Shown here: piece after piece, positions 1 through 64,000 of the stretch
Numbering within the stretch: position 1 is the stretch's first letter
Layout: each line of letters opens with the position of its first letter
Source of the DNA: Candidatus Wolfebacteria bacterium
GTDB taxonomy: Bacteria; Patescibacteriota; Minisyncoccia; UBA6257; UBA9933
Length of the DNA: 64,000 nucleotides
Assembly (NCBI GenBank): GCA_024654025.1
Contig: JANLIR010000002.1
Coordinates: 168,959 to 232,958 of the forward strand
Direction: 5' to 3'
Notes under the pieces: generated by a model
What the model was told of the DNA's origin: nothing
The model's database searches: none
Seen by the model: the letters and a program-made list of their open reading frames with translations, nothing else
Program-made: the position numbers and the translations under genes

Positions 1-192
1 AAGCAGATTCAACCAAAGATAGTTATCCCTACTTTTTATAAGGTTCCCGGATTGAAAAGGAAAGCGGACGACATTAAAAAATTTTTGGAAGAAATAGACA
101 CCTCGAAAGTCGAAAAAACCGACAAGCTAGTCATAAAGAAAAAAGACATCGAGGAAATTAAGCCGACAAAAGTCGTTGTGCTGGCGATTTAA
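1..192 (+). CDS. 3' end of unidentified CDS entering from upstream (partial)
   Basis: Frame 1 is open from base 1 to TAA at 190-192 (...KPTKVVVLAI*). No recognisable motif. Confidence 0.35.
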   Translation, partial: KQIQPKIVIPTFYKVPGLKRKADDIKKFLEEIDTSKVEKTDKLVIKKKDIEEIKPTKVVVLAI

Positions 193-218
193 CTAGTTAG
201 TATTATTTACGTAAGTAT

Positions 219-527
219 ATGCGTTGGTTAAGTAAAATAAGGCATTCGAATGAAGAAAAAAAGAAAAAAGTGATTATTTTCTTGAGCGCGGTTTCAATGG
301 TGGTTGTCATTTTTTTCTGGATTTGGTATATGAGTTCCTATATTAAAGAGGTGGGAACTTCTAAAACGGATGAAGCTCGCGAAACGCCGTTTTGGCCGGT
401 TTTTAAAAACGGCGCAACGGTTATCATTCAATCGATCAAATATAAATTTAGCGAATTAACTTCCGATTTGTATTCAAAAATACCAAAAATCGGCGGCGAA
501 AGAGTCATTAATATACAGAATCAATAG
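219..527 (+). CDS. hypothetical small membrane protein
   Basis: ORF track. One hydrophobic helix ([20 protein letters not shown]). No family recognised. Confidence 0.4.
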
Positions 528-535
528 CGAAGCGT

Positions 536-3064
536 ATGAAAAAAAATAAATTACCGGAAAACAATCAAAGCAGCCCTCGCGTCGGCTCAGGAATCGAAAA
601 GCGAGAAATATCCGATGAACTTCAAGAGTCTTATCTTGATTACGCGATGTCGGTTATTGTTTCGCGCGCCTTGCCGGACGTCAGAGACGGCCTAAAGCCG
701 GTTCAGCGAAGAATTCTTTGGGCAATGTGGGAAAGCGGTCTTAGAGCGAGTGCCAAACATAGGAAATCCGCCTCAGTTATCGGAGACACATTAAAAAGCT
801 ATCATCCGCACGGCGATATTTCCGTGTACGACGCGTTGGTTAGGATGGCTCAGGATTTTTCTCTTCGCTACCCCTTAATTGACGGACAGGGTAATTTCGG
901 CAGCCAGGACGGAGATTCAGCAGCCGCTTATAGGTATACCGAGTGCCGTTTATCCAAAATAGCCGAAGAGCTTCTTGTTGATATAGAAAAGGATACGGTT
1001 AATTGGCTGGATAATTATGACGGCACAACCAAAGAGCCGGCGGTGCTTCCTTCCAAGCTCCCCCACCTTCTTTTGAACGGTTCTTCGGGTATCGCGGTGG
1101 GTATGGCGACCAGTATTCCTCCGCATAATCTTTCTGAAGTTATTGACGCCACTCTTCATTTAATTGATTCGCCCAAAGCCACAATCGAGGACTTGCTGAA
1201 ATTTATTCAAGGCCCTGATTTTCCGACTGGCGGTATTATTTACGATAAAAAATCCATAGCCGAAGCGTATTCTACGGGTCGAGGTTCTATACCGGTCAGG
1301 GCGGTGGCGGAAATCGAAGAAAGAAAAAAGGATAATTTCAATATAATAATCACCGAAATCCCCTATCAAGTTAACAAGTCCGAGCTTTTGATAAAAATGG
1401 CCGGCCTTGTTACCGATAAAAAAATTCAAGGCATAAAAGATCTGCGCGACGAAAGCGATCGCGACGGGTTAAGGATTGTCGTTGAGCTTAAAAACGACGT
1501 GCCCGCGCAAAAAATATTAAACCAGCTTTACAAGCACACCGACCTTCAAAAGAATTTTAATTTAAACACAATCGCGCTGGTCGGCGGGCTTCAGCCCCAG
1601 CTTCTTTCGCTGAAAGAATTTTTAGCCCAGTATATCGAACACAGAAAAGAAGTTGTTCGCCGAAGAGCTGAATTCGAGCTTCGCAAAGCCAAAGAGCGGG
1701 CGCATATTTTAGAGGGTCTTGCGAAAGCGCTTTCGGTTATCGATAAAGTCATCGAGACGATTAAAAAATCAAAAGACAAAGAAGAGGCGCGCAAAAATTT
1801 AGTTTCCCGTTTCAAGCTTACCGAAATTCAAGCCGAAGCGATTTTAGAAATGAAGCTCTCGACTTTGGCGGCGCTTGAAAGGCAGAAAATAGAAGACGAG
1901 CTCAAAGAAAAAAGAAAATTAATAAACGAACTGGAAATTCTTTTGAACAGCTCGCAGAAAATTTTAAAAGTCATAAAAGACGAACTTTCAGAAATCAAAA
2001 AAAATTACGGCGACGAAAGGCGCACTAAAATTGTCGCCGGCGGCCTCACGGAATTTAAAGAAGAAGATTTGATTACCGAAGAAGAAGTCGTTATCACTCT
2101 TTCTCAAAACGGATACATAAAAAGAGGAAGCCCCGATGTTTTTAGAAGCCAGCAAAGAGGAGGAAAGGGACTTATCGCTTCCGAAGTCGGCGAAGAAGAC
2201 GCATTGACGCATTTTATCGCGGCCAACAGCCACGACAATATTTTGTTTTTCACCGAACGCGGCCGGGTTTTCCAGACAAAAGTTTATGAAATCCCCTCAG
2301 CTTCCAGGCAAGCTAAAGGCAAAGTTATACAAAACTTTTTAGAAATTCCACCTGACGAAAAAGTCAGCGCCGTAGTCGCTTACGCGCCGACTAAAAATCA
2401 ACAACCGCCAACCCATAATTATTTAGTAATGGCCACTAAAAACGGAGTCATCAAAAAAACTCCGCTTCTGGAATTCGCCAATATCAGACGCACTGGAATT
2501 ATCGGCATCAATTTGCAAAAAGGAGATGTGCTTAATTGGGTTATGTCGTCTTCGGGTAAAGACGAAGTTTTAATAGTAACCGCCTTGGGACAGTCAATAA
2601 GATTTAAAGAAAGCCAATTGCGGTCTATGTCCCGAATTGCCACAGGCGTTAAGGCTATCAAGCTCAAAAAAGCCGCGCCCCGTAGCGAACAGGGTTCTGC
2701 TACTGGGGATGATTTTGTCGTTGGACTTGATATAATAAGCACAGAGTCGAAAGAAAAAATTTCTAAGCTAAAAGTTTTAATTGTTACGGAAAACGGTTTT
2801 TCTAAACAAACTTCGCTTGGCCAATACAAAGTTCAGAAGCGAAGCGGTAAGGGAATTAAAACCGCTAAGATTACTTCCAAAACCGGAAGAATTGTCAGCG
2901 CGCAAGTAATTTTCGAAGCGACAGAACTTTTGGCGATTTCTTCCAAAGGGCAGATTATTAAAACGCCTTTAAAAAAAATCAGAACCGCCGGTCGCGCCAC
3001 CTCCGGAGTAAAAATTATGACACTTAAAGGAGGCGACAAATTGGTAGGAGCGGTTACGCTGTAA
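536..3064 (+). CDS. gyrA: DNA gyrase subunit A
   Basis: N-terminal [30 protein letters not shown] and HPHGD motifs, active-site AAAYRYTE, C-terminal beta-pinwheel repeats. Confidence 0.97.
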
Positions 3065-3074
3065 AAATTAACTT

Positions 3075-4358
3075 ATGTATAATAATCGCCTAAAAATAGT
3101 TTTGTTCGGAGCCGGAGTTATTGCACTTATTTTAGTTGTTCTAAGTGTTTTTTGCGTAATTCCGATAACAAAAAATTGTTCAAAAACTTCCGTGTCCGGA
3201 AAATTAATTTTTTGGGGAGTTGACGATGTTTCCGCTTATCAAACCGTTATAGATAATTACAGCAAGTTTTATAATAGAAAAGTTCAAATTCAATACCAGC
3301 AAATCCCCGAAGCGGATTTTGAAAATACTTTTGTTCGGGCAGTGGCTAAAAATCAAGGGCCCGATATTTTAATGTTTCATAACTCCTGGCTTATAAAACA
3401 GGGCGATCTTTTAGCTCCGGCCACTGACGCGCAAATTTCTTTAGCAAATATTCGCCAGCTTTTCCCGCAGGTTGTTGAAAAAGATTTTACTTACCAAAGT
3501 AAGGTTTACGCGCTTCCTTTATATCTCGACACTCTCGCGCTTTTTTACAATAAAGATATTTTTAATGCTAACGCCGTTGTTTTTCCGCCGGCAAATTGGA
3601 GTGATTTTACGAATTTAGCAACGAGGCTTACGAAAAAACAAGCTAACGGCCAGATTTTACAATCCGGCGCGGCTATCGGCAGCTCTGATAAAAATATCGT
3701 AAACGCAACTGATGTTTTAAATACGTTAATGCTTCAATACGGTTCTTTAATAGTTGATCCATCTTTTATGCGAACTGATTTTAGCGGTAAAGCAACCAGC
3801 GCTTTTGATTTTTACACCGGCTTTGCCAAGCCAGCTAGCAGTAATTATGTTTGGAACCAAAATTTAGGAAACTCGTTTGATTTATTCAGCCAGGGGCAGG
3901 CGGCGATGATTTTCGGTTATGCTAACCAGATTTCATATCTCAAACAAAAAAATCCGCTTTTGAATTTCGAGGTGGCGTCTATGCCGCAGGCCGATCCTTC
4001 AAATCCTAAAAATTACGCCGCTTATTGGGGCTTGGCAGTTTCTTCTAAAAGCGCGAATTCCGAACTTGCCTGGAGTTTTATAAAATACCTGACAACTGAC
4101 CCGCAAAACTCTCTTACTTATCTTCAAGCGACAAAACGGCCGCCGGCTTTGAAAATTTTAATCAAACAATATCAGAATGATCCGGATTTAAATGTTTTTG
4201 CAAACCAAGCGCTTGCGGCAACTTCATGGTATCAGCCCGACTCTGACCAAACCAGCCAGATTTTTTCAAGCGCGGTCGAATCGGTTTTAAGCGGCCAGCT
4301 TACTTCTGGGCGCGCGCTGGAAAAAGCCGCTTCTCAAATAAATAATTTATTTAAATAA
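3075..4358 (+). CDS. extracellular solute-binding protein (ABC family 1-like), N-terminal membrane anchor
   Basis: N-terminal TM helix, then LIFWGV...GPDILMFHNSW...ALPLYLDTLALFYNKD, typical of sugar-type SBPs. No permease gene nearby. Confidence 0.6.
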   Translation: MYNNRLKIVLFGAGVIALILVVLSVFCVIPITKNCSKTSVSGKLIFWGVDDVSAYQTVIDNYSKFYNRKVQIQYQQIPEADFENTFVRAVAKNQGPDILMFHNSWLIKQGDLLAPATDAQISLANIRQLFPQVVEKDFTYQSKVYALPLYLDTLALFYNKDIFNANAVVFPPANWSDFTNLATRLTKKQANGQILQSGAAIGSSDKNIVNATDVLNTLMLQYGSLIVDPSFMRTDFSGKATSAFDFYTGFAKPASSNYVWNQNLGNSFDLFSQGQAAMIFGYANQISYLKQKNPLLNFEVASMPQADPSNPKNYAAYWGLAVSSKSANSELAWSFIKYLTTDPQNSLTYLQATKRPPALKILIKQYQNDPDLNVFANQALAATSWYQPDSDQTSQIFSSAVESVLSGQLTSGRALEKAASQINNLFK

Positions 4359-4363
4359 AATTT

Positions 4364-4702
4364 ATGAATATCGCATACGCTGCTCTAACTCCTTTAGTCC
4401 AATGCGGTCCCGGAACAGCCAAGCTCGAGTGCACTATTTGTGATCTATTTCAATTGGCTCAAAATATTTATAATTTTGTTATTGTTTTTGCGTTTGTTTT
4501 GGCTTTAGGAGCTTTGGTTTGGGCGGGGTTTAAAATAATGACTTCTGCCGGCGATCCGGGAAAATATAAAGACGCGGTTGGAAAAATCAGGACGATTTTA
4601 ATCGGCATAGCCATTCTGCTTTTAGCCGGGTTTGTGGTTGATTTAGTTTTGAAAGTCCTTGTCGGCGGCAGCTTGGGTCCGTGGAATAAATTGCCTTGCT
4701 AA
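4364..4702 (+). CDS. TrbC/VirB2-like (T4SS-pilin-like) small membrane protein, paralog 1
   Basis: Cys-rich N-terminus (QCGPG..LECTICD). Two TM helices flank the motif WAGFKIMTSAGDPGKYK. Confidence 0.55.
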   Translation: MNIAYAALTPLVQCGPGTAKLECTICDLFQLAQNIYNFVIVFAFVLALGALVWAGFKIMTSAGDPGKYKDAVGKIRTILIGIAILLLAGFVVDLVLKVLVGGSLGPWNKLPC

Positions 4703-4732
4703 AAAACCAAAAAAAATTTATTATAAATATTA

Positions 4733-5152
4733 ATGAAATCGCTTTTGTTTAAAATTTCTATAGTATCAGCGATAATTTTCGCGGTTTTTACCACGAGTAT
4801 TTTTGTAGAAAAAGTTTTGGCAGTGTCCGGTGGAGGGGTTAATACAGCGGCGCCGGGCGGCGGAGTTGATTCTGTTGGCGGCGGTAACGGACAGCTTTTT
4901 AATTATTTCGGATCCGGTTCGACTCTTGACAGTGTCCTTTCCAAAATAATCGATTATTTTATCGGTGTTTCGGTTTCAGTGGCTGTGATAATAGTTATCT
5001 ATGGAGCGTGGAAAATGATGACCGCGACAGGCGATCCTAAAAAATTCCAAGAAGGCCAAAAAACAGTTTTGTACGCCGCTATCGGGTTGTTGGTAATTTT
5101 ACTCGCAAGAGGGATTATCGGCGCGTTGTATGGGATAATACAAACGTTATAA
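4733..5152 (+). CDS. TrbC/VirB2-like (T4SS-pilin-like) small membrane protein, paralog 2
   Basis: Signal/TM helix, Gly-rich linker, motif YGAWKMMTATGDPKKFQ between two TM helices. Confidence 0.55.
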   Translation: MKSLLFKISIVSAIIFAVFTTSIFVEKVLAVSGGGVNTAAPGGGVDSVGGGNGQLFNYFGSGSTLDSVLSKIIDYFIGVSVSVAVIIVIYGAWKMMTATGDPKKFQEGQKTVLYAAIGLLVILLARGIIGALYGIIQTL

Positions 5153-5192
5153 TAAATATAAAGAAAAAGGTCGAGAATGAGAAATCAAAAAA

Positions 5193-5558
5193 ATGAAAAA
5201 AGTTTTACAAAAAATTATTTATTCAGGAGCGATTTTATCGCTCGTATTGCCGGTATTTTCGTTTGCCGCGATATTTACTCCGCCAGGCCAGGGGCAACCT
5301 GGAAATATTCCTATAACCGGCCTCTCTAATGTGTATGACACGCTAGATACGGTAGCTAATTATTTGTTGGGATTATTAATTGCTTTGGCGGTTGTTTTCA
5401 TTGTTTGGGGAGCGTTTCAGTTTTTAACTTCCGGTGGAGATGAAGCAAAAACAAAAGCGGCAAGAAATCATATTCTCTGGGCTCTTGTAGCTGTCGCGGT
5501 TGGGTTACTTGCTAAAGGGCTAGTTGCCGCGATAAGAGGAATCGCCGGAAACTTATAA
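5193..5558 (+). CDS. TrbC/VirB2-like (T4SS-pilin-like) small membrane protein, paralog 3
   Basis: Signal/TM helix, motif WGAFQFLTSGGDEAKTK between two TM helices. Confidence 0.55.
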   Translation: MKKVLQKIIYSGAILSLVLPVFSFAAIFTPPGQGQPGNIPITGLSNVYDTLDTVANYLLGLLIALAVVFIVWGAFQFLTSGGDEAKTKAARNHILWALVAVAVGLLAKGLVAAIRGIAGNL

Positions 5559-5580
5559 ATTTATTTTCAATGATTCAAAA

Positions 5581-5608
5581 AATATCCCGAGTGTCGGGAT
5601 ATTTTTTT
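5581..5608 (+). terminator. rho-independent terminator after the pilin-like genes
   Basis: AATATCCCGA gtg TCGGGATATT followed by a T-run. Confidence 0.7.
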
Positions 5609-5728
5609 ACTATTTTCATCCGTATTAATCCGTATGTATTTATAATTCGCACAAATCTGTTAGAAACAAAAAAATCCCCGCCTGCGGCCGAAGCCACAAG
5701 CGGGGTGTAAAAAACTAGTTAGTTCACG

Positions 5729-6679
5729 TCAATAAATCTTCAGGAGACCCGGTTGTCCCATGGCCACTTTTATTGGGCCGAGCGGGTTTCCGTTAGTTTT
5801 CCATTTCCAAAAGCCAACCGGTCCCGCTTTCCGTGTTTCGCCGGAGCCCTCGCCAATTATGATCTGGTAAGAGTTTTGGGCGTCAATCGTTATGATTGTC
5901 CCAATGGGCGGGGTCCATGAAGTCACCGCAACGCTCCCGGCCGGAATAAAAACACCATTTCGTCCTTCTTCCGGCGTGACCACGATTTCTTTGAGAACCG
6001 GCGCACTGGGCGCAACCCCCGCTTCCGCGTTAGATGGTTTCATGGTGAGAGTCGTCACGATGCCATTGTCGATTCCCTTTGCTGAGTTCCTTGCGAGCTC
6101 GGCTGTGCGGGGAAGAAACAATGAAATGACGATTGTTATGAAAATCATCGATGCGACAAACGTTATTGCCCTTCCGTTGAAGATGGAAGTGCCTCCGAAA
6201 AGCCGAGTTCCGATAAAGATGATAAAGGCCAAGAGCAGCAGCAACGGGATCAGCTCGGGTCGTTTATCTATCGGAATGATGATAAGCATCAGGGCGAATG
6301 ATAACTCGGCGAATAATACGTGCAGCGTCAGTCGAACATACCGCTCTCCAAACCCCACTGCTGTTCTTCGCCAGATCGCGTCGATTATTAACGCAATCGG
6401 CGCGGCCAGTAAAGAAAGCAAGATCGTGAAGAACGCCCAAACAAGTCCCGCAACCGAAATCCACATCGAGAATCCGAAAATTCCCAGAAGCAGGATTGGT
6501 ATGGGCAGAAGCATCATTACGATTGCGAGCCGCGAAAGCCCGACCCGATATACTTCAAAATCGGTTCTGTTATCGCCCCCAACAAGGGCAATGACCTCGG
6601 CGGCGTCCGCCGCGCCGGTGATGATTGTGTCGAGAATGAGCCGCAGCGTTAAGAGTATTTCACGAAGTGTTTCACGCAT
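5729..6679 (-). CDS. hypothetical polytopic membrane protein with soluble C-terminal domain (GC-rich cassette)
   Basis: Start moved to ATG at 6679, preceded by GGAGGctcctcATG. It overlaps the upstream stop by 8 nt. Several TM helices. Confidence 0.6.
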   Translation of the reverse strand: MRETLREILLTLRLILDTIITGAADAAEVIALVGGDNRTDFEVYRVGLSRLAIVMMLLPIPILLLGIFGFSMWISVAGLVWAFFTILLSLLAAPIALIIDAIWRRTAVGFGERYVRLTLHVLFAELSFALMLIIIPIDKRPELIPLLLLLAFIIFIGTRLFGGTSIFNGRAITFVASMIFITIVISLFLPRTAELARNSAKGIDNGIVTTLTMKPSNAEAGVAPSAPVLKEIVVTPEEGRNGVFIPAGSVAVTSWTPPIGTIITIDAQNSYQIIIGEGSGETRKAGPVGFWKWKTNGNPLGPIKVAMGQPGLLKIY

Positions 6680-7373
6680 GAGGAGCCTCCTTTCGATATT
6701 TGGCAGTCTTCCGGCCGCGTGCTGTGCGGCGGTTATTGAGCCATTCAGCCCAACGGTCGTTGAGGGGTTGAAGTTCTGAACCAATTACTCCAAATACTTC
6801 GTTGAGACGGATCCCAAACATTCTTAGCCACTGCATGACGATGTCGTGGTTGAGAAACTCGATTGCGCTGTCGAATTCTTGCGGAGGAAGTTCGCCGAGC
6901 CAGACGAAGAAGTTGATGGTATCTTCATCGGTCGTTTCCTTCCCTTCCTCGGATTCTTTAAGTATTAAAACCTTTCCGAGACAATCCACAAGAAGATTCT
7001 CTTCGCCAGGCCGGTAATTTCCTTCGTCAGAATAAAGCCGGGGCCGACAAAACTGCCGATCTTCCTGCCTCTTTCTGATGGTTTTTGCCGCGACTTTCTT
7101 CTTTTCATCTTCGGAAGATTCCATCTTCTGTAAAAAAACGAGAAGCTTGGCGCGGTAATGGTCACTCATCTTCGCCTGCACTTTTTTAGCCGTTTCTACG
7201 GCTGCCTTGCTCCCGACTTCGCGAATGACCTCGGCGGCAGCGGTTCTTGACCCCATCTTCATAAGCCCCCAGGCTTTTCTGAGGAGTTCAAAAACAGCAA
7301 TACCCCCTGCCGTTATCCCGAGTTCCTTTCCGACTTCGCCAGCGCTGAAATCAGCTTTCTTTTCCTCTGCCAT
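6672..7373 (-). CDS. hypothetical protein (GC-rich cassette, first gene)
   Basis: ORF preceded by aaAGGAGGacgccgaccATG. No family recognised. Confidence 0.55.
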   Translation of the reverse strand: MAEEKKADFSAGEVGKELGITAGGIAVFELLRKAWGLMKMGSRTAAAEVIREVGSKAAVETAKKVQAKMSDHYRAKLLVFLQKMESSEDEKKKVAAKTIRKRQEDRQFCRPRLYSDEGNYRPGEENLLVDCLGKVLILKESEEGKETTDEDTINFFVWLGELPPQEFDSAIEFLNHDIVMQWLRMFGIRLNEVFGVIGSELQPLNDRWAEWLNNRRTARGRKTAKYRKEAPHA

Positions 7374-7543
7374 GGTCGGCGTCCTCCTTTCAGGATTTAG
7401 ATAGTTTCACTACGGGGTTGACGTAAACTATTTATAAGAGCAAATTTTGGAATAGTTGCCTACCCCAAAATACTTTGATATAATACAATAAAATTATTTA
7501 AAAGTCAACTAATGATTTTGTTAAAAAATAACAGCTAATAATG

Positions 7544-7549
7544 TATAAT
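7544..7549 (+). promoter_or_regulatory. candidate -10 box (TATAAT) for tRNA-Leu
   Basis: TGTATAAT lies 15 nt upstream of the tRNA 5' end. The -35 is weak. Confidence 0.3.
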
Positions 7550-7564
7550 TTATTTGTTTAATAT

Positions 7565-7649
7565 GTCCTCGTGGCGGAAATGGAATACGCGCAGCGCTTA
7601 GGACGCTGTCCCGCAAGGGTTGTGGGTTCGACTCCCACCGAGGACACCA
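7565..7649 (+). tRNA. tRNA-Leu(UAG), CCA encoded
   Basis: Acceptor GTCCTCG/CGAGGAC. Anticodon arm CAGCG CTTAGGA CGCTG. Long variable arm (CCC gcaa GGG). T arm GTGGG TTCGACT CCCAC. Ends ACCA. Confidence 0.9.
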
Positions 7650-7650
7650 A

Positions 7651-7686
7651 ACTATAAATCCCTTCGAGACCGAAGGGATTTATAGT
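7651..7686 (+). terminator. perfect hairpin directly after tRNA-Leu
   Basis: ACTATAAATCCCTTCG aga CGAAGGGATTTATAGT. Confidence 0.6.
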
Positions 7687-7809
7687 TTATATATCACAAG
7701 GGAGGAGAAGGGTATTTAAAAAAGCAAACTGCTTTGCTTTTTTAAAACCCCGGCTCTGGAGGAGTAATTTTCCATGTTTATTTATGAACGAAAAATTACG
7801 GGGGAAGAG

Positions 7810-7831
7810 GACTCCCACCGAGGACACAAAA
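7810..7831 (+). repeat. direct repeat of the tRNA-Leu 3' end (att-like)
   Basis: GACTCCCACCGAGGACAC at 7810-7827 is identical to 7630-7647 of the tRNA. It abuts the 3' end of the recombinase gene. Confidence 0.8.
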
Positions 7832-8800
7832 TTATCCCCTTCTTCTTCCGTGAAATGTTTTGTGTATTTCTTTGAGTTCTTTATTTGTTAAATGCGTGTA
7901 AATTTGGGTTGTGGAAATATTGCTATGGCCTAAAAGTTCTTGCACAGACCTTAAATCCGCTCCTCCGATTAATAAATCAGTGGCAAAGCTATGCCGGAGC
8001 AAATGCGGGTGGATTTTTTGCGGTATCCCCGCTTTTCGGCCGTAAAAATCTATCAAGCGCTGAATTGCGCGAGGAATAATTCTCCCGATAACTTTCGGAT
8101 TTGCTTGCCCTGAGCTCATCGAGTCTGAGACTCTCAGAGTCGAATGACTTGTCGAACGGGTTGCTTTAGTTAAGCTTACAAACAGCGCTTCTTCGGCATC
8201 GGTTCGTTTTCCTAAATAATTTTTTATAGCTTTCTTGGCGGATTCGGATAAAAACACCACTCTTATTTTCCCGCCCTTGCCCCGCACGGAAATTTCTCCC
8301 CTATTCAAATCAAAATACCGGCTCAAAGAACATAATTCTGAAACGCGAAGCCCGGTTGAAAACAAAACTTCCAAAATCGCTTTGTCGCGAAGTCCTTTTA
8401 AATCGTTTGTTTTGGGCGCTGCCATAAGCCGTTCCAAATCCGAGTATTCCATTATATTGATTTGCCGGTTTGGAATTCTAGGAAGCTCGATTTTTTCCGA
8501 AGCTAAAACCCTGTAGTCGTTTTTCGCCAAAAATTTCAAAAAGTTTCTAAGCGCTATTATGTAGTAGCTTTGGGTTGTGCGTTTAAAGTTTTCTCCATCT
8601 CTGGGATTATGAAGCCGCGCCAGATAGATCCGAAAATCTCTTACGTTGTCAGCGGTGATATCGCCCTCGGATTTTATTTTGGCGAAATCAAAAAACTTCG
8701 TTAAATAGTGCTCATAATTTTCCCGCGTGTCTTTAGTCCTGCCTTTTTCAATCTCAAGATAATCAAGATAGTTTTTGAGGAGTTTGTTTATGTCAGCCAT
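7832..8800 (-). CDS. tyrosine recombinase (XerC/XerD-like integrase)
   Basis: Catalytic-domain motifs LFSTGLRVSEL, HPHLLRHSFATDLL, LLGHSNISTTQIYTH. Start placed at MADINK (8800). Carries a roughly 25-aa internal insertion. Confidence 0.85.
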   Translation of the reverse strand: MADINKLLKNYLDYLEIEKGRTKDTRENYEHYLTKFFDFAKIKSEGDITADNVRDFRIYLARLHNPRDGENFKRTTQSYYIIALRNFLKFLAKNDYRVLASEKIELPRIPNRQINIMEYSDLERLMAAPKTNDLKGLRDKAILEVLFSTGLRVSELCSLSRYFDLNRGEISVRGKGGKIRVVFLSESAKKAIKNYLGKRTDAEEALFVSLTKATRSTSHSTLRVSDSMSSGQANPKVIGRIIPRAIQRLIDFYGRKAGIPQKIHPHLLRHSFATDLLIGGADLRSVQELLGHSNISTTQIYTHLTNKELKEIHKTFHGRRRG

Positions 8801-8806
8801 AGCTTC

Positions 8807-8841
8807 GCAACCTGTAACTTGTAACAATTAACTTATAACAA
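8807..8841. repeat. 5 x 7-nt degenerate heptad array
   Basis: GCAACCT GTAACTT GTAACAA TTAACTT ATAACAA. Confidence 0.65.
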
Positions 8842-8865
8842 ATCAGTTTTAAATATTTCTCCCTC

Positions 8866-8900
8866 TAGTTACCAGTCACTGGTTACCAATCACTAGTTAG
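8866..8900. repeat. 5 x 7-nt degenerate heptad array
   Basis: TAGTTAC CAGTCAC TGGTTAC CAATCAC TAGTTAG. Confidence 0.65.
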
Positions 8901-9006
8901 ATAATACCATTGTTCTGTCGTAAAATAAATGGTTTTATAACATGTCTTATTAAAGCAGAGCATTTTTATTGACAAATAAACATTAAAATGATACCCTTTA
9001 AAAATC

Positions 9007-9273
9007 ATGTTAACCAAAACTCAAAAGAAAAGTTTGATTAAAGAACATGCTATTAACGAAAAAGACAGCGGTTCTATGGAAGTCCAAGTTGCTTTTTTAA
9101 CTAAGCAAATAAGCGAGCTTACCGGCCATCTTAAAAAAAATCCCAAGGACCATTCTTCCAGAAGGGGGTTGCTTCAAATGGTTGGCAAGAGAAAAAGATT
9201 TCTTGATTATCTTTCAACCAAAAGAAAATCTTCTTACGACAAGATTGTTAAAAAACTCGGACTTAAAAAATAA
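9007..9273 (+). CDS. rpsO: 30S ribosomal protein S15
   Basis: GSMEVQVAFLTKQISELTGHLKKNPKDHSSRRGLLQMVGKRKRFLDYL. Confidence 0.95.
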   Translation: MLTKTQKKSLIKEHAINEKDSGSMEVQVAFLTKQISELTGHLKKNPKDHSSRRGLLQMVGKRKRFLDYLSTKRKSSYDKIVKKLGLKK

Positions 9274-9281
9274 AATTCGGC

Positions 9282-9797
9282 ATGAGAAATAAAAATCAAA
9301 GAGTAGGCATTTTTATAGATGTCCAAAATCTCTATCATTCCGCTAAGCATCTTTACGGCGGCAAGGTAAATTACAGGGAGCTTATAAAAACTCTTGTTGA
9401 CGGCCGTCAGCTAATCAGGGCTTTGGGCTATGTAGTTAAAAGCGAAACCTCCGATAAATCAGCGCCTACCGGCGAGGCGTCGTTTTTTGAGGCTTTGGAA
9501 AAAGCAGGCGTGGAACTAAGAATGAAAGATATCCAGGTTTTTCCGGGAGGCGTTAAAAAAGCCAACTGGGACGTGGGTATGGCTGTTGACGCTCTGAGAA
9601 TGTCCAGTTTTTTGGATGTCATAATTTTAGTTACTGGCGACGGCGATTTTGAACCGCTTGTTGAATATATCCAGTGGGGCATGGGCAGGATTGTTGAAGT
9701 TGCCGCTTTCAGTTATAATACTTCATCGAAATTAAAAGAAGCGGCCGATCTTTTTATTAATTTAGAAAAAAATCCCAGAATAATGATAAAAAAATAA
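9282..9797 (+). CDS. NYN/LabA-like (PIN-like) domain protein
   Basis: RVGIFIDVQNLYHSA...ILVTGDGDFEPLV, the hallmark of NYN domain proteins. Confidence 0.8.
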   Translation: MRNKNQRVGIFIDVQNLYHSAKHLYGGKVNYRELIKTLVDGRQLIRALGYVVKSETSDKSAPTGEASFFEALEKAGVELRMKDIQVFPGGVKKANWDVGMAVDALRMSSFLDVIILVTGDGDFEPLVEYIQWGMGRIVEVAAFSYNTSSKLKEAADLFINLEKNPRIMIKK

Positions 9798-9798
9798 A

Positions 9799-11910
9799 AT
9801 GCTTGAATCCAAAGAATTTTCAATTGATTTTCAAGGGAAACCCTTGAGCTTAAAAGTTTCCAAAATTGCCGAGCAAGCCAACTCGGCTGTTTTAGGCCAG
9901 TACGGCGATACCGTGGTTCTAGTAACCGCCACGATGGGCGAAAAAGACCGCGATACGGATTATTTTCCTTTGGTAGTTGATTACGAAGAAAAATTTTATG
10001 CCGCCGGAAAAATTATCGGCAGCCGGTTTATTCGGCGCGAAGGCCGGCCTTCGGAAGAAGCTATTCTTTCCGGAAGAATGATTGACCGGGCGCTTCGGCC
10101 CTTTTTTAATTCACGGATGAGAAGAGATGTTCAAATTGTAATCACTATCCTTTCTTACGACGAAGAAAACGATCCGGATTTTATTTCGCTTCTCTCCGCT
10201 TCAACCGCCTTGGCAATTTCCGATATTCCGTGGAATGGCCCTGTTGCCGGAGTAAGATTGGCAAAAATGAAAGGCGGAAATTTAATGATTAATCCGACCA
10301 AGACGGAAATTAGCGGCAGTGAATTTTTATTCGAATCTTTTGTCGCCGGAAATGAAAGTAAAATAAATATGATAGAACTGGCGGCAAACGAAGTTTCCGA
10401 AAAAGAAGTTATTAGTTCATTTGAAACAGCCCAGGAAGAAATAAAAAAATTGATAAAATTCCAAAAAGAAATTATTCCCAAAATCAGCAAACCAAAAGCC
10501 GAAGTGCTTCTTGTTGAGCCGGATCCGAATTTAAAGCATAAAGTTCAGGAATTTTTAAAAAATAAATTAGAAAACGCAGTTTATGTTTCCGATAAAGCCC
10601 AGCAGCGCCATATTTTGCGAAAGTTAAAAGAAGATTTGAAAGAGCATTTGGTTTCTGAGGGGCTAATTCCGGAAGGAATTGATGCTATTGTAGAGGAAGA
10701 AATCGACGCGCTTATCCATAAAAATATTTTGGAAAAAGATATGAGGCCGGACTCTCGAAAACTCGATGAGGTCAGAGCGCTTTTCGGCCAAGTCGGTTTA
10801 TTTAAACGGCTTCACGGTTCCGCCTTGTTTTTTAGGGGTAGTACTCAATCGTTGGCAGTTACAACTTTAGCCGCTCCCGGACAGGAGCAAATGATAGAAA
10901 CAATGGAAGTTTCAGGGAAACGCAGATTTATGCTCCATTACAATTTTCCGCCTTATTCGGTTGGAGAAATAGGCAGACTGGGCGGACCGGGACGCCGAGA
11001 AGTCGGCCACGGCGCTTTGGCGGAAAAAGCCATAAGGTCAATAATCCCCTCAAAAGAGGAATTCCCTTATACTATCCGTGTTGTTTCAGAGATTTTGTCT
11101 TCAAACGGGTCATCTTCTATGGCAACTGTCTGCTCGTCGGTATTATCGCTAATGGATGCAGGTGTTCCTATTAAAAAGCCGGTGGCAGGCATTGCTATGG
11201 GAATTATTATGGGACAAGCGACAAGCGACAAGCGACAAGATTACAAAGTGCTGACCGATATTCAAGGCCCGGAAGATCACTACGGCGATATGGATTGTAA
11301 AGTTGCAGGCACAACCGACGGAATTACCGCCATACAAATGGACGTGAAAATTGACGGCGTTACCACCGAAATTTTAAATGACGTGTTAGTTCAAGCCAAA
11401 AAAGCCCGCCTTGAGATTTTGGAAGTTATGAAATCCGTTATTGATAAGCCTAGGGAAAAACTTTCAGAGTTCGCGCCAATTATTTTGACAATCAACATTA
11501 GTCCGGAAAGAATCGGCGAAGTTATCGGCCCGGGCGGAAAAATGATTAATATGATAATTAAAGACACCGGCGTTACGACAATAGATATCGAACAAACCGG
11601 AAAAGTTTTTGTTTCCGCCACTACTCCCGAACAAGCCCAAGCGGCGATTGGGTTCATCCAATCCTTAACAAAAGAATTCGAGGTCGGCGAAATTATTGAA
11701 GGCAAGATTATCAAACTTTTGGAATTTGGAGCCATTGTCGATTTGGGAGGCGGCAATGACGGAATGATTCACATTTCAGAAGTAAAAAGCGGATTTGTAA
11801 AAGATATTAATGAAGTTCTTAAATTGGGCGATGTTGTGAGGGCAAAAATTATAAAAGTTGAAAACGGAAAAATCGGACTTTCGATAAAAGCCTTGGCGGA
11901 ACAAAAATAG
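9799..11910 (+). CDS. pnp: polynucleotide phosphorylase
   Basis: Two RNase PH domains (GSALFFRGSTQ, SSNGSSSMATVC, DHYGDMDCKVAGT), then KH (GPGGKMINMI) and S1 (GAIVDLGGGNDGMIHISE). Confidence 0.97.
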   Translation: MLESKEFSIDFQGKPLSLKVSKIAEQANSAVLGQYGDTVVLVTATMGEKDRDTDYFPLVVDYEEKFYAAGKIIGSRFIRREGRPSEEAILSGRMIDRALRPFFNSRMRRDVQIVITILSYDEENDPDFISLLSASTALAISDIPWNGPVAGVRLAKMKGGNLMINPTKTEISGSEFLFESFVAGNESKINMIELAANEVSEKEVISSFETAQEEIKKLIKFQKEIIPKISKPKAEVLLVEPDPNLKHKVQEFLKNKLENAVYVSDKAQQRHILRKLKEDLKEHLVSEGLIPEGIDAIVEEEIDALIHKNILEKDMRPDSRKLDEVRALFGQVGLFKRLHGSALFFRGSTQSLAVTTLAAPGQEQMIETMEVSGKRRFMLHYNFPPYSVGEIGRLGGPGRREVGHGALAEKAIRSIIPSKEEFPYTIRVVSEILSSNGSSSMATVCSSVLSLMDAGVPIKKPVAGIAMGIIMGQATSDKRQDYKVLTDIQGPEDHYGDMDCKVAGTTDGITAIQMDVKIDGVTTEILNDVLVQAKKARLEILEVMKSVIDKPREKLSEFAPIILTINISPERIGEVIGPGGKMINMIIKDTGVTTIDIEQTGKVFVSATTPEQAQAAIGFIQSLTKEFEVGEIIEGKIIKLLEFGAIVDLGGGNDGMIHISEVKSGFVKDINEVLKLGDVVRAKIIKVENGKIGLSIKALAEQK
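11213..11240 (+). repeat. heptanucleotide tandem repeat inside pnp
   Basis: GACAAGC x3 (perfect) plus GACAAGA. Encodes QATSDKRQD. Confidence 0.85.
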
Positions 11911-11916
11911 AAAACA

Positions 11917-11945
11917 AAAAACTCGCCACTAGGCGAGTTTTTTAG
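11917..11945. terminator. bidirectional terminator hairpin between pnp and rpsT
   Basis: aaaaACTCGCC acta GGCGAGTttttt. Overlaps the last rpsT codons. Confidence 0.7.
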
Positions 11946-12183
11946 TTAAGCGAGACTTAAGCCGAGCCGCCTTATTTTTTGCTATTATCTTCACTTTCGC
12001 GGCCTTGTCTAATTTTTTATAAACGGTTTTTAGCTGCTCTCTTGCTTTTTCTTTGTCTTTGGCTTCAAGGAGATTTTTGTATTCCTTGAGAACTTTTCTT
12101 AAATCAATTTTTCTTTTCGCGTTTATTTTTCTTTTCCGCTCGCTTTGTCTTAAAGCTTTTTTTGCTGATTTTGTTCTTGGCAT
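11929..12183 (-). CDS. rpsT: 30S ribosomal protein S20
   Basis: MPRTKSAKKALRQSERKRKINAKRK... basic helical protein of typical S20 length. Confidence 0.9.
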   Translation of the reverse strand: MPRTKSAKKALRQSERKRKINAKRKIDLRKVLKEYKNLLEAKDKEKAREQLKTVYKKLDKAAKVKIIAKNKAARLKSRLTKKLA

Positions 12184-12338
12184 ATGAATTAAAATTTGTT
12201 TACGTTCGTTATCTTATTATATAAGAGATTAATTGTCAACGCGTCTTTTACCAAAACTTGTGCGGGGTAAAAGAAGGATAAAAAATGGCCAGAGCAAGGC
12301 TCCGGCCAACGGGCGTATTTCTTCTCGGCGTTTTAGGT

Positions 12339-12905
12339 TTATTGTCCGAATTCATCGGATATATAAACCGACATTTCTTGAAATGCTTTATCATACAAGT
12401 TACTGTTCGGGGCGGTGTCGTTTAGGATTTGTACGCACTGATTAAATGTCAGGTGAATATCGCGGCAAATTTTATTCTCCACTTCCTTCTTGACGCATCT
12501 GACCTTTTCACGGAATTCATAACATACATTCAATAATTTAAACAGCGTGTATAGTTTATCAAAGTCATCCCCCGCCTTTTCTTTCATTTTGGAAATTATT
12601 TTATCGCGGCTTTTGCAGGCGGAAATGGTTGATTCATCTCGCGGAGTAAGGTCAAAAAGCGTTTTCCAGTGCCAAAAATCCGAAGCGCGTTTTTCCATTA
12701 AGTCCCAAATAAGCAGTTTACGACCGAAATAAATATTTGCTCGGTAAATTTTGACCAATTGATCAAACTCAAGCGCGGCGATAAAATCTTGGGAGATAAT
12801 TTTTGTGTTGTGGAGCAGTGAAACCGCCAGTCCGAAGTCAAGTCCTTTAAAAGCCAATATTTCGATCGTGTCTTTCAGTTCTTGCGCCCTTTGGTTCTGG
12901 TCCAT
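12339..12905 (-). CDS. hypothetical protein (GC-richer cassette)
   Basis: ORF preceded by tGGGGGTGAatcATG. No family recognised. Confidence 0.5.
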   Translation of the reverse strand: MDQNQRAQELKDTIEILAFKGLDFGLAVSLLHNTKIISQDFIAALEFDQLVKIYRANIYFGRKLLIWDLMEKRASDFWHWKTLFDLTPRDESTISACKSRDKIISKMKEKAGDDFDKLYTLFKLLNVCYEFREKVRCVKKEVENKICRDIHLTFNQCVQILNDTAPNSNLYDKAFQEMSVYISDEFGQ

Positions 12906-13049
12906 GATTCACCCCCATAGGATTTCGCCATTTTTGGCGTGAAGAGTGTGCCGATTTAAATAAAAACTGATTACAAACTAAGTTAAAAACGCATTGCTGT
13001 CAATTTCCTTCCCTTTATACTTTTTGCTTTCTACTTTATACTATCCATA

Positions 13050-13628
13050 ATGATTTACTCTCTCTCTGGAAAGCTCACCGTAAAAACCAAACTTTTTATC
13101 ATTATTGAAACAAGTGGAATCGGCTTTAAAGTTTTTGTTTCGCGGCGGACAATTAATAAGCTTCCGAAAATAAATTCGAAAGCGAAAATTTTTTGCCATA
13201 CTTACGTCAAACAAGACGGAATCGAGCTTTACGGATTTTACGATAAAACCGAAATGGACGTTTTTGAAATGTTAACTTCAATTAGCGGCGTTGGTCCGAA
13301 AATGGCTTTAAAAATTTTATCGGTCATAAAACCGGAAGAATTAATGTCGGCCGTAAATAAAAACCGCGCCGATCTTCTTACAAAAATTTCCGGAGTCGGC
13401 AAAAAAACAGCCGAGCGGATAATTTTGGAATTAAAAGACAAAATAGCCGTTAAAGAAAGCGAAGAAATTATTTCTATGCTGGAAATCGATATTGACATTT
13501 CCGAAGCGCTCAAAAGAATGGGTTATAGGCAAAACGAAGTGAAGGAAGCCGTAAAAGCTATTTCTTCAAAAAGCGAAAAACCGGAAGAAAGAATAAGGGA
13601 AGCATTGAAATTTTTAAATAAAAGATAG
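13050..13628 (+). CDS. ruvA: Holliday junction DNA helicase RuvA
   Basis: N-terminal OB fold, HhH motifs (LTSISGVGPKMALKIL, LTKISGVGKKTAERIILELK), C-terminal domain III. Confidence 0.9.
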   Translation: MIYSLSGKLTVKTKLFIIIETSGIGFKVFVSRRTINKLPKINSKAKIFCHTYVKQDGIELYGFYDKTEMDVFEMLTSISGVGPKMALKILSVIKPEELMSAVNKNRADLLTKISGVGKKTAERIILELKDKIAVKESEEIISMLEIDIDISEALKRMGYRQNEVKEAVKAISSKSEKPEERIREALKFLNKR

Positions 13629-13635
13629 TTAAATT

Positions 13636-13780
13636 TATTCCCAATCAAATATATTCCCGCTACCGTTCAACCGCCCAGCGAGCGATTTCACTGGCGCCGC
13701 TTCTTCGCTCGGTCGCCACAGGCGACCACCGTGCCCGCTCAGTCGCGGAGCCGCGCTGTGAATATATTTGTTTGAGAATA
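13636..13780. mobile_element. MITE-like element or structured RNA: GC-rich core between 21-nt imperfect terminal inverted repeats
   Basis: TATTCCCAATCAAATATATTC (13636-13656) pairs with GAATATATTTGTTTGAGAATA (13760-13780), 19/21. The core contains GGTCGCC aca GGCGACC. Confidence 0.5.
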
Positions 13781-13790
13781 TCAAATAAAA

Positions 13791-15152
13791 ATGAATTTAG
13801 AAAAAATTTTAAATTTAGGAAGGAAAGTTATTCCAAAGCCTGTTTTTGAATTTTTTCAGCCAGCCTACCATTGGATGCTGGCTTTTTTAGGCGCTTTTCT
13901 TTACGGCTCTCCGTCAAAAAATATGATAATTATCGGAGTTACGGGCACAAAAGGCAAAACTACCACTTGCGATCTTATTGCTCAAATTTTAAATTCGTTC
14001 GGCTATAAAACCGCGCTTGTTACCACTGCCTTGGTGCGCATAGGAGACGAGGAGTGGAAAAACGAGCATAAACAAACAATGCTTGGCCGGTTTAAGCTCC
14101 AGAAATTTTTAAGCCAAGCCGACGAGTTAAAATGCCGGTACGCTGTTGTGGAGACATCTTCAGAAGGTATTTTGCAATACAGGCACCGGTTTATAGATTA
14201 TGATGTGGCGGTTTTTACCAATCTATTCCCTGAACACATAGAACGCCACGGCGGTTTTGAAAATTATAGAAACGCTAAAGTAAAATTATTCGAAAAACTG
14301 GCAAAAAAAGACAACGGAATAGGAATTTATAATTTAGATGATTCGGATGTTAATTATTTTTTGGAGCCCGGAATAAAAACAAAAATAGGATATACAATAA
14401 ATAACCAACGACCAACAACTATTAATCAAGAACTCATGGAATCTTTGCAGAAAATTATCGAAGTTAAAAATATTGAACAGGGACTAGACGGATCGAAATT
14501 TTCAATTAATGGCGAGAGATTCAAAACTCCCCTGATAGGAGAATTTAATGTGTACAATGCGGTAGCCGCTATTACTGTTGCGATATCCCAAGGTGTTCCG
14601 CTTAATAAAATAAAACCTATTATTAGCAGAGCAAAACAAACTCCCGGCAGATTGGAAAAAGTAGAAAACGAAAAAGGATTCACGGTCATTATTGATTACG
14701 CGCATGAACCGTTTAGTTTGGAATCGGTTTACAAAGCAGCCGCAAGTTACAAAGCGAAACCTAAAAGTTCTATGTTGTGCCTTTTGGGAGCCCAAGGCGG
14801 CGGACGAGACAGATGGAAGAGGCCGAAAATGGGAAGTATCGCCGCTCAATATTGCGATAAGATAATTTTAACAAATGAAGATCCTTACGACGAAAATCCA
14901 AATCAAATTTTAGACGATATCGAGGAAGGCGTTCGAGCTGGATTTCGCAACAATCCAAAAAAATTCGCAACCGTAAATAAAATTATAGATAGAAAAGAAG
15001 CAATCCAAAAAGCTGTTTCTCTTGCGAAAAAAGGCGATGTTGTGGTTTTAACCGGTAAAGGCGGAGAAACATTTATGTGTATTGAGAATAATAAAAAAAA
15101 TCTCTGGGATGAAAAAACGGTTGTTGAAGAGGTATTGAATAGTTTCTCATAA
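13791..15152 (+). CDS. Mur ligase family protein (MurE-like)
   Basis: GVTGTKGKTTT P-loop, DYAHEPFSLESV, TNEDPYDENP. Confidence 0.75.
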   Translation: MNLEKILNLGRKVIPKPVFEFFQPAYHWMLAFLGAFLYGSPSKNMIIIGVTGTKGKTTTCDLIAQILNSFGYKTALVTTALVRIGDEEWKNEHKQTMLGRFKLQKFLSQADELKCRYAVVETSSEGILQYRHRFIDYDVAVFTNLFPEHIERHGGFENYRNAKVKLFEKLAKKDNGIGIYNLDDSDVNYFLEPGIKTKIGYTINNQRPTTINQELMESLQKIIEVKNIEQGLDGSKFSINGERFKTPLIGEFNVYNAVAAITVAISQGVPLNKIKPIISRAKQTPGRLEKVENEKGFTVIIDYAHEPFSLESVYKAAASYKAKPKSSMLCLLGAQGGGRDRWKRPKMGSIAAQYCDKIILTNEDPYDENPNQILDDIEEGVRAGFRNNPKKFATVNKIIDRKEAIQKAVSLAKKGDVVVLTGKGGETFMCIENNKKNLWDEKTVVEEVLNSFS

Positions 15153-15217
15153 TGGTGTAGCTTTTTAAAAGTTTATTTGTCAGAAAAAAATCATATTACA
15201 TAGAGGAGGGGGTAGCG

Positions 15218-15718
15218 ATGGATAAGCAGATCTACTATGGGTTGCTGTCTCTTATTCCTATTTCGGGCATTGTTCTAGTTACTGTCACTGCAATTTTATT
15301 GATTGTAAAGTTGAGGGCGGTTAAGGGGCAAACGATAATAGTGCTTTTTATAATTGGAGTTGCTCTATGCGAGCTTCGGCCGCAAGAATTAAAAAACGTC
15401 ACGATTTTTTCTGAGTTGCCAGACAATCGTTATCAAATTGCCGGTCAAGTGCCAACAGTTAATTATGCGATAATTAGCTACAAGGGAAGAAATGGAATCG
15501 ATGTGGTAATGGTTAAGGATGTTCCGGGCGATTTAAAATTAGGCACGATTTTTGTCATTAAAAATGGGCAGGTGGAAATAGAGTGGCAACCGGAAGACCA
15601 ACAAGAGGAACAACAAAAAAAAGAACAAAAAGAAGAGACAGAGGAATATAGATTCGGTCCGTATGATTTTCGTATCAGGGCGGCCTCCAAAGATAAGGAG
15701 GCTGCTTTTTTTGCGTAA
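15218..15718 (+). CDS. hypothetical membrane-anchored protein (GC-richer cassette)
   Basis: GAGGAGGGGGtagcgATG RBS, two N-terminal TM helices, acidic/Gln-rich tail. Confidence 0.5.
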   Translation: MDKQIYYGLLSLIPISGIVLVTVTAILLIVKLRAVKGQTIIVLFIIGVALCELRPQELKNVTIFSELPDNRYQIAGQVPTVNYAIISYKGRNGIDVVMVKDVPGDLKLGTIFVIKNGQVEIEWQPEDQQEEQQKKEQKEETEEYRFGPYDFRIRAASKDKEAAFFA

Positions 15719-15723
15719 AAAAA

Positions 15724-15742
15724 GGTCCCTTATGCAGGGACC
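15724..15742. terminator. hairpin between convergent cassette genes
   Basis: GGTCCC ttatgca GGGACC. Confidence 0.55.
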
Positions 15743-16017
15743 ACCTCAACTCCTTTCTTTTCCGGGGGGTTTCTCCGAAAATATTCTTTGGCCTTGTCGC
15801 AGGCCGCGGCAAAAGCGGCCGGCGCGACAACGTAGTTGTGAGTGTCACGCGTGTGCGCGCCCGGCTTAAATCTCTCATTAAGACCGCCGGCTGTTACGAT
15901 ACGACGACCGAAGCGTGTCTTGTGACGGAAAGGTATAACAACCCCCTCTGTCCAGACCTGAACGATGTTTGGGTTGCCAAGCTTCTTTCCTGTTTCGAAA
16001 ACCCAGACATTCAGCAA
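15730..16017 (-). CDS. hypothetical protein (GC-rich cassette), TTG start
   Basis: gGAAGGAGGcgcaacTTG. 95 aa. No family recognised. Confidence 0.45.
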   Translation of the reverse strand: MLNVWVFETGKKLGNPNIVQVWTEGVVIPFRHKTRFGRRIVTAGGLNERFKPGAHTRDTHNYVVAPAAFAAACDKAKEYFRRNPPEKKGVEVVPA

Positions 16018-16031
16018 GTTGCGCCTCCTTC

Positions 16032-16214
16032 CTAATAGTGAAAGGTCAGGATCGACTTCATGAAAGCGGGATACCGAGAAGTCAGGATCACCATCATGAA
16101 GGCGAACACGGTCATGATCAGCATCCCTCTGAATATCGGCTGGAAAAACCTGCGAGTGAAGTGGTCATTCCGCTTCCTTTTGCTGTTGTGCTTCTGGTTC
16201 GTATAAATAAACAT
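16032..16214 (-). CDS. hypothetical small membrane protein (GC-rich cassette)
   Basis: GGGGGGTGAaaATG at 16214, one TM helix (GMLIMTVFAFMMVILT), 60 aa. Confidence 0.4.
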   Translation of the reverse strand: MFIYTNQKHNSKRKRNDHFTRRFFQPIFRGMLIMTVFAFMMVILTSRYPAFMKSILTFHY

Positions 16215-16303
16215 TTTCACCCCCCACAAAGATTTTTTACGATCTGGCTAAATAGTAGCATATTTTTTAAAGTTTGTAAAGAGGGGTAAAATAGCCCGTC
16301 TAT

Positions 16304-16687
16304 TCAGAGATTTATATTCTTGTAATGAGAAATGATGGGGTTATTAGTGTTGTTTAGGGTTATAGCAATTAAATCAATTCGCCACCCCATTTCCTTATTT
16401 ATTAAGCCTTGATTAGCGCCTGAATATAAAGAGGCGGTTCTGGCTACTTTTTTAAGCTTAGAAGCAGTTAATTGATCCTCGGGTTTTAGGTTGAAATTGG
16501 TAGATTGTTGGAGGGTTTTGACTTCTATAAAAACAAGAGTTTTGTCGTGGTCTTTAGCTATGATATCTATCTCTCCCCACGGCTTCCTATAATTCCGCTC
16601 AATAATCCGGTATCTATTGTTGATTAAGCACTCGCAAGCCAAATCTTCGCCTAATTGCCCAGTTTTTTGTTTATCTGTTGAATCCAT
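16304..16687 (-). CDS. YraN-family (UPF0102) endonuclease-like protein
   Basis: GQLGEDLACECL...YRKPWGEIDIIAKD...LVFIEVKT. Confidence 0.8.
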   Translation of the reverse strand: MDSTDKQKTGQLGEDLACECLINNRYRIIERNYRKPWGEIDIIAKDHDKTLVFIEVKTLQQSTNFNLKPEDQLTASKLKKVARTASLYSGANQGLINKEMGWRIDLIAITLNNTNNPIISHYKNINL

Positions 16688-16767
16688 CCAGTATTTTTGT
16701 TAGTATTTTATAAATGTTGCTCGGGTAAACATTATTTAAATTGTACCACGTGTAATACGATAAACAA

Positions 16768-17199
16768 ATGCAAACAAAAAAAATTACAGCAGAATATATT
16801 AGGGGCTTTATTGAGGGCGTGGGAACTTTTACTTTCACAACCTCGTCACGGGGTTTCAATAAAAAGGTTAAAATACCAACTTTTCAATTAAGAATGAATA
16901 TTCGAGATAAACGGTTAATTGAATTGATTAAAGGACATCTCGGACTTAAAAATAGGGTTTATATGTATCATTATCCGGGAACTGATGGCGCAAAACGAGG
17001 GCCACAAGCGATGTTAATAGTCCGAGAAATAGGTAATCTGAAAAATATAATCATCCCTTTCTTTTACGATAAGCTGGTTGGGTATAAAGCAGCCCAATTT
17101 AATAAGTGGCTTGAAAGAATAGGTAAAGACTCGGAAGTGCCAGAGGGATTTAAGATTCTATACCGTCTTCATAAATCCGGTTGGTTTTCAAAGAAATAG
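16768..17199 (+). CDS. free-standing LAGLIDADG homing endonuclease (single-motif type)
   Basis: AEYIRGFIEGVGTFTF is LAGLIDADG-like. 143 aa. Confidence 0.7.
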   Translation: MQTKKITAEYIRGFIEGVGTFTFTTSSRGFNKKVKIPTFQLRMNIRDKRLIELIKGHLGLKNRVYMYHYPGTDGAKRGPQAMLIVREIGNLKNIIIPFFYDKLVGYKAAQFNKWLERIGKDSEVPEGFKILYRLHKSGWFSKK

Positions 17200-17227
17200 C
17201 ATTAAAATGGTTTAGTAGGTAAAAATA

Positions 17228-17255
17228 CTAATTCGGCAATGGTCATTGCCGAATT
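17228..17255. repeat. 12-bp-stem palindrome
   Basis: AATTCGGCAATG gt CATTGCCGAATT. A related hairpin lies at 17450-17485 (AGTTCGGCAATCC ... GGATTGCCGAACT). Confidence 0.7.
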
Positions 17256-17483
17256 AAAATAGGGGTTTTGCCGAATTAAAATGTTGGGAATGTTTTACAA
17301 CCAACACTTTGAATCAAATTTTAAGGGTCTAAAGTGTCAAAAATGTTTATCAAGTTTTGATAAACAATCTTTTACGACAGATTAGCTTAAAATTGGGCTA
17401 AAAAGTGTTTATCAAGTTTTGGCAAACATTTTCGGAAAGTTTAGTAAATAGTTCGGCAATCCGTTATTTGATGGATTGCCGAA

Positions 17484-18137
17484 CTAATAGGACGCGAAAA
17501 TACCCTTTGCCCACCCCCGGATTTTTAAAGATAGCCCAACATTACAGATGTAGATTTCAAAAGTTCCATAAGGAAGGCCCTCTTTTTTGGATTTTGTGGC
17601 TCTTTTTACTGAGAGTTTGAAAAACTGCTTTAAAGGGATGCCGGAAATTTCCGACCAGTATTTTTCTGTTCCCCGATGATCAAGGTGGGGATAGATATAA
17701 ATATGCCCCCGGAATTTCTGTTCCGGAACCTCACAAACATCCCTAAAAAAGGCCATCATTAACCTAACTATATTCGGGTCGCTGTTTGAGAACCGGACAA
17801 GGCCTTTTTGGGTTTTCCCACACCCTGCCCAATACAAAACCGAGCCAATTAGCCAAAGCTCACTTCTAGTTATTTTCTTTACCTGCTTTTGCGCTTGGTC
17901 GATAAGGTTTTCTCGTGTAGCTGTTTCCCGAGCCAGTCTGGTTGCGCGTCTTTTTTCCACTACCGAAAGCTTTACGGCGCGCTTTGATAGCGTTTTCTCC
18001 TGGTCTTTAGTTAGCGCGATGTTGCGGACCCATAAGCTCGCGCTACTTTTTGAAACGTTTAAGTTTTTCGCGATCTCGTTCAGAGAGTAACCATAAGCTC
18101 GGAGTTCTCGCGCTTTTTGTTTTTCAGCCTGCTTCAT
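17484..18137 (-). CDS. HTH-domain protein with degenerate LAGLIDADG-like C-terminal domain
   Basis: N-terminal YSLNEIAKNLNVSKSSASLWVRNI (HTH). C-terminal LWLIGSVLYWAGCGKTQKGLVRFSNSDPNIVRLMMAFF resembles homing-endonuclease cores. Confidence 0.5.
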   Translation of the reverse strand: MKQAEKQKARELRAYGYSLNEIAKNLNVSKSSASLWVRNIALTKDQEKTLSKRAVKLSVVEKRRATRLARETATRENLIDQAQKQVKKITRSELWLIGSVLYWAGCGKTQKGLVRFSNSDPNIVRLMMAFFRDVCEVPEQKFRGHIYIYPHLDHRGTEKYWSEISGIPLKQFFKLSVKRATKSKKEGLPYGTFEIYICNVGLSLKIRGWAKGIFASY

Positions 18138-18218
18138 AATCGAACTGATGAAGATATTTACTATGCTGAATATAGCATACAGGTTCGATTATTACAATAA
18201 AAAGAAGTTTGATTTCTG

Positions 18219-18330
18219 TGCGCGTTGAGGGGATTGAACCCCCGACCTGTCGCCTAAGGCGACCGTTCTAACCAACTGCTCCGACGCTTCGGTCGGAGCC
18301 CCGACTTCGTATTAGCGAACGTCGGAGAGC
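18219..18330 (-). pseudogene. tRNA-like remnant or aberrant tRNA
   Basis: The minus strand has a normal D-loop/T arm/acceptor 3' strand (..AGTTGGTTAGAAC G GTCGC cttag GCGAC AGGTC GGGGG TTCAATC CCCTC AACGCGC A). The anticodon loop is only 5 nt and there is no matching 5' acceptor strand. It is preceded by interlocking hairpins GCTCTCCGAC/GTCGGGGC and GCTCCGAC/GTCGGAGC. Confidence 0.3.
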
Positions 18331-18339
18331 TAAAAATTG

Positions 18340-18568
18340 TGGACGCGCCCCGACTCGAACGGGGGACCTTCTCGGTGTCCCGCACAAAGTGGGTGCTATA
18401 GGATTCGAACCTATGACCTTCGCAGTGTAAATGCGACGCTCTAACCAACTGAGCTAAGCACCCACTTTAAGCGGGATTGCGATTTGTTTTTAAAAATTTT
18501 ATATCAAATTAAATTTTTAGACAAATCGGGAATAAACGAGACGCTCTAACCAACTGAGCTACGCGTCC
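18340..18568 (-). tRNA. interrupted tRNA-Val (outer gene); exons 18535-18568 and 18340-18379, 155-nt insert
   Basis: 5' half GGACGCG TA GCTC AGTTGGTTA GAGC G TCTCG TT. 3' half GACAC CGAGA AGGTC CCCCG TTCGAGT CGGGG CGCGTCC A. Joined, they form a perfect 74-nt cloverleaf. Confidence 0.6.
18390..18463 (-). tRNA. tRNA-Val(UAC), nested inside the interrupted tRNA-Val
   Basis: GGGTGCT TA GCTC AGTTGGTTA GAGC G TCGCA TTTACAC TGCGA AGGTC ATAGG TTCGAAT CCTAT AGCACCC A. No encoded CCA. Confidence 0.9.
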
Positions 18569-18569
18569 A

Positions 18570-19184
18570 CTATTTGATTTTATCGTCTCCATTGCTATTC
18601 TCTTTGCTTAACGCATTAAAGACTTTTTTCAGAGCGTATTCAAAAAATATAACTCCTATTATTAAAAGCGTCAAAAACAGGGCGGCTCGTTTTAAATCGT
18701 GTTTAAGAATATCGGTTTGGTGCGCAAAAAGGTATCCAAGAGAAATTAATAAAGTTGTCCAGACAGCTGCGGCGGTTGCGCTGTATTTCAAAAGTTTTTT
18801 AAGCGAAATTTTTGAATAGCCGGCGCAGACTAAAACTACTCTGTTTAAATTCCACGCGAACTTGGAAATAAAAATCCAAAAACCGCTTCTTTTTTCCAGT
18901 TTCCGCAAAATCGGCGCGGTGTTTTCGGTTGTAAAAAATAAAAATTTTTTCCGTCCGCTTTCAACCAATCTTTTACCCAAGCTCCAATAAAAAAGATCGC
19001 ACAAGATAACCCCGATAAAAGCCGTTATTAGCGAAGGGAAAAAACCGACAGCTCCGCTTCTTACCAATACTCCGGTCAGTACCAGAATAATTTCTCCCTC
19101 TATGAACATTCCTATAAATATGGCCAAGTACGCGAGTATTCGGTGAACTTCGGAGAGATTTAAAAACAAGGATTCAATATGCAT
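18570..19184 (-). CDS. DedA/SNARE-associated family membrane protein
   Basis: FIEGEIILVLTGVLV...ILCDLFYWSLGKRL and polytopic topology. Confidence 0.8.
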   Translation of the reverse strand: MHIESLFLNLSEVHRILAYLAIFIGMFIEGEIILVLTGVLVRSGAVGFFPSLITAFIGVILCDLFYWSLGKRLVESGRKKFLFFTTENTAPILRKLEKRSGFWIFISKFAWNLNRVVLVCAGYSKISLKKLLKYSATAAAVWTTLLISLGYLFAHQTDILKHDLKRAALFLTLLIIGVIFFEYALKKVFNALSKENSNGDDKIK

Positions 19185-19206
19185 CTCCTTATTATAGCAA
19201 AAAAAG

Positions 19207-19278
19207 TGCGAGTGGCAGGGATCGAACCTGCGACGGCCGTCTTATAAGGGCGGTGCTCTACCACTGAGCTACACTCGC
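19207..19278 (-). tRNA. tRNA-Ile(UAU)
   Basis: GCGAGTG TA GCTC AGTGGTA GAGC A CCGCC CTTATAA GACGG CCGTC GCAGG TTCGATC CCTGC CACTCGC A. One C-A mismatch in the anticodon stem. Confidence 0.75.
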
Positions 19279-19394
19279 AAATTATTTCATAACCAGCTGC
19301 CTGTCCGCCGCAGTCCGCCTATTGGCGGACGAAGGAGGAAGCTACACGCGCAAAGATAGCAATAAATATAGCAAAAACTTTTGTATAGTCAAAG

Positions 19395-20333
19395 CTACTT
19401 CAAAGTCGTAATCGGCCTGCTTTGGACAATATAAAATTTATTTTTTTCAAAAGCCCATTCAATGTCCTGCGGTTTTTTATAATGATTTTCTATATTTTGG
19501 CATATTTGTGCCAACTGTAAAATATATTTGTCGGCCAGTTTTTGTTTTTCTTGCTTGGCTTTCGGCACGATAGTTTCTTTAACTCCGCTTCCGTCTCGCA
19601 CAACCATCATTTCCTGCTTTGAAATGTTTGAGTCCAAAATATTTCTGTTTGTTTTGTGAATTACGTAAGTGTCAGGAGTGATTTTGCCCCCGACAATCGC
19701 TTCGCCCAATCCATACCCGGCCTCAATTACCATCTGGTCATAATCTTCGGTTACTGGGTGTACCGTAAAACAGATTCCGGAAATTTCCGATTGAATCATT
19801 TTCTGCACCACAACTGCCACTAAAACTTTTTGCTTATGAAGTTTTTTTTCAAACCGATAAAAAATCGCGCGTGGAGTAAATAGCGATGCCCAGCATTTTT
19901 TAACATTTTCCAAAAGATTTCCCTTTGAAGTATTTAAATAACTTTCCAATTCTCCGGCCCAGGAAGCGGTAGAAGAGTCCTCGGCTGTGGCTGAACTACG
20001 TACTGCCACATATTTTGTTTTCAGCTTGGCGAATTCAGTTAAAATTTCTTTGGCGATATCTTTGGGAAATTTAGCGTTTAAAATTAAGCTCCTGATTTCT
20101 TCAGAGACCTTTTCAATGGAGTTTATATCTTTGACTTTTACTTTGTGGAGCTGGGCTTCTATCTCAACGTCAATATCGGTTTCTTCCAAAAACCTATCAA
20201 AAGCCCCAGCCAAAACCACAAATCCGGGCGGCACCGGAATTCCGGATTTTATCATTTCGCCAAGCGAAGCTCCCTTGCCTCCGGCAATAGCAGCGTCTTT
20301 TTTTGAAAGTTTGTTAATTTTTTTAATAAACAT
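19395..20333 (-). CDS. PEP synthase/PPDK N-terminal ATP-grasp (nucleotide-binding) domain protein
   Basis: AGGKGASLGEM, VAVRSSATAEDS, QDIEWAFEKNKFYIVQSRPIT. Ends where full-length enzymes continue. Confidence 0.85.
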   Translation of the reverse strand: MFIKKINKLSKKDAAIAGGKGASLGEMIKSGIPVPPGFVVLAGAFDRFLEETDIDVEIEAQLHKVKVKDINSIEKVSEEIRSLILNAKFPKDIAKEILTEFAKLKTKYVAVRSSATAEDSSTASWAGELESYLNTSKGNLLENVKKCWASLFTPRAIFYRFEKKLHKQKVLVAVVVQKMIQSEISGICFTVHPVTEDYDQMVIEAGYGLGEAIVGGKITPDTYVIHKTNRNILDSNISKQEMMVVRDGSGVKETIVPKAKQEKQKLADKYILQLAQICQNIENHYKKPQDIEWAFEKNKFYIVQSRPITTLK

Positions 20334-20366
20334 AATCTACATTTTAACAGCCCAAACCGCTTATAT

Positions 20367-21965
20367 CTACCTTCCCAAATGCAAAACTTTTCTATGATGA
20401 GGATTTGATGTTTTTTGGGCTTGAACCGGAATTATCTTAAAATTATTTTTTGATTTTTTTATCACCGTCACCTTCCCGGAATTTGCGTCAACCTCAACCA
20501 GGTCGCCGTCTTTTAATGATTTTGTAGCTGTCTTTGCTCCGATAATGCATGGTGTTTTAAGTTCTCGAGCCACAATCGCCGCATGGCACAATAAACCTCC
20601 CTCATCGGTGACAACGGCGGAAGCTTTTTTTATTAAAGGCACAAAATCCGGCGTTGTCATAGAAGTAACTAAAACGTCTCCCTCTTCAAATTTTCCTTTT
20701 TCTGACCTTGGGTCAAAAATAATTTTAGCTTTTCCTTTGACCCTTCCTTTATATGCAGTAAACCCTTTTAGTATTTGATTTTTTGAGGTTTCTATCTTCT
20801 CGTGCCAGTCTTCTTTTTTGACGCCGGTCCATACTTTAATCGCGTTTCCGACTTGTTTTATGGTGGCTCCTTTTAATATTCTTTCTCTGACTATTTTTTT
20901 TGGATTATTTTTTCCCAAAAGACCCTCAATAATTTCTTTTTTGGAAAGAAGCCAAAAATCGTCCGCTTCTTCCAATTTCAATCTGTCTATAATTTCAAGG
21001 TAAAAATCCCAGCAGTGCACGAAGTAGTTATAATAATTTTCTTCATCGCAGTTGCGGTAGCCCATCATTTTTCTGAGCCAGAAAATATGTTTTGTTATTT
21101 TGGAATGTTTTTTTAGTTCGGATAAAATTTTCCCCACTATTTTTCGGCTCTTTTCTTCTTCATTATTTATTTTTCTTATTTCGGCTTCGGCATCGGTTTT
21201 TAAGTGTTTCAAAAACCGTTTGTCAATGTCCCCAAGCTTGTAATAATTGCCGTCGTGTTTAAAACTGCATCCGCCGAATTTATACCAATGGCCGAAAATA
21301 ATTTTTTTAATCTTTTTGTCCCGCCAGTTTTTTGAAGTCCTGTATATTTTTTGTATCTTAATTAATTTTTTCAAAAAATTCAGCCGCTCGGTCTTAACCA
21401 TTGAATTTATGCCCACAGATGAAAGAGTTTGCAGAATTTTTCCAACATCTTTTATTTTCAGCTCAGAAGAAAATTTGTCCAATTCTTTTTTGACTAGGCG
21501 GGGAAGAAGATTAACCAAGTCGTAGACGACGTAATAGCCGGCCAGCGCCCGGCGGTGATAATAACCGTGCTTTTCCAATATTTTTACCAGATCGCCGTTT
21601 GTCCTGCTTTTGTAAAAACCGGCACCTTTGGTAAATATTTGATCGGTTATTTTTTTAAAATCCGCGTAAGATTTGAAAAAATATTTTTCCAGCCTGCTGA
21701 AATAATTTTTATCTTTCAGTAAATCGCCGGCGACTCCTTCCAGAAATTCGTCTTCAATTTTACTGTCCCAATAAATAAAAAATTCCCTGGGATTGCCCGA
21801 TCTGGTAGAAACGTATTTAACCCAATTGCCGTAATTTCTTTTATAAGGATCTCCTTTCCAATTTAAAATAGTTACTTTTAAAGTTTCTTCTTCAGAAAGA
21901 ATATCCAGTACTCTGACCATTTTTTCAATGTTATCCGGATTGGAAAAGGGTTTATACCTGCTCAT
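20367..21965 (-). CDS. RPH/PEP-synthase-like protein: unknown helical N-terminal region plus C-terminal phosphohistidine swivel domain
   Basis: C-terminal VLVTSMTTPDFVPLIKKASAVVTDEGGLLCHAAIVARELKTPCIIG (PEP-utilizer mobile domain). DDFWLLSKKEI resembles the DIF(Y/F)L..EEL segment of RPH-like enzymes. Confidence 0.75.
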   Translation of the reverse strand: MSRYKPFSNPDNIEKMVRVLDILSEEETLKVTILNWKGDPYKRNYGNWVKYVSTRSGNPREFFIYWDSKIEDEFLEGVAGDLLKDKNYFSRLEKYFFKSYADFKKITDQIFTKGAGFYKSRTNGDLVKILEKHGYYHRRALAGYYVVYDLVNLLPRLVKKELDKFSSELKIKDVGKILQTLSSVGINSMVKTERLNFLKKLIKIQKIYRTSKNWRDKKIKKIIFGHWYKFGGCSFKHDGNYYKLGDIDKRFLKHLKTDAEAEIRKINNEEEKSRKIVGKILSELKKHSKITKHIFWLRKMMGYRNCDEENYYNYFVHCWDFYLEIIDRLKLEEADDFWLLSKKEIIEGLLGKNNPKKIVRERILKGATIKQVGNAIKVWTGVKKEDWHEKIETSKNQILKGFTAYKGRVKGKAKIIFDPRSEKGKFEEGDVLVTSMTTPDFVPLIKKASAVVTDEGGLLCHAAIVARELKTPCIIGAKTATKSLKDGDLVEVDANSGKVTVIKKSKNNFKIIPVQAQKTSNPHHRKVLHLGR

Positions 21966-22285
21966 TTCAAAATTTTTACGATTCCTTTGTTTAAGTCCAT
22001 TTCAACCCTGTCGCCGTCTTTTAAAATTTTCGTGGCGTTTTTCGTACCCACAATACAAGGAATGCCGAATTCCCGAGCTATAATTGCAGGATGAGAGGTG
22101 ATTCCTCCTCTATCTGTGATTATGGCAGCCGCTTTTATGATAATTGCCGCGAAAGAAGGATTGGTTAATTCCGCAACTAAAATTTCCCCTTCTTTAAAAT
22201 TTTTAAAATCCTTGGGATTTTTAATGATTTTTACTCTGCCCTTGGCTTTCCCTTTGTTTGCAACGATCCCTTTTATTTCTTTCAT
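21962..22285 (-). CDS. stand-alone PEP-utilizer mobile (phosphohistidine swivel) domain protein
   Basis: ILVAELTNPSFAAIIIKAAAIITDRGGITSHPAIIAREFGIPCIVG. 107 aa. ATGA overlaps at both ends. Confidence 0.8.
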   Translation of the reverse strand: MKEIKGIVANKGKAKGRVKIIKNPKDFKNFKEGEILVAELTNPSFAAIIIKAAAIITDRGGITSHPAIIAREFGIPCIVGTKNATKILKDGDRVEMDLNKGIVKILK

Positions 22286-23346
22286 AAATTGTAAATTTTT
22301 TTCAAGTATGCCACCCCTACGTATTTCTCATACTCCTTTTTATTTTTCGGATAGGACATTTTTATAAAACCTGTTTTTAAGCGCTTATCTTTTATTTTTT
22401 TAACCATTTCTTTATCCGGACGCCAATTTAAGCCAGCCAAATTAAATAATCCCCTTAATTCATAAGCTTGCTGTTCTAAAAATTTCAATTTTGTTTTTTC
22501 AAAATTATATCCCTTTGCCTCAAGATAAATTTCTCCGGTTTTCTCCGCTATTTGCCGGATTAATTTTTCAATTTTAAGGCCAGTCGCTGGTTTTCCGTTC
22601 AACAAAACCAAATATTTAAACAATTTTTTGGCATAGTCCTTATCCGCTAAAATATGAGTAGTTACAAAACGCATTTTGAGTCTTGTGTCTTTGTATAAAA
22701 CCAAAATCATTATTTTTTTAAATTTAAAATTTTTTAATTTAGGCCACAGCTCTTTAGGAAACAAATCAAGGTAATTCTTTATAAGCAGAGAATGATTTTT
22801 ATATTTGTAAGGACCTTCGTTAAAATAACCATATTCGGTTGAATAATCGTTGTAAAGCGCGTGGTTATACATCGCTAAAATACCGCTTAATTTAGATATA
22901 TTTGCCTTTTCTTTTTCGCCGGCAACTTTCAATTTTAGGATAATTCTGCTGATTTCTTCTTTTGTTCTTAAAACACAACTTTTTTCATTAAATAGATTTT
23001 TATCTTTGCTTATCCAAAGCATGTACTTTATGAAAAAGTCAAAAATAGTTTTTGCTTTTTCTTTGTCATAATTAAAATAAGCGCCCATATTCACAAGCGT
23101 ATAAAATATATATTTTATGGAGCCATAATTAGAAAGGTTCGCTAAAATTTTCTTTTGGGATATTTTTTTGCTTTCAATTATCTTAATGGCGGAATAAATT
23201 TTATCCATCCAAAGTTTGAAATATAAAGGATAAAATTTAAAGGCATTGAATGGCAGATGAGATGCCGGGTCGTGATCGCCGAAAGTAAAATCCTTTACGG
23301 CATCAGAATAATCCCGTATCCATTTATTTGGATTCCAATTATTCAT
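22282..23346 (-). CDS. hypothetical protein (operon member)
   Basis: 354-aa Lys/Tyr-rich ORF, translationally coupled on both sides. No family recognised. Confidence 0.55.
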   Translation of the reverse strand: MNNWNPNKWIRDYSDAVKDFTFGDHDPASHLPFNAFKFYPLYFKLWMDKIYSAIKIIESKKISQKKILANLSNYGSIKYIFYTLVNMGAYFNYDKEKAKTIFDFFIKYMLWISKDKNLFNEKSCVLRTKEEISRIILKLKVAGEKEKANISKLSGILAMYNHALYNDYSTEYGYFNEGPYKYKNHSLLIKNYLDLFPKELWPKLKNFKFKKIMILVLYKDTRLKMRFVTTHILADKDYAKKLFKYLVLLNGKPATGLKIEKLIRQIAEKTGEIYLEAKGYNFEKTKLKFLEQQAYELRGLFNLAGLNWRPDKEMVKKIKDKRLKTGFIKMSYPKNKKEYEKYVGVAYLKKIYNL

Positions 23347-24196
23347 TTTGTTCTTCTATTTTTACCTCAAATTCTTTTCCGCGCCATACAATTTTTATTT
23401 GATCTCCGCCGATTGTTATGGTCGCGCCTTCCGTGGTGTCTGTAAGCTTTTCATCAGAAATTTCCTTAAAACTTTTAGGAGAAACTTCTCCCGTGATCAG
23501 TTTCAAAATAGCCGCGTCTAAATCCCAGCGGTGGGAAACAGCGCCAATGACCACAGGCCTTTCAGGGAAATATTTTTTTGCAAATTCATGAAGCCTGTCT
23601 AATCCAAATAAGTACTCTTCCGCTACGGTTTCCGGATTTGGACCCTCTGATCCTTCTATGTTTTCTCCTTTGGTATGAGACCATTCTTCAAAAGCTCCTT
23701 CTTCGTTATCGCCATATTTTTTGTCCAAATAATCGTAATATTCAAAATTGTCTTTTTTAGCGTCCCAACGGCGGTCAAATGAAAGTTCTTTAACAAAAAG
23801 AGGAAAATCAACCACTATTTTTTTGTTTTTATTTTCGTCGCTCTCAACTATTTCAATGATTTTTTTAATTGCGGATGAAATTGATCCGGTTTTTCCTGCT
23901 TGGTTTAAAATTTCCTCTTTGATTAAAACCAACACGGTTTCATCGTTTTCATACAACGTTTTCAATCCTTCGCCTGCCGCAATGGCCGTTGATTTGGTTC
24001 TTGCGAGCTCTGTGGCCCCTCCAATATAAATTAAAGCTCTATCAGGAGCGTTATCTATAATTTCTTTTATTTCCCTAGCTTTTTGTTCCTTGGCTTTTTC
24101 AACGCCTTTTTCGCTAAGCCCGGGATGAGTTTGCGATTCCGGGTTTTTCTCATCCGGCTTATCCGAATGTCTTAAAATAAAAAACTTCTTTTCCAT
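23339..24196 (-). CDS. histidine phosphatase superfamily (PGAM-like) protein
   Basis: FILRHSDK (RHG-type motif), GLSEKG, ARTKSTAIA, GAVSHRWD (second His). Confidence 0.6.
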   Translation of the reverse strand: MEKKFFILRHSDKPDEKNPESQTHPGLSEKGVEKAKEQKAREIKEIIDNAPDRALIYIGGATELARTKSTAIAAGEGLKTLYENDETVLVLIKEEILNQAGKTGSISSAIKKIIEIVESDENKNKKIVVDFPLFVKELSFDRRWDAKKDNFEYYDYLDKKYGDNEEGAFEEWSHTKGENIEGSEGPNPETVAEEYLFGLDRLHEFAKKYFPERPVVIGAVSHRWDLDAAILKLITGEVSPKSFKEISDEKLTDTTEGATITIGGDQIKIVWRGKEFEVKIEEQNE

Positions 24197-24230
24197 TGAT
24201 AAAATTATACAGAAATCCGGCGGTTAATAA

Positions 24231-24255
24231 AACAGGTCGCCTGAGGCGACCTGTT
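24231..24255 (-). terminator. ftsH terminator
   Basis: AACAGGTCGCC tga GGCGACCTGTT with a T-rich tail on the minus strand. Confidence 0.75.
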
Positions 24256-24266
24256 TGGCTGGCAGA

Positions 24267-26102
24267 TTAAATCGTCAAAGGTTTTAATCTAAATCCTTTT
24301 ATTAGCTTATCAAATTCTTCTCTTTCTATGGTTTCTTCAGACATTAGTTTTTTGGCAATAGCTTCCAAAACGTTTTTTCGCGAAGTGATTATTTTTTTGG
24401 CAGCCGTATAAGCGTGTTCAATAAATTTTTTTACTTCTTCGTCTATTTGCGTGGCCACTTTTTCCGAATAATTTTTTTCAGTGGCAATTTCTCTGCCCAA
24501 GAAAATCAACTCCTGCGTTTTGCCAAAAGTAATAGGCCCCAATTTTTCGCTCATTCCGAATTTTGTGACCAAACGTCTGGCTAATTCTGAAGCCATCTGC
24601 AAATCATTAGAAGCTCCGGTGGAAACATCTTTAAACATTATTTCTTCAGCTGAAAATCCGCCCATCATCACTGCTAAGTCGCTGATAAATTGCGTTTTTG
24701 TTTTTAAATGGACGTCTTCAGTAGGAAGTTTTAAAGTATATCCGCCTGCGTGTCCCCGCGCGACAACGGAAACTTTGTGCACTGGATCAGTGTTTTTTAA
24801 ACTCGCGGCGATTAAAGCGTGGCCTGCTTCGTGATAAGCGGTTATCTCTTTTTCTTTTTGGCTTAATACCCGGCTCCGTCTTTCGGGACCGAGCAGAACT
24901 TTTTCAATTGATTCGTAAAGGGCGTTTTGGGTGATTTCCTTTTCGCCTTTTCGGGCTGTTAAAATTGCGGCTTCGTTCAACATATTTTCTAAATCAGCGC
25001 CGGAAAATCCGGGCGTTCTGACGGCTATTTGTCTTAACACAACGGTTGGCGAAAGCGGTTTGCTCCGGCTGTGAATTTTCAAAATCGCTTCTCTGTCGTT
25101 AATGTCGGGCAGATCAAGAATAACTCTTCTATCAAATCTGCCTGGCCTAAGAAGCGCGGAATCCAAAACATCGGGTCTATTTGTGGCTGCCAAAACAATA
25201 ACATTCGTTTCGTTGTCAAAGCCGTCCATTTCAACCAAAATTTGGTTTAGAGTCTGTTCTCTTTCATCGTGGCCGCCGCCTAGTCCAGCGCCTCTTTCGC
25301 GGCCCACCGCGTCTATCTCATCTATAAATAATATTGCCGGAGATGCTCTTTTGGCTGTGGCAAAGGCGTCCCGAGTTCTTGAGGCTCCCACGCCTACAAA
25401 CATTTCCACAAATTCCGAAGCGGAAATATGGAAAAATGGCACTTCGGCCTCGCCCGCAACCGCCCGCGCCAGCAAGGTTTTGCCTGTTCCGGGCGAGCCT
25501 AGAAGCAAAACGCCTTTTGGAATTTTTGCCCCTATTTCAAGGTATTTTTTTGGATTTTTAAGAAAATCAACAACTTCCATCAATTCTTGTTTGGCTTCTT
25601 TTAGGCCAGCTACGTCGGAAAAGGTAATTTTATTTTTAAAAGACGAAAAAAGTTTGATATTCGCGCGGCCGAAAGTAAAGGCTTGATTCATTCCAGTTTT
25701 GGCCTGCCGGAATGTCATCCAAAAAAATGCTCCTATTAATATAATAGGAAGAAGAATAGGAATTAAAATACCAAGCCAGTATTTCCAGCCTGATTGTTCT
25801 TGGATTTCTAAAGAAACTTTTTGAAGCGCTACTGGGTCAACTCCGTAATTTTTTAGGGTTTCGCTTAATCCGGATTCGGCTTCTTTTTTGGAAACCGCTT
25901 TTTGGTTGTTTTTGAGGTCAATATTCAGGTCATTCCCCAGCACGGCGATTTTGGAAACCTCGCCGCTGTTAATTTTGGTTGCCAATTGGTCCAGAGAAAG
26001 CGTCTGGGTTTTTTCCTGGCCGGTATAAAAAGCTGAAAATAAGAACGCCAGTGCCAAAAGCGAAAAAATTATTCCTAAGATGTTTTTTGTGAGAAGTTTC
26101 AT
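24267..26102 (-). CDS. ftsH: ATP-dependent zinc metalloprotease FtsH
   Basis: Walker A GSPGTGKT, DEIDA, second region of homology, HEAGHAL zinc site. Start placed at MKLLTKN. Confidence 0.95.
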   Translation of the reverse strand: MKLLTKNILGIIFSLLALAFLFSAFYTGQEKTQTLSLDQLATKINSGEVSKIAVLGNDLNIDLKNNQKAVSKKEAESGLSETLKNYGVDPVALQKVSLEIQEQSGWKYWLGILIPILLPIILIGAFFWMTFRQAKTGMNQAFTFGRANIKLFSSFKNKITFSDVAGLKEAKQELMEVVDFLKNPKKYLEIGAKIPKGVLLLGSPGTGKTLLARAVAGEAEVPFFHISASEFVEMFVGVGASRTRDAFATAKRASPAILFIDEIDAVGRERGAGLGGGHDEREQTLNQILVEMDGFDNETNVIVLAATNRPDVLDSALLRPGRFDRRVILDLPDINDREAILKIHSRSKPLSPTVVLRQIAVRTPGFSGADLENMLNEAAILTARKGEKEITQNALYESIEKVLLGPERRSRVLSQKEKEITAYHEAGHALIAASLKNTDPVHKVSVVARGHAGGYTLKLPTEDVHLKTKTQFISDLAVMMGGFSAEEIMFKDVSTGASNDLQMASELARRLVTKFGMSEKLGPITFGKTQELIFLGREIATEKNYSEKVATQIDEEVKKFIEHAYTAAKKIITSRKNVLEAIAKKLMSEETIEREEFDKLIKGFRLKPLTI

Positions 26103-26251
26103 AAGTGTAAAATTAAAACAAAAGTAAAGTATATTAAGAATATTATCATACACTCCCCAAGATTAAAATCAAATTAAAGATATTTTTTATAAAAACAGGG
26201 GAGTCGCTTACGCGGCTCCCCGTCTCCGTTCGGCCGAAAGGAGATTCAGGT

Positions 26252-26506
26252 TCAGGTTACAGAAGGCTTTTTAAGGGGAGGCCTTACTTCGTCCACGACC
26301 TGGGCAAAGGCGGACGAGATCTGATGTTCCTCGGCGCCCACGCGAAAAATGAAGAAATCCCCCAAAGCATTTCTTTTTATCGCGTGAGCACCCACCTCTT
26401 TACCAGCGAACGCTCCCATGTAAATATTTTTCTTGACCCTGGGATTGTTGCTGATACGAATTCTGATTGTGCTCCCTCCCGTGAGTAATGCAATCGCTCT
26501 CTCCAT
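26252..26506 (-). CDS. hypothetical small protein (GC-rich cassette)
   Basis: Start moved to MERAIA (26506), preceded by cAGGGAGGaatctgggcATG. Followed by two GC hairpins (26197-26250). Confidence 0.45.
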   Translation of the reverse strand: MERAIALLTGGSTIRIRISNNPRVKKNIYMGAFAGKEVGAHAIKRNALGDFFIFRVGAEEHQISSAFAQVVDEVRPPLKKPSVT

Positions 26507-26660
26507 GCCCAGATTCCTCCCTGATTTCCTGATTTGGGTTCGTTGCGAATTTCGCCGAAAATCTCTAGCTATTTTACCGCTGTCACCTCCTTTCGATAAG
26601 ATAAGTGCAGATTTCATTATGCCAGAAATTAAATAAAAAGCAACCCCCTAAGGAAAATGA

Positions 26661-27524
26661 TTACGGGATTTTAAAAATTTTTATATTTTCTCCGTTTGCC
26701 TCAATTTTTATCAACCCGTCTTTATCGGTTCTGAAAATTTTAGATTCAACAGAGGCAAGCCGGTTTAAAATTTCTTTTGTCGGATGGCCGTAAGAATTTT
26801 TCCCCACCTCTATTATTGAGATTTTTGGATCAACAGCTTTTAAAAATTCTTCACTGGTTGAAAATTTCGATCCGTGATGGCCGACTTTTAAAATATCAAC
26901 GCTAAGATCGTATTTTCCAAGTAAGTGATTTTCGGTTTTAAAACCGATATCGCCGGTAAAAAGAATTTTAACCATCCGGCTTTCTAAAATTGAAACCAGC
27001 GCCGTTTCGTTTAATGTTTTAGTTGTTTTGGGCAAATTATTTTTTTCCGGCCAGATGAAATTCATGCGGTTGTTCAAATATTTTATTTTGTCTCCGGCCG
27101 ACAAGACAATTATCGGAACATTATTATTTTTTAAAATTTTCAAAAGTTCTGGCCAAGTATTTCCTCTGCCGTTCAGGCCGTTGAAAATAAACGCGCCTAT
27201 CCGGTATCTTTTAGCGACGTCAATTAAGCCGGTGAAATGATCGGCTTCGGCATGGGACAAAATAATCAGATCAATATAGTGATCGGTTGATGGTAAAGAT
27301 TTTGAAAGTTCCGTTAATATTTTTGAGTTCGGTCCGCCGTCCATCAAAATTTTTACATTGCCCGGAAGCACAACCAATTCGCTGTCGCCCTGGCCGACAT
27401 TTAAAAAATACGCTTGAAGATTTTTATGTCCGCCGTCAAATATTATCGAGTTCCAGATAAAAAAGTCAAAAATTATTAAAGCAGAGATGAAAATTTTTAT
27501 CTTGAAGTTCATATTGAAGTTCAT
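26661..27524 (-). CDS. ComEC C-terminal metallo-beta-lactamase domain protein
   Basis: VGQGDSELVV, ILSHAEADHFTGL, VGHHGS. Confidence 0.8.
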   Translation of the reverse strand: MNFNMNFKIKIFISALIIFDFFIWNSIIFDGGHKNLQAYFLNVGQGDSELVVLPGNVKILMDGGPNSKILTELSKSLPSTDHYIDLIILSHAEADHFTGLIDVAKRYRIGAFIFNGLNGRGNTWPELLKILKNNNVPIIVLSAGDKIKYLNNRMNFIWPEKNNLPKTTKTLNETALVSILESRMVKILFTGDIGFKTENHLLGKYDLSVDILKVGHHGSKFSTSEEFLKAVDPKISIIEVGKNSYGHPTKEILNRLASVESKIFRTDKDGLIKIEANGENIKIFKIP

Positions 27525-28987
27525 ATTGCGAAATTATGCCGAGGTTGATTAAGCCGGCGCTGAACTTTTCTTTTAATATAGACGACGAATAAAATTAAAA
27601 GAGTGTAATAAATGATTATTCCTAGCGCGCCAAAAGAGATTTTTAAAGGCACTGCGATTTTCCCAAAAAAATTTATTATTGCCAGTTCGTAATACAAAAA
27701 TAAATGAAGGAACCAGCCTAAAATTTGCGACAGAGAATAAGAAAAAAACCCGATAAATCCGGTAAAAAATCCGACGCCCATCGTAAAAGGAATAAGCCAT
27801 AATATTAAAACATTCGCCAATATCGAAAGAAGAGAAAATTTTCCAAAAGAAGAAATAAGAATTGGCAAAACCGCCAGCTGGGCCGAAGCGGTTGATATTA
27901 AAATTTCTTTCCACTGGGCAATTTCTTTTCCCAGTTTCAAAAAATCTTTAATCGCCGGAGAAAGATAAGCAATTCCCATTAAAGCCAAAAAAGAAAGTTG
28001 GAACCCAATATCAAAAGCCAAAATTTTCGGGTTTTGTAAAATCATCAAAAAAGCGGAAACGCTCATCGCGTTTCGAAACGAATAAATCCGGCCGATTTGT
28101 TTTCCTAAAAGCGCAACCGAACCCATAATCGCGGCTCTCGCGACCGAAGCTTCGGCGCCGGTCATCAGCACAAACCCCAAAATAATTATCAGCGTCATTG
28201 CAAAAGCGATGTTTTTTCTAAAATAGAACGCGAATAAAAAAGCGGCCGTGGAAACTATAACGGTTATGTTGTATCCCGAAAGCGCCACAATGTGCGTTGT
28301 CCCGGAATTACTCATCGCATCTTTTAAATTTTTGGAAAATTCCGACCGTTCTCCTAATGTTAGTCCCGAAGCCAAAGCCGCTTCTTCTTGAGGTAAAATT
28401 TTTTGGAGCGCTAAAACAAATTTTTCTTTAAATGAAAACAAGACGGATTTTATTTTCGATCCTTGGTTCGTCTTTATTAAACTCGTTTTCGGATAAACGG
28501 AAACAGCCGATATTTCGTTTTTAGCCAAATAGTTCGCGTAAGAGCCCTCCGGTTTTTTAATTATTCCTTCGAAATTTAATTTATCGCCATAATTGAACTC
28601 AGGATAGGGTTTTAAAGTTATTAAAATTTTTCCTTTATAGGGCGCTTGCAGGGCAACCGCAATTTTTTGGCTCGCCCCTCTTTGCGGATAGTCGCTGACA
28701 ATGCCTAAAAAACTTATTTTCTTGTCAAAGGGAGCGAAAAAACCTTTTTGCATTTGGAAATTTACCCAAAAATAATACAAAGCTCCGGCAACGATAATCA
28801 AAGAAAGAAACGAAAGTTTTTTGAAATCAATTTTCGGTTTTAGATGAAAATAATGAAGCGTCAAAATTAAAGCCGCCAACAAAGCGGTTATAAGAATAAT
28901 TATTAAAAATTTTAAATTCAAACTGGCAAGTAAAACTCCAACGAGAAAAAAGAATATGGAATAAAAAGCGATGTCGTGGATTCTCAT
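27521..28987 (-). CDS. comEC: ComEC/Rec2 competence channel (membrane part)
   Basis: Polytopic. GTTHIVALSGYNITV and GAEASVARAAIMG motifs. 4-nt overlap with the MBL ORF. Confidence 0.8.
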   Translation of the reverse strand: MRIHDIAFYSIFFFLVGVLLASLNLKFLIIILITALLAALILTLHYFHLKPKIDFKKLSFLSLIIVAGALYYFWVNFQMQKGFFAPFDKKISFLGIVSDYPQRGASQKIAVALQAPYKGKILITLKPYPEFNYGDKLNFEGIIKKPEGSYANYLAKNEISAVSVYPKTSLIKTNQGSKIKSVLFSFKEKFVLALQKILPQEEAALASGLTLGERSEFSKNLKDAMSNSGTTHIVALSGYNITVIVSTAAFLFAFYFRKNIAFAMTLIIILGFVLMTGAEASVARAAIMGSVALLGKQIGRIYSFRNAMSVSAFLMILQNPKILAFDIGFQLSFLALMGIAYLSPAIKDFLKLGKEIAQWKEILISTASAQLAVLPILISSFGKFSLLSILANVLILWLIPFTMGVGFFTGFIGFFSYSLSQILGWFLHLFLYYELAIINFFGKIAVPLKISFGALGIIIYYTLLILFVVYIKRKVQRRLNQPRHNFAI

Positions 28988-29505
28988 TAAAATTCAATAC
29001 CGGCACGAGCTGATTTTTTGTTTTTTTGGAAAGGATGTTTTATTTCTTTCATTTCCGTTACAAGGTCCGCGATCCTGATTAAGGATTTAGGCGCGTTTCT
29101 GCCAGTCAGTATAAGATCTGTTTTTTCCGGAAGGAATTTAATAATTTTTAAAACAGCAGAAGCTTTAAGGAGTTTTAAATCAACCGCGTTATTTATCTCG
29201 TCCAAAATTATTAAATCGTATTTTTTTGAAGCGATTGATTTTTTCGCCAGTTGCAAGCCCTCCTGGGCCGATGCTCGGTGTTTTTTAAAAGGGAGCTTGT
29301 CGCCGAGGATTTTAACGAATCCTTTGCCGGTTTTAATTATCCGGAGATTTTTTATTTTTTTGGCGAATTTATCTTCGCCGGAAATCCAAGGCCCTTTTAT
29401 AAATTGTATTACTAAAACTTTTTTCCCCTGTCCCAATGCCCGAATTGCTTGGCCCAAAGCGGCGGTAGTTTTTCCTTTTCCGTTTCCCGTAAAGACAATA
29501 ATCAT
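28987..29505 (-). CDS. ATP:cob(I)alamin adenosyltransferase (CobO/BtuR family)
   Basis: MIIVFTGNGKGKTTAALGQAIRALGQGKKVLVIQFIKG...ILDEIN. Confidence 0.8.
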   Translation of the reverse strand: MIIVFTGNGKGKTTAALGQAIRALGQGKKVLVIQFIKGPWISGEDKFAKKIKNLRIIKTGKGFVKILGDKLPFKKHRASAQEGLQLAKKSIASKKYDLIILDEINNAVDLKLLKASAVLKIIKFLPEKTDLILTGRNAPKSLIRIADLVTEMKEIKHPFQKNKKSARAGIEF

Positions 29506-29552
29506 ATATATTGTATTTAATCATAAAATTAAGGCTCTATCTACGCCTATTG

Positions 29553-29690
29553 CCCCGCACTAAAACAGAAATATTAACTCTTGTTTTGAGAAAAGCTAAG
29601 TATTAAGGATGAAATTTTATATAGAAAATTGGGTCTATTTTTTAAAACGTAGTACGAGTTATTTCATTTAATTTCTGTTTAGTGACGGGA
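29553..29690. repeat. inverted-repeat element with CCCCGCAC-type arms
   Basis: CCCCGCACTAAAACAGAAAT (29553-29572) against ATTTCTGTTTAGTGACGGGA (29671-29690). Imperfect, with about 98 nt between arms. Confidence 0.5.
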
Positions 29691-29803
29691 CTGCGCCCAC
29701 CCCACTTTTAAAGCACCCAAAAAGTAGGGATGGGCTTGCATTCTTTTGTTTTTTCATTTAGACTATTTTTCGTGCCTAAGTGCACTTTTTTATTAATAAT
29801 AAA

Positions 29804-30562
29804 ATGGATACTGAAGTAAAAAATTCAAAAACAGAAGAAATTGCCGAAGAAATAGCCGAAACTTCGCCGGAGGGCGTTGATTTTGAGGTGCTTAAAGAAA
29901 TGGCTGAAGCCGGAATTATGTACGGCCATAAAAAAACCCGAACCGTGCCGAAGTTCAAGCAGTATATATTTATGACTCGAAACGGCATTGAAATTATTGA
30001 TTTGGCCAAGACAGCTAAAGCCATAGAAAAAGCCGCCGAGTTTCTAAACGAGCAAATTAAAAACAAAAAAACCGTTCTTTTGGTAGCTACTCAACCAGCC
30101 GCGTGGGAAGCTGTCCAGTCGATGGCTAAAAAATTCAGTTTGCCGATGATAAAAAATAAGTGGATTGGCGGGCTAATCACCAATTTCAAAGTTATTTACT
30201 CGCGATTGGAATATTATAGGAAAATCGGCCAGGGCATGGAAAAAGGCGAATACGAAAAATATACCAAAAAAGAAAGAACGGTAATAAATAAGAACGCTGA
30301 AAGAATGGGTAGAATGTTTGAAGGTTTAGAACGATTGGAAAATACGCCAGATGCTTTGTTTATTATAGACACTTCTCTTAAAAACCATATGACGGCCGTA
30401 AAAGAGGCAAGAATAAAAGAACTTCCGATTGTTGCCATTATCGACAGCGACGATAACCCCGAGCTTATTGATTATCCCATCCCGGCCAACGATCATTCAA
30501 AAAACAGTATTGAATGGATTATAAATCGGATTATAATGAAAGTCAGCGAAGAAAATTCGTAA
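29804..30562 (+). CDS. rpsB: 30S ribosomal protein S2
   Basis: GIMYGHKKTRTVPKFKQYIF..RNGIEIIDL, LLVATQ, IIDSDDNPELIDYPIPANDHS. Start placed at MDTEVK. Confidence 0.93.
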   Translation: MDTEVKNSKTEEIAEEIAETSPEGVDFEVLKEMAEAGIMYGHKKTRTVPKFKQYIFMTRNGIEIIDLAKTAKAIEKAAEFLNEQIKNKKTVLLVATQPAAWEAVQSMAKKFSLPMIKNKWIGGLITNFKVIYSRLEYYRKIGQGMEKGEYEKYTKKERTVINKNAERMGRMFEGLERLENTPDALFIIDTSLKNHMTAVKEARIKELPIVAIIDSDDNPELIDYPIPANDHSKNSIEWIINRIIMKVSEENS

Positions 30563-30563
30563 A

Positions 30564-31004
30564 ATGGTTAATTCAATCCAACAATTAAGAGACATCACCG
30601 GCGCGGGAGTGATGGAGTGCAAACGCGCTTTAGAAGAGGCCGACAACGATTTGGAAAAAGCCAAGGCCATAATTTTTGAAAAAGGATTGGTCAAGGCGGA
30701 CAAAAAAAGCGAGCGTTCAACCGGTTCCGGAATTTTGGAAACTTACGTTCACAACGGAAGAGTCGCGGTTCTTTTGAAGCTTTTGTGCGAAACCGACTTT
30801 GTTGCCAGAAATGATTTGTTTAAAGAATTAGCGCACCAAATTGCCATGCATATAGCCGCGATGAACCCTGAAAACATAGACGAGTTGCTTAAACAGAATT
30901 TTATAATGAACGAAGAAATTACCGTGGAAGATCTTATCAAACAAAGCATCGCCAAACTTGGCGAAAATATGAAACTTGAAAAATTCTGCCGCTACGAATT
31001 ATAG
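30564..31004 (+). CDS. tsf: elongation factor Ts (short form)
   Basis: IQQLRDITGAGVMECKRALEEADNDLEKA, ETDFVARND. Confidence 0.9.
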   Translation: MVNSIQQLRDITGAGVMECKRALEEADNDLEKAKAIIFEKGLVKADKKSERSTGSGILETYVHNGRVAVLLKLLCETDFVARNDLFKELAHQIAMHIAAMNPENIDELLKQNFIMNEEITVEDLIKQSIAKLGENMKLEKFCRYEL

Positions 31005-31034
31005 TTCTCATATTGTATAATTAAAATTGTGAAT

Positions 31035-31478
31035 ATGACTATTAGTTTTGTTTTCGAAATCATATTGATGGCGAGCTTGGGGGCCATGATTTATCTTGTG
31101 GCTCGGGCTGTGCCGCGCGTAAACGACACGGTTTTGGACGAAGGTTCGATAAATAAAGGACTTGGAGAAAGATTCGGTAAATTTATCGATTCTCTTCCTA
31201 TAGAAAAAGCGGACCTGACAATCAGCCGCATTTTGGAGAGGGCGTTAAGAAATTTGAAATTATTGGTAATGAGAGTTGATAACAAGTTAAGCCAGCATTT
31301 GACGAAATTTAAGGCCAAGATTATGAATGGCGAACAAAACGGCAAAAAGCCCACGCTGTTTTCAGTTTCAAACGAGGATAAAGAAAATGGAAATAATTCT
31401 GATATTTCTCCAGCCGAAGAATTATTGAAAGAAACTTCTGATCTTGAAAAAAATAAAAAAGAAGCGGAGGATATATAA
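31035..31478 (+). CDS. hypothetical membrane-anchored protein
   Basis: One N-terminal TM helix. No family recognised. Confidence 0.4.
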   Translation: MTISFVFEIILMASLGAMIYLVARAVPRVNDTVLDEGSINKGLGERFGKFIDSLPIEKADLTISRILERALRNLKLLVMRVDNKLSQHLTKFKAKIMNGEQNGKKPTLFSVSNEDKENGNNSDISPAEELLKETSDLEKNKKEAEDI

Positions 31479-31483
31479 AACTT

Positions 31484-31567
31484 GCGCAGGTGGCGGAGTG
31501 GTCAATCGCAACAGACTGTAAATCTGTCGCCCTTGTGGCTACGGGGGTTCGAATCCCTCCCTGCGCA
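31484..31567 (+). tRNA. tRNA-Tyr(GUA)
   Basis: GCGCAGG TG GCGG AGTGGTCAA TCGC A ACAGA CTGTAAA TCTGT, long V arm, GGGGG TTCGAAT CCCTC CCTGCGC A. Confidence 0.9.
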
Positions 31568-31579
31568 CACTTTTTTGTC

Positions 31580-31760
31580 GCCGAAGTAGCTCAGTGGCAG
31601 AGCAACTGTTTTGCGTCAGCCCCGTTAGATATGCCGGGATAGCTCAGTGGTAGAGCAACTGTTTTGTAAACAGTAGGTCGTCGGTTCGAATCCGACTCTC
31701 GGCTCTCTCGGTGTATCTAACGGGGTAAATAGGTCGCGAGTTCGAATCTCGCCTTCGGCT
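31580..31760 (+). tRNA. Thr-like tRNA shell interrupted by a complete tRNA-Thr (outer gene; possibly a pseudogene)
   Basis: 5' part GCCGAAG TA GCTC AGTGGCA GAGC A ACTGT TTTG... 3' part ...TAAAT AGGTC GCGAG TTCGAAT CTCGC CTTCGGC T. The acceptor pairs perfectly. The 3' anticodon-stem strand is missing. Confidence 0.45.
31633..31704 (+). tRNA. tRNA-Thr(UGU), nested
   Basis: GCCGGGA TA GCTC AGTGGTA GAGC A ACTGT TTTGTAA ACAGT AGGTC GTCGG TTCGAAT CCGAC TCTCGGC T. Confidence 0.9.
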
Positions 31761-31770
31761 CTAGACAAAA

Positions 31771-31842
31771 GCCAGAGTAGTTCAGTGGTAGAACGCTTTC
31801 TTGGTAAGAAAGAGGTCGGGAGTCCGATTCTCCCCTCTGGCT
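31771..31842 (+). tRNA. tRNA-Thr(GGU)
   Basis: GCCAGAG TA GTTC AGTGGTA GAAC G CTTTC TTGGTAA GAAAG AGGTC GGGAG TCCGATT CTCCC CTCTGGC T. The T loop reads TCCGATT rather than TTCGAxx. Confidence 0.85.
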
Positions 31843-31919
31843 CAAAATTAACTTTTAACAAGCAATTCGTAACCAGTAACGGATATTTTTATAAAAACTT
31901 GAAAAGTTACGGATTCTGC

Positions 31920-31954
31920 GTTATAAGTTAATAGTTACAAGTTACTAGTTAATA
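31920..31954. repeat. 5 x 7-nt heptad array just upstream of rpmG
   Basis: GTTATAA GTTAATA GTTACAA GTTACTA GTTAATA. Confidence 0.75.
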
Positions 31955-31960
31955 ATTATT

Positions 31961-32131
31961 ATGGCTAAAACAAAAGCAAAAACCCAGTTAATTCGGCTAC
32001 GCTGTCAAATCTGCAAGAGGATTAATTATTACAGCAAGAAAAACAAAGGGTCAGCTGAAAAAAAAATTGAGTTAAAAAAATATTGCAAGTGGTGCCAAAA
32101 ATCCATAGTTCATAAAGAAGCCAAAAAATAA
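31961..32131 (+). CDS. rpmG: 50S ribosomal protein L33
   Basis: Hand translation: MAKTKAKTQLIRLRCQICKRINYYSKKNKGSAEKKIELKKYCKWCQKSIVHKEAKK*. CxxC...CxxC zinc ribbon. Below the ORF-track size cutoff. Confidence 0.9.
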   Translation: MAKTKAKTQLIRLRCQICKRINYYSKKNKGSAEKKIELKKYCKWCQKSIVHKEAKK

Positions 32132-32141
32132 TTTTGGCTTT

Positions 32142-32212
32142 GGGAGCTTAGTTAAGTGGCATAATAGTTGTCTCCAAAACAACGGTCGGGGGTTCGATTC
32201 CCTCAGCTCCCG
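32142..32212 (+). tRNA. tRNA-Trp(CCA)
   Basis: GGGAGCT TA GTTA AGTGGCA TAAT A GTTGT CTCCAAA ACAAC GGTC GGGGG TTCGATT CCCTC AGCTCCC G. Confidence 0.9.
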
Positions 32213-32281
32213 CGAAATATTCGATAAAAATCTCGTATTTTGTCAATTGATAGCCCACCCTTTTTTTGCTATACTTCCGAC

Positions 32282-32406
32282 GGAGCTCTGGTAGTGATTC
32301 TCGGATCAAATTATTTGCGAGGGGAGGATAAAAGTGCTTTAACTTCATTGTTAGGGTTGAATCCGCCCACCTGGCACTAGCCGGGATAATCCAACACCAG
32401 GGCTCC
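32282..32406 (+). ncRNA. candidate structured RNA, possibly SRP (4.5S-like) RNA
   Basis: An 11-bp closing helix GGAGCTCTGGT / ACCAGGGCTCC, plus GATT/AATC and CTCGG/CCGGG helices. The 5' (GCUCUGGU..UUCUC) and 3' (GCCGGGAU...CAGGGCUCC) strands resemble E. coli 4.5S. I could not recognise the apical GGAA/AGCA motif. Confidence 0.3.
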
Positions 32407-32570
32407 TTTTGCGCTTACGCTAACACGATACTAATATACTAATTTTACTAATGATACGAATTGGATACGAATTCGTATTTATTAGTATCATTCGAATGCA
32501 TTCGTCCTTCGACTTACTCAGGACGACCCTGAGTCGGTCGAATGGGTCGTATATTGGTATCACAATCACA

Positions 32571-33815
32571 ATGAGGCGTTTCTATTTTGATTACGCTGCT
32601 ACTACTCCGATTGACCCAGAGGTTTTAAAAGAAATAAATTCTAATTTAAGGAATAATTTTGGCAATCCCGGATCGCTCAATTTTTTCGGGCAAGCCGCAA
32701 TGGCAATGGTTGATAAATCGCGCGAAAAAATCGCCAACGCAATCAACGCTGATTTTCGGGAAATAATTTTTACCGGATCCGCGACGGAGGCAAACAATCT
32801 CGCACTCAGAGGAATACTAAAAAACGCCCGCCTGCGCCAAGGCTTCGGCGGGCAGGTAAAAACTAAAAGCAAAAAACCGAGAATAATTGTTTCAGCTATT
32901 GAACACGAATCTATTTTAGAAACTGCTAGAGATTTATCCGCCAGAGGCGGATCCGCCTTTGGCGGAGAAAAAGAAGGCGTGGAAATTATTTATTTGCCGG
33001 TTGATAAAAACGGCGTTGTGGATTTAAAGAAGTTAGAGAACGCATTGAACGAAAGAACGATTTTGGTTTCAATAATGTACGCGAACAACGAAACCGGAGT
33101 CATACAACCAATAGCAGAAATCGCCGAAATTATAAAAAAATTCAAAGAAAAAAAATACCCTAAACCCTACACCCTAAACCCTACACCCTATTTTCACACC
33201 GACGCTGTCCAGGCGTTCCAATTTCTGGATTGCAATATTAAAAACTTAGGGGTAGATTTAATGACTTTATCGGCTCATAAAATTTACGGACCAAAAGGAA
33301 TTGGCGCGTTATACGTACGCAACTCACAACTCACAACCTACAACTTACAACCAATAATTACTGGAGGAAAACAAGAATTTGGATTAAGATCCGGCACTGA
33401 AAACGTTGCCATGATAGCTGGTTTCGCCAAAGCAATTGAATTGGCAAATGAGAAACGGGAAAAAGAGAAAAAAAGAATTTTTTTGCTGGCGCAATATTTT
33501 TTTAAAGAAATAAAAAAGATTGTTCCGAGCGCCCAACTAAACGCAGGGAAGGCCAAGCGGCTGCCTAATATTTTAAATATCGCTTTCTCGGGTTATGACG
33601 CGGAGAGTTTGCTGATAAAATTTGACCTTAACGGCACTGCTGTTTCCCGAGGCTCGGCGTGTATGGCGCGTTCGTCTCAGTCGTCTTATGTATTAAAAGA
33701 AATGGGACTAAGTGAAAGCGAGCAGCGCTCCAGTTTGCGGTTTAGCTTCGGCAGATTTACAACAAAAGAAGAAATGTCTAAAGCCTTGAAAATTATAAAA
33801 AAAACATTAAAATAG
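32571..33815 (+). CDS. cysteine desulfurase (IscS/NifS family)
   Basis: YFDYAATTP, FTGSATEANN, SAHKIYGPKGIGALYVR (PLP Lys), RSGTENV, SRGSACM (active Cys). Start placed at MRRFYF. Confidence 0.9.
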   Translation: MRRFYFDYAATTPIDPEVLKEINSNLRNNFGNPGSLNFFGQAAMAMVDKSREKIANAINADFREIIFTGSATEANNLALRGILKNARLRQGFGGQVKTKSKKPRIIVSAIEHESILETARDLSARGGSAFGGEKEGVEIIYLPVDKNGVVDLKKLENALNERTILVSIMYANNETGVIQPIAEIAEIIKKFKEKKYPKPYTLNPTPYFHTDAVQAFQFLDCNIKNLGVDLMTLSAHKIYGPKGIGALYVRNSQLTTYNLQPIITGGKQEFGLRSGTENVAMIAGFAKAIELANEKREKEKKRIFLLAQYFFKEIKKIVPSAQLNAGKAKRLPNILNIAFSGYDAESLLIKFDLNGTAVSRGSACMARSSQSSYVLKEMGLSESEQRSSLRFSFGRFTTKEEMSKALKIIKKTLK

Positions 33816-33978
33816 ACCAAAATAATTCACTATAAGTTTGAAGGTTTTACCAAATGGAAAAGAACTCTCTTTTGAGATAACATTAGAAGAGAGGCCAAAC
33901 AATTAATAAGTAAATTAAAAAACTGGAGAATTGAAAGCTTCAAGTATTTCAGTCTTTTAGTATTTTAGTTTTTATAAT

Positions 33979-36651
33979 ATGGATCAATTTCATAGATTTA
34001 CAATTAAAGCTCAGGAAGCGCTTCAGAGAGCGCAGGACTTGGCTGTCCGGGAAAACCACGGCGAACTTAAAGCAATCCACCTGCTCGCTTCGTTAATCGA
34101 AGACGAGCAATCTTTGGTAAAACCCGTAATTTTGAAATCAGGAATAAATCTCGAAGCTTTGACTAACGAAGTTAGCGAAGAAATAAAAAAACAGCCTAAA
34201 ATTTTATCGCGCGGCGGAGTGGGCCAGCTTTATTTATCCCAAGAATTAATGATTATTTTGGACAAGGCCGCTAAAATCGCCCAGCAGCAAAGAGACGAAT
34301 TTGTTTCTTGCGAGCACATGCTTTTGGGAATTTTAGATTTTGAAGGATCAAGCGCGGGAAAAATTTTATCCAAATTTGGCCTCCAGCGCGACACTGCTTT
34401 AAGAATTTTAGCGCAGCTTAGGGGGTCAATGAGAATAACCGACGAAACCCCAGAAACAAAATTCCAGGTTTTAGAAAAATATGCCATTAATCTTACCGAA
34501 TCTGCGCGCCAGGGAAAACTTGATCCGGTTATCGGCCGCGAGGAAGAACTAAAGAGGCTCATCCAGGTTCTTAGCCGGAGAACAAAAAATAATCCTGTTT
34601 TAATAGGAGAATCGGGCGTCGGAAAAACTGCCATTGTCGAAGGATTGGCGCAAAGAATCATTGCCGGAGACGTTCCCGAGCCTCTAAAAGGCAAGGAAAT
34701 TATAATGCTTGATCTCGGATCTCTTATAGCCGGCACGAAATTCAGAGGCGAGTTTGAAGACCGATTAAAAGCCTTTATTAAAGAAGTTCAAAACTCAGCA
34801 GGAAAAATTATTCTTTTTATTGATGAAATTCACATGATTGTGGGAGCCGGTTCAGCGGAAGGCGCGGTTGATGCTTCTAATTTATTAAAACCGGCTCTGT
34901 CTCGGGGAGAGCTTCACGCAATCGGCGCGACAACCACTACCGAATACCGACGCTATATTGAAAAAGACGCGGCGCTCGAAAGAAGATTCCAGCCCATCAT
35001 TGTTGAAGAGCCTTCAATTGACGACAGCATTTCCATATTAAGAGGGCTCAAAGAAAAATACGAAGTTCATCACGGCATTAGAATCAGCGACGAAGCAATT
35101 ATTGCCGCCGTTAATTTGTCGGCGCGTTATATTACCGACAGATTTTTACCCGATAAAGCGGTTGATTTAATAGACGAGGCTGGTTCGGCAAGGAGGCTCG
35201 AAACCGAAAGCTTGCCGGGAGAAATCGATAAAATCAGGCACGAAATTTTACGCTTGGAAATAGAAAAATCCGCCCTTCAAACAGAGAGCGCGAGCAAATC
35301 AAAAGACCGTTTGAAAGAAATAGAAAAAGAACTCAGCGCCTTAAAAGAAAAAAACGACGAATTGTCGGCAAAGTGGCACGCTGAAAAAATAACTTTCGAA
35401 GAATTCCATAATCTTAGAAAGCGCATAGAAACTTTAAAGCGCGAAGCGGAAATGGCCGAGCGGGAAGGCAATTTGGAAAAAGTCGCTAAAATTCTTTACG
35501 GCGAATTGCCTCAAGCGGAAAAAGAAGAGAAAATTTTTGAAAAGAAATTTATGGTCGCTGAAAGAAAAACAGACATTAAAAACAAAAAGGGCAAGGATAA
35601 ATTTATAAAAGAAGCGGTTGACGAAGAAGATATTGCCCGCGTTGTTTCCAACTGGACAGGAATTCCTGTTTCAAAAATGCTTGAAAGCGAAGCGCAAAAA
35701 TTAAGCCGCATTGAAGAAGTTTTATCCAAAAGAGTTGTCGGTCAGGAGCAGGCTATAAAAGCTGTGGCCAATGCTTTGAGGCGCGCCAGAACCGGATTAA
35801 CCGAAGAACAGCGGCCTTTGGGGAGCTTTATGTTTTTGGGTCCGACAGGAGTCGGAAAAACAGAATTAGTAAGGGCGCTTTCGGAATTTATGTTTAACGA
35901 CGAAAAATCGCTTGTAAGAGTGGACATGTCCGAATATATGGAAAGGCATTCTGTTTCTCGGTTGATTGGTTCTCCTCCGGGCTATGTCGGTTATGAAGAG
36001 GGTGGCCGTTTAACCGATTCTATCCGGCACAAGCCGTACAGCTTGATTTTATTTGATGAAATCGAGAAGGCTCATCCCGATGTTTTTAATATCCTTTTGC
36101 AAATTTTTGATGACGGCCGATTGACCGACGGCAAGGGGAAAACCGTTAATTTCAAAAATAGCATAATAATTTTGACTTCAAATGTCGGCAGCGAATATTT
36201 CCAGGAAATTTCCCGCCTCGGTTTTGAGGTTCCGGGCAAAAAAGTGCAATCGGAGGCTAGTGAAAAAGCCGAACTTTTCAAGGAAAAGGTATTGGAAAAA
36301 CTTAAAGAAAATTTCCGACCGGAATTTTTGAACCGCTTAGACGAAATCGTCGTTTTTAATTCTCTGGGCTCGCAAGAGATTGAAAAAATAGTGGAAATTC
36401 AGCTTGAACAGGTCAGAAAAAGGCTGGCGAAAAGAAATCTTAATATCGTAATAGATGAGTCGGTTAAAAAATACATAACCCAAGAAGGATTTGATCCGGA
36501 TTTCGGCGCAAGGCCGATAAAAAGAATGATTCAAAAAGCAATTTTGGATCAATTGGCGGACCAGCTTATAAAAGGAAAATTCGAGAATGTTAAAAAAATT
36601 AAAATCAGCTTCAAAAACTCTCATCTTTCCATTGTTCCCGCCCGCGGTTAA
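33979..36651 (+). CDS. clpB: chaperone ClpB (AAA+ disaggregase)
   Basis: Clp-N repeats, two Walker A sites ([16 protein letters not shown]), long coiled-coil M domain, C-terminal GARPIKR. Confidence 0.95.
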
Positions 36652-37342
36652 AGCCGCGGTATTCGGAGCGCTGCTTTTTTGGATAAGCGCTCAAAGGAGT
36701 TTTTTAATCCTCCTTCTTTTTTTAGCAGCTGCTTTTTATTTTTATTTCCGCAAACTTTTGGAGTGGCGGAAGTTTTTTTATGCGTTTCTGGTTTTGATTT
36801 TCTATTCTTTAATCGTAATTAATTTTTTTAACAATCAGTTTTTTTCTGTCGTTTCTTCGATTTTTTTCGCCGCGCTTTTTTTTATGATTTTGGGAATAAA
36901 AAATTTCGTTTTTATAGACAGAGAAACAATTTTTAATTTTTTGTACTGGATTCTTTATTTTGTCGCTTCAATTGTTTTTTTTGCCAGCGACAAAACGGGC
37001 ACTCTCAATCTTTTGGGTTATTCTATTTTAACTTTTTTTGTTTTTTATATTTTATCCAAGGAGTCTCTTGATTTTCTTTATTCCGAAATATCTGTCAAAA
37101 AAAGGCGGCTGTTGGCCTTTGGCGTTTCTTTTATAACCATTCAAGCGGCCCACATAATCCGCTGGTTGCCTCTCGGATTTTTAAATTCCGCCGTAATGGC
37201 GGCTCTTCTTATTATTGTATTGGAGGATTTAATATCTTATCATTTAAAAGGAGCCCTCAACCGCCAGATAATCATAAAAAATGCTGTTGTTTTACTGGTT
37301 ATGGTGTTTTTAATTTTTTTGGCGGTTAGATTTCAAATCTAA
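36587..37342 (+). CDS. hypothetical polytopic membrane protein
   Basis: Phe/Leu-rich multi-TM ORF. The start is uncertain and overlaps the clpB end. Confidence 0.45.
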
Positions 37343-37350
37343 CTTATTGC

Positions 37351-38127
37351 ATGGCTAAAGTTTTTGCCGTTTGTAATCAAAAAGGCGGGGTAGCTAAGAC
37401 AACTACTAGCGTCAATTTATCAGCTTATTTGTCGCTCATGGGGAAAAAGGTTTTGCTTATTGATTTTGATCCTCAAGCGAACGCCACCGCCAGCTTAGGC
37501 CACTTGGCCAAAGAAGACCAAGCCGGAATTTATCACGGCATTTTAGGTTACTCTTCGCCGGAAGAAATAATTCTTCCGACCGCGCTTTTTAACCATCATC
37601 TAATCCCTGCTAGCCAAGGATTAGCAGGCGCCCTTATTGAGCTGGTTGACCAGCCGGAAAGGGAATCATTTTTAAGAAAATTTATAAACAGAATCCGCCA
37701 TTTGTATGATTATATATTTGTCGATCTTCCACCGTCCTTGAGTTTGCTTACCTTAAACGGCCTGGTTGCTTCTGATGAGGTTTTAATCCCCATTCAGTGC
37801 GAGTACTTGAGTTTGGAAGGGCTTGGCCAGCTTTTGGAAACAGTCAATATGATAAACAGGAATTTAGGCAAAAATATAAAAATTGCCGGCGCTGTTTTAA
37901 CAATGTACGACAAAAATAGGGAATTGAATCGTGAGGTTGCGCAAAATATCAGAACTTATTTTCCCCACACTGTTTTCAAAAGCGAGATACCTCGCTGTGA
38001 TGCTTTGGCTGAGGCGCCGAGTTTCGGCAGGCCTGTTGTTTTATATGACCCTAAAGCCGCCGGCGCTCAAGCTTACGAAAAATTAGCAAGGGAAATTATT
38101 GAATTGGAGAAAGGAATAATCGAATAA
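37351..38127 (+). CDS. parA: chromosome partitioning ATPase ParA/Soj
   Basis: Deviant Walker A NQKGGVAKTTT, IDFDPQANAT, FVDLPPS. Confidence 0.92.
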   Translation: MAKVFAVCNQKGGVAKTTTSVNLSAYLSLMGKKVLLIDFDPQANATASLGHLAKEDQAGIYHGILGYSSPEEIILPTALFNHHLIPASQGLAGALIELVDQPERESFLRKFINRIRHLYDYIFVDLPPSLSLLTLNGLVASDEVLIPIQCEYLSLEGLGQLLETVNMINRNLGKNIKIAGAVLTMYDKNRELNREVAQNIRTYFPHTVFKSEIPRCDALAEAPSFGRPVVLYDPKAAGAQAYEKLAREIIELEKGIIE

Positions 38128-38131
38128 ATAT

Positions 38132-39208
38132 ATGTTAGGCAAAGGTTTAGAATCTTTAATACCAAAAAAATCTCAAAACGACGATTCGTCGAGTGGTTCT
38201 TTTGATGATCAGAAAACAGATTCTCCGGTTGGCGGAGGTGTTGGGTTTAAAATAGAAAACAAAATAAAAGATATTTCCTTTAGCGAAAAAGAAGAAGAAA
38301 GAAAAGAACTTTTTCAAAAATCGCAAGAAAAAGATCAAGAACAAATTGTAAAACCAGGCAAACACCACCAGGAAGCGATTTTTCATATAGAAACCGAAAA
38401 AATAAAATCTAATCCGCACCAACCGCGAAAACATTTTGACGAGGAATCGTTAAAAGAATTAGCGGATTCAATCCGTGAATTCGGAATTATCCAGCCGCTT
38501 ATAGTTTCTAAAATTGAAAAAGAAACCGATTTTGGCACAGAGGTTGAGTATCAGCTCATTGCCGGAGAACGTCGTTTGATGGCTGCTAAACTTGTGGGCC
38601 TTGAAAGAGTGCCAGTTGTTATAAGAAGATTTTCTCAAAAAGCCGAAGGGCTTGAAGTGGCAATTGTGGAAAATCTTCAGCGAGCTGACCTTAATTCTAT
38701 TGAGGTGGCGCGCGCTTACGCTAAACTTCAAGACGAATTCGGTTTGACTCAAAGAGAAGTCGCCGCTCGAATGGGAAAGAGCCGTGAAACAATCGCCAAC
38801 ACATTACGACTTTTAAATTTGCCAAGCGAAATTCAAGACGCTTTGGCGGATAATAAAATAAACGAAAGCCAGGCGAGGATGCTTTTGGTGGTTGATGATC
38901 ATATAGCGCAGAAAAAACTTTTTGAGGAACTTTTGAACAAGGGTTTAACAGTTCGAGAACTTCGCTCTCGCATTAGGCGTGCCAAGCCGAATTCAGAAAG
39001 CCAAAAAGAAGAAGCCGGCGGTTTTCAAGACGAAGAAACTCACCAGCTTGAAGAAAGATTGGAACAAACGCTCGGCACGCGGGTGAAAATAGACAAGAAA
39101 AATACGTCAGCTGGCGGAGGCGGAAAAATTGTTATATCTTTTTATTCTCCGGAAGAGCTTTATGGTATCGTAAAAAAACTTAATCCGACAGATGAAAATT
39201 TCCAATGA
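38132..39208 (+). CDS. parB: chromosome partitioning protein ParB/Spo0J with long low-complexity N-terminus
   Basis: IKSNPHQPRK, GIIQPLIV, LIAGERRLMAAK, HTH TQREVAARMGKSRETIANTLRLL. Confidence 0.9.
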   Translation: MLGKGLESLIPKKSQNDDSSSGSFDDQKTDSPVGGGVGFKIENKIKDISFSEKEEERKELFQKSQEKDQEQIVKPGKHHQEAIFHIETEKIKSNPHQPRKHFDEESLKELADSIREFGIIQPLIVSKIEKETDFGTEVEYQLIAGERRLMAAKLVGLERVPVVIRRFSQKAEGLEVAIVENLQRADLNSIEVARAYAKLQDEFGLTQREVAARMGKSRETIANTLRLLNLPSEIQDALADNKINESQARMLLVVDDHIAQKKLFEELLNKGLTVRELRSRIRRAKPNSESQKEEAGGFQDEETHQLEERLEQTLGTRVKIDKKNTSAGGGGKIVISFYSPEELYGIVKKLNPTDENFQ

Positions 39209-40925
39209 ACATATTTCTAAAATTCTTCGAGAGATAGCGGTGTATTTGGAAATGCAAAATGTTCCATTTAAGCCGCGCGCGTACGAAAAAACCGCCATCG
39301 CGGTTGCCGACCTTTCCGAAGATTTGCACGCCCTTTATGAGAAGGGCGGCATTAAAGCTATCGAAGAAATCGAGGGTGTAGGCGTTTCCATTGCCGAGAA
39401 AATTGAAGAAATAATAAAAACCGGATATTTAAAATATTACGACCAGCTGAAGAAAAAAACTCCGGTTGACGTGAGTTCTTTAATGTCAGTTGAGGGTCTT
39501 GGGCCCAAAAAAATCAAAAAACTTTACCAAGAGTTGAAAATTACAAATGTTGAGGAATTGGAAAGATCGGCAAGAGCCGGAAAAATCAGAAGTTTGGAGG
39601 GATTTGGCGAAAAAACCGAGGAAAATATTTTAAAAAGTTTGGAATTTTTACGGCAAGCAGGCGGCAGATTTATTCTGGGCTATATAATGCCCGATATCAG
39701 GAAAATCGAAAGCGATTTAAAAAAATTAAAAGAAGTTAAAAAAATCATTGTTGCCGGTTCAGTCCGCCGCAGAAAAGAAACAATAGGTGATGTTGATATT
39801 TTGATTGTTTCTAGCAAGCCCGCTCCGGTTATGGATTTCTTTGTGAATATGCCAAATGTCGCCAGAGTCGTGACTCACGGAAGCACTAAGTCGGCCGTAA
39901 AACTGAAAAACGGGCTTGATGTTGATGTCTGTGTTGTAGCGGAGAAATCCTACGGCGCGGCTTTAAATTATTTTACCGGCTCTAAATACCACAACATCGC
40001 TTTACGGGAAATCGCGATCAAGTATGGGTTTAATCTAAATGAATACGGGTTGTTTAAAGGTAAGAAAACAATTACTGGGAAAACCGAAGAAGAGATTTAT
40101 AAAAAATTAGGGCTTGATTATATTGAGCCGGAAATGCGTGAAAACGAAGGGGAAATTGAGCTCTCTAGCGAACATAAACTTCCTAAATTGATTGGCTATA
40201 ATGATTTGCAAGGGGATTTGCAGATTCAAACTAATTGGACTGACGGTTCAAACACAATAGAAGAATACGCAGAAGTTGCGATTAAAAAAGGATTGAAATA
40301 TATCGTTATAACTGATCATACAAAAAGGTTGGCAATGACTGGCGGACTTGACGAGAAAAAACTTTTAAAGCAAATCGCTGAAATAGGAAAAATTAATGAA
40401 AAGTTATCAGCTAAGGGCTACAAGTTTAAAATTCTTGCCGGCAGCGAGGTGGATATTTTGAAAGACGGAACTTTAGATTTAAAAGATGAGGCTTTAAAAA
40501 AACTTGATGTTTGCGGGACCGCAATCCATTCTTATTTTAATTTACCAAAAGAAGAACAGACAAAAAGAATAATTCGCGCCATGGAAAATCCGCACGTTGA
40601 TATAATTTTTCATCCCACCGGAAGAATTATTAATCGTCGACCAGCTTATGAGGTCGATATTGACGAGATAATTAAAGCCGCCAAAAGAACCAACACGGTT
40701 TTAGAAATTGACGCATTTCCGGACAGATTGGATTTGAAAGACGACTATATTAGAAAATGTGTGTTTGCCGGAGTGAAATTAGCCATTGATAGCGACGCGC
40801 ACTTGGTCAGCCATATGGATTTTCTGGAATTCGGCATAGCCCAAGCTCGCCGCGGCTGGGCCACTAAAGACGATATTATAAACACAAGGCCGGTAGAAGC
40901 AATGCTTAAATTATTAAAGAAATAA
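39192..40925 (+). CDS. polX: family X DNA polymerase with C-terminal PHP domain
   Basis: HhH motifs (IEGVGVSIAEKI, VEGLGPKKIKKL), GSVRRRKETIGDVDIL nucleotidyltransferase motif, PHP domain (ITDHT..., DSDAH). Confidence 0.9.
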   Translation: MKISNEHISKILREIAVYLEMQNVPFKPRAYEKTAIAVADLSEDLHALYEKGGIKAIEEIEGVGVSIAEKIEEIIKTGYLKYYDQLKKKTPVDVSSLMSVEGLGPKKIKKLYQELKITNVEELERSARAGKIRSLEGFGEKTEENILKSLEFLRQAGGRFILGYIMPDIRKIESDLKKLKEVKKIIVAGSVRRRKETIGDVDILIVSSKPAPVMDFFVNMPNVARVVTHGSTKSAVKLKNGLDVDVCVVAEKSYGAALNYFTGSKYHNIALREIAIKYGFNLNEYGLFKGKKTITGKTEEEIYKKLGLDYIEPEMRENEGEIELSSEHKLPKLIGYNDLQGDLQIQTNWTDGSNTIEEYAEVAIKKGLKYIVITDHTKRLAMTGGLDEKKLLKQIAEIGKINEKLSAKGYKFKILAGSEVDILKDGTLDLKDEALKKLDVCGTAIHSYFNLPKEEQTKRIIRAMENPHVDIIFHPTGRIINRRPAYEVDIDEIIKAAKRTNTVLEIDAFPDRLDLKDDYIRKCVFAGVKLAIDSDAHLVSHMDFLEFGIAQARRGWATKDDIINTRPVEAMLKLLKK

Positions 40926-40935
40926 ACGCGTGCTT

Positions 40936-40968
40936 GCCCCGCACCAAAACAAGTGTTGGTGCGGGGGC
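40936..40968 (+). terminator. polX terminator hairpin (CCCCGCAC family)
   Basis: CCCCGCACCAA aacaagtg TTGGTGCGGGG. Confidence 0.6.
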
Positions 40969-41005
40969 CATTGGAGAAAATGCTAAAAATGTTAAAATAA
41001 AAAAC

Positions 41006-41509
41006 ATGAGAGAAATTTCAGCCGGGATTATTATTTATAGAATAACGGCCCAAGGGCCGAAATTTTTGCTTCTTTACCACGGCAATAATTATTGGAATTT
41101 TCCCAAGGGGAAATTAGAAGTGGCGGAAAGAAGTTTCCAAGCGGCTTTAAGAGAAATAAAAGAAGAAACCGGATTAGTAAGGGGCGATCTCAATTTTAGT
41201 GATTATTTTAAAACCAAAGAGAACTTTTATTTTTACAGAAAAATTGGAGAAAAGAAAATGAAGGTTTTTAAAAATATCACTTTTTATCTTGCCGAGACCC
41301 AAAAAAAACAAATAAAAATTTCCGAAAAAAAAGAGGGCGAACCGCACGAAGGATTTGCGTGGGTTACCTTTCCGGAAGCGATGAAAGTTTTAACAAAAAA
41401 CAAAGACAGCCGGAGAATTTTAACGCAAGCGTATAATTTTTTAAGAAAAAGTAAATCTTCACACGCGCCATCTGATAGAATTGACACCGGTAAGCCCAAA
41501 ATGGTATAA
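41006..41509 (+). CDS. NUDIX hydrolase
   Basis: Nudix box GKLEVAERSFQAALREIKEETGL. Start placed at MREISAG. Confidence 0.8.
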   Translation: MREISAGIIIYRITAQGPKFLLLYHGNNYWNFPKGKLEVAERSFQAALREIKEETGLVRGDLNFSDYFKTKENFYFYRKIGEKKMKVFKNITFYLAETQKKQIKISEKKEGEPHEGFAWVTFPEAMKVLTKNKDSRRILTQAYNFLRKSKSSHAPSDRIDTGKPKMV

Positions 41510-41601
41510 AAGTTTTAGAACTTAAACTTTTTTATATATACGAATAAGATAAAGGCAGTATGCCGCGAACCTTTAATTAACCGATCTTAAGGAGGTGACC
41601 G

Positions 41602-41784
41602 ATGAAAGCAGAACAGATTTCTCGTGTAAACGGAATGCTTCGCCGGCATCGAAAAGTCGTGTGCGTGCTTTGCGGGCAAACTCCGAGAGGCGAAGTCGTA
41701 AAGCGTAAGAAGAAGGACGAGGGAACGTGTTTCCCGGCGCAATGCGGGAAGGTTTTATACTCTCCGGTGCTTCCGCTCCAGTAA
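41602..41784 (+). CDS. hypothetical small zinc-ribbon-like protein (GC-rich cassette)
   Basis: tAAGGAGGTGAccgATG. CVLCG...CFPAQCG (4 Cys). 60 aa. Confidence 0.45.
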   Translation: MKAEQISRVNGMLRRHRKVVCVLCGQTPRGEVVKRKKKDEGTCFPAQCGKVLYSPVLPLQ

Positions 41785-41818
41785 CTTTAGAACGGACAAG
41801 CGAAACGCTATTTAAAAA

Positions 41819-41842
41819 GGCCACCCCCGAAAGAGGGTGGCC
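41819..41842. terminator. bidirectional terminator hairpin
   Basis: GGCCACCC ccgaaaga GGGTGGCC between the small ORF and rplT. Confidence 0.7.
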
Positions 41843-41847
41843 ACAGT

Positions 41848-42192
41848 TTATTTTATTTTTTTCACAATCTTTTCAAAAACTTTTGGTTCGTTTTGCGCTA
41901 AGTCAGCCAAGATTTTTCTGTCTATCAATATATTAGCTTTTTTGAGTCCGGCAATAAGCTTGCTGTAAGTTAAGCCGTGGGTTCTTGAGGCGGCGTTTAT
42001 CTGGGTTAGCCACAGGGACCGGTAGTCTCTTTTCTTTTCTTTTCTTCCTCGAAAAGCGTGCGTCCAAGCATGAAGCAAGGCTTCTTTGGCTGCCCGCTCT
42101 TTTGATTTTCTGCCCCATTTAAAACCCTTGGTGTATTTGAGCAGTTTTTCTCTTTTCTTATGCGCTGTTTTCCCTCGTTTTACTCGGGTCAT
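41848..42192 (-). CDS. rplT: 50S ribosomal protein L20
   Basis: MTRVKRGKTAHKKREKLLKYTKGFKWGRK... Confidence 0.95.
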   Translation of the reverse strand: MTRVKRGKTAHKKREKLLKYTKGFKWGRKSKERAAKEALLHAWTHAFRGRKEKKRDYRSLWLTQINAASRTHGLTYSKLIAGLKKANILIDRKILADLAQNEPKVFEKIVKKIK

Positions 42193-42206
42193 ATTTTATT
42201 TGGTTT

Positions 42207-42371
42207 TTATCTGGCTTGCATTATTTTTTCACCGTAAACCGACCGCATGCCCTTTCTTCTTTTTCTCTGGGTAGTGCTCTTCTTAGCTCGAAAATGCCCT
42301 TGGCCCATGGCTCTGCGCAGTATTTTTCCCGTTCCGGTTATTTTTATTCTGCTTGTAAAACTTTTTTTCAT
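42207..42371 (-). CDS. rpmI: 50S ribosomal protein L35
   Basis: Hand translation: MKKSFTSRIKITGTGKILRRAMGQGHFRAKKSTTQRKRRKGMRSVYGEKIMQAR*. ATGA overlap with the infC stop. Below the ORF-track cutoff. Confidence 0.9.
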   Translation of the reverse strand: MKKSFTSRIKITGTGKILRRAMGQGHFRAKKSTTQRKRRKGMRSVYGEKIMQAR

Positions 42372-42874
42372 TTTTTTGTGATTTGTACGGATAATCCTCG
42401 TCCTCCGATTTTCGGGTCAGAAGTTTTTTTGTGTTCAATCGTTATTAATTTCAAAAAAACATCTAATTTTTTATACGCCAAATCTTTAAACATTTTTTCC
42501 CTGCCCCTCATAACAACCGTCACGTCAACCTTATTGTCTTTTTCTAAAAAGTCGTTTGCTCGTCTCGCCTTGACGTTCATATCGTTTATCGCTTCTTTCA
42601 TGCTGATTTTAACTTGTTTTAATTCTCCGATTTTCTGGGCAGCGTATTGTTTTTTCAACTCTTTTTCTTTCTGGTAGCGGAATTTGTCATAGCTCATTAT
42701 TCTGGCAACCGGCGGCTTGGCGGTTGGCGCGATTTCTATCAAATCAAAACCTCTTTCTAGAGACAATTTTAATGCCACGCTTGTCGGCATTAGTCCCAAG
42801 TTTTCGCCTTTTTCATCAATGACTCTTAATTCAGGCGCTGTTATTTGATTGTTTATTCTTGTCTGTATATTAAT
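42368..42874 (-). CDS. infC: translation initiation factor IF-3 (probable ATT start)
   Basis: INNQITAPELRVIDEKGENLGLM, DLIEIAPTAKPPVARIMSYDKFRYQ. The ORF-track N-terminus runs into the tmRNA, so an in-frame ATT at 42874 is proposed (inference). Confidence 0.85.
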   Translation of the reverse strand: MNIQTRINNQITAPELRVIDEKGENLGLMPTSVALKLSLERGFDLIEIAPTAKPPVARIMSYDKFRYQKEKELKKQYAAQKIGELKQVKISMKEAINDMNVKARRANDFLEKDNKVDVTVVMRGREKMFKDLAYKKLDVFLKLITIEHKKTSDPKIGGRGLSVQITKK

Positions 42875-42890
42875 TTTTTGTTTTTTATAG

Positions 42891-43206
42891 TGGAAGCGGA
42901 GGGATTGAACCCTCGTCCGCAAATTTTTTTAAAAAAAATCTACAAGCTTAGTTCGTGAGAACAATTTTGCTCCTTATTCTCGTTTCGGATATCGGAGCGT
43001 TTCTCCGAAACAATCCCAATTTATTACACCAGCTAATCCCTTATTGGGAGTCAGAGGCTGATGGCTTAAGCTTTAACCGATTGGTTTAGGCGAAAGCGAA
43101 TGCCGGTTTATTGGCAATTATTTGTTGGTTCGTTGATTAGCGAGGTGACGCGCCATCCTCGGCCTGCATTTTTTTAAGAACAATCTGCGTCGAAACTTAC
43201 ACTCCC
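42891..43206 (-). ncRNA. ssrA: tmRNA (ssrA), predicted tag ANKPAFAFA
   Basis: 5' GGGAGTGTAAGTTTCGACGCAG pairs with 3' ...GGACGAGGGTTCAATCCCTCCGCTTCCA, giving acceptor GGGAGTG/CGCTTCC with G3-U70. PK1-like GCAGGCCGAGG..CCTCGC. Tag ORF GCC AAT AAA CCG GCA TTC GCT TTC GCC TAA. Confidence 0.8.
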
Positions 43207-43649
43207 TTGAATTTAGCCGTTCTCATTTCTTTTTCTACGTCTCTTTTCTTGATCACTTCTCTTTTGTCAGATTTCTTCCGGATTCGCCCAAGACCGAATT
43301 CTATTTTAATCCGGCCCGAAGCGTTTTTAGTATAAACTTTTAAAGGCACCAAAGTCAAGCCTTTTTCATGAGTTTTGCCTATCAGAGTATTGATTTCCGC
43401 GCGTTTCAAAAGCAGCCGTCGAGTTCGTTTAGAATCATAATTTTCCGGCATGTTTTTGGGCTGGTAAGGAGGAACATCGGCGTTAATCAGCCAAGCTTGG
43501 TTTTCTTTTGTTACGACGTATGACCCGGACAAATTAATTCTGCCGCTTTTTATTGATTTTACTTCAAATCCGAGCAGTTCAATGCCGGCCTCGTATTTAT
43601 CGAGGATATCATAATCGAAATATGCGCGTTTATTTTCGGCTAAAGCCAT
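43197..43649 (-). CDS. smpB: SsrA-binding protein SmpB
   Basis: NKRAYFDYDILDKYEAGIELLGFEVKS..., KGLTLVPLKVY. Confidence 0.93.
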   Translation of the reverse strand: MALAENKRAYFDYDILDKYEAGIELLGFEVKSIKSGRINLSGSYVVTKENQAWLINADVPPYQPKNMPENYDSKRTRRLLLKRAEINTLIGKTHEKGLTLVPLKVYTKNASGRIKIEFGLGRIRKKSDKREVIKKRDVEKEMRTAKFKGV

Positions 43650-43689
43650 GAGTTTAGTATAAAGTATTAGGCGGTAAGTATAAAGAAAA

Positions 43690-43717
43690 TAAAAAAACAG
43701 GGAGCATTTCTGCTCCC
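43690..43717 (-). terminator. terminator of the 79-aa cassette gene
   Basis: GGGAGCA gaaa TGCTCCC followed by a T7 run on the minus strand. Confidence 0.7.
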
Positions 43718-43738
43718 CTTTGGAGAAACCGGCTTACT

Positions 43739-43978
43739 TTAATAAGGTGGTTTGGCTGAAGCTTTCCTTCCGTTTGTAACCACGTCTTCCCATTTGGCAT
43801 CAGTTTCCATGATCGCTTCGACCAGTTTGTTGCGACTCATCTCGGTCGGGAACGGCCACGGTTTGCGGTAGTGTTTGCGCCACCTTTTTTTGGCCTTGTC
43901 CTTTTCCGGCCCTTCCGACATAAGAAGTTCAATCGTCATTGCCTCGTCATATTGCTTGGGAGTCAGTTTCGGTCGCAT
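43739..43978 (-). CDS. hypothetical small protein (GC-richer cassette)
   Basis: gAAAGGAGGcgctcaaATG. 79 aa, basic and Trp-rich. No family recognised. Confidence 0.5.
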   Translation of the reverse strand: MRPKLTPKQYDEAMTIELLMSEGPEKDKAKKRWRKHYRKPWPFPTEMSRNKLVEAIMETDAKWEDVVTNGRKASAKPPY

Positions 43979-44099
43979 TTGAGCGCCTCCTTTCGGAAAC
44001 TTTTGGAAATTGTAATATGTAGCTGTTATAACTATTTAAGACAATGCGGGTTGTGTCAAGGCTTTAAATTCGTCTCATTTTGCTTTAAACTGATTTTTA

Positions 44100-45722
44100 A
44101 TGATAAAAGAAAGAATCAAGAAAATTATCAAAGACGCTGTTGGAGAGGAAGCCGAGATTTTTGTACCGGAAAATGAAAAATTCGGACATTACTCGACTAA
44201 TGTTGCTTTGAGATTGGCAAAAGAAAAAAGCAAAAAACCGATGGCGATTGCGGAGGACATAAAAGATAAAATATTATCCTTCGATAAACTCAGGACCTTC
44301 GGTAAAATCGAAATTGCTTCGCCAGGATTTATCAATTTTTGGATTTCAGAAAAAACTTTACAAAACGAATTAAAAGAAATTTTAAAAAAGAAAAATTCTT
44401 ATGGTAAAGCGTCAAGTGTCAAGCGTAAAATGGGAAGCATTCAAGTAGAGTTTATTTCCGCCAATCCGACCGGACCTTTAACAATCGGAAACGGAAGAGG
44501 CGGGTTTTTTGGAGATGTTTTGGCGAATATTTTGAAATTTTCCGGAAATAAAATTATCAAAGAGTATTATGTTAACGACGCTAAAAACAGCACGCAAATA
44601 AGGGAATTGGGTAAAACCGGGCTTGGTCTGGGGGAAACTTATTTAACTCCCGGATTAAAAAAAATAATCAAAAAATTAAAGTCGAAGATTAGTAATGTAA
44701 TCCTTCGTTGCGCTCAGGATGCTCCGCAAAGCGTCGCAGGCGAAGTCGGCTATTTGTTGGCAGGCGAAATAAATAAACAAAACAAGAAATTTGTTGAGAA
44801 AGTTTTAAAAATCAAATTCGACAAATGGTTTTCCGAAGAATCTTTGTATAAAAGCGGAGCGGTAAAAAAACTTTTAAGCGATTTGAAGAAGAAAAATTTA
44901 GTTTATGAAAAAGAAGGCGCCTCGTGGTTTAAAGCAAAACAATTTGGCGACACCGAGGACCGCGTGCTTATAAGAAGTTCGGGCGAGCCGACTTATATTG
45001 TGCCTGACCTTGCTTATCACGCGGATAAATTTAAAAAAAGAAAATTTTCTAAAGCCATTGATGTTTGGGGAGCGGATCATCATGGCTATATTCCTCGGCT
45101 CAAAGCCGGATTAAAATCGCTTGGAATTTCCGAAGACCGGTTGAAGATTGTTATTGCTCAGATGGTTCGGCTTGTTAAAAATGGCCAGGAATACAAAATG
45201 TCCAAAAGAAAAGGAGATTACGTGACAATGGAGGATTTAATAAAAGAAGTTGGGCTCGACGCGGCAAGATTTTTCTTTTTAATGAGCGCGCCGGACACTC
45301 ATATGAATTTTGACCTTGATCTGGCAAAAGAGCGTTCAATGAAAAATCCAGTTTATTACGCGCAGTACGCGGCAGTTAGGGCGAACAGTATTCTGCAAAA
45401 AAATAAAAAACTTAAAAACTTAAAAACTAAAAGCAACCCAAATTTAAATTTATTAAGTACGAAAGAGGATGTAAATTTAATGAAAATACTGGCGAGATTT
45501 CCGGAAATTGTCGAAGAAGCGGCCCAAAATTACAACCCGCAAATTTTAGTCAGATATTCAATTGACCTGGCAAGGCAATTTCACAATTTTTACGAGAAAG
45601 AACATGTCATAGGCGAGCGGGCGGATTTGATGTCGGCGCGATTAGAACTTATAAAAGCCACCAAAATAATTTTTGAAATTTTGTTCAAGCTTTTGGGGAT
45701 TAGCTATTCAAGAAAGATGTAA
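44100..45722 (+). CDS. argS: arginine--tRNA ligase
   Basis: Class I signatures ISANPTGPLTIGNGRGG (HIGH-like) and KMSKRKG. C-terminal anticodon-binding domain. Confidence 0.93.
   Translation: MIKERIKKIIKDAVGEEAEIFVPENEKFGHYSTNVALRLAKEKSKKPMAIAEDIKDKILSFDKLRTFGKIEIASPGFINFWISEKTLQNELKEILKKKNSYGKASSVKRKMGSIQVEFISANPTGPLTIGNGRGGFFGDVLANILKFSGNKIIKEYYVNDAKNSTQIRELGKTGLGLGETYLTPGLKKIIKKLKSKISNVILRCAQDAPQSVAGEVGYLLAGEINKQNKKFVEKVLKIKFDKWFSEESLYKSGAVKKLLSDLKKKNLVYEKEGASWFKAKQFGDTEDRVLIRSSGEPTYIVPDLAYHADKFKKRKFSKAIDVWGADHHGYIPRLKAGLKSLGISEDRLKIVIAQMVRLVKNGQEYKMSKRKGDYVTMEDLIKEVGLDAARFFFLMSAPDTHMNFDLDLAKERSMKNPVYYAQYAAVRANSILQKNKKLKNLKTKSNPNLNLLSTKEDVNLMKILARFPEIVEEAAQNYNPQILVRYSIDLARQFHNFYEKEHVIGERADLMSARLELIKATKIIFEILFKLLGISYSRKM
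44404..44438 (+). repeat. 5 x 7-nt heptad array inside argS
   Basis: GTAAAGC GTCAAGT GTCAAGC GTAAAAT GGGAAGC. Encodes GKASSVKRKMGS. Confidence 0.65.
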
Positions 45723-45814
45723 TATTAACATTTTAAGTTTCTCCCTAGTCTTCGGACACTATGTCTTGTTTTTATTGTTTGAGATTTTTTAAGTTTTAGT
45801 TTATATAATTATGT

Positions 45815-46654
45815 ATGCAAGCTATCAACGGGAAAGAAATTGCCCAAAAAATAATAGAAAATTTAAAAAATAAGCCAAAACCGGAAAAAATTTTGGCGGT
45901 AATTAAAGTTGGCGAAAACCCGGCATCAGAAAGTTTTATAAAGCAAAAAGAAAAAGTCGCCAAAGAATTGAAGGTGGATTTTCGGCTTTACGATCTTAAT
46001 GAGAATATCTCGCAAGATGATTTGAGAAAAGAAGTTGTTAAACTCGCTAATTTAAAAAAAGTAGGCGGAATAATTATTCAACTTCCTTTGCCAAAGCACA
46101 TAAATAATCAATACGTTTTAAACGTGATTCCGCGCGAAAAAGACATTGATGTTTTGGGCGAGCGATCTTTGGGCGCATTTTACGCCGGCCGTAATCCGGT
46201 TTTGCCGCCTTCAGTTGCCACAGTTGAAGAATTGTTGCGAGCTACAAGCTACAAGTTGCAAGTTGTAAAAGTTGCCGTTGTCGGTCTTGGCCAATTAGTG
46301 GGCAAACCAATTGCGGTGTGGCTGATAAAAAAATGTAAAGAACTTTATTTATTGGACCAAGGAAGCGACTTGGGAATATTAAAACAGGCGGATTTAGTGA
46401 TTTTAGGGGTTGGTAAAGCGGAAATTATAAGGCCGGATATGTTAAAGGAAAGCGCTTCAGTTATAGATTTCGGTTATGAAAGAAGCGAAGGACAAACAGG
46501 CGCTATTTCGGGAGATTTTGACGCCTCAGCGTTATTGGCTAGTGGCTATTCATTAATGACTGGGTTTTATACCCGTACTCCCGGCGGTACCGGTCCTGTG
46601 CTGGTGGCGAAAATTTTCGAAAACTTTTATACTTTGAACAATGAAAATGAATAG
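45815..46654 (+). CDS. folD: bifunctional methylenetetrahydrofolate dehydrogenase/cyclohydrolase
   Basis: VGENPASESFIKQKEK, GIIIQLPLP, DIDVLG, VVGLGQLVGKP, TPGGTGPV. Confidence 0.9.
   Translation: MQAINGKEIAQKIIENLKNKPKPEKILAVIKVGENPASESFIKQKEKVAKELKVDFRLYDLNENISQDDLRKEVVKLANLKKVGGIIIQLPLPKHINNQYVLNVIPREKDIDVLGERSLGAFYAGRNPVLPPSVATVEELLRATSYKLQVVKVAVVGLGQLVGKPIAVWLIKKCKELYLLDQGSDLGILKQADLVILGVGKAEIIRPDMLKESASVIDFGYERSEGQTGAISGDFDASALLASGYSLMTGFYTRTPGGTGPVLVAKIFENFYTLNNENE
46234..46268 (+). repeat. 5 x 7-nt heptad array inside folD
   Basis: GTTGCGA GCTACAA GCTACAA GTTGCAA GTTGTAA. Confidence 0.65.
46532..46561 (+). repeat. 30-nt repeat, copy 1 (in frame in folD)
   Basis: TTATTGGCTAGTGGCTATTCAttAATGACT. 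28/30 identical to 51390-51419. Confidence 0.85.
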
Positions 46655-47558
46655 GAAGGTGGTGGTTATTTTTATATTGCTAGTGGTAGTAATAGTCGCG
46701 GTTTTTTCGTTGAGGTTCCAGCGAACATTTTTTGTTTTCTCCAGCGGCAACGGAAATAAGGACGCTAGCGAGGGCATTAATTTTTTAGTTCTCGGAAAAA
46801 CCGGCAAAGTAATCGGCTGGAACTTCGCGCCCGATTTGGCTGATTCGATTTTTTTGGTCAATTATGTCCCAAAAATCGGGGTGGTCAATTTGATATCATT
46901 GCCGCGAGATCTTTACGTCAATATTGGCAATGAGCAATTCAAATTGAATGAAATTATCAAGAGAAACAAGATAAATGAATTCTTAAAAGGCAATTTAGTT
47001 GAAATGACAGGAATAAAAACTGACCGCTATGTCGTAATCGACGTTGATTTTGTAAAACAGGTTGTCGATGATTTGGGCGGTATTGAAGTGAATTTGCCGT
47101 CGCCCGCGATTGATTGGGCGAGCGGATATACAATGCCGACCGGCAACCGCCATTTGACCGGAGAAGACGTTGTTTGGCTGGTCAGAAACCGGTATTCTTC
47201 CGAGGGTGATTTTTTCAGGGAGAAAAACCAGCACGCTGTCATAAAATCAATTTTCGAAAAATATAAAAATTTAGGATATTTTGAAAAAGCCAAATTCGTT
47301 TTTAAAGCATTGCCCTTGCTCGCTCAGCTTGAGGGCAATATAAACGTGCAGGAATTTTTAACACCGGCATTTAATGTGAGCAATTTAAGATTCAACGATA
47401 TTGTTTTTGATTTTTCCACGGAGATTCTTCAAAGTTCCGGAGTGGTCGTGCCTGTCGGGACATCAAGCACTTCAACCGCGTATATATTGGTTCCTCGAGC
47501 CGGGCAAAACAATTACAGCGAATTAAAAGATTTCATCCAAAGCAAAATAGAGCGCTAA
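46641..47558 (+). CDS. LytR-CpsA-Psr (LCP) family protein
   Basis: N-terminal TM anchor. NFLVLG...DSIFLVNY...ISLPRDLYV...VVIDVDFVKQVVDDLGGIEV. Confidence 0.85.
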   Translation: MKMNRKVVVIFILLVVVIVAVFSLRFQRTFFVFSSGNGNKDASEGINFLVLGKTGKVIGWNFAPDLADSIFLVNYVPKIGVVNLISLPRDLYVNIGNEQFKLNEIIKRNKINEFLKGNLVEMTGIKTDRYVVIDVDFVKQVVDDLGGIEVNLPSPAIDWASGYTMPTGNRHLTGEDVVWLVRNRYSSEGDFFREKNQHAVIKSIFEKYKNLGYFEKAKFVFKALPLLAQLEGNINVQEFLTPAFNVSNLRFNDIVFDFSTEILQSSGVVVPVGTSSTSTAYILVPRAGQNNYSELKDFIQSKIER

Positions 47559-47560
47559 AA

Positions 47561-47595
47561 CAGGGTTTAGGGTATAGCCACTAGGGTTTAGTGGA
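47561..47595. repeat. 5 x 7-nt heptad array between the LCP gene and pth
   Basis: CAGGGTT TAGGGTA TAGCCAC TAGGGTT TAGTGGA. Overlaps the last pth codons. Confidence 0.6.
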
Positions 47596-48130
47596 AAATT
47601 TCTCGGGAAGCTTTTTCAAAAACAGAACTTATTTTTTTCAGGTCTTCGTTGGAAATTTTTCTAAGTACGAGGTCTCCGGCTTTTTTCCTGCCTCTTAATT
47701 TAACAAGTAATCCTGTTTTTGTACCGTTTATTCCTATTCTTAACCGCCAGAATTTTTGAGTCTTTAACGCATGAATAATAGATTCTACTCCTTTGTGTCC
47801 CGCGCTTGACCGATTAAATTGTAATTTGTATTTTCCCAGTTCAATATCTGCGTCATCGTGGATTATTAAAATTTGTTCCGGTCTAATAGCGCTTTTTTGG
47901 GAAAAATATTTAATCGCCTCCGAAACCGCTTTGCCGGACTCGTTCATAAAAACCGATGATTTAATAATAACAACTTCGCCTTCTTTGAAGTATTCGAAAT
48001 TTTTACTTCTTTTCCATTGGACTCCCGTTTTATTGTTTAGAAAATCGGCAAATAAAAAACCAACATTGTGAAAAGTTTTTTCGTATTCTTTGTCGGGATT
48101 TCCCAATCCGATTGTTAATTTGACATTCAT
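47588..48130 (-). CDS. pth: peptidyl-tRNA hydrolase
   Basis: LTIGLGNPDKEYEKTFHNVGF, IIHDDADIELGK, SSAGHKG. Confidence 0.92.
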   Translation of the reverse strand: MNVKLTIGLGNPDKEYEKTFHNVGFLFADFLNNKTGVQWKRSKNFEYFKEGEVVIIKSSVFMNESGKAVSEAIKYFSQKSAIRPEQILIIHDDADIELGKYKLQFNRSSAGHKGVESIIHALKTQKFWRLRIGINGTKTGLLVKLRGRKKAGDLVLRKISNEDLKKISSVFEKASREIFH

Positions 48131-48189
48131 ATCTCCTAATATTAGAATGTAAGCGACATTTTTTCAATTTACCCCTATTTTTAAAAAAC

Positions 48190-48738
48190 ATGAAATCATT
48201 CCTCCTCGCCTTAAAAGAAATATTGGAAATTGTTTTAATCGCTGTTTTGGCGGTCGGTGGAGTTCGGTATTTCCTTATCCAGCCATTTTTAGTCAATGGC
48301 TCCAGCATGGAACCTAATTTTGAAAGCGGAGATTATATTCTCATAAATGAAATATCATACCGTTTTCGCGAGCCTCAAAGAGGCGAAGTTATTGTTTTTC
48401 ATTATCCTAATAACGAAAAGACATATTTCATAAAAAGAGTAATAGGTCTTCCCCAGGAGCGCGTAGTTATTAAAAACGGTGAAGTAAAGATATTTAACAG
48501 CTCTAACGCCAAAGGGTTTGTTATTAAAGAAAGTTACCTGCCATCGATAGAAAAAACTAGCGGTGATATAGACAAGACTCTAGGAAGTGATGAGTATTTT
48601 GTTATGGGAGATAACAGAGGCTTTAGTTTTGATTCCCGACAATGGGGCACTCTTAAAAAAGGCGAAATAGTCGGTATTGCGTGGTTAAGATTATGGCCGC
48701 TTGATAAGGCCAAAGCTTTTGAAAGTCCGGCTTATTAA
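48190..48738 (+). CDS. lepB: signal peptidase I
   Basis: NGSSMEPNF (catalytic Ser), FIKRVIGLPQE (Lys box), YFVMGDNRGFSFDSR. Confidence 0.9.
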   Translation: MKSFLLALKEILEIVLIAVLAVGGVRYFLIQPFLVNGSSMEPNFESGDYILINEISYRFREPQRGEVIVFHYPNNEKTYFIKRVIGLPQERVVIKNGEVKIFNSSNAKGFVIKESYLPSIEKTSGDIDKTLGSDEYFVMGDNRGFSFDSRQWGTLKKGEIVGIAWLRLWPLDKAKAFESPAY

Positions 48739-48742
48739 ATAA

Positions 48743-50074
48743 ATGTCAAAAACTTCCAAAAAAGAAAACAAAAAAGAAAAAAGGGTGAAAAAGGTCAGAC
48801 AACTTCCCCAATCTCCAAAAGGAATGCACGATATATTGCCTGAGGACCAGCCTCTTTGGGAAAGAATCAGAAACAAAGCAAGAAGCATTGCCGGTCTTTA
48901 TAGTTTTTCTCGAATCGACACCCACATCGTGGAGAAAGCCGAAATTTTTGAGCGCGGCGTTGGCCAAGAATCGGAGATTGTCCAAAAGCAAATGTTTTAT
49001 ATAAAAACCCCTGCCCGCTCGGCAGGCGGGAAAGACGACGATAAGCTGGCTTTGCAGCCCGAAGGCACCGCTTCGGTAATGAGATCATATTTTGAAAACG
49101 GTTTAAGTCGCATGGGTCAGCCTGTCAAGCTTTATTACGAAGCGCCAATGTTCCGTTACGAACAGCCGCAGCAAGCGAGGTTTAGGCAGTTTTACCAATT
49201 TGGGATAGAAATTTTAGGCGGCGAGAGCGAACCGGCTTATGACGCTCAAGCCATGCTTATTCCTTATAAAATATTGGAAAGTTTAAAAGTAAAAAATATC
49301 ACCATTAAAATAAATAGCATCGGTTGCCATAATTGCCGCGGCAATTTTTTGAAAAAACTCCAGCAGTATTATAAAAGACATCAAAAAGATACTTGCAAAG
49401 ATTGCGAAAAAAGAATCAGCTCTAATCCGATGCGCCTCTTGGATTGTAAAAACGAAAAATGCCAGCCCATTAAAGCCGGAGCGCCGGTAATTTTGGATTT
49501 TTTATGCAGCCAGTGCAAAGCGCATTTTAAAAAAGTTATGGAATTCGCCGATGAATTAAAATTGCCTTATGTAATCGACCATCTTTTGGTTCGAGGCCTT
49601 GATTATTACAACCGCACGGTGTTCGAAATTTTCAGTGAAAAAGCTCCGTTCGCTTTGGTAGCCGGAGGAAGATACGATTATTTGTCGGAAATGCTCGGGC
49701 AAGGGAGAATCGCCGCTGTGGGAAGCAGTATTGGTTTAAACAGGGTTGCGGGAGTTTTAAAAGAGGAGGTGAAAGGGGTTTTAAGGAGCCAGCCGAAAGT
49801 TTTTTTGATTCATCTTGGCGATGCGGCAAAAAAGAAAGGCCTTAGTTTAATCCAAAAACTAGTAGAAGAAGGGATAAGTATCGGAGAGTCTTTCGGCAGG
49901 GAATCATTAAAGTCCCAGCTTCGGATGGCTGACAAGGAAAAAGCGCTTTTAGCGTTAATTATCGGGCAAAAAGAAGTTTTTGAAGAAAGCGTGATTGTCC
50001 GCGATATGACTAGCGGCGTTCAGGAAACGATTCCTTTAACCAAAATTATCGAGGACATTAAAAAGAGAACATAA
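48743..50074 (+). CDS. hisS: histidine--tRNA ligase
   Basis: PKGMHDILPED, LQPEGTAS, FRYEQPQQARFRQFYQFG (motif 2), GGRYD (motif 3), C-terminal anticodon-binding domain. Confidence 0.93.
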   Translation: MSKTSKKENKKEKRVKKVRQLPQSPKGMHDILPEDQPLWERIRNKARSIAGLYSFSRIDTHIVEKAEIFERGVGQESEIVQKQMFYIKTPARSAGGKDDDKLALQPEGTASVMRSYFENGLSRMGQPVKLYYEAPMFRYEQPQQARFRQFYQFGIEILGGESEPAYDAQAMLIPYKILESLKVKNITIKINSIGCHNCRGNFLKKLQQYYKRHQKDTCKDCEKRISSNPMRLLDCKNEKCQPIKAGAPVILDFLCSQCKAHFKKVMEFADELKLPYVIDHLLVRGLDYYNRTVFEIFSEKAPFALVAGGRYDYLSEMLGQGRIAAVGSSIGLNRVAGVLKEEVKGVLRSQPKVFLIHLGDAAKKKGLSLIQKLVEEGISIGESFGRESLKSQLRMADKEKALLALIIGQKEVFEESVIVRDMTSGVQETIPLTKIIEDIKKRT

Positions 50075-50078
50075 GTTT

Positions 50079-50489
50079 ATGGAGTGCGTTTTTTGCAAAA
50101 TAATCAATAAGGAGATAGGGTCGGAGATTGTTTATGAGGATGAAAATGCAGTTGGTGTTTTGGATATTCATCCTCGTTCGCCCGGCCACGTTATGGCGCT
50201 TCCAAAATTTCACTCCGAAAATATTTTGGATTTGCCCGATGGGGAAATAGCGGGAGTTTTTTTGGCTGTTAAAAAAATAACGGGTATTTTGAAAAAAACT
50301 TTTAACCCTGACGGATTTACCATAGGCATTAATCACGGCAAAGCCAGCGGACAGGCAGTTGATCATCTTCATATTCATATAATGCCTAGATGGCATGGCG
50401 ACGGAGGTGGTTCTATTCATAACGTAGTTAATAATCCTACGGAAAATTCTTTAGGAGAAATCGCCAGTAAAATACGAAAAAATAGTTGA
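50079..50489 (+). CDS. HIT family (histidine triad) protein
   Basis: CVFCKII...GQAVDHLHIHIMPR. Confidence 0.88.
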   Translation: MECVFCKIINKEIGSEIVYEDENAVGVLDIHPRSPGHVMALPKFHSENILDLPDGEIAGVFLAVKKITGILKKTFNPDGFTIGINHGKASGQAVDHLHIHIMPRWHGDGGGSIHNVVNNPTENSLGEIASKIRKNS

Positions 50490-50550
50490 TTGATTTTTTG
50501 TTTGACATAATTTTTTTTATCTGCTAATTTTATCATCATTAACTAATTAA

Positions 50551-50585
50551 TTATAAGCTATCGGCTATCCACTATGGCTATTTCA
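50551..50585. repeat. heptad array overlapping the rpsU start codon
   Basis: TTATAAG CTATCGG CTATCCA CTATGGC TATTTCA. The ATG is at 50574. Confidence 0.55.
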
Positions 50586-50789
50586 GTAAAAAGAAGAGAA
50601 GGGGAATCGGCAAGCTCGTTTTTGTACCGGTTCACCAAAAAAATGCAGCAAAGCGGAGTTTTGCGCGAAGCCAAAAAAAGAAGGTTTACGCATAGAAATA
50701 TAAATAAAAACAAAAGGAAGGCCTCGGCTTTGTATAAGTCCCAAAAAATGAAGGAAGTTTTGGCCGCGAAAAAACTGGGGAAGTTTTAG
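50574..50789 (+). CDS. rpsU: 30S ribosomal protein S21
   Basis: VKRREGESASSFLYRFTKKMQQSGVLREAKKRRF. Confidence 0.85.
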   Translation: MAISVKRREGESASSFLYRFTKKMQQSGVLREAKKRRFTHRNINKNKRKASALYKSQKMKEVLAAKKLGKF

Positions 50790-50919
50790 TAGTATCGCGA
50801 AGCCCTTGGGCGAAGCTTATATCGCGCCGAAGGCGCATTTATCAATAAATATCGACAAGGATACTTATAGATATATGTGGATATTTGCTCGCTAACACTC
50901 GCGATATTAATTTTGAATT

Positions 50920-51378
50920 ATGCTTCTCAACAAATTAAACGAGGATTTAAAAATAGCGCTCAAAGGAAGGGATAGTTTCAAAACCGGTGTAATTCGGATG
51001 GTTTTGGCTTCGGTTAAAAACAAGGAAATAGAAAAAAGAGGTAAGGGTCAGGAGCCAGTCTTGGCCGAAGAAGAACTGGTCGATTTGTTGATGAAAGAAG
51101 CGAAAAAAAGAAAAGAATCCGCCGATATTTATAAACAAGGAAATAGAAATGATCTGGCGCAAAAAGAAGAAGAAGAATTTGAATTTATTAAAAATTATTT
51201 GCCCGAGCAGCTAGGCGAGGAAGAAATAGAAAAAATTGTTAAAGTTGCTATAGAAAAAACCAACGCCAAAGAAATTAAAGACATAGGGCGCGTTATGGCC
51301 GAAGCCATGAAAGAATTAAAAGGCAAAGCCCAGCCGGGCGCAGTTAGCGAAATAATTAAAAAACTGCTAACCAATTAA
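50920..51378 (+). CDS. GatB/YqeY domain protein
   Basis: LNEDLKIALKGRD...VLASVKNKEIE...IKNYLPEQL... Confidence 0.8.
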   Translation: MLLNKLNEDLKIALKGRDSFKTGVIRMVLASVKNKEIEKRGKGQEPVLAEEELVDLLMKEAKKRKESADIYKQGNRNDLAQKEEEEFEFIKNYLPEQLGEEEIEKIVKVAIEKTNAKEIKDIGRVMAEAMKELKGKAQPGAVSEIIKKLLTN

Positions 51379-51389
51379 TTTTTAAAACC

Positions 51390-51419
51390 TTATTGGCTAG
51401 TGGCTATTCACAAATGACT
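51390..51419 (+). repeat. 30-nt repeat, copy 2 (at the rpiB 5' end)
   Basis: TTATTGGCTAGTGGCTATTCAcaAATGACT. Confidence 0.85.
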
Positions 51420-51851
51420 ATTTTTATAGGCGCGGATCATCGGGGGTTTAAAATAAAGGAGGCGTTGAAGCCGTATTTGAAAGAATTGGGGCTTGAAGTT
51501 GTTGATTTAGGAAACGACCATTTTGATGAAAATGATGATTATCCGGATTTTGCTAACGCGGTGGCGGGAAAAGTTTCTAAAAATCCCGAAACCGACAAAG
51601 GAATTTTAATTTGCGGTTCGGGAATCGGAATGAGCATCGCGGCAAATAAATTCGAAAACGTTCGCGCCGCCCAAGCAGATAAAATTGAAGAAGCGATATT
51701 GTCAAGAAAAGATAATGACGCTAATGTTTTGTCTCTTTCGGGGAACTCTCTTTCGGAGCAAGAGATAAAAGAAATAGTGAGGGCTTGGCTTGAAACCCCG
51801 TTTTCTAAAGAAGAAAGGCATGAAAGAAGAATAAAAAAAATAATCCCTTAA
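51414..51851 (+). CDS. rpiB: ribose-5-phosphate isomerase B
   Basis: MTIFIGADHRGF, ILICGSGIGMSIAANK. The ORF track offers an alternative TTG start at 51393. Confidence 0.88.
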   Translation: MTIFIGADHRGFKIKEALKPYLKELGLEVVDLGNDHFDENDDYPDFANAVAGKVSKNPETDKGILICGSGIGMSIAANKFENVRAAQADKIEEAILSRKDNDANVLSLSGNSLSEQEIKEIVRAWLETPFSKEERHERRIKKIIP

Positions 51852-51858
51852 ACTGGGA

Positions 51859-52869
51859 TTATTTTTTTAGTCCGGTTGCTTTTTTTACCTCCTCTAGTTT
51901 TTTGTTCGCAATCGCCTCCGCTTTTTTATTTCCAACTGCCATTAATTTTTCTATTTTCCTGATATTTTTGGAAAGCAGATTTTTCTTTTTCTGAAATACC
52001 ATAAAATAATCGATTATCACGTTTGATAAATCTTTTTTAAATTGGCCGTAAGATTTATTTTCGTATTTTTTTTCAATTTTCTTCATCGGCAAACCGCTCA
52101 AGTTTTTGTAAATTCTGAGCAGATTGGAAATCGCCGGTTTTGATTCGGGCAGGTATTTTATTTCTTTTCCGGAATCGGTCACAGCCCGTTTTATTTTCTC
52201 CGTCATAATCTGCGGCGAGTCGTCTAAAAATAAACATCCTTCGGGCATTGATTTGGACATTTTTTTATTTGGGTTGTCCAAGCTCATTATTTTCGGTGTC
52301 TCGGTTAAAAGCGGTTTTGGTTCAATAAAGACCTTGCCGCCTGCCCGCCCGTCTGGCGGGAATTTTTTATTGAATTTTCGCGCCAATGTTCTCGTTAATT
52401 CCAAGTGCTGGAGTTGGTCTTCGCCAACAGGAACAAATTCGGCGTCGTAAAGCAAAATATCAGAGGCCATTAAAACCGGATAATCAAATAACCCGACATT
52501 TATATTTTCTCGCTGGTGTTCGGATTTATCTTTGAACTGCGTCATTCTTTTTAATTCTCCAAACGGCGTAACGGTGTTTAAAATCCAGGCGGTTTCGCTG
52601 TGAGCCGGTATTTTCGACTGGATAAAGATTGTCGATTTTTCGGCGTTTAGTCCCGCTGAAAGATAATCAAGAACCAAATTCAAAACTTGCCCCGGTTTTT
52701 CTTTCGGGTCGTAACTTTCGGTTATAGAATGAAGGTCGGCAACAAAAAAGTAGCATTTGTATCGGCCTGAATTTTGCAGGTCAACAAAATTTTTTAAAGC
52801 CCCTAAATAATTTCCTATGTGAAGTTTCCCTGTCGGCTGGATTCCTGAAATTAAAATCGGTTTGGACAT
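51859..52869 (-). CDS. trpS: tryptophan--tRNA ligase
   Basis: SGIQPTGKLHIGNYLG (HIGH), KMSKS. Confidence 0.93.
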   Translation of the reverse strand: MSKPILISGIQPTGKLHIGNYLGALKNFVDLQNSGRYKCYFFVADLHSITESYDPKEKPGQVLNLVLDYLSAGLNAEKSTIFIQSKIPAHSETAWILNTVTPFGELKRMTQFKDKSEHQRENINVGLFDYPVLMASDILLYDAEFVPVGEDQLQHLELTRTLARKFNKKFPPDGRAGGKVFIEPKPLLTETPKIMSLDNPNKKMSKSMPEGCLFLDDSPQIMTEKIKRAVTDSGKEIKYLPESKPAISNLLRIYKNLSGLPMKKIEKKYENKSYGQFKKDLSNVIIDYFMVFQKKKNLLSKNIRKIEKLMAVGNKKAEAIANKKLEEVKKATGLKK

Positions 52870-52873
52870 AAGT

Positions 52874-54706
52874 TTAAACCTCTATTACTACAGGCAGCAC
52901 CATCGGCCGCCTTTTTGTTTTATTATACAAAAATTGGCCGATTTGATCACGTATCAATGATTTTAAATAATCCGACTCAATTGCTTGGCGTTTTGGCATT
53001 CTGGTAACGATGCCTTTTATTTTATTTCTAAGTTCTTCTATCAGTTCTTTATTTTCATTGAGATAAATAAATCCTCGCGATATAATGTCCGGATTTTTCA
53101 AAAACCTCCCGCTTTTTCGGTCCAATGTGGCGATAATCACAACCATGCCTTCTTGGGCCAGAAGCCGCCGGTCGCGCATAACTATTTCTCCGACATCGCC
53201 GACACCTAATCCGTCAACCATTATGTAAAATGCCGGCACGGCTTCCTCTGTTGCTTTTGCGTGGTTTTTTGTAAATTTCACGATTTGGCCGTTGTCCACG
53301 AGCAGAGTGTTTTCTTTTGGCAAGCCGACTTCCTGCGCCAACTCAGCATTGATGGATCGCATAAAATAATTGCCATGGATCGGCAAATAATAATTCGGTT
53401 TTACCAGTTTGATGATTTGTTTTAATTCATCGCCGGTTGCGTGTCCCGAAGCATGGAGGTCTACAATTTTCGAATGGTAAACTTTGGCGCCTTGCCTGGT
53501 TAAATTATCTTTAAGCGATTGGACTTGTCGCTCGTTTCCCGGAATAACCGAAGAAGAAAAAATAACCGTGTCTCCAGGCTTAATTTGCAATTGACGGTGC
53601 TCTCCCGTAACAACTTTCATTAAGCTGGCGCTTGGTTCTCCTTGGGCGCCGGTGGATAATACCAAAATTTTATCGTCTTTATATTTATGCAATTCATCCA
53701 AGGAGAGAAGAGTCCCTTTTTTAATTTTTATATATCCAAGATTTTGGGATATCTGAATATTTGTTTTCATTGATAGGCCGGAAATAAAAACTTTACGGTC
53801 GTATTTCTCGGCTATTTTTATTATTTCAGCTAAGCGGGTGAGCATTGACGCGAATGTCCCGATAATTAACCGTCCTTTTGTTTTTTTAAAAATATCTTCT
53901 ATATTTTTTTCCACCAATTTTTCAGACGCTGATAATCCCGGCACTTCGGCGTTGGTGCTTTCTAAAAATAAAGTGTGGATTCCTTTTTGGGAAACCCATT
54001 TAAACTCATCAAGTCCAAGGGTATTTCCTTTTTCGTCGTAATCAAATTTAACGTCCGTGCAGTAAACAAAATTTCCAACAGGGGTTTTTATTAAGGCGCT
54101 TACGATGTCGGGAATGCTATGGATAATCCCGAAAAATTCTATTTCAATATTGTCGGATATTTTAATTATGTCGTGGTTTTTAATTACTTCAAAATAAAGC
54201 TTCGGCGAATTAGAAAAATCTTCCTGGCGTTTTAAAATTATCGCTTTTGTCAGAGCGGTCGTGTAAATAACGGGGTTGCCTAATTTTTCCATTATGTAAG
54301 GGATAGCGCCGATATGGTCATAGTGGGCATGAGTGATTATGAGAGCTTTAATTTTACGTTTATTGATTTCCAGATATTCCACGTTTGGGATTATATAATC
54401 AATGCCAGGCGTGTCTTCTTCCGGAAACTGCAGTCCCGCGTCAATAATAACAATCTCATTTTTATATTCAAAAAAGCTCATATTGCGGCCGATTTCTTCA
54501 AGACCGCCGAGCGCGGCAAATCGCACCGTATTTTCCTTTTCCGCCTCATCCTCTTTTTTATTGGGCATCTCGATAAAGTCTTCCGGGTCGTCAACAATTT
54601 TACGTTTCATGGGTTGAAACCTTTGTTTTATTGTTCCGCGGCTGTTTTCCTGCCTGTTTAGCGGAGTTCTTATATCGGATGGTTTGTTTGTTCTTTTTCT
54701 GATCAT
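52874..54706 (-). CDS. rnj: ribonuclease J
   Basis: MBL motif ITHAHYDHIG, beta-CASP, LHASGHA. The N-terminal basic extension makes the exact start uncertain. Confidence 0.92.
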   Translation of the reverse strand: MIRKRTNKPSDIRTPLNRQENSRGTIKQRFQPMKRKIVDDPEDFIEMPNKKEDEAEKENTVRFAALGGLEEIGRNMSFFEYKNEIVIIDAGLQFPEEDTPGIDYIIPNVEYLEINKRKIKALIITHAHYDHIGAIPYIMEKLGNPVIYTTALTKAIILKRQEDFSNSPKLYFEVIKNHDIIKISDNIEIEFFGIIHSIPDIVSALIKTPVGNFVYCTDVKFDYDEKGNTLGLDEFKWVSQKGIHTLFLESTNAEVPGLSASEKLVEKNIEDIFKKTKGRLIIGTFASMLTRLAEIIKIAEKYDRKVFISGLSMKTNIQISQNLGYIKIKKGTLLSLDELHKYKDDKILVLSTGAQGEPSASLMKVVTGEHRQLQIKPGDTVIFSSSVIPGNERQVQSLKDNLTRQGAKVYHSKIVDLHASGHATGDELKQIIKLVKPNYYLPIHGNYFMRSINAELAQEVGLPKENTLLVDNGQIVKFTKNHAKATEEAVPAFYIMVDGLGVGDVGEIVMRDRRLLAQEGMVVIIATLDRKSGRFLKNPDIISRGFIYLNENKELIEELRNKIKGIVTRMPKRQAIESDYLKSLIRDQIGQFLYNKTKRRPMVLPVVIEV

Positions 54707-54787
54707 TTTGTTATTACAACTTCGATTATTTTTTGGGTTAATTCTCGAAATTGATGATTAATTAATATTTTTTTACTTTCATTTATG

Positions 54788-54871
54788 TGGGCGAGAGAGG
54801 ATTTGAACCTCCACAACCTTACGGTTACATGGCCCTGAACCATGCGCGTCTGCCGATTCCGCCACTCGCCC
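54788..54871 (-). tRNA. tRNA-Leu(CAG)
   Basis: GGGCGAG TG GCGG..., anticodon arm CATGG TTCAGGG CCATG, long V arm, GGAGG TTCAAAT CCTCT CTCGCCC A. Confidence 0.9.
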
Positions 54872-54949
54872 AAATTTACAAAAGGTGCGGGGTGAACCGT
54901 ATGCGGTTGCCAGTTTCACTACCTGCCTTTTTGTTGTTTGCTGGTGGCG

Positions 54950-55876
54950 CTATCTAAATAAGTTTTTTGGGTTAAAAAACTGAATATGTTTCTCCGGATA
55001 TCTTAAAAATTCAAATTTTTTTGGGTTTTTTATAAAAGCTTGATACAACGGCGTTTTGAAAATCTTTTTTGGCTTAACGATTTTAAAGTTAATCTGGTTT
55101 TTATAATTAGGATTTTTTTCTAATAGGAACGATGCTGATTTATGCGGATTTAACTGATTTATACGGATATTTTTCTTAATTTTTTTGTTATTGGTTATAA
55201 GTTGTCGGTTATTAGTTATATAGTAGGCGGCTCCGCGGTGTTTTTTAAAAAAACTATAATCCGATTTAAAATTTGTCGCCTGGATATTGGATAATACCAG
55301 CGGCTCGCTCCCAATATTTATGCTGACATGGCCGAATCCCGGAGGCACAATAACCTTTTCTCCTGTCCCGGCTTTTATTAAATAAATTCTAGCGTTTTTT
55401 CCAAAATGACCTACAGAATGATTTATTTGAGGACTTATTTCTTGAAAAAGAAAAAGCGCTTTTCCTTTTATAACTTCGTATATTTCCGGGTAGGTTGTTT
55501 TTGTTTGCGGTTTATTCGGGTGAGCGTGGCCGATTGTTTTTACGAATTCTTCGCCTAAAAATCCAGGATTGATAACGGTTATGTCGTAGGTCGCGTTGTT
55601 CTTTTTAAAAACCAAACCATCCTTTTTTAATTTGACGCTTCGATACATCAAATAAAGGTTTTTTATTTTGGTTTTGCTAGCGGGATCTTTTAAAAACCTT
55701 TTTGCTTCGCCCAAAGTCCTTTTTTGGACGGGCAATGAGGAGGCGTCTTTTGACAATAACAACTTACCATCTTTTATTGATATTGGCAAGCCCCGTAACT
55801 TAAAAACACCGGTCTTTTTATGACGCGCATTTGAGAGCTTAATATTATTTTTGAAATTGAGTTTACTTTTTGCCAT
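54950..55876 (-). CDS. cupin-type glucose-6-phosphate isomerase-like protein
   Basis: TIGHAHPNKPQTKTTYPEIYEV (TxGHxH...ExY) and VPPGFGHVSIN (PPxxxHxxxN), as in archaeal cupin PGIs. Confidence 0.65.
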   Translation of the reverse strand: MAKSKLNFKNNIKLSNARHKKTGVFKLRGLPISIKDGKLLLSKDASSLPVQKRTLGEAKRFLKDPASKTKIKNLYLMYRSVKLKKDGLVFKKNNATYDITVINPGFLGEEFVKTIGHAHPNKPQTKTTYPEIYEVIKGKALFLFQEISPQINHSVGHFGKNARIYLIKAGTGEKVIVPPGFGHVSINIGSEPLVLSNIQATNFKSDYSFFKKHRGAAYYITNNRQLITNNKKIKKNIRINQLNPHKSASFLLEKNPNYKNQINFKIVKPKKIFKTPLYQAFIKNPKKFEFLRYPEKHIQFFNPKNLFR

Positions 55877-56002
55877 ATATAGTAATATTTAAAAAGCAGC
55901 TATGCGCGTTTTGTGTTTTTAAGTTACGGGGCAAGCCGCTCGCCGCGGATAAATTTTCAATTTTTAATTTTACAACTTTCATTGAATTTTTAATTGGGAA
56001 AT

Positions 56003-57661
56003 TTATTTAAACACTCTTTCTGTTTTGACATACCAGTCTTTGATATTTTCTAATCGGCTGCTTGGTAAGGGGAGTATTTTTTCTTCAAATCCGTTTAAGG
56101 ATTTGCTTTGGATATAAATGTAAGGAGGTGAGAAAAGGAAAATAACCGGCTGGTCATTTTTTATCAGCGACTGCGCTTGCAGCATTTTTTCTCTCCGAGC
56201 GTCGGCGTTAAAGTCGGCTCTTATGGAATTAATCAGAAAATCGACGTCTTTATTTTCATAAAGCGACAAATTAAGGCCGGGATGGAATTTTTGGCTTGAA
56301 TGCCAAAAAGAAAATAAATCAGGATTTTTGCCGTAGATGTTTCCGAATAAAATCATTTCGTAGTCTCTTGGCTTTATAATATCGGGGAAAATTTCGTCAC
56401 TCGGCTTTATATCAAGATTTATTTTCACCCCAATTTTTTGCCAATCCTCCTGAATTATTTTCGCGGAGTCGGTTAAAAAGGGGATTTCTGGGGTAGTCAG
56501 CGAAAATTCAAGACGGGCGTTTTTCTCGCTGTTTTGCCTTATGCCGTCGGATGAAACTTGCCATCCACTTGCCTCCAATAAGTTTTTTGCTCTATCGGGC
56601 GAAAACTCGTTTTGTTGTTTGAAAAAATTTTCGCTGTAACCGCTAATTCCCGGCACGAGCGGTCCGATTAAAGGAATAGCCATTCCTTTAAAAACATCTT
56701 TTATGATTCTCTCCCGGTCAGTCGCTAAATCGAGGGCTTTGCGCACGTTTATGTCGCTCAAAATAGGATTAACGCTTTGGTTGAAAAAAATTCCGTAATA
56801 ACGGGGCATGTTTATAGCCTCAATTTTATGGGGAATAGTTATCTTGTCCAAATTGTTGTAGGAAACGGCTCCGAGGCCGCTGATTAAACCGCCGTTAAAA
56901 GCGTTAAGCGCGTCTTTTTCGCTGGTATAAAATTTAAAAGTGAATTTATTTAAATACGGTTTTTGGTTGAAATAAGTTTCATTTCTCACGAGTTCATAAT
57001 CAGTGATAAATCCATCCCGCCGTTTTTTTAAATCGGAAAATTTAAAAGGGCCGCTGCCCACAGGAGCGATTAAATTGTAATCGGAGAGGCGGATATTGGA
57101 AAACGGGATGTCGCCAAAAATGTGTTTGGGTATTGGCCGGAGATTTATTAATGTGTTTTCAAAAAAGACATAAGGCGCGCTTAAAATTAATTTTATTTCT
57201 CTGGAACTGACCCTTTCTGTTTTTACTCCCTGCCAGTCGGGAAATAATGAGGAATTGGCGTCCTGGTCCTGAATGGCTTTGATTGTAAAAATAATGTCGT
57301 CGGAGGTTATGGGACTGCCATCTTGCCAATTAATATCGCCTTTTATTCTTAATTTCCAAACCTTGCCGTTGTTCTCAATGCCTATATCGCCATCTTTTAA
57401 ATCGTTGATACTCGCGAAGGTTAGCTCAATAATATCCGAATCAACCTCGTTTGCGGCAATAACCGGATTTATAAAAACCGGCTGGCCGACCTTGCCTTCG
57501 GTGTATCCGCCGCCCGCCACCGGTCGAAGAACCGTGGCGGCTCTTACGAAATTAGCGCTTAAATAAATTCCCGCGATTACAAAAAGCGCCAATGAGCTAA
57601 AAAAGGCCATGCGTTCTTTTTTTGAAAAAGCGTTTAAGATTTGGCGGATTTTAAAATTCAA
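56003..57661 (-). CDS. ABC transporter substrate-binding protein, family 5 (peptide/nickel type)
   Basis: N-terminal anchor. Overall SBP_bac_5 pattern (WQDGSPITSDDIIFT, GSGPFKF..., PVIFLFSP). Confidence 0.8.
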   Translation of the reverse strand: MNFKIRQILNAFSKKERMAFFSSLALFVIAGIYLSANFVRAATVLRPVAGGGYTEGKVGQPVFINPVIAANEVDSDIIELTFASINDLKDGDIGIENNGKVWKLRIKGDINWQDGSPITSDDIIFTIKAIQDQDANSSLFPDWQGVKTERVSSREIKLILSAPYVFFENTLINLRPIPKHIFGDIPFSNIRLSDYNLIAPVGSGPFKFSDLKKRRDGFITDYELVRNETYFNQKPYLNKFTFKFYTSEKDALNAFNGGLISGLGAVSYNNLDKITIPHKIEAINMPRYYGIFFNQSVNPILSDINVRKALDLATDRERIIKDVFKGMAIPLIGPLVPGISGYSENFFKQQNEFSPDRAKNLLEASGWQVSSDGIRQNSEKNARLEFSLTTPEIPFLTDSAKIIQEDWQKIGVKINLDIKPSDEIFPDIIKPRDYEMILFGNIYGKNPDLFSFWHSSQKFHPGLNLSLYENKDVDFLINSIRADFNADARREKMLQAQSLIKNDQPVIFLFSPPYIYIQSKSLNGFEEKILPLPSSRLENIKDWYVKTERVFK

Positions 57662-57664
57662 GGT

Positions 57665-57874
57665 TTAAAATAAGTTGATTAAAGACAAGGCGGCGAAAAT
57701 AACCGTTAAAACTACGGTGGCTATAAAAATTATTTTTTCGAATCCCCGTCGGGTTTGGTAATAAGAGCTTTCGCTTCCCCCAAAAACTCCCGAAAGGCCA
57801 GAAGATCTTTCCTGAAGTAAAATCAAAATAATCAATATTATCGAAATTATTATTTGAGCAATGGAAAACAACAT
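57665..57874 (-). CDS. secG: preprotein translocase subunit SecG
   Basis: IILIILILLQERSSGLSGVFGG. Two TM helices, 69 aa. Confidence 0.85.
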   Translation of the reverse strand: MLFSIAQIIISIILIILILLQERSSGLSGVFGGSESSYYQTRRGFEKIIFIATVVLTVIFAALSLINLF

Positions 57875-57883
57875 GATTTAATT

Positions 57884-58014
57884 ACAAATCCTAAATTCTA
57901 AGCACTAAACTCTAAACAAATTCAAATCACCAAAATCCAAAATTCAAAACGTTTAGAATTTAAAACATTTGAATTTTGATATTGTTTAGGATTTAGATAT
58001 TAGGATTTAGAGTT
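57884..58014. repeat. AT-rich imperfect long palindrome built from heptads
   Basis: Left arm AATCCTA AATTCTA AGCACTA AACTCTA... Centre AAAACGTTT near 57950. Right arm ...TTTAGGATTTAGATATTAGGATTTAGAG. Confidence 0.5.
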
Positions 58015-58380
58015 TTATTCCTTGTAAAGCCGTTTTGCGGAAAAATGAACTAAAAGATTGATAACGCTTATTAGTATCGTAGCATAAAGAAGCGGCGTTA
58101 GTCCAGATATTGTAATGTCAGTTGAAAAATAGTCAAGGATGTAGAGAGTAAGCGTGTTAACAATAATAATCCCCAATCCAAGAGTTATAAAGATTATCGG
58201 CGTAAAAATCAATTTTAAAATCGGTCTGATAAACATATTTATCAAAGTGAATATCAGTGTCGCGCTGGCAAGTCCATAAAGGCTGGCGCTGATACTGAAT
58301 CCGGAAATAAAATATTTAGCCGCCAAAAGCGCCAACACATTGGAAAAAAAGGAAAATATAAATTTTGAGATAATCCGCAT
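58015..58380 (-). CDS. 4-TM membrane protein (phage holin 4 / DUF360-like)
   Basis: FIRPILKLIFTPIIFITLGL. Four TM helices, 121 aa. Confidence 0.55.
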   Translation of the reverse strand: MRIISKFIFSFFSNVLALLAAKYFISGFSISASLYGLASATLIFTLINMFIRPILKLIFTPIIFITLGLGIIIVNTLTLYILDYFSTDITISGLTPLLYATILISVINLLVHFSAKRLYKE

Positions 58381-58508
58381 TTTATTATTTTATCACATTA
58401 TCCCGGGTGTGGAAAAACCATATTTTGAATGGCGGGGGTTTATGCTATAATTATTTAAAGTGAAAAAGGTCGAAATTCTTAGTTAAAATGAATAACGATT
58501 AAATTTTT

Positions 58509-59192
58509 ATGTGGATTCAGAGTTTGACCGAAGCGACTGTGAGCTCGCTCAGAACTTCTTGGGGTCAGGTTTATAATTTTGTGCCGGCTTTAATAGGCGC
58601 GCTTGTGATATTGGTAATTGGCTTAATCGTCGCGGCTGTTTTGGGTTCTCTAGTCGAAAGGCTTTTCAGGTCCATTAAACTCGACGAATTGCTTAGAAAG
58701 CTTGGCCTAGCAACTTATGTAGAAAGAGCCGGCCTTCGAATGGATTCCGGAAAGTTCTTCGGCGAGATTGTTTATTGGTTCTTTGTAATTGTTGTTGTTT
58801 TGGCGATTTCCAATATTTTGGGGCTCCAAGTATTTTCAGCTTTCTTAACTCAGGTCCTTTTGTATTTGCCTAACATCGTTGTCGCTGCTTTGATTATGTT
58901 GGCCACTTTAGCTGTAGCCAAGTTTTTAAAGGCAGCTGTAAAGGCGTCGGCTCTTAGCGCCAGATTTCATGCGGCGAAATTCTTGGGAACCTTTGTTTGG
59001 TGGGTTGTCGCGATTTTCGGTTTTGTCACCGCTTTGTCCCAATTGGGAATAAACATCTTTATTTTCCAGGTTTTGATTTATGGTTTTGTCGCCATGTTTG
59101 CAATTGCCGGCGGCGTTGCTTTTGGCTTGGGAGGCAAAGATTACGCTTCGCACCTTGTCGATAGATTTAAGCAAGAAACAGAAGGAAGATAA
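58509..59192 (+). CDS. membrane protein with repeated TM-helix motif (mechanosensitive-channel-like N-terminal repeats)
   Basis: Repeated pattern LIGALVILVIGLIVA...LG... This is a weak family call. Confidence 0.4.
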   Translation: MWIQSLTEATVSSLRTSWGQVYNFVPALIGALVILVIGLIVAAVLGSLVERLFRSIKLDELLRKLGLATYVERAGLRMDSGKFFGEIVYWFFVIVVVLAISNILGLQVFSAFLTQVLLYLPNIVVAALIMLATLAVAKFLKAAVKASALSARFHAAKFLGTFVWWVVAIFGFVTALSQLGINIFIFQVLIYGFVAMFAIAGGVAFGLGGKDYASHLVDRFKQETEGR

Positions 59193-59193
59193 A

Positions 59194-59228
59194 TATTGGC
59201 GATTAGTGATTAGCCACTAGTAGGGATA
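59194..59228. repeat. 5 x 7-nt heptad array
   Basis: TATTGGC GATTAGT GATTAGC CACTAGT AGGGATA. Confidence 0.6.
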
Positions 59229-59235
59229 AAATAAC

Positions 59236-59261
59236 AAAAGGCGCCTGTTCGGCGCCTTTTT
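59236..59261 (+). terminator. rho-independent terminator
   Basis: aaaaGGCGCC tgttc GGCGCCttttt. Confidence 0.8.
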
Positions 59262-59312
59262 AGTTTGAGGTGAATAATTGAATTTAGTTTCAGTAGTGTT
59301 AAAATAACGAGG

Positions 59313-61427
59313 ATGGCTAATAAAAAAAATAAGAAGAATAAAAAAAACGCAAAATCTTTATCAAACGAGGAGTCGGAAAACGGAGAAAAACAATTTAGGC
59401 TTCACCCGGATACTAAAAAAAGCGTGTTTGCCATAGGTTTTTTGGCATTAGCGCTTATTTTAATTTTAGCGAGATTCGGAAACGCCGGCCCGGTCGGCGA
59501 TTACGCGTATAATTTTTTTAACTGGCTTTTTGGCGTGGGTTATTTTCTTCTGCCGCTCATTTTTATAATAATGGCAGTTGTTTTTTTGACTTCAGAAAGG
59601 AGAAGAATTTTCGGAGTTACTTTTGTTGGCGCTATTGTTTTTGTTTTGTCGAGTTTGGGGCTGATAGATATTTTTTATTCCGATAAAGCCGGAATTTTTG
59701 GCTGGGTAGTCGGCTCTATTGAGTCGTTGTTTGGCCGGGTTGCTTCGATAATTGTTGTTATCGCGATGATAGTCGCGTCATTTTTAATAACTTTGAATTT
59801 GCCTATAAAGATAAGAAGAAAGCCCAAAGAGTCTATTTTAGAATCAGAAGTTAGCTGGCAAGAGGAAAACGGGGAAACTAAACGGCCAGATGAAAAAAGA
59901 GAAGAAGATATTCAAGGGGAAGAAACAGAAGAAATAGAACCGAAAGTGGAAGTAAAAGAAAGGTTTACTTTGCCTTTTTCTAGGCCTGCCAAAATCCAAA
60001 CCAGCCGGGCGCCCGCTAATTACGTTTTCCCGCCCCTGGATTTATTAAAGTCTTCTGTTGAAAAACCAACCCCCGGCGATCTTCGCGCTAACGCAAATAT
60101 TATTAAAAGAACTTTGGACAGCTTTGGCATTCCGGTGGAAATGGGGGAAATAAATGTCGGCCCCAAGGTAACGCGTTACACGTTAAAGCCTGCCGAAGGC
60201 GTGAAGCTTGCCCGGATAACCGCTTTGTCTTCCGATTTGTCTATGGCTTTAGCCGCGCATCCTATAAGAATAGAAGCGCCGATCCCTGGAAAATCATTGG
60301 TTGGCATTGAGGTTCCCAATAAAGCCGCTTCAATTGTCCGATTGGGGAGTTTGATGGCGTATCCGGAGTTTTCCGCAGCCGGGTCTCTGGGTTTCGCGCT
60401 CGGCCGAGACGTCACTGGCGAGCCGATTTTTGCCAGCCTAGAAAAAATGCCTCATATGCTTGTTGCCGGTTCAACCGGAAGCGGCAAAAGCGTTTCCATT
60501 CACTCGCTTTTAATATCCCTTTTATACAAAAATTCTCCTGATAATCTAAAAATGATTTTAATCGACCCCAAACGTGTTGAACTCACGGCTTATTCGGGAA
60601 TTCCGCATTTGATAGCTCCCGTGGTGACCGAATCTAAAAAATCTTTAGGTGTTTTCAAATGGGCGCTCAGAGAAATGGATGGCCGCTATGAAATACTGGA
60701 AAGCGCCGGTTCGCGCGATATTAAAAGTTATAATAAAAAAAATCCAGATAGCCCTCTGCCTTTCATTATTATAGTAATTGACGAGTTAGCCGATTTAATG
60801 AGCACATACGGACGGGAAGTTGAAGGCTCTGTTGTCCGGTTGGCGCAAATGGCGAGAGCCACGGGTATTCATTTAATTCTAGCTACCCAGAGGCCGTCAG
60901 TAGAAGTTATTACCGGACTCATAAAAGCTAATATTACGACTCGAGTCGCTTTGCAAGTTGCCAGCCAAATAGATTCCAGGACGATTTTGGACAGTTCCGG
61001 CGCTGAAAAGCTTTTAGGCGGCGGCGACATGCTTTATATTACCAGCGATCTTTCCAAGCCAAGAAGAATTCAAGGCGCCTATGTTTCCGAGGAAGAAATA
61101 AATAAAGTTACTCAGTTTATAAGAGAAAACAACGGCGATTATGTTTATGAAAACGCGCCTACTTTTGAGAATGGTTTGCCGTCAGGCGCGATGACGGCTG
61201 ATAGTTTATTTGATGGATTTGAAAACGACAACGACGATGAATTGCTTGAGGAAGCGATAGCCGTTGTAACGGAGGCTCAAAAAGCGTCAGCGTCCTTACT
61301 TCAAAGACGTTTGAAAGTAGGTTATGCTAGAGCTGCCCGGCTTTTGGATATAATGGAAGCTAAAGGCATTATCGGCCCGGGCGATGGAGCAAAACCTCGG
61401 GAAGTTTATGTAAAAAGAGAAATTTAA
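59313..61427 (+). CDS. ftsK: DNA translocase FtsK
   Basis: N-terminal TM helices, Walker A GSTGSGKS, IVIDELADLM, C-terminal gamma domain (LLQRRLKVGYARAARLLD). Confidence 0.93.
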   Translation: MANKKNKKNKKNAKSLSNEESENGEKQFRLHPDTKKSVFAIGFLALALILILARFGNAGPVGDYAYNFFNWLFGVGYFLLPLIFIIMAVVFLTSERRRIFGVTFVGAIVFVLSSLGLIDIFYSDKAGIFGWVVGSIESLFGRVASIIVVIAMIVASFLITLNLPIKIRRKPKESILESEVSWQEENGETKRPDEKREEDIQGEETEEIEPKVEVKERFTLPFSRPAKIQTSRAPANYVFPPLDLLKSSVEKPTPGDLRANANIIKRTLDSFGIPVEMGEINVGPKVTRYTLKPAEGVKLARITALSSDLSMALAAHPIRIEAPIPGKSLVGIEVPNKAASIVRLGSLMAYPEFSAAGSLGFALGRDVTGEPIFASLEKMPHMLVAGSTGSGKSVSIHSLLISLLYKNSPDNLKMILIDPKRVELTAYSGIPHLIAPVVTESKKSLGVFKWALREMDGRYEILESAGSRDIKSYNKKNPDSPLPFIIIVIDELADLMSTYGREVEGSVVRLAQMARATGIHLILATQRPSVEVITGLIKANITTRVALQVASQIDSRTILDSSGAEKLLGGGDMLYITSDLSKPRRIQGAYVSEEEINKVTQFIRENNGDYVYENAPTFENGLPSGAMTADSLFDGFENDNDDELLEEAIAVVTEAQKASASLLQRRLKVGYARAARLLDIMEAKGIIGPGDGAKPREVYVKREI

Positions 61428-61438
61428 TTACGTTTGAA

Positions 61439-62092
61439 ATGGAACAAAGCGTTTTTCCTAAAAGTTTTAAAGAGGAAGTTGAGGAAGCCATGGCGTTGAA
61501 AGGTATGAATGTGCTGAAATTGTCAGAAGCCACAAATATTCCAGAACACTATCTTACGGCGCTTGTCAGCCACCAGTCAAAGAATCTTCCGCCGCCGCCT
61601 TATACAAGAGGATATATTTTAAAGATGGCGGAGGTTTTGAATTTGGACGGCGGTTCTTTGTGGCAGTCATATAGCAAAACTTTAATTTCTAAAACCTCCG
61701 GCAGCGAAGATATTTTACCGTTTAATAGATTTGCCTTAAAGCCGGTAAGCAAAGCGAAAATAGCAGTTGGAATAGTGGTGCTATTTGCTATAATTTATTT
61801 TGGGTGGCGAGCGGGCGGATTTTTTGGAACGCCGGCGATAGAAATAACTAATCCGGCAACTGATAATTTTATTATAAAAGATCCGATTATAAATTTAACC
61901 GGGAAAATAAATCCGCAGGACAAGCTGACAATAAACGGCGAAGAAGTAACTACTGACGGAAAGGGATATTTTGAAAAATATTGGGATTTTCATTTTGGTC
62001 CGGATAACATAACCGCGAAATTGGAATTTAAAGTTAAAAGATTATTAGGCAAAGAAGTCGTAGTTGATAGGCAAATAATTTTTCGGCCGTAA
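61439..62092 (+). CDS. HTH-domain, single-TM protein (RodZ-like)
   Basis: N-terminal HTH-like LKLSEATNIPEHYLTALV, central TM helix, C-terminal beta-rich domain. Confidence 0.5.
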   Translation: MEQSVFPKSFKEEVEEAMALKGMNVLKLSEATNIPEHYLTALVSHQSKNLPPPPYTRGYILKMAEVLNLDGGSLWQSYSKTLISKTSGSEDILPFNRFALKPVSKAKIAVGIVVLFAIIYFGWRAGGFFGTPAIEITNPATDNFIIKDPIINLTGKINPQDKLTINGEEVTTDGKGYFEKYWDFHFGPDNITAKLEFKVKRLLGKEVVVDRQIIFRP

Positions 62093-62227
62093 ACCCCGCA
62101 CCTTTTATGGATATATTTTTTTCGAAGCGGCAAAATGGGGTAAAATTTAATCACTTAAAAATAAATATTTGGAAATTTGAATGCTATAATGCTAAGTAAG
62201 CTTCGCAATCCATAAAAGGTGCGGGGT
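62093..62227. repeat. 20-bp perfect inverted repeat pair bracketing the recA upstream region
   Basis: ACCCCGCACCTTTTATGGAT (62093-62112) against ATCCATAAAAGGTGCGGGGT (62208-62227). Confidence 0.85.
62182..62190 (+). promoter_or_regulatory. candidate extended -10 (TGCTATAAT) for recA
   Basis: TGcTATAAT lies 45 nt upstream of the recA ATG, inside the inverted-repeat element. Confidence 0.35.
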
Positions 62228-62234
62228 AAATAAT

Positions 62235-63257
62235 ATGACAAAAAAAGAAGACAAAAAAACTGCCGTCAGTTCGAAAGACATAGACGAACTTTTGGAATCT
62301 CTTCAGGGTAAATTTGGCGAAGGGGCGATAATGAAACTCGGAGACGCCAAAAAAGTAAATGTTTCGGTTGTGCCGACAGGCTCGTTTTCGCTGGACTTGG
62401 CTTTGGGCGTAGGCGGTTTTCCCAGAGGAAGAATCGTGGAGATTTTCGGGCCGGAATCATCGGGCAAAACCACGTTGGCTTTGCATGCCGTAGCTGAAGC
62501 GCAGAAAAAAGGAGGCAGAGCGGCTTTTATTGACGCCGAACACGCAATGGATCCTGACTACGCCAAACGTTTGGGAGTAAAAATAAACGACCTTTTAATA
62601 TCACAGCCAGACAGCGGAGAAGAAGCGCTTAATATTTTGGAAAATTTGGTGCGTTCGGGGATTATAGATATTGTCGTTATTGATTCGGTTGCGGCGCTTA
62701 CGCCTAAAGCGGAGATAGAAGGGGAAATGGAACAGCAGTCAATCGGCCTTCAAGCGCGGCTGATGTCCAAAGCGCTTCGAAAAGTCACGGCTTTGGCGCA
62801 CAATACCAACACTTTGATAATTTTTATAAACCAGCTTCGGGAAAAAATCGGAATTATGTTTGGCAATCCCGAAACAACCCCCGGCGGACGGGCTCTAAAA
62901 TTTTACGCTTCGGTTAGAATTGATATCAGGCGTATCGCCCAGATAAAAAAAGGCGATGAAGCTGTGGGAAACCGCGTTACCGCTAAAGTGGTAAAAAATA
63001 AAGTTGCCGCGCCGTTTAAAAAGGCGGAATTTGATATTTTATTCGGCCAAGGGATTTCTTACGAGGGCGATGTTTTGACCGCCGCAATCAAATACAGTGC
63101 GATTACAAAATCCGGAAATACTTATATATTTGACGGAGAAAAATTAGGTGTTGGGTTTGACGCCTCCCGTGAAAAACTCAAAGAAGACAAAAAACTTGTG
63201 GAAGAAATTAAAAAGAAAATTTTAGCATTAATTTCTTCTCAAAACGCCGCCAAATAA
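62235..63257 (+). CDS. recA: recombinase RecA
   Basis: [44 protein letters not shown]. Confidence 0.97.
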
Positions 63258-63291
63258 TTTTTAACAACTGTAATTGCGGTTTTGAAATTTA

Positions 63292-64000
63292 TGCGTTTCA
63301 TCGCGGATTTTCATATTCACTCCAAATACTCCCGAGCGACCAGTAAGGATATGATTTTGGAAGAGCTTGACCGCTGGGCTGATGACAAAGGGATTTTGGT
63401 TATGGGAACCGGAGATTTTACGCACCCGGTGTGGATTAATGAAATTAAAACCAAGCTTGAATCTGCGGAGCACGGGCTTTATAAACTTAAAAAAGAACTA
63501 AAACTTCCCACTATAAAAGGAACCTTCAGCGACACGCGTTTTATTTTAACCGCGGAAATTTCCGGAATTTACAGCCGCGGAGGGAAAACAAGAAGGATTC
63601 ATAACATACTTTTTTCTCCAAGCATTGAAGTCGTAGAGAACATCAACAGCGCTCTCTCGGCAATCGGAAATTTAAAATCCGATGGCAGGCCAATTTTGGG
63701 CTTAGACAGTGAAAAGCTGGCGGAAATTGTTTTTGGCATAGATGAAAACGTTGTTATTATTCCGGCGCATGCCTGGACCCCGTGGTTTTCAATATTTGGG
63801 TCAATGTCCGGGTTTGATTCTATAGAAGAATGTTTTGGCAAATACGCGGATAAAATTTTCGCAATTGAAACCGGGCTCTCAAGCGACCCGGCAATGAATT
63901 GGCGGTTGTCCAAGCTCGATAAAATTGCTTTGATTTCCAATTCAGACTCGCATTCTTTGCAAAAAATTGGCAGGGAAGCGAATGTATTAGATACGGAATT
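63292..64000 (+). CDS. PHP-domain protein, EndoQ/TIGR00375-like (partial, runs off the window)
   Basis: Hand translation: MRFIADFHIHSKYSRATSKDM...IIPAHAWTPWFSIFG...NSDSHS. Open to the end of the window, so it is absent from the ORF track. Confidence 0.65.

What the first reader, a model, noticed from the sequence alone, without database searches (positions are those of the whole stretch)
8100..8170. Roughly 25-aa in-frame insertion with palindromic repeats inside the Xer-like recombinase
Between the conserved LF(V/P)S and the ...AGI..K..PH.LRH segments this protein carries TKATRSTSHSTLRVSDSMSSGQANPKVIGR. That is about 25 residues more than E. coli XerD, aligned from memory.

The DNA here is CCCTGAGCTCATCGAGTCTGAGACTCTCAGAGTCGAATGACTTGTCGAACGGG. 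It contains TCTGAGA/TCTCAGA inverted repeats. It shares CCCTGAG...GTCGAATG with the cysteine-desulfurase leader element at 32505-32548 (CTCAGGACGACCCTGAGTCGGTCGAATGGGTCG).

This is a second family of short repeats that appears able to sit in frame inside a gene.
Basis: partly seen in the sequence, partly recalled or inferred. Interest (0 to 1): 0.55.

Follow-up and report, generated by a model that had tools for sequence, protein, structure and literature searches.

The report
Tiny mobile repeat inside recombinase gene
A 60-base piece of repeated DNA sits in frame in a floppy loop of this bacterium's Xer recombinase; it is built on a 24-base unit that also occurs in unrelated essential genes, in viral contigs and in a distant phylum, which shows that ultra-small repeats can lengthen essential proteins without breaking them.

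Summary
The Xer-like tyrosine recombinase (7832-8800, minus strand; Candidatus Wolfebacteria) carries a 60-nt, 20-codon in-frame insert at 8102-8161 (TRSTSHSTLRVSDSMSSGQA). Its closest orthologue lacks it.

The conserved unit is not the palindrome. It is a 24-nt unit, CCC(G)TTCGACAAG|CTCAGGGCAAGC, read as (P/R)STSSGQA. Here 33 extra bases split it, and those bases create the TCTGAGA/TCTCAGA quasi-palindrome.

Among 120 orthologues the same loop is a hotspot: 76 are empty and 44 are filled, by several different short GC-rich repeat families.

The unsplit unit also sits in frame in DnaK and in ribosomal proteins L7/L12 and L10 of related genomes. The exact 21-mer core occurs in at least 120 metagenome contigs (GC 0.32-0.69) and in 12 viral contigs. 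Conservation stops sharply at the unit's edges. Host genes there include GyrA, IleRS, CysRS, MnmE, PGK and FtsK.

The hairpin at 32506-44 is an inverted dimer of a variant of the same motif.

Best reading: a selfish, very small dispersed repeat tolerated in a disordered loop. How it spreads is unknown. It resembles Rickettsia RPEs and cyanobacterial SDRs, but I found no description of this family.

The parts
7832..8800 (-). Host gene: a chromosomal Xer-like tyrosine recombinase of 322 aa, counted from the ATG at 8800 (the mechanical ORF runs from a TTG at 8827).
   Evidence: Pfam PF00589 scores 138.7 bits and PF02899 scores 44.8 bits. The best PDB matches are XerA 4a8e and XerD 1a0p. The catalytic R152, K175, H266, R269, H292 and Y301 are invariant in 37 orthologues. 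The neighbourhood PNPase-NYN-S15-xer is conserved. The protein is 100% identical to an NCBI Candidatus Wolfebacteria MAG protein.
8102..8161 (-). The in-frame insert: 60 nt, 20 codons, T213-A232, TRSTSHSTLRVSDSMSSGQA.
   Evidence: It is absent from the sister orthologue L001/P0003, which reads ACC AAA GCA | AAG AAC CCG there. A short 27-nt form is present in L003. In the AF2 model residues 202-240 have pLDDT below 50 and no secondary structure.
8148..8160 (-). 5' half of the 24-nt unit on the coding strand: CCCGTTCGACAAG.
   Evidence: Read directly from the sequence. It is identical to the 5' half of the unsplit copy in L023 xer. The 20-mer AAAGCAACCCGTTCGACAAG also occurs at the end of the L10 gene in L052.
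8115..8147 (-). The 33 nt that interrupt the unit (coding strand TCATTCGACTCTGAGAGTCTCAGACTCGATGAG). They hold the quasi-palindrome at 8119-8143.
   Evidence: Self-match of 22/25 and a predicted hairpin. No other copy in about 2.5 Mb of collected DNA. Long forms with the same architecture (unit plus an internal TTCGAC..GAG/CTCAG..CGAA hairpin) occur in L004 and L005 xer and in a D-lactate dehydrogenase gene of L019.
8103..8114 (-). 3' half of the 24-nt unit on the coding strand: CTCAGGGCAAGC.
   Evidence: Joined to the 5' half it gives TTCGACAAGCTCAGGGCAAGC, which is exactly the 21-mer found in at least 120 metagenome contigs and 12 viral contigs.
32506..32544 (+). Intergenic hairpin upstream of the cysteine desulfurase gene. 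It is an inverted dimer of the GGAC/GGGT variant of the same motif: CCTTCGACttaCTCAGGAC ga CCCTGAGtcgGTCGAATGG.
   Evidence: Both arms match TTCGACNNNCTCAGG with no mismatch. The RNA fold is -26.5 kcal/mol with z = -3.2. No Rfam family matches it.

Best explanation
The segment is a copy of a very small dispersed GC-rich repeat. The unit is 24 nt, CCC(G)TTCGACAAGCTCAGGGCAAGC, and it landed in frame and in the sense orientation in a permissive, disordered loop of the catalytic domain of the housekeeping Xer recombinase. In this lineage the copy was later enlarged to 60 nt. The extra 33 nt sit between TTCGACAAG and CTCAGGG. They reuse the unit's own TTCGAC and CTCAG modules, and that reuse is what produces the quasi-palindrome.

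The insert is translated as a Ser/Thr/Gly/Gln-rich floppy loop. It contributes nothing the enzyme needs and persists because it is harmless there.

Shown here:
- The insert is real and recently polymorphic among orthologues.
- The site is a hotspot that several repeat families have used.
- The same unit sits in frame in other essential genes.
- The unit occurs across at least two named phyla and in viral contigs, with sharply defined ends.

Inferred, not shown:
- The unit is mobile or copied by a trans-acting machinery. I favour a copy-in process acting on single-stranded or hairpin DNA over a classical cut-and-paste transposase, because the unit has no terminal inverted repeats and at most weak target duplication.
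- The dominance of the STSSGQ reading frame reflects selection for a tolerable peptide.
- The 33-nt core arose by partial internal re-duplication or by a nested hairpin insertion.
For: Insert and polarity:
- The closest orthologue is empty, the next has only a 27-nt form, and the window has 60 nt.
- Filled and empty alleles are interleaved throughout the tree.

Hotspot:
- 44 of 120 orthologues carry an insert between 'TKA' and 'K.PK'. The inserts come from different families: PST[SRG]SGQA, RLRQGFGGQA, the GGSASGG double hairpin, a perfect 20-nt palindrome, and 7-mer tandem repeats.

Same unit elsewhere:
- TTCGACNNNCTCAGG (up to 1 mismatch) occurs 11 times in 900 kb of Patescibacteria DNA, against about 1.3 in shuffles.
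- It sits in frame in DnaK (L023), in the L7/L12 hinge and in the L10 C-terminus (L052).
- The long form sits in a D-lactate dehydrogenase as a 15-aa insert relative to 5z21.

Breadth:
- Hosts named by their sources include a Flavobacteriaceae MAG and Paceibacterota.

Sharp ends:
- Information content is 1.1-1.75 bits at positions -3 to -1 and about 0.1 bits beyond, on both sides.

Recency:
- Window and L023 xer differ at 33% of flanking sites and 62% of third codon positions, yet the 21-nt core is identical.

Tolerated peptide:
- 40 of 46 genic copies are in the sense orientation and 30 of 46 read STSSGQ.
- They lie in GyrA, IleRS, CysRS, MnmE, PGK and FtsK.

Disordered loop with an intact enzyme:
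- pLDDT is below 50 for residues 202-240.
- The fold matches XerA and XerD.
- The catalytic residues are invariant.
Against: - No mobilising enzyme was identified and no insertion event was observed. Mobility is inferred from distribution alone.
- Copy density is low, about 1 per 100 kb in Patescibacteria loci.
- The window, L003 and L004 share the same junctions although their flanks differ by up to 31%. That pattern could come from allele exchange by recombination, or from selection on the DNA sequence, rather than from repeated insertion.
- The inner 33 nt has no second copy anywhere, so its origin is unresolved.
- The AF2 model is only moderate, with mean pLDDT 69.
- Perfect conservation of a 21-mer across phyla could also mean the sequence has a function.
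Confidence: 0.75

Rival explanations
1. The unit is a functional DNA or RNA motif, for example a site bound by a conserved protein, a DNA-uptake-type signal or a recombination signal. Selection maintains it, and coding regions merely accommodate it.
For: A 21-mer is perfectly conserved between contigs of GC 0.32-0.69. Within xer the core is far more conserved than neighbouring third codon positions. Hairpin-dimer forms sit at gene ends or starts (32506-32544; L052 L10 3' end). This resembles the way uptake sequences pair up as terminators; that comparison is from my own knowledge.
Against: Density is about 1 per 100 kb, far below known uptake sequences. Uptake signals are lineage-specific, whereas this unit spans phyla and viral contigs. 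Close orthologues do without it at every site examined. No Rfam family matches.
Confidence: 0.1
2. The insert is a purely local product of slippage and hairpin-driven duplication in an A-rich, repeat-prone stretch (AAAGCAAAGAA), with no mobile element involved.
For: Some orthologues do show local tandem 7-mers at this site: L052 has AGCTCAA three times and L025 has GCAAGCG-like repeats. Partial internal duplications of the unit are common (L073, L128, L152, L169, L171, L190). The inner 33 nt is unique to this genome.
Against: Slippage cannot generate the same 21-24-mer in DnaK, L7/L12, GyrA, aminoacyl-tRNA synthetases and viral contigs. It also cannot produce the same 30-nt double hairpin both in the window's cysteine desulfurase and in another genome's xer hotspot. 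Slippage can explain only the secondary enlargement.
Confidence: 0.07
3. The loop is an adaptive extension of the recombinase, for example a new protein contact, or an mRNA hairpin that regulates xer expression.
For: The insert stays in frame and free of stop codons. Long forms persist in at least four lineages (window, L004, L005, P0010).
Against: It is absent from the sister orthologue and from most others. Length and sequence are highly variable, and different repeat families occupy the same site. The loop is predicted to be disordered. The hairpin energy is not exceptional (z of about -1.2 to -1.55) and there is no terminator-like site.
Confidence: 0.06
4. The insert is an assembly or sequencing artefact, such as an adapter or a chimeric join.
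For: The unit is short with sharp boundaries, and it appears in many unrelated assemblies.
Against: It is found in assemblies from JGI, ENA, NCBI and Logan. Copies diverge in step with phylogeny, e.g. P0045-47 and P0030/36/53. Genic copies show a strong bias in reading frame and orientation. An artefact would produce none of these patterns.
Confidence: 0.02

Closest known systems
Rickettsia palindromic elements (RPE; Ogata et al. 2000, as summarised in PMC10969869 and PMC3184786)
   Same: Both are selfish repeats inserted in frame into unrelated housekeeping genes. Both are translated as extra peptide segments that the fold tolerates. Both also occur in intergenic DNA, and no transposase is known for either.
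   Different: RPEs are about 105-150 bp, palindromic and confined to Rickettsia. This unit is 24 nt (60 nt here), the monomer is not palindromic, and it occurs in Patescibacteria, Bacteroidota, high-GC contigs and viral contigs.
Cyanobacterial small dispersed repeats (SDR; Elhai et al. 2008, Genome Res 18:1484; cited in PMC3116915 and PMC2884548; the paper itself is not held, so details are from my own knowledge)
   Same: Unit size is 21-27 nt. Copies are dispersed, sometimes tandem or nested, and are inserted into otherwise conserved sequence and into hairpin contexts. There are no obvious transposon ends and the mobilising machinery is unknown.
   Different: SDRs were described only in Nostoc and Anabaena relatives. 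I could not test sequence relatedness to SDR1-8. The in-frame colonisation of essential genes across phyla seen here is not something I know to have been reported for SDRs.
REP / REPIN elements mobilised by RAYT (Y1/HUH) transposases (PMC3116915, PMC3733652)
   Same: Both are short GC-rich repeats. Hairpin and inverted-dimer forms exist, such as 32506-32544. Both are found at gene ends.
   Different: REPs are extragenic, palindromic as monomers and carry a GTAG or CGTC head. The 24-mer starts with CCCTTCGA, is not a palindrome, and roughly one third of copies lie inside clear long reading frames. I did not look for a RAYT gene.
Bacterial MITEs (Correia/NEMIS, Nezha, ERIC, RUP; PMC3184786)
   Same: They are non-autonomous, are detected as filled versus empty sites between relatives, and occasionally form in-frame fusions with host reading frames.
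   Different: MITEs are about 100-400 bp with terminal inverted repeats and clear target-site duplications. Here there are no terminal inverted repeats, and flanking direct repeats of 5 nt or more occur in only 11 of 115 copies against about 4 expected.

Membership tests
Tyrosine recombinase, Xer type (host gene) | A Phage_integrase catalytic domain together with an N-terminal SAM-like core-binding domain | tested here: met
   PF00589 scores 138.7 bits (cut-off 27.1) and PF02899 scores 44.8 bits (cut-off 22.3). Foldseek top hits are XerA 5hxy and 4a8e, with XerD 1a0p also matched.
Tyrosine recombinase, Xer type (host gene) | The catalytic R-K-H-R-H-Y residues | tested here: met
   R152, K175, H266, R269, H292 and Y301 are invariant in 37 orthologues. 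They align with the XerD motifs GLRVSEL, GKGNK, PHVLRH and LGHS..TQIYTH.
Tyrosine recombinase, Xer type (host gene) | Acts at a chromosomal dif site with FtsK | not testable with these tools
   Only conserved chromosomal synteny (PNPase-NYN-S15-xer) was seen. I did not search for a dif site.
Rickettsia palindromic elements (RPE) | In-frame insertion into unrelated housekeeping genes | tested here: met
   Found in Xer, DnaK, L7/L12, L10, GyrA, IleRS, CysRS, MnmE, PGK and D-LDH.
Rickettsia palindromic elements (RPE) | Length of about 105-150 bp with a palindromic unit, restricted to Rickettsia | tested here: not met
   The unit is 24 nt with sharp ends. The monomer is not a palindrome. Hosts are Patescibacteria, Flavobacteriaceae and others.
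Small dispersed repeats (SDR, cyanobacteria) | A 21-27-nt unit, dispersed, also tandem or nested, inserted in conserved sequence | tested here: met
   The unit is 24 nt. Tandem and partial copies occur in L073, L128, L169 and L171. Nested or long forms exist. Filled and empty orthologous sites are both seen.
Small dispersed repeats (SDR, cyanobacteria) | Sequence identity to SDR1-8, and a cyanobacterial host | not testable with these tools
   The Elhai 2008 paper is not held. None of the hosts identified here was cyanobacterial.
REP / REPIN | Extragenic, palindromic monomer with a GTAG or CGTC head | tested here: not met
   The unit begins with CCCTTCGAC. 46 of 131 copies lie in clear long reading frames. 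The monomer has no dyad symmetry, as read directly from the sequence.
REP / REPIN | An associated RAYT (Y1 transposase) gene in the genome | not tested
   Only 64 kb of this genome is available, and I did not screen its reading frames for PF01797.
MITE | Terminal inverted repeats and a fixed-length target-site duplication | tested here: not met
   The unit has no terminal inverted repeats. Flanking direct repeats of 5 nt or more occur in 11 of 115 copies against about 3.8 expected, with no fixed length.

The most novel reading that the evidence does not exclude
CCCTTCGACAAGCTCAGGGCAAGC and its relatives (the RLRQGFGGQA-type and GGSAxGG-type hairpins seen at the same xer hotspot) would form an undescribed class of 'nano' mobile DNA. 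The unit is 24 nt, has no transposon ends, is shared between phyla and viral contigs, and is copied by an unknown trans-acting machinery into single-stranded or hairpin DNA. It would be a general source of 8-20-residue loop insertions in essential proteins of uncultivated bacteria. On this reading the xer loop is a recurrent landing site, not a single inherited event.
Probability: 0.35. Interest if true: 0.85.

Novelty: new variant of a known kind. Interest (0 to 1): 0.64.

Why it matters
- Small GC-rich repeats would be a routine source of length variation in core proteins of Candidate Phyla Radiation bacteria and many other uncultivated bacteria. That matters for protein alignments and phylogenies, for domain and gene calling, and for interpreting 'lineage-specific insertions'.
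- A 24-nt unit conserved to the base across phyla and viral contigs, with no transposon features, raises a concrete question that can be tested: what copies it?
- Because filled and empty sites exist between close relatives at a defined hotspot, the xer loop is a convenient marker locus for catching insertion or loss in population data.

Tried and rejected
- In-window BLAST of 8090-8180 found no second copy beyond 7-10-mers. The link to 32505 therefore had to be established through orthologues.
- Generic repeat finding over the whole window did not pick the element up.
- Rfam at permissive thresholds found nothing at 8100-8170 or at 32506-32544.
- The terminator and promoter scan found nothing inside the insert.
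- The hairpin energies of the xer insert are not significant.
- ArgRS 44278-44296 (SFDKLRT) and the GC-rich island at 44700-44750 show no clear length difference against PDB ArgRS, so I do not count them as insertions.
- Full-text searches for the peptides (PSTSSGQA, FDKLRAN, LRQAQDE and others) and for the DNA strings returned no papers. A search for CPR plus in-frame palindromic insertions also returned none.
- The Elhai 2008 SDR paper could not be read.
- The search for target-site duplications gave only weak enrichment.
- P0128, a 396-aa member of the PQQ-dehydrogenase cluster, is an N-terminal truncation and not an empty site.
- My attempt to read the DNA of the second xer hotspot (PPGGGQG) failed, because L027 does not carry it.
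- Intein, intron and programmed bypass were considered and rejected. The segment is only 60 nt, is in frame, has no stop codon, shows no splice-type motifs, and all orthologous inserts are multiples of three.

Full report
**What is at the coordinates**

The window comes from a low-GC (39.8%) Candidatus Wolfebacteria (Patescibacteria/CPR) genome. The protein encoded at 7832-8800 on the minus strand is 100% identical to an NCBI MAG protein of that name.

It is a tyrosine recombinase with both Xer-type domains (PF00589 at 138.7 bits, PF02899 at 44.8 bits). Its best solved relatives are XerA 4a8e and XerD 1a0p. The gene sits in a conserved chromosomal neighbourhood, PNPase-NYN-S15-xer.

HMMER splits the match to XerA and XerD into two pieces around residues 213-239. 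That leaves about 23 extra residues against XerA and about 20 against XerD.

**Orthologues define the insert**

In an alignment of 37 close orthologues, most read LFVSLTKA-KNPKVIGRI with nothing in between. The sister sequence P0003 is 94% identical over aligned columns and is empty there.

At the DNA level:
- L001 is empty: ACC AAA GCA | AAG AAC CCG.
- L003 carries 27 nt: ACC CGT TCG ACA AAC TCA GGG CAG GCA.
- The window carries 60 nt at 8102-8161.

Among the 120 best orthologues, 76 are empty and 44 are filled, most often by +8 residues. A neighbour-joining tree built with the hotspot masked shows filled and empty alleles interleaved at every depth. Each of the window, P0002, P0010 and P0011 has an empty sister.

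**The conserved unit is a 24-mer, not the palindrome**

The recurrent insert reads (P/R/H)ST(S/R/G)SGQA. L023 has the clean form GCC CGT TCG ACA AGC TCA GGG CAA GCA.

The window's insert breaks down as CCCGTTCGACAAG (8148-8160), then 33 nt (8115-8147), then CTCAGGGCAAGC (8103-8114). Joining the two outer pieces reproduces TTCGACAAGCTCAGGGCAAGC exactly.

The 33-nt core (TCATTCGACTCTGAGAGTCTCAGACTCGATGAG) holds the TCTGAGA/TCTCAGA repeat. It is a 22/25 quasi-palindrome, and its folding energy is unremarkable (z of -1.2 to -1.55). It reuses the unit's own TTCGAC and CTCAG modules. Because TCGA and CT[C/G]AG are themselves (nearly) self-complementary, partial re-duplications of the unit look palindromic. 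That last point is my inference.

I found no other copy of this 33-mer. The same architecture, a unit with an internal TTCGAC..GAG/CTCAG..CGAA hairpin, does recur:
- in xer of L004 and L005;
- in frame in a D-lactate dehydrogenase of another genome (L019), where it adds 15 residues relative to 5z21.

**Relation to 32505-32548**

However, 32506-32544 is CCTTCGACttaCTCAGGAC-ga-CCCTGAGtcgGTCGAATGG. This is an inverted dimer of a variant of the same motif. Both arms match TTCGACNNNCTCAGG perfectly, and the hairpin is strong (-26.5 kcal/mol, z = -3.2). A similar full hairpin closes the L10 gene in L052.

**Other copies**

In 900 kb of Patescibacteria DNA (orthologous loci plus the window) the motif occurs 11 times, against about 1.3 in shuffles. 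The copies outside xer are in frame and in the same reading frame:
- DnaK in L023: KMGD-PSTSSGQA-KFYSPEEIS.
- The L7/L12 hinge in L052.
- The L10 C-terminus in L052.

**Breadth beyond this lineage**

Contig GC ranged from 0.32 to 0.69. It also occurs in 12 IMG/VR viral contigs.

Conservation stops abruptly. Information content is 1.1-1.75 bits at the three C's before the core and about 0.1 bits beyond, on both sides. So the unit is 24 nt.

Flanks:
- 15 of 115 copies have flanking inverted repeats of 6 bp or more, against 2.1 expected. These copies sit in the loop of an unrelated stem.
- Direct repeats are only weakly enriched.

Reading frames:
- 46 of 131 copies lie in a clear long reading frame.
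- 40 of those are in the sense orientation and 30 read STSSGQ.
- Host genes include GyrA, IleRS (two copies), CysRS, MnmE, PGK, the FtsK linker and HsdS.

Two hosts are named by their sources: a Flavobacteriaceae MAG and Candidatus Paceibacterota.

**Age of the copies**

Window and L023 xer differ at 33% of 354 flanking positions and at 62% of third codon positions, yet their 21-nt cores are identical. An old, unconstrained, vertically inherited insert would not look like this. The copies are therefore either recent and independent, or homogenised, or constrained at the DNA level.

The window and L003 (9% flank divergence, 2 of 21 core differences, identical junctions) plausibly share one insertion. 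In that case the 33 nt was gained in the window's lineage or lost in L003's.

**Why this site**

Different repeat families have landed in the same loop in different genomes. These include RLRQGFGGQA-type hairpins, a TCCGCCnnnGGCGGA double hairpin, and a perfect 20-nt palindrome.

The same families also sit in frame in the window's own cysteine desulfurase. That protein shows three inserts relative to human NFS1.

The AF2 model gives pLDDT below 50 and no secondary structure for residues 202-240, between helices 186-198 and 243-256. The rest of the model matches XerA and XerD, and all catalytic residues are invariant. The simplest reading is a structurally permissive loop. Microhomology may contribute: AAAGCAA in the target resembles AAAGCAACCC... 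and ...GCAAGCAAA at the element's ends. That is an inference.

**Mechanism**

How the unit spreads is not shown. The features argue against a MITE or REP-type element: an exact short unit, no terminal inverted repeats, weak or absent target duplication, tandem and partial copies, and occurrence in hairpin loops. They point to a copy-in process on single-stranded or hairpin DNA. This is inference only.

The main rival, at about 0.1, is that the 24-mer is a selected functional motif. Pure local slippage, an adaptive loop and an artefact are each unlikely, for the reasons given under the rivals.

**Comparison with known systems**

The phenomenon works like Rickettsia RPEs, which are in-frame selfish repeats in housekeeping genes (PMC10969869, PMC3184786). 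In size and behaviour it is closest to the cyanobacterial small dispersed repeats of Elhai et al. 2008, which are cited in PMC3116915. I could not read that paper.

It fails the defining features of RPE (size, palindromy, host), REP/REPIN (extragenic, GTAG/CGTC head) and MITE (inverted repeats, target duplication).

Full-text searches for the unit's DNA and peptide strings found nothing.

**Verdict**

The object is a new variant of a known kind. It is of more than routine interest because of the element's extreme smallness, its cross-phylum identity, and its presence in essential genes.

Noticed in passing
window 7811-7828 and 7565-7649: The 3' end of tRNA-Leu(tag), GACTCCCACCGAGGACAC, is repeated right after the xer stop codon, about 180 nt from the tRNA gene. 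In L003 the tRNA abuts xer directly. In L001 and L005 a 130-aa reading frame lies between them. This looks like variable small cargo integrated at the tRNA 3' end, with an att-like duplication.
   Followed up: partly
window 32820-32870, 32934-32984, 33144-33197: The cysteine desulfurase (32571-33815) has three in-frame inserts relative to human NFS1: NARLRQGFGGQV (a GC hairpin); RGGSAFGGEK (the double hairpin TCCGCCagaGGCGGATCCGCCtttGGCGGA, nearly the same 30-mer as the xer-hotspot insert of L027); and KYPKPYTLNPTP (CCCTAAACCCTACA twice).
   Followed up: partly
window 13663-13765: A roughly 100-nt island of up to 81% GC lies in the intergenic space between ruvA (13050-13628) and a Mur-ligase-like gene (13791-15152), in a 40% GC genome.
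   Followed up: no
window 44278-44296 and 44700-44750: ArgRS contains CCTTCGATAAACTCAGGAC, read as SFDKLRT (the unit's other reading frame). It also contains a GC-rich stretch read as LRCAQDAPQSVAGEVG. Neither shows a clear length difference against solved ArgRS structures.
   Followed up: partly
window 8809-8839 and 31920-31950: AT-rich 31-nt inverted copies (AACCTGTAACTTGTAACAATTAACTTATAAC), 90% complementary, lie just upstream of xer and upstream of a small reading frame near the tRNA cluster. This is a different, AT-rich repeat family.
   Followed up: no
Alignment A1 columns 76-90 (P0020, P0058, P0064): There is a second insertion point in the N-terminal domain of some xer orthologues: PPGGGQG or VPSGGGQG, 7-8 residues. 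The peptide again ends in G-Q-G.
   Followed up: no
L101 (metagenome contig Ga0209541_10028459): A GyrA gene carries both an intein-like insertion of about 400 residues and, separately, the exact 24-mer (KED-PSTSSGQA-GKTRIVITEIPYQ).
   Followed up: no
L073, L169, L171, L190, L128, L152: The unit forms tandem arrays with a 24-nt period, and also partial tandem copies of either half, in high-GC contigs.
   Followed up: partly
L193-L204 (IMG/VR viral contigs): Twelve viral contigs carry the exact 21-mer. L197 and L198 carry 4-5 copies or variants within a few kb.
   Followed up: no

What the first reader, a model, noticed from the sequence alone, without database searches (positions are those of the whole stretch)
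8807..8900. Genome-style feature: blocks of about five degenerate heptads (about 35 nt) recur at gene boundaries and in CDSs
I read at least twelve arrays with a clear 7-nt period.
- 8807-8841 and 8866-8900, which contains (GTTACCAnTCACTn)x2.
- 11213-11240 (pnp).
- 31920-31954, GTTAnnA x5, directly before rpmG.
- 33157-33191 and 33321-33355.
- 44404-44438 (argS).
- 46234-46268 (folD).
- 47561-47595.
- 50551-50585, spanning the rpsU ATG.
- 59194-59228.
- The long array at 57884-58014.

Unit sequences differ between arrays, but the period and the roughly five-unit length are constant. I know of no described function. Possibilities include protein-binding arrays, replication-slippage hotspots, or footprints of a repair or insertion process.
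Basis: seen in the sequence. Interest (0 to 1): 0.65.

Follow-up and report, generated by a model that had tools for sequence, protein, structure and literature searches.

The report
Heptanucleotide tandem repeats in a Patescibacteria genome
The 7-base periodic blocks are real: they are short heptanucleotide tandem repeats, a known but unexplained repeat class, here seen in a candidate-phyla-radiation bacterium where units stay alike by DNA-level copying even inside essential genes.

Summary
Runs with 7-nt periodicity are far more frequent than chance: 19, 7 and 5 runs at >=18, 20 and 22 of 28 lag-7 matches, against about 2, 0.2 and 0.02 in Markov simulations and 0-6 for other non-triplet periods. 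Four of the twelve listed arrays are individually at background level. Array length is not fixed: 3-7 units, mode 4.

The window comes from a groundwater Patescibacteria (CPR) genome. This is the known class of over-represented heptanucleotide simple-sequence repeats (Mrazek 2007; cyanobacterial STRR, TAACTGA in Beggiatoaceae, GGGAATC in Xanthomonas). I found no report of it in CPR.

Main findings:
- Density is patchy across phyla.
- Arrays are about 15-fold enriched in intergenic DNA.
- About a fifth form inverted pairs that fold into long hairpins.
- Intergenic arrays are gained, lost or rebuilt between strains 88-99% identical.
- The folD and argS arrays sit at length-conserved sites in relatives down to 65% protein identity. 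Each lineage has its own homogenised unit, which is concerted evolution at the DNA level.

Best explanation: slipped-strand or template-switch copying in 7-nt register, with arrays kept where tolerated and some hairpins probably put to use. No sequence-specific binding protein is indicated.

The parts
8807..8841 (-). Heptad array (GTTAnnA-type when read on the minus strand), ending 7 nt before the ATG (8798-8800, minus strand) of a XerC/D-like integrase gene. It is the left arm of an inverted pair.
   Evidence: 18-19/28 lag-7 matches. 25/26 identical to 31920-31945. The whole block 8801-8904 is absent from strains L083-L088, which are 97-99% identical. Integrase family by Pfam.
8866..8900 (+). 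Array with period 14, (GTTACCAnTCACTn)x2.5. It is the right arm of the inverted pair with 8807-8841.
   Evidence: TRF gives period 14, 2.5 copies, score 56. Lag 14 is 17/21 and lag 7 only 15/28. The pair gives a weak hairpin, z = -2.0.
11209..11245 (+). (GACAAGC)x4-5 inside pnp, encoding GQATSDKRQD in a surface loop of variable length.
   Evidence: TRF gives 100% matches. The loop is about 5 aa longer than in most of 80 relatives. Independent heptad or 14-nt expansions occur in the same loop in L048 and L005. The array is identical in strains L083 and L084.
13013..13047 (+). CTTTnTA-type array abutting the ATG (13050) of ruvA.
   Evidence: 20/28. ruvA by Pfam. No predicted RNA structure, MFE 0. 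Identical in strain L083.
31920..31958 (+). GTTAnnA x5, directly before the ATG (31961) of rpmG (L33).
   Evidence: 22/28. The pattern GTTANNAGTTANNAGTTA gives 6 matches against 0.04 expected. One SNP in strain L082 and otherwise identical. Unstructured as RNA.
33155..33190 (+). (ACCCTAn)x5 inside the cysteine desulfurase gene, encoding YPKPYTLNPTPY. It forms most of a 13-aa insertion.
   Evidence: 24/28. 13-residue gap opposite human NFS1. Shares a 14/14 stretch with 47562-47575 on the opposite strand.
33318..33354 (+). CAACTnA-type array in the same cysteine desulfurase gene; nearly length-neutral (+2 aa).
   Evidence: 22-23/28. Alignment to NFS1. 21/23 match to 55188-55210 on the opposite strand.
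44404..44438 (+). GnnAAGC-type array inside argS, at a length-conserved site.
   Evidence: 18/28. Orthologous arrays with other units occur at the same site in L095, L217 ((ACAAGTC)x4, 22/28) and L218. There are no gaps in the protein alignment.
46234..46268 (+). GTTGCGA GCTACAA GCTACAA GTTGCAA GTTGTAA inside folD, at a length-conserved site.
   Evidence: 22/28. No gap against solved FolD 3p2o or among 15 relatives. Orthologous arrays carry lineage-specific units in L217, L095, L218 and L219 (25/28).
47561..47595 (+). Weak TAGGGTn-type array filling the 29-nt spacer between two convergent genes (a LytR-family gene and pth).
   Evidence: Only 15/28, which is background level on its own. About 25 nt of it are absent in the 88%-identical relative L090.
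50540..50585 (+). nGCTATn-type array running into the ATG (50574) of rpsU (S21).
   Evidence: 18/28 in register 50540. Relatives L090, L092, L093 and L094 carry different sequence here.
55184..55218 (+). TnnGTTA-type array inside a glucose-6-phosphate isomerase-family gene that lies on the minus strand.
   Evidence: 19/28. Identical in strain L096. Gene family.
57879..58014 (.). Nested inverted heptad arrays (CTAAAnn / CCAAAAT facing ATTTTGn / TTTAGnn) that fill the whole spacer between a holin-family gene and secG, forming a ~125-nt imperfect hairpin.
   Evidence: Lag 7 is 56% over 124 positions. RNA fold -33.4 kcal/mol, z = -5.1. Strain L096 (flanks 99% identical) has a shorter, different hairpin at the same place, z = -7.2; the window carries about 70 extra nt.
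59194..59228 (+). Doubtful array just after the stop codon of a mechanosensitive-channel gene.
   Evidence: 15/28, which cannot be told from background.

Best explanation
The blocks are heptanucleotide tandem repeats: simple-sequence repeats with a 7-nt unit, the class that includes cyanobacterial STRRs.

How I think they work:
- They arise and are kept internally alike by a DNA-level copying process that works in 7-nt register. The likely mechanism is slipped-strand mispairing or short template switching of the nascent strand during replication or repair synthesis. This either adds units or overwrites one unit with its neighbour.
- They persist where they do little harm: in the short intergenic spacers of this compact genome and in tolerant stretches of proteins.
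- In spacers, arrays often come as inverted pairs and so form long hairpins. Some of these have probably been put to use as RNA 3'-end or stability elements.
- Solitary arrays in front of start codons give unstructured A/T-rich upstream sequence.
- No sequence-specific binding protein is needed.

Shown here: the excess of period 7, its patchy phylogenetic spread, turnover between relatives, recurrence in the same protein loop, concerted evolution inside genes, and the hairpins.

Inferred: the slippage or template-switch mechanism itself, the reason the unit is 7 nt, and any function.
For: 1. The period-7 excess is specific. Other periods do not rise, in the window or in array-rich loci.
2. Units are highly diverse (109 arrays, mostly different units).
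3. Variation inside arrays is spread over the 7 columns as expected for uniformly mutated repeats: 2.87 invariant columns observed against 3.19 simulated.
4. Array density is patchy. It is high in some CPR MAGs and in a Pyrinomonadaceae (Acidobacteria) MAG, and near zero in most of 80 pnp loci: 1.18 against 0.05 per 10 kb.
5. The same PNPase loop carries independent heptad or 14-nt expansions in the window, L048 and L005. L095 FolD has its own heptad expansion.
6. Intergenic arrays are gained, lost or rebuilt between close relatives:
   - 8801-8904
   - 47561
   - rpsU upstream
   - the secG hairpin
   - the L095 smpB-ssrA pair
7. Concerted evolution at the folD site, which has the same length in all 15 relatives:
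   - window: GCTACAA / GTTGCAA
   - L217: (GTTACAA)x4
   - L095: GTTGTnA
   - L218: ACTACGA / ACTACAA
   - L219: (ACTACAA)x5, 25/28
   Column 1 is G in every unit of three lineages and A in nearly every unit of the two others. This changes different codon positions and different amino acids (A to T, S to N, V to T), which protein-level selection cannot explain.
8. The argS site behaves the same way.
9. The two arrays differ by 40% between the window and L095, against 14% for the rest of the two genes (Fisher p = 1.6e-7), yet both lineages keep the periodicity.
10. Arrays are enriched in intergenic DNA: 6 of 13 in 9.5% of the window (p = 7e-4), and 54 of 84 pooled.
11. Inverted partners at >=18/21 within 200 nt occur for 21 of 109 arrays, against 1-2 in reverse or complement controls. 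Their hairpins have z = -5 to -8.
12. The literature reports the same class, with slippage already proposed (PMC4679880, PMC4692102).
Against: - No unit-number polymorphism was seen in the seven arrays compared between strains 1-2% apart. Slippage is therefore not fast here. Imperfect arrays are expected to be stabilised, but this still weakens the analogy with classical hypervariable SSRs.
- The 25/26 identity between the arrays before rpmG and before the integrase gene, both about 40 nt upstream of an ATG in sense orientation, cannot come from local slippage. It needs ectopic copying or common selection.
- The block 8801-8904 appears as a whole unit in one strain.
- A hairpin is kept at the secG locus although its sequence changed. 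The smpB-ssrA array is 33/35 identical between L095 and L220. Both hint at selection on some intergenic arrays.
- Units from different genomes are slightly more alike than composition-matched shuffles: 322 against a mean of 269 and a maximum of 318.
- Neither the number 7 nor the patchy distribution is explained.
Confidence: 0.6

Rival explanations
1. The arrays are functional cis-elements kept by selection. Solitary arrays in front of start codons would act as promoter or leader modules, or as binding platforms for a general single-strand-binding factor (S1, Csp, CsrA-like), as proposed for TAACTGA repeats. Inverted pairs would act as terminators, processing sites or mRNA-stabilising hairpins. 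The coding arrays would be by-products of the same generating process.
For: - Arrays abut or lie within 10 nt of the ATG of rpmG, the integrase gene, ruvA, rpsU and secG.
- The same 26-mer sits at the same distance from two unrelated start codons.
- The genome nearly lacks Shine-Dalgarno sites (8 of 78 ORFs), as in the Beggiatoaceae case (PMC4679880).
- Solitary arrays are unstructured as RNA.
- A hairpin is retained at the secG locus despite sequence turnover.
- One L075 hairpin is followed by a U-run.
- The smpB-ssrA array is nearly identical in L095 and L220.
- Reporter data in Nostoc show a modest regulatory effect of heptamer repeats (10.1101/2022.06.06.494920).
Against: - The arrays before rpsU, at 47561 and at 8801-8904 are absent or different in relatives 88-99% identical, where the same genes work without them.
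- In a genome with about 9.5% non-coding DNA, almost any intergenic element lies near a start codon.
- Units are too diverse for one specific binder.
- Roughly a third of arrays lie in coding sequence on either strand.
- No covariation test was possible.
Confidence: 0.25
2. The arrays are operator-like binding sites for a dimeric DNA-binding protein that reads 7-bp units cooperatively, like the omega ribbon-helix-helix repressor of pSM19035, which binds direct and inverted WATCACW heptads.
For: - The period is 7 bp, and direct and inverted orientations occur in promoter regions.
- One unit at 8887-8893 (AATCACT) fits WATCACW (the consensus is from memory).
Against: - Only that one array resembles the consensus. 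The units of other arrays are unrelated.
- Inverted arms are separated by spacers rather than being contiguous.
- Arrays occur inside essential genes.
- No ribbon-helix-helix protein was found among the 10 ORFs scanned.
- Dozens of specificities per genome would be needed.
Confidence: 0.04
3. The arrays are very small mobile or templated insertions, or footprints of insertion and excision or of break repair, dispersed as preformed blocks of about 35-100 nt.
For: - The block 8801-8904 is present in one strain only.
- Its left arm is a 25/26 copy of the rpmG array, which the other strains do have.
- These genomes do carry other small insertions in genes: GC-rich mini-palindromes, and a 21-nt motif found exactly in two different genes of two distant genomes.
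- Elhai et al. 2008 described small dispersed repeats embedded in heptamer arrays in Nostoc (from memory).
Against: - The 8801-8904 block has no target-site duplication and no terminal inverted repeat. It replaces 9 nt rather than inserting cleanly.
- Apart from three pairs, arrays share no sequence.
- The folD and argS arrays are length-neutral and evolve in place.
- Independent units arise in the same loop in different lineages.
Confidence: 0.1
4. Chance periodicity in A/T-rich sequence.
For: Four of the twelve listed arrays (14-15/28) cannot be told from what other lags give.
Against: At >=18/28 there are 19 arrays against about 2 expected and 0-6 for other lags. At >=22 there are 5 against 0.02.
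Confidence: 0.01

Closest known systems
Over-represented heptanucleotide long simple-sequence repeats in prokaryotes (Mrazek, Guo & Shah 2007, as summarised in PMC4679880 and PMC4692102)
   Same: - Tandem 7-nt units.
- More abundant than other unit lengths of 5-11 nt.
- Phylogenetically scattered and mostly intergenic.
- Polymerase slippage has been proposed as the cause.
   Different: - That survey counted long, near-perfect repeats in cultured taxa. Here the arrays are short (3-7 units) and degenerate, and they are in a Patescibacteria genome.
- Coding arrays at length-conserved sites, with lineage-specific homogenised units, are not mentioned in the two papers I read (the 2007 paper itself was not held).
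Cyanobacterial heptamer repeats (STRR; Nostoc PCC 7120 (TTTTGAA)3-4 and (GACYAAT)8 near start codons, bioRxiv 10.1101/2022.06.06.494920; STRR consensus units recalled from Mazel et al. 1990)
   Same: - Many different 7-nt units in one genome.
- Located near start codons or promoters, sometimes overlapping the ATG.
- Function unresolved.
- TTCAAAA-type units also occur in the CPR loci (L022:7742; window 57930).
   Different: - The unit sequences differ: none of CCCCAGT, TTGGTCA or CAACAGT is present.
- Cyanobacterial arrays reach tens of units.
- No link to heterocystous cyanobacteria.
TAACTGA direct repeats of marine Beggiatoaceae, cyanobacteria and Bacteroidetes (MacGregor 2015, PMC4679880)
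   Same: - 2-6 copies, mostly a few nt upstream of start codons.
- The host genome is poor in Shine-Dalgarno sites.
- Some repeats precede ribosomal protein genes.
- Patchy distribution.
- GTTATCA, the reverse-complement rotation of TAACTGA, is the most common unit among my metagenome hits. L062:11509 carries (TAACTGA)x4.
   Different: - There, one heptamer dominates the genome. Here, units differ from array to array.
- The window's GTTAnnA arrays face the opposite way relative to the downstream gene.
GGGAATC / (GGGANTN)n repeats of Xanthomonas and GGGGAYT of Nostoc (Rehm et al. 2015, PMC4692102)
   Same: - Heterogeneous heptads, mostly about 4 units.
- Intergenic.
- Occasional inverted pairs able to form stem-loops.
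- Length and sequence vary between close species at the same locus.
   Different: - Those are G-rich and can form quadruplexes, and one unit family dominates each genome.
- The arrays here are A/T-rich and of many families.
Omega repressor heptad operators of inc18 plasmids (from memory: de la Hoz 2000; Weihofen 2006)
   Same: 7-bp units in direct and inverted orientation in promoter regions.
   Different: - The operator consensus is a single one, WATCACW.
- The operator heptads are contiguous.
- A cognate ribbon-helix-helix protein is required.
- None of these three is met here.
Tandem repeats of Borg elements (PMC9879509)
   Same: - Tandem repeats arise independently in intergenic and coding DNA.
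- They evolve fast.
- They write new peptide segments into proteins.
   Different: - Borg units in genes are multiples of 3 and of many lengths.
- Here the unit is 7 nt, so each 3 units encode 7 residues, and arrays also sit in conserved housekeeping genes.

Membership tests
Heptanucleotide SSR class (long SSRs with 7-nt unit; STRR-like) | Head-to-tail copies of a 7-nt unit, at least 3-4 copies | tested here: met
   TRF and lag-7 counts.
Heptanucleotide SSR class (long SSRs with 7-nt unit; STRR-like) | More frequent than composition predicts, and more frequent than neighbouring unit lengths | tested here: met
   19, 7 and 5 arrays against about 2, 0.2 and 0.02 in Markov simulations, and 0-6 for other lags.
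Heptanucleotide SSR class (long SSRs with 7-nt unit; STRR-like) | Preferentially intergenic | tested here: met
   6 of 13 arrays in 9.5% of the window, p = 7e-4. 54 of 84 arrays in array-rich loci, where 11% of the DNA is non-coding.
Heptanucleotide SSR class (long SSRs with 7-nt unit; STRR-like) | Unit number varies between close strains (SSR instability) | tested here: inconclusive
   No unit-number change in 7 arrays at 1-2% divergence. Two intergenic loci do differ by whole blocks. At 12% divergence arrays are gained, lost or rewritten.
Cyanobacterial STRR1-3 sequence families | Units CCCCAGT, TTGGTCA or CAACAGT (recalled from Mazel 1990) | tested here: not met
   None of the window's array units matches these.
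TAACTGA repeat system (MacGregor 2015) | Unit TAACTGA in forward orientation just upstream of start codons | tested here: not met
   The window has GTTAnnA with variable nn, in the opposite orientation to the downstream gene. The location near the ATG is shared. True (TAACTGA)n occurs in L062 and in metagenome hits.
Omega-type heptad operators | Consensus WATCACW in contiguous direct or inverted heptads, plus a cognate RHH protein | tested here: not met
   One unit fits (8887-8893). The other arrays are unrelated, and the arms are separated by a 24-nt spacer. No RHH domain in the 10 ORFs scanned; the rest of the genome was not available.
Phase-variable contingency loci | Near-perfect repeats whose unit number switches a gene on or off between strains | tested here: not met
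   The arrays are degenerate, lie in frame in housekeeping genes (pnp, folD, argS, cysteine desulfurase), and do not vary between strains.
MITE / small dispersed repeat | Defined termini (terminal inverted repeats), target-site duplication, many near-identical copies | tested here: not met
   No duplication or terminal repeats at the 8801-8904 polymorphism. Only three array pairs share sequence. A genuine MITE elsewhere in the window (62094-62226) looks quite different.
Intrinsic terminators (for the inverted pairs) | G+C-rich stem followed by a U-run at a gene's 3' end | tested here: inconclusive
   Long stable hairpins sit after stop codons. One in L075 is followed by U6. The window's hairpins are A/U-rich and have no U-run. 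No transcript data were available.

The most novel reading that the evidence does not exclude
The periodicity may be actively maintained rather than a passive slippage by-product. One version is a dedicated molecular system, restricted to certain lineages, that copies DNA in 7-nt steps. The other is a factor that measures 7 nt and selects for the period.

Such a system would explain three things:
- arrays at length-conserved sites of essential genes (folD, argS) stay sharply periodic and are re-homogenised in every lineage over deep divergence (65% protein identity);
- the trait appears in scattered phyla (CPR, Acidobacteria, cyanobacteria, Beggiatoaceae, Xanthomonas);
- an identical array can appear at a second locus.
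Probability: 0.15. Interest if true: 0.8.

Novelty: new member of a known kind. Interest (0 to 1): 0.42.

Why it matters
Why bacteria over-represent 7-nt repeats has been an open question since 1990 and 2007.

This lineage offers a clean handle on it. It has compact genomes, many sampled relatives, and orthologous arrays inside housekeeping genes where length is fixed. At those sites, unit-to-unit copying can be read directly from alignments.

The arrays also show DNA-level repeat dynamics writing peptide segments into essential enzymes. For example, ATSYKLQ in FolD is the translation of (GCTACAA)x3.

There is a practical point as well. In CPR genomes these blocks and their hairpins fill much of the scarce intergenic space, so they matter for predicting promoters, terminators and gene starts.

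Tried and rejected
- **Global autocorrelation.** The lag-7 match fraction over the whole window is not raised. Only local-run statistics show the effect.
- **'Conserved 5-nt core plus 2 variable positions'.** By eye this looked striking (GTTAnnA, GnnAAGC). Against simulated arrays with uniformly placed mutations and the same lag-7 score, invariant columns are not in excess: 2.87 against 3.19. Columns with 3 or more states are only marginally more frequent: 0.98 against a mean of 0.77 and a maximum of 1.0. I dropped the idea.
- **One shared motif across arrays.** Units are diverse. Cross-genome similarity is only slightly above composition-matched shuffles.
- **Omega-type operator, contingency locus, MITE.** Each fails a defining feature (see the membership tests).
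- **Known RNA families.** Rfam finds only the tmRNA and 8 tRNAs, none overlapping an array.
- **Hairpins for solitary arrays.** None is predicted.
- **Unit-number polymorphism among strains.** None was found.
- **Look-ups that failed.** No exact match on record for the holin-family protein or for Pth. Mrazek 2007 is not held, so I cite it second-hand.
- **MAFFT on the 8770-9010 region.** It misaligned because of the large indel. I replaced it with BLAST coordinates and a local alignment.
- **Metagenome scan for GTTAnnA x4.** It shows that the class is widespread but gives no frequency estimate.
Full report
**1. What is in the sequence**

Every coordinate in the finding holds the described sequence.
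- Clear cases: (GACAAGC)x4 in pnp, GTTAnnA x5 before rpmG, (ACCCTAn)x5 and CAACTnA x5 in a cysteine desulfurase gene, and GTTGCGA GCTACAA GCTACAA GTTGCAA GTTGTAA in folD.
- Tandem Repeats Finder reports several of them independently.
- 8866-8900 is really a 14-nt repeat, (GTTACCAnTCACTn)x2.5.
- Gene identities agree with Pfam annotation on matching contigs.

**2. Is it more than chance?**

I counted non-overlapping 35-nt windows by the number of positions identical to the base p nt downstream.
- Period 7 gives 19, 7 and 5 windows at >=18, 20 and 22 of 28. Periods 4, 5, 8, 10, 11 and 13 give 0-6, 0-2 and 0-1.
- Markov simulations of order 1, 3 and 5 (200 each) give means near 2, 0.2 and 0.02.
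- With a stricter maximal-segment score, only period 7 and its harmonic 14 yield non-triplet arrays.
- At 14-15 of 28, period 7 is no different from other lags.
- The window-wide lag-7 autocorrelation is flat. The signal lies in local runs.
- Array length is not constant. It is 3-7 units with mode 4 in the window and related loci. GTTAnnA arrays in metagenomes run from 4 to 54 units with a falling distribution.

**3. Source and relatives**

- The PNPase gene places the window in Patescibacteria (CPR). The best species-level relative is 67% identical.
- Exact-protein look-ups recovered the same or sister strains from Hainich groundwater assemblies and an NCBI MAG at 97-99% nucleotide identity (L081-L089, L096). 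They also recovered a sister species at about 88% (L090, L091, L095) and more distant relatives (L217-L220).
- Seven arrays are identical across independent assemblies, so they are not assembly artefacts.

**4. Distribution across genomes**

- Among 80 pnp loci from different species, period-7 arrays are concentrated in a minority. These include several CPR MAGs (L022, L024, L046, L016, L027, L028, L045 and others), a Pyrinomonadaceae MAG (L075) and other Acidobacteria (L054). Most loci have none.
- In the array-rich loci no other period rises: 1.18 per 10 kb for period 7 against at most 0.22 for any other. The remaining loci have 0.05 per 10 kb. The rich set was chosen on period 7, so only the contrast between periods is informative.
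- All six relatives of the window's own clade show the excess.

**5. Position and architecture**

- In the window, 6 of 13 non-low-complexity arrays lie in the 9.5% of non-coding DNA (p = 7e-4). Pooled with the rich loci, 54 of 84 are intergenic (using a crude ORF map).
- 21 of 109 arrays have an inverted copy (>=18/21) within 200 nt. Controls give 1-2 (reversed or complemented query) and 5 (direct copies).
- These pairs fold into long hairpins: z = -5.1 for window 57875-58020, and z = -6 to -8 in L075, L062 and L096.
- Solitary arrays in front of start codons (rpmG, ruvA) have no predicted structure.
- The genome almost lacks Shine-Dalgarno sites (8 of 78 ORFs). Many genes have a TATAAT-like box 6-8 nt before the ATG. 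The absence of an SD site next to arrays is therefore not specific to them.

**6. Turnover between relatives**

- The block 8801-8904 (both arms plus spacer) is missing from six strain contigs that are 97-99% identical on both sides. It replaces 9 nt next to the integrase start codon and has no target duplication.
- Its left arm is 25/26 identical to the array before rpmG, which the other strains do carry.
- The secG-holin spacer has 99%-identical flanks in strain L096. Its hairpin there is about 70 nt shorter and differs in sequence, yet it still folds strongly.
- About 25 nt of the 47561 block are absent in the 88% relative. The sequence before rpsU differs in all relatives.
- L095 and L220 carry an inverted heptad pair between smpB and the tmRNA gene that the window lacks.
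- No array shows a simple unit-number difference between strains.

**7. Arrays inside genes**

- The pnp array lies in a loop of variable length. The window's loop is about 5 residues longer than usual.
- Two other lineages have expanded the same loop independently: L048 with (CCAACRA)x4 and L005 with a 14-nt duplication.
- The first cysteine desulfurase array makes up a 13-residue insertion relative to human NFS1.
- The folD and argS arrays lie where protein length is invariant. There is no gap against solved FolD structures and none among 15 relatives down to 64% identity.

**8. Concerted evolution**

At the folD site the orthologous 35 nt read as follows:

| Locus | Units | Lag-7 |
|---|---|---|
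| window, L096 | GTTGCGA GCTACAA GCTACAA GTTGCAA GTTGTAA | 22/28 |
| L217 | GTTACAA GTTACGA GTTACAA GTTACAA GTTGTTA | 23/28 |
| L095 | GTTGTTA GTTGTTG GGTGTCA GTTGTCA GTTATGA | 21/28 |
| L218 | ACTACGA ACCACAA ACTACGA ACTACAA ATAAAAA | 20/28 |
| L219 | TCTACAA ACTACAA ACTACAG ACTACAA ACTACAA | 25/28 |
| L220 | decayed | 14/28 |

- The most distant relative has the sharpest array.
- Whole columns differ between lineages while being uniform within them. Column 1 is G in every unit of the window, L217 and L095, and A in nearly every unit of L218 and L219.
- Because 7 is not a multiple of 3, the same column falls on different codon positions. It yields different amino-acid changes (A to T, S to N, V to T).
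- This is what DNA-level homogenisation predicts and what protein-level selection does not.
- ATSYKLQ is exactly the translation of (GCTACAA)x3.
- The argS site behaves the same way. L217 has (ACAAGTC)x4, and the window, L095 and L218 have different GnnAAGC variants.
- Between the window and L095 the two arrays differ at 28 of 70 positions, against 333 of 2364 for the rest of the two genes (Fisher p = 1.6e-7). Both lineages remain periodic.
- Because length never changes at these sites, unit-to-unit conversion (slip back, copy, slip forward) is more parsimonious than repeated loss and regain of three units.

**9. Ideas that failed**

- The 'core plus spacer' impression is not supported against simulated uniform decay.
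- Units are diverse. Similarity between genomes is only slightly above composition-matched shuffles.
- Rfam finds nothing at the arrays.
- Omega-type operators, contingency loci and MITEs each fail a defining feature.

**10. Comparison with what is known**

- Two papers (PMC4679880, PMC4692102) summarise Mrazek et al. 2007. In that work heptanucleotide repeats are the most abundant long-SSR class in most repeat-rich prokaryotic genomes, they are phylogenetically scattered, and polymerase slippage over a ~7-nt contact was proposed.
- Xanthomonas GGGAATC arrays are heterogeneous, mostly four units, sometimes inverted, and vary between close species.
- Beggiatoaceae TAACTGA arrays sit just upstream of start codons in an SD-poor genome, including ribosomal protein genes.
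- Nostoc has many heptamer arrays near start codons, with modest effects in reporter assays.
- My metagenome scan shows GTTAnnA arrays are widespread. GTTATCA, the reverse-complement rotation of TAACTGA, is the most common.
- No held paper links such repeats to Patescibacteria.
- The window is therefore a new member of a known, mechanistically unexplained class. The length-neutral coding arrays with lineage-specific homogenisation add to what the two papers I read describe.

**11. Verdict**

- The feature is real, and it is a known kind in a new lineage.
- The most likely origin is mutational: copying in 7-nt register with ongoing homogenisation. Arrays persist where tolerated, and some intergenic hairpins have probably been put to use (confidence 0.6).
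- Three things remain unexplained: why the unit is 7 nt, why only some lineages show it, and how a 26-nt array came to be duplicated at a second locus.

Noticed in passing
window 32826-32853 and 32937-32966; L096:1729-1790: GC-rich mini-palindromes are inserted in frame in coding sequence. GCCCGCCTGCGCCAAGGCTTCGGCGGGC and TCCGCCAGAGGCGGATCCGCCTTTGGCGGA make 12-aa and 10-aa insertions in the cysteine desulfurase relative to NFS1. Strain L096 has a 60-nt in-frame insertion of the same style in argS, which the window and L095 lack. They recall Rickettsia palindromic elements.
   Followed up: partly
L018:3720 (pnp loop), L095:5570 (folD); degenerate copies at window 8103(-) and window 44277-44300: The 21-nt motif TTCGACAAGCTCAGGGCAAGC occurs exactly in two different genes of two distant CPR genomes, each time as an in-frame insertion. 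Copies with 2-4 mismatches occur in L006, L008 (two copies), L029 and the window's integrase gene; a shorter resemblance, found by eye, lies in the window's argS. The pnp heptad unit GACAAGC is contained in the motif, so that array may have been seeded by it.
   Followed up: partly
window 62094-62226; solo end at window 54881; L089:1407-1547: A MITE-like element with terminal inverted repeats CCCCGCACCTTT...AAAGGTGCGGGG. One copy is intergenic in the window. A 146-nt copy, flanked by a TTTGAC duplication, sits at the 5' end of pth in strains L089 and L096 and is absent from the window at 48124.
   Followed up: partly
window 8801-8962 versus L083:1238-1838: The sister strains carry a 135-aa ORF with no Pfam match, followed by a canonical GC-rich terminator, between the integrase gene and rpsO. 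The window has the heptad pair there instead.
   Followed up: partly
window, all gene starts: Only 8 of 78 ORFs have a Shine-Dalgarno-like motif. Many have a TATAAT-like box 6-8 nt before the start codon, which suggests widespread leaderless or short-leader mRNAs.
   Followed up: no
L095:2085-2179 and L220:295-329: An inverted heptad pair (nnTCTAA x4 facing TTAGAAn) lies between smpB and the tmRNA gene. It is 33/35 identical between two species whose FolD proteins are each about 71-80% identical to the window's. It is absent from the window, where the tmRNA (42888-43206) abuts smpB.
   Followed up: partly
window 16768-17199; 4733-5558; L217:1-331: A free-standing LAGLIDADG endonuclease ORF; two adjacent ORFs resembling type IV secretion pilins; and a reverse-transcriptase gene next to argS in relative L217.
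   Followed up: no
L062:11509-11543: (TAACTGA)x4, the Beggiatoaceae and cyanobacterial heptamer, occurs in an unclassified MAG with 58% G+C. It lies next to a perfect (AGCTAAC)x5 array that has an inverted partner.
   Followed up: no

What the first reader, a model, noticed from the sequence alone, without database searches (positions are those of the whole stretch)
11213..11240. Perfect heptanucleotide tandem repeat inside the essential pnp gene
(GACAAGC)x3 followed by GACAAGA encodes GQATSDKRQD. It lies in the loop before the conserved VLTDIQG..DH.GDMD motif, where this protein is about 6 aa longer than E. coli PNPase (from memory).

The unit length is not a multiple of three, so gain or loss of one unit by slippage would frameshift pnp. 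That is an unusual liability or switch for a core RNA-decay enzyme.
Basis: seen in the sequence. Interest (0 to 1): 0.6.

Follow-up and report, generated by a model that had tools for sequence, protein, structure and literature searches.

The report
Heptanucleotide repeat in PNPase surface loop
A perfect four-copy 7-base repeat really does sit inside the RNA-degrading enzyme PNPase of a Wolfebacteria genome, but it lies in a floppy surface loop that has picked up such repeats again and again in relatives, it is one of many 7-base repeats in these genomes, and nothing suggests it works as an on/off switch.

Summary
Window 11213-11239 is a perfect (GACAAGC)x3.9 array inside a full-length PNPase gene (9799..11910) of a Candidatus Wolfebacteria genome. 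It encodes GQATSDKRQD and is far beyond chance. The insert is the low-confidence tip of a beta-hairpin just before the catalytic DxxxxxD motif, 6 aa longer than in E. coli PNPase.

It is not a one-off. In relatives this loop falls into length classes of about 7-9, 13-15 and 25-30 aa. Of 19 distinct long loops, 17 are 7-nt periodic at the DNA level, with different units in different lineages. Period-7 arrays are the dominant tandem-repeat class in Wolfebacteria-like contigs: 11.4 per 100 kb, against 0.47 in simulations. Two more lie in frame in the window's cysteine desulfurase gene.

An excess of heptamer repeats in bacteria is already described, as is one coding heptanucleotide switch (E. coli NeuO). 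Nothing here supports a switch: only four units, identical copy number in two strains, and 13 of 13 array-bearing loci in frame.

Best reading: a young slippage-generated microsatellite in an indel-tolerant loop, kept in frame by selection.

Unexplained: near-identical pnp genes in two populations carry unrelated loop alleles with sharp boundaries.

The parts
11213..11240 (+). Heptanucleotide array: (GACAAGC)x3 plus GACAAGA. 27 nt are perfectly 7-periodic. Read in all three frames as GQATSDKRQD.
11209..11247 (+). Whole variable loop, codons 471-483 (MGQATSDKRQDYK), between the conserved strands AGIAMGII and VLTDIQG. Residues 472-481 are non-strand in the AlphaFold model, with pLDDT below 50 at 475-478.
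11248..11295 (+). Conserved VLTDIQGPEDHYGDMD catalytic motif of the second RNase PH domain, immediately downstream of the loop. Used as the anchor for finding relatives.
9799..11910 (+). pnp ORF, 703 aa, a full-length PNPase (RNase_PH x2, KH, S1). The rpsO-NYN-pnp gene order is conserved in relatives.
33157..33190 (+). Same class of feature: an in-frame 7/14-periodic array (ACCCTAA ACCCTAC)x2.4 inside the cysteine desulfurase ORF 32451..33815, at a site that is 9-62 aa long in relatives.
33320..33351 (+). Same class of feature: an in-frame (CAACTCA)x4.6 array in the same cysteine desulfurase ORF. Relatives carry 7-aa-periodic peptides here (NLKPNTYNLKP and similar).
13013..13042 (+). Same class, intergenic: a (CTTTATA)x4.3 array just upstream of the ruvA start, conserved in L122, L125 and L113.
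55952..55981 (.). Same class, outside any ORF of 100 aa or more: (AATTTTC)x4.1.
57891..58010 (.). Same class, intergenic: period-7 arrays CTAAACT x3.9 (57891-57917), CCAAAAT x2.9 (57930-57949) and TTTAGGA x3.7 (57985-58010), lying between ORFs 57665..57874 and 58015..58380.

Best explanation
The repeat is a young coding heptanucleotide microsatellite at the solvent-exposed tip of a beta-hairpin in the second RNase PH domain of PNPase.

These Wolfebacteria-type genomes generate heptanucleotide tandem arrays at a high rate, most simply by replication slippage or short tandem duplication. Most arrays are intergenic. Inside genes they survive only under three conditions. The protein must tolerate an insertion there. 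The unit must read as stop-free, mostly hydrophilic residues in all three frames (A/C-rich units such as GACAAGC give D, K, R, Q, A, T, S). The net length change must be a multiple of three bases, which for a 7-nt unit means steps of three units, or 7 aa.

The pnp loop is such a permissive site and has been hit repeatedly across the clade. The window's array is a recently expanded or homogenised version. It lengthens the loop by 6 aa compared with canonical PNPases and probably has little effect on catalysis.

A one-unit slip would indeed frameshift pnp, so the array is a mutational liability that selection removes. It is not a regulated switch.

Shown: the array and its frame; its statistical significance; its loop location; recurrence at the same site with different units; clustering of loop lengths; the genome-wide period-7 excess; the array is too perfect for its age.

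Inferred: slippage as the generating mechanism; selection as the filter; near-neutrality of the insert.
For: Array perfect and non-random.

Loop position: 6-residue gap against solved PNPases. AlphaFold strands 463-471 and 482-486, with pLDDT below 50 at 475-478.

Loop lengths in 163 unique relatives: 7-9 aa in 106, 13-15 aa in 45, only 6 at 10-12 aa, and single cases at 21, 25, 28, 29 and 30 aa. The modes at 8 and 15 differ by 7 aa, which is 21 nt or 3 units.

17 of 19 distinct long loops have best DNA period 7 with self-identity of 0.5 or more, against 0.13% of 3,092 background 42-nt windows from the same genes.

Perfect or near-perfect arrays with other units at the same site: GACCAAC x4.4 (L146), CGAAATC x4.5 (L138), CTCAAAA about x5 (L171), and two adjacent arrays in L174.

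A PNPase only 44% identical (L015) has a 7/14-periodic array in the same loop.

Short and long states change at least 26 times on the loop-masked NJ tree.

Seed or contraction relation: L175 ATA GACCAAC AAAATTATAAA equals L146 minus three units and one codon.

Unit turnover: L149 carries the same C-to-A change in two adjacent units relative to L146.

Youth: four-fold-site divergence between the window and L167 is 0.56, so about 7.6 neutral substitutions are expected in 27 nt on the window's lineage and none is observed. L167's loop, which aligns position by position, has 11 differences in 39 nt.

Genome-wide: period-7 arrays of 3 or more copies occur at 9.4 per 100 kb in the window and 11.4 in 710 kb of Wolfebacteria-like contigs, against 0.47 in simulations and 2.7 or less for any other period from 4 to 15 in the Wolfebacteria-like contigs. 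In the window, period 9 is the next commonest at 4.7, from 3 arrays.

47 distinct units among 87 arrays, so the arrays are generated locally and are not one dispersed family.

Two further in-frame arrays lie in the cysteine desulfurase gene, at sites that are also hypervariable in relatives.

Literature: heptanucleotide repeats are the most abundant 5-11 nt repeat class in most prokaryotic genomes and have been attributed to polymerase slippage (Mrazek et al. 2007 as summarised in PMC4679880; also PMC4692102).
Against: No copy-number polymorphism of this particular array was observed. The only two strains available (window and L122) are identical, so slippage at this locus is inferred from comparative patterns and has not been seen directly.

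The window's loop is 13 aa, which is +6 and not +7 relative to its nearest short-loop relative L097. It cannot be derived from that loop by simple expansion.

The same 23-nt GACAAGC-type array occurs in L169 at four-fold-site divergence of 0.9, with flanks about 78% identical. That is hard to explain by neutral decay and needs either parallel expansion from a shared seed or selection on the peptide.

L146 and L149 loops differ at 4 of 45 nt although four-fold sites differ by 39%, which hints at constraint.

In two populations, near-identical pnp genes carry unrelated short and long loop alleles with sharp boundaries. Slippage cannot produce that.

L170 (a 9-nt in-frame repeat) and L173 (not periodic) are long loops that are not heptamer-based.
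Confidence: 0.72

Rival explanations
1. Phase-variable contingency locus. Slippage by one unit switches PNPase off and on reversibly, as the AAGACTC repeat does for E. coli NeuO, giving the population a bet-hedging switch for RNA decay.
For: A non-3n unit lies inside the ORF, so one-unit changes do frameshift. Turnover of single units within arrays (L146 versus L149) would be easier if out-of-frame intermediates were tolerated for a time. From my own knowledge, pnp is not essential in E. coli or B. subtilis.
Against: There are only 4 units, whereas NeuO tracts span 3-53 copies with 20 the most common. The window and L122 have identical copy number. All 13 array-bearing metagenome loci found through a downstream motif are in frame; if 65.6% were OFF as in NeuO, the probability of that is about 1e-6. 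The gene is a core RNA-decay enzyme and not a surface or accessory gene. The array sits mid-gene in a loop and not at the 5' end.
Confidence: 0.06
2. Selected loop variation. The loop is a functional surface, for example a contact with a partner protein, a phage factor or RNA, under diversifying or balancing selection. Heptamer slippage and short-tract recombination only supply the variants, and particular peptides such as ATSDKRQ are retained because they work.
For: An identical 23-nt array in the same frame is found in L169 although four-fold-site divergence is 0.9 and the flanks are diverged. L146 and L149 loops are more conserved than four-fold sites. Two loop classes, short '..EGK[HY]K V' and long heptamer-type, recur in distant clades. 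They coexist in backgrounds 97-99.6% identical, with sharp boundaries that include synonymous differences in the adjacent conserved codons, as expected for imported tracts that were then retained.
Against: Loop sequences are extremely diverse and of low complexity (Q, N, T, K, D, P, S). The tip has low model confidence. Canonical PNPases work without the insert. The same behaviour is seen in an unrelated enzyme, cysteine desulfurase, and in intergenic DNA, which points to a mutational cause rather than a pnp-specific one.
Confidence: 0.17
3. Nucleic-acid-level element. The heptamer array acts in the mRNA or DNA, for example as tandem binding sites for a cold-shock or S1-type protein or as a structure that affects translation, as has been proposed for intergenic TAACTGA and GGGNATC heptamer repeats.
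For: Heptamer direct repeats have been proposed as binding sites for post-transcriptional regulators, and CspB binds one protein per heptamer (PMC4679880). A preference for about four units is reported for GGGNATC repeats (PMC4692102) and is also seen here, where most arrays have about 3-5 copies. At least one intergenic array, upstream of ruvA, is conserved across diverged lineages.
Against: The unit differs between lineages at this very site (GACAAGC, GACCAAC, CGAAATC, CTCAAAA and others), and many relatives have no array at all. A conserved sequence-specific element is therefore unlikely. The units are not G-rich, so they cannot form a G-quadruplex.
Confidence: 0.04
4. Chance or assembly artefact.
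For: None beyond the general tendency of short-read assemblers to mishandle repeats.
Against: 0 of 400 simulations reach this tract length. The 27-nt tract is far shorter than a sequencing read. The identical array is present in a second assembly, L122, that differs elsewhere at 2% of four-fold sites.
Confidence: 0.01

Closest known systems
E. coli K1 NeuO heptanucleotide (AAGACTC) coding repeat, a phase-variable contingency locus on prophage CUS-3
   Same: A 7-nt unit repeated head to tail inside an ORF and translated in all three frames. The full-length protein is made only when the register is right (copy number divisible by 3 in NeuO). Slippage is the accepted mechanism (PMC13001214).
   Different: NeuO has 3-53 copies at the 5' end of a phage-borne accessory gene for a surface modification. 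65.6% of genomes are OFF, and neighbouring copy numbers are measurable within one culture. Here there are 4 copies, mid-gene in a core enzyme's loop, no out-of-frame allele was seen, and copy number is identical in both strains.
General excess of heptanucleotide simple sequence repeats in prokaryotic genomes (Mrazek et al. 2007, as summarised in PMC4679880 and PMC4692102)
   Same: Period 7 is the dominant class among 5-11 nt tandem repeats. It has been attributed to polymerase slippage. Most arrays are intergenic and about four units long. The window and its relatives show exactly this pattern.
   Different: Those surveys report that non-3n repeats are depleted in coding regions. Here arrays recur in frame at the same loop of a conserved enzyme across a clade. 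I found no report of this excess in Patescibacteria, although that search covers open-access full text only.
Dispersed heptamer families: cyanobacterial STRR, TAACTGA repeats of Beggiatoaceae and cyanobacteria, GGGNATC repeats of Xanthomonas and Nostoc
   Same: Short tandem heptamer arrays of 2 to about 6 units scattered through a genome, occasionally inside ORFs and read as 7-aa repeats, tolerated mainly at the periphery of proteins (PMC4679880 section 15).
   Different: Those are single favoured heptamers repeated at many loci. Here there are 47 distinct units among 87 arrays, and six different units among the window's six period-7 arrays of three or more copies. That indicates local generation rather than one spreading or recognised motif.
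Indel-tolerant surface loops of conserved enzymes
   Same: The insert sits at a beta-hairpin tip with low model confidence, is absent from canonical homologues, and varies in length among relatives.
   Different: Here the length variation clusters in steps of about 7 aa, and the inserted DNA is visibly 7-nt periodic. The mutational process that wrote the insertions can therefore be read off directly.

Membership tests
Simple sequence repeat (microsatellite), heptanucleotide class | Three or more head-to-tail copies of a short unit (here 7 nt) with high identity, beyond chance expectation | tested here: met
   TRF: 3.9 copies, 100% identity. 0 of 400 simulations reach 27 nt.
Simple sequence repeat (microsatellite), heptanucleotide class | Belongs to a genome-wide over-representation of period-7 arrays | tested here: met
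   9.4 per 100 kb in the window and 11.4 in related contigs, against 0.47 in simulations. In the related contigs all other periods from 4 to 15 are at 2.7 or less.
Simple sequence repeat (microsatellite), heptanucleotide class | Copy-number change by slippage among related sequences | tested here: inconclusive
   Comparative signs are present: loop-length modes 7 aa apart, the L175/L146 seed or contraction relation, and the same substitution in adjacent units of L149. The only two strains carrying this array have the same copy number, and no read-level data were available.
Phase-variable contingency locus (NeuO type) | Repeat unit not a multiple of 3, located inside the ORF, so that slippage shifts the frame | tested here: met
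   7-nt unit at codons 472-481 of the 703-codon pnp ORF.
Phase-variable contingency locus (NeuO type) | Both in-frame and out-of-frame alleles found among strains or genomes | tested here: not met
   13 of 13 array-bearing loci recovered independently of frame are in frame. The window and L122 are identical. In NeuO 65.6% of genomes are OFF. Caveat: assemblies show only majority alleles.
Phase-variable contingency locus (NeuO type) | Tract long enough for high switching rates | tested here: not met
   4 units here. Arrays inside ORFs in the clade have 3.0-6.1 copies. NeuO has 3-53 copies, 20 being the most common.
Phase-variable contingency locus (NeuO type) | Measured reversible switching of expression | not testable with these tools
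   Needs read pile-ups or culture. The organism is an uncultured MAG.
Dispersed heptamer repeat families (STRR, TAACTGA, GGGNATC) | One specific heptamer repeated in tandem at many loci of the genome | tested here: not met
   47 distinct canonical units among 87 arrays. GACAAGC occurs as an array only in pnp within the window.
Polynucleotide phosphorylase (PNPase) | Domain order RNase PH, all-alpha, RNase PH, KH, S1, with the catalytic D..GDMD motif in the second PH domain | tested here: met
   Pfam RNase_PH x2, PNPase (below its cut-off), KH_1 and S1. E = 8e-194 to solved PNPase 5YJJ over residues 3-702. The motif VLTDIQGPEDHYGDMD is intact.

The most novel reading that the evidence does not exclude
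Heptanucleotide slippage acts as a lineage-wide engine in Wolfebacteria and related Patescibacteria. It writes inserts, in steps of about 7 aa, into surface loops of core enzymes (PNPase, cysteine desulfurase and probably others). At the pnp loop the resulting alleles are not neutral debris. Two old allele classes, short '..EGKHK' and long heptamer-derived, are kept polymorphic and moved between closely and distantly related lineages by very short recombination tracts, under diversifying or balancing selection on an unrecognised interaction surface of PNPase.
Probability: 0.15. Interest if true: 0.65.

Novelty: new variant of a known kind. Interest (0 to 1): 0.4.

Why it matters
The repeat by itself is a small thing: a microsatellite in a tolerant loop. 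What it exposes is more useful.

First, it gives a readable record of how a non-triplet slippage process builds protein insertions under a reading-frame filter. Loop lengths cluster about 7 aa apart, the units differ between lineages at the same site, and the arrays can be seen at stages from perfect to decayed.

Second, Patescibacteria are known for odd insertions in conserved genes. A strong genome-wide heptamer bias (about 24 times simulation) that also reaches coding loops offers a concrete mutational source for some of them.

Third, there are practical consequences. Such arrays are frameshift-prone sites that could produce apparent pseudogenes in MAGs. They are also fast strain markers for groundwater Wolfebacteria.

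Fourth, the sharp replacement of loop alleles in otherwise identical genes, if it proves general, would be evidence for very short recombination tracts between uncultured CPR lineages.

Tried and rejected
It served only as a 'diverse bacteria' control and for L015.

(3) I asked whether the window has a general excess of perfect period-7 runs. It is only mild (3 against 0.6 expected for runs of 9 or more matches). The clear signal needed TRF-style imperfect arrays and more sequence.

(4) The idea that all longer loops are multiples of 3 heptamers was rejected in that strict form. P0064/L170 (21 aa) is an in-frame 9-nt repeat, and P0065/L173 (30 aa) shows no 7-periodicity.

(5) A recent recombinational import cannot explain the identical array in L169, because the identity stops at the array edges.

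(6) Simple derivation of the window's loop from the short loop of its closest relative L097 was rejected. The two cannot be aligned, and they differ by 18 nt, not 21.

(7) A single mobile or recognised heptamer family was rejected on unit diversity.

It was replaced by a codon-level comparison.

(9) Frameshifted alleles of this array were not searched for in the protein database, because full-length hits would swamp any such query.
Full report
**1. The observation**

Window 11213-11240 reads GACAAGC GACAAGC GACAAGC GACAAGA. TRF reports 11213-11239 as period 7, 3.9 copies, 100% matches. It lies in the ORF 9799..11910 (+), 703 aa, and in that frame encodes GQATSDKRQD, followed by YK-VLTDIQGPEDHYGDMD.

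The ORF is a complete PNPase, with two RNase_PH domains, KH and S1, and E = 8e-194 to solved PNPase 5YJJ over its whole length. It is 100% identical to a protein annotated from a Candidatus Wolfebacteria MAG on a 248,723-bp contig.

The tract is the only perfect non-3n tandem tract of this size in the window. None of 400 second-order Markov simulations reached 27 nt at period 7 (maximum 24), and the analytic expectation is about 1e-7 per 64 kb.

An identical array is present in an independent contig, L122, from Hainich H41 groundwater. L122 differs from the window at 6 of 295 four-fold sites. The array is therefore real, non-random and not an assembly artefact.

**2. Where it sits in the protein**

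An AlphaFold model (mean pLDDT 78.7) has strands at 463-471 and 482-486. Residues 472-481, exactly the part encoded by the array, are non-strand, and pLDDT is below 50 at 475-478 while the flanks score about 86-93. The array therefore encodes the flexible tip of a beta-hairpin immediately before the catalytic motif.

**3. The same loop in relatives**

Among 163 unique relatives the loop between AGIAMG[LI]x and [VI]LTDIQG has these lengths:
- 7-9 aa in 106 proteins
- 10-12 aa in 6
- 13-15 aa in 45
- 21, 25, 28, 29 and 30 aa in one each

The modes at 8 and 15 differ by 7 aa, which is 21 nt or three heptamers.

I obtained DNA for many of these through one metagenome scan with a degenerate pattern for the downstream motif and through look-ups of individual proteins. 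Of 19 distinct loops of 11 aa or more, 17 have 7 nt as their best period with self-identity of 0.5 or more. Only 0.13% of 3,092 background 42-nt windows from the same genes reach that level, and only 5 of 50 short loops do.

The units differ between lineages but sit in the same register:
- GACAAGC in the window and L122
- GACCAAC x4.4, perfect, in L146
- CGAAATC x4.5, perfect, in L138
- CTCAAAA about x5 in L171
- NACAAAC in L168
- AAATCCW in L172
- GACCAAC x4 followed by nnnAGTC x5 in L174

A Patescibacteria PNPase only 44% identical (L015) has a 7/14-periodic array at the same loop. There are two exceptions: L170's 21-aa loop is an in-frame 9-nt repeat, and L173's 30-aa loop is not periodic.

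**4. Dynamics**

On a loop-masked NJ tree, short and long states change at least 26 times.

L175 (IDQQNYK) reads ATA GACCAAC AAAATTATAAA. That is L146's array minus three units and one codon, a seed or contraction relationship. L149 differs from L146 by the same C-to-A change in two adjacent units, which indicates turnover of units within an array.

The window's array is too perfect to be old. Four-fold-site divergence from L167 (P0004) is 0.56, so about 7.6 neutral changes are expected in 27 nt on the window's lineage, with a probability of about 5e-4 of seeing none. L167's loop aligns position by position with the window's and has 11 differences in 39 nt. Even since the split from L097 (divergence 0.27), about 3.7 changes would be expected. 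The array was therefore expanded or homogenised recently.

**5. Not specific to pnp**

TRF with identical settings gives these densities of period-7 arrays with three or more copies:
- 9.4 per 100 kb in the window
- 11.4 in 710 kb of Wolfebacteria-like contigs
- 3.3 in 393 kb from diverse bacteria
- 0.47 in simulations

In the Wolfebacteria-like contigs every other period from 4 to 15 is at 2.7 or less. In the window itself, period 9 is the next commonest at 4.7, from 3 arrays.

Among 87 arrays there are 47 distinct units, so the arrays arise locally and are not copies of one motif. Arrays outside ORFs reach 8.3 copies, while those inside long ORFs have 3.0-6.1 copies. The ORF classification used here was crude.

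The window's cysteine desulfurase ORF carries two further in-frame arrays, at 33157-33190 and 33320-33351. In its relatives these two sites range over 9-62 aa and 15-49 aa, and many carry 7-aa-periodic peptides such as NLKPNTYNLKP.

**6. What is already known**

Heptanucleotide repeats are reported as the most abundant 5-11 nt repeat class in most prokaryotic genomes and are attributed to polymerase slippage. Units that are multiples of three are favoured in coding regions (Mrazek et al. 2007 as summarised in PMC4679880; also PMC4692102, which reports a preference for four units).

Single-motif heptamer families (STRR, TAACTGA, GGGNATC) are mostly intergenic and are only rarely tolerated inside ORFs.

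The archetypal coding heptanucleotide switch is NeuO. It is ON only when the copy number is divisible by three, has 3-53 copies, is OFF in 65.6% of genomes, and shows neighbouring copy numbers within a single culture (PMC13001214).

A full-text search linking such repeats to Patescibacteria found nothing relevant.

**7. Switch or liability?**

The frameshift logic is correct, but the marks of a contingency locus are missing. The tract has four units. The two available strains have identical copy number. All 13 array-bearing loci recovered through a downstream motif, regardless of upstream frame, are in frame. With a NeuO-like OFF fraction the probability of that would be about 1e-6.

The caveats are that assemblies report only majority alleles and that no reads were available. 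'Essential' is also an assumption. From my own knowledge, pnp is dispensable in E. coli at 37 C.

**8. What remains unexplained**

(a) L156 (TSHEGKHK) and L147/L119 (VDQSQMSNINGQRYK) are 98-99.6% identical outside the loop, with four-fold-site divergence of 0.057. Their flanks are identical for more than 130 nt upstream and more than 60 nt downstream. Yet a block of 33 versus 54 nt cannot be aligned.

L135 and L176 repeat this pattern at 97.3% identity. The replaced block there includes synonymous differences in the adjacent conserved codons, CTT ACA GAT ATT versus TTG ACT GAT ATC. That is the mark of a very short imported tract from a diverged allele and not of slippage.

Short '..EGK[HY]K' loops are homologous across distant clades (L125, L097, L156). 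Two old allele classes therefore seem to circulate.

(b) L169 carries a 23-nt array identical to the window's, in the same frame, at four-fold-site divergence of 0.9 and with diverged flanks. Parallel expansion from a common seed such as AGC GAC AA (S-D-K/N is a common start of short loops) is the simplest reading, but selection on the peptide is not excluded.

(c) L146 and L149 loops are more alike than four-fold sites predict.

**9. Verdict**

The finding is real. It is best explained as a young slippage-generated heptanucleotide microsatellite in an indel-tolerant hairpin tip of PNPase. It is one instance of a clade-wide and genome-wide heptamer bias, filtered in coding DNA by the reading frame and by loop tolerance.

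It is a new variant of known kinds (heptamer repeat excess; coding heptanucleotide repeats) and not a new mechanism. The switch interpretation is unlikely. Interest is moderate, mainly for the clustered recurrent loop insertions and the sharp allele replacements.

Noticed in passing
window 33157-33190 and 33320-33351 (cysteine desulfurase ORF 32451..33815, +): Two more in-frame period-7 arrays, ACCCTAA/ACCCTAC x2.4 of a 14-nt unit and CAACTCA x4.6. Both sites are length-hypervariable in relatives (9-62 aa and 15-49 aa) and carry many 7-aa-periodic peptides. The unit ACCCTAA is a rotation of the plant-type telomere repeat CCCTAAA, presumably by coincidence.
   Followed up: partly
L156 vs L147/L119 (about 33-54 nt around the pnp loop); L135 vs L176: pnp genes 97-99.6% identical carry unrelated short (8 aa) and long (15 aa) loop alleles. 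The boundaries are sharp, the flanks are identical, and the adjacent conserved codons differ synonymously. This looks like very short recombination tracts exchanging two old allele classes.
   Followed up: partly
window 13013-13042 (also L122 5890-5919, L125 5394-5423, L113 6434-6463): An intergenic (CTTTATA)x4.3 array directly upstream of the ruvA start codon is conserved almost base for base in lineages whose four-fold-site divergence is about 0.46. It follows a TTGTCA motif and contains repeated TATACT, so it may be part of a promoter or leader rather than neutral slippage debris.
   Followed up: partly
window 8815-8899, 31920-31951, 55952-55981, 57891-58010: Further intergenic 7- or 14-periodic arrays with different units: upstream of rpsO, between tRNA genes, and between two small membrane-protein-like ORFs. 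Related contigs repeatedly show TTCTATA/TAGAATA-type arrays near pnp.
   Followed up: no
window 9282-9797 (+), between rpsO (9007-9273) and pnp: A 171-aa ORF sits between rpsO and pnp. In the relatives examined (L167, L168, L170, L173, L174, L175) the ORF at this position hits the NYN domain (PF01936, a predicted RNase-type fold), which suggests a conserved rpsO-NYN-pnp unit in this clade. The window's own ORF was not scanned against Pfam.
   Followed up: no
L170 (P0064) pnp loop: The same loop carries a different kind of repeat, an in-frame 9-nt repeat (GATAGGACT x3 then GATGAGTCC-like) encoding SDRTDRTDRTDKSDESDES. The site therefore also accepts triplet-compatible tandem repeats.
   Followed up: partly
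window 31484-32213: A cluster of four tRNA genes (Tyr-GTA, Thr-TGT, Thr-GGT, Trp-CCA). The minus-strand 'ORFs' listed at 31625..31861 and 32148..32348 are just translations across these tRNA genes.
   Followed up: yes
L167, L168, L171, L174 (upstream of rpsO): A tyrosine recombinase gene (Phage_integrase with Phage_int_SAM_1, XerC/D-like) lies upstream of rpsO-NYN-pnp in several relatives. L167 and L174 also have a PaaX_M / weak Cas2-like ORF beside it.
   Followed up: no
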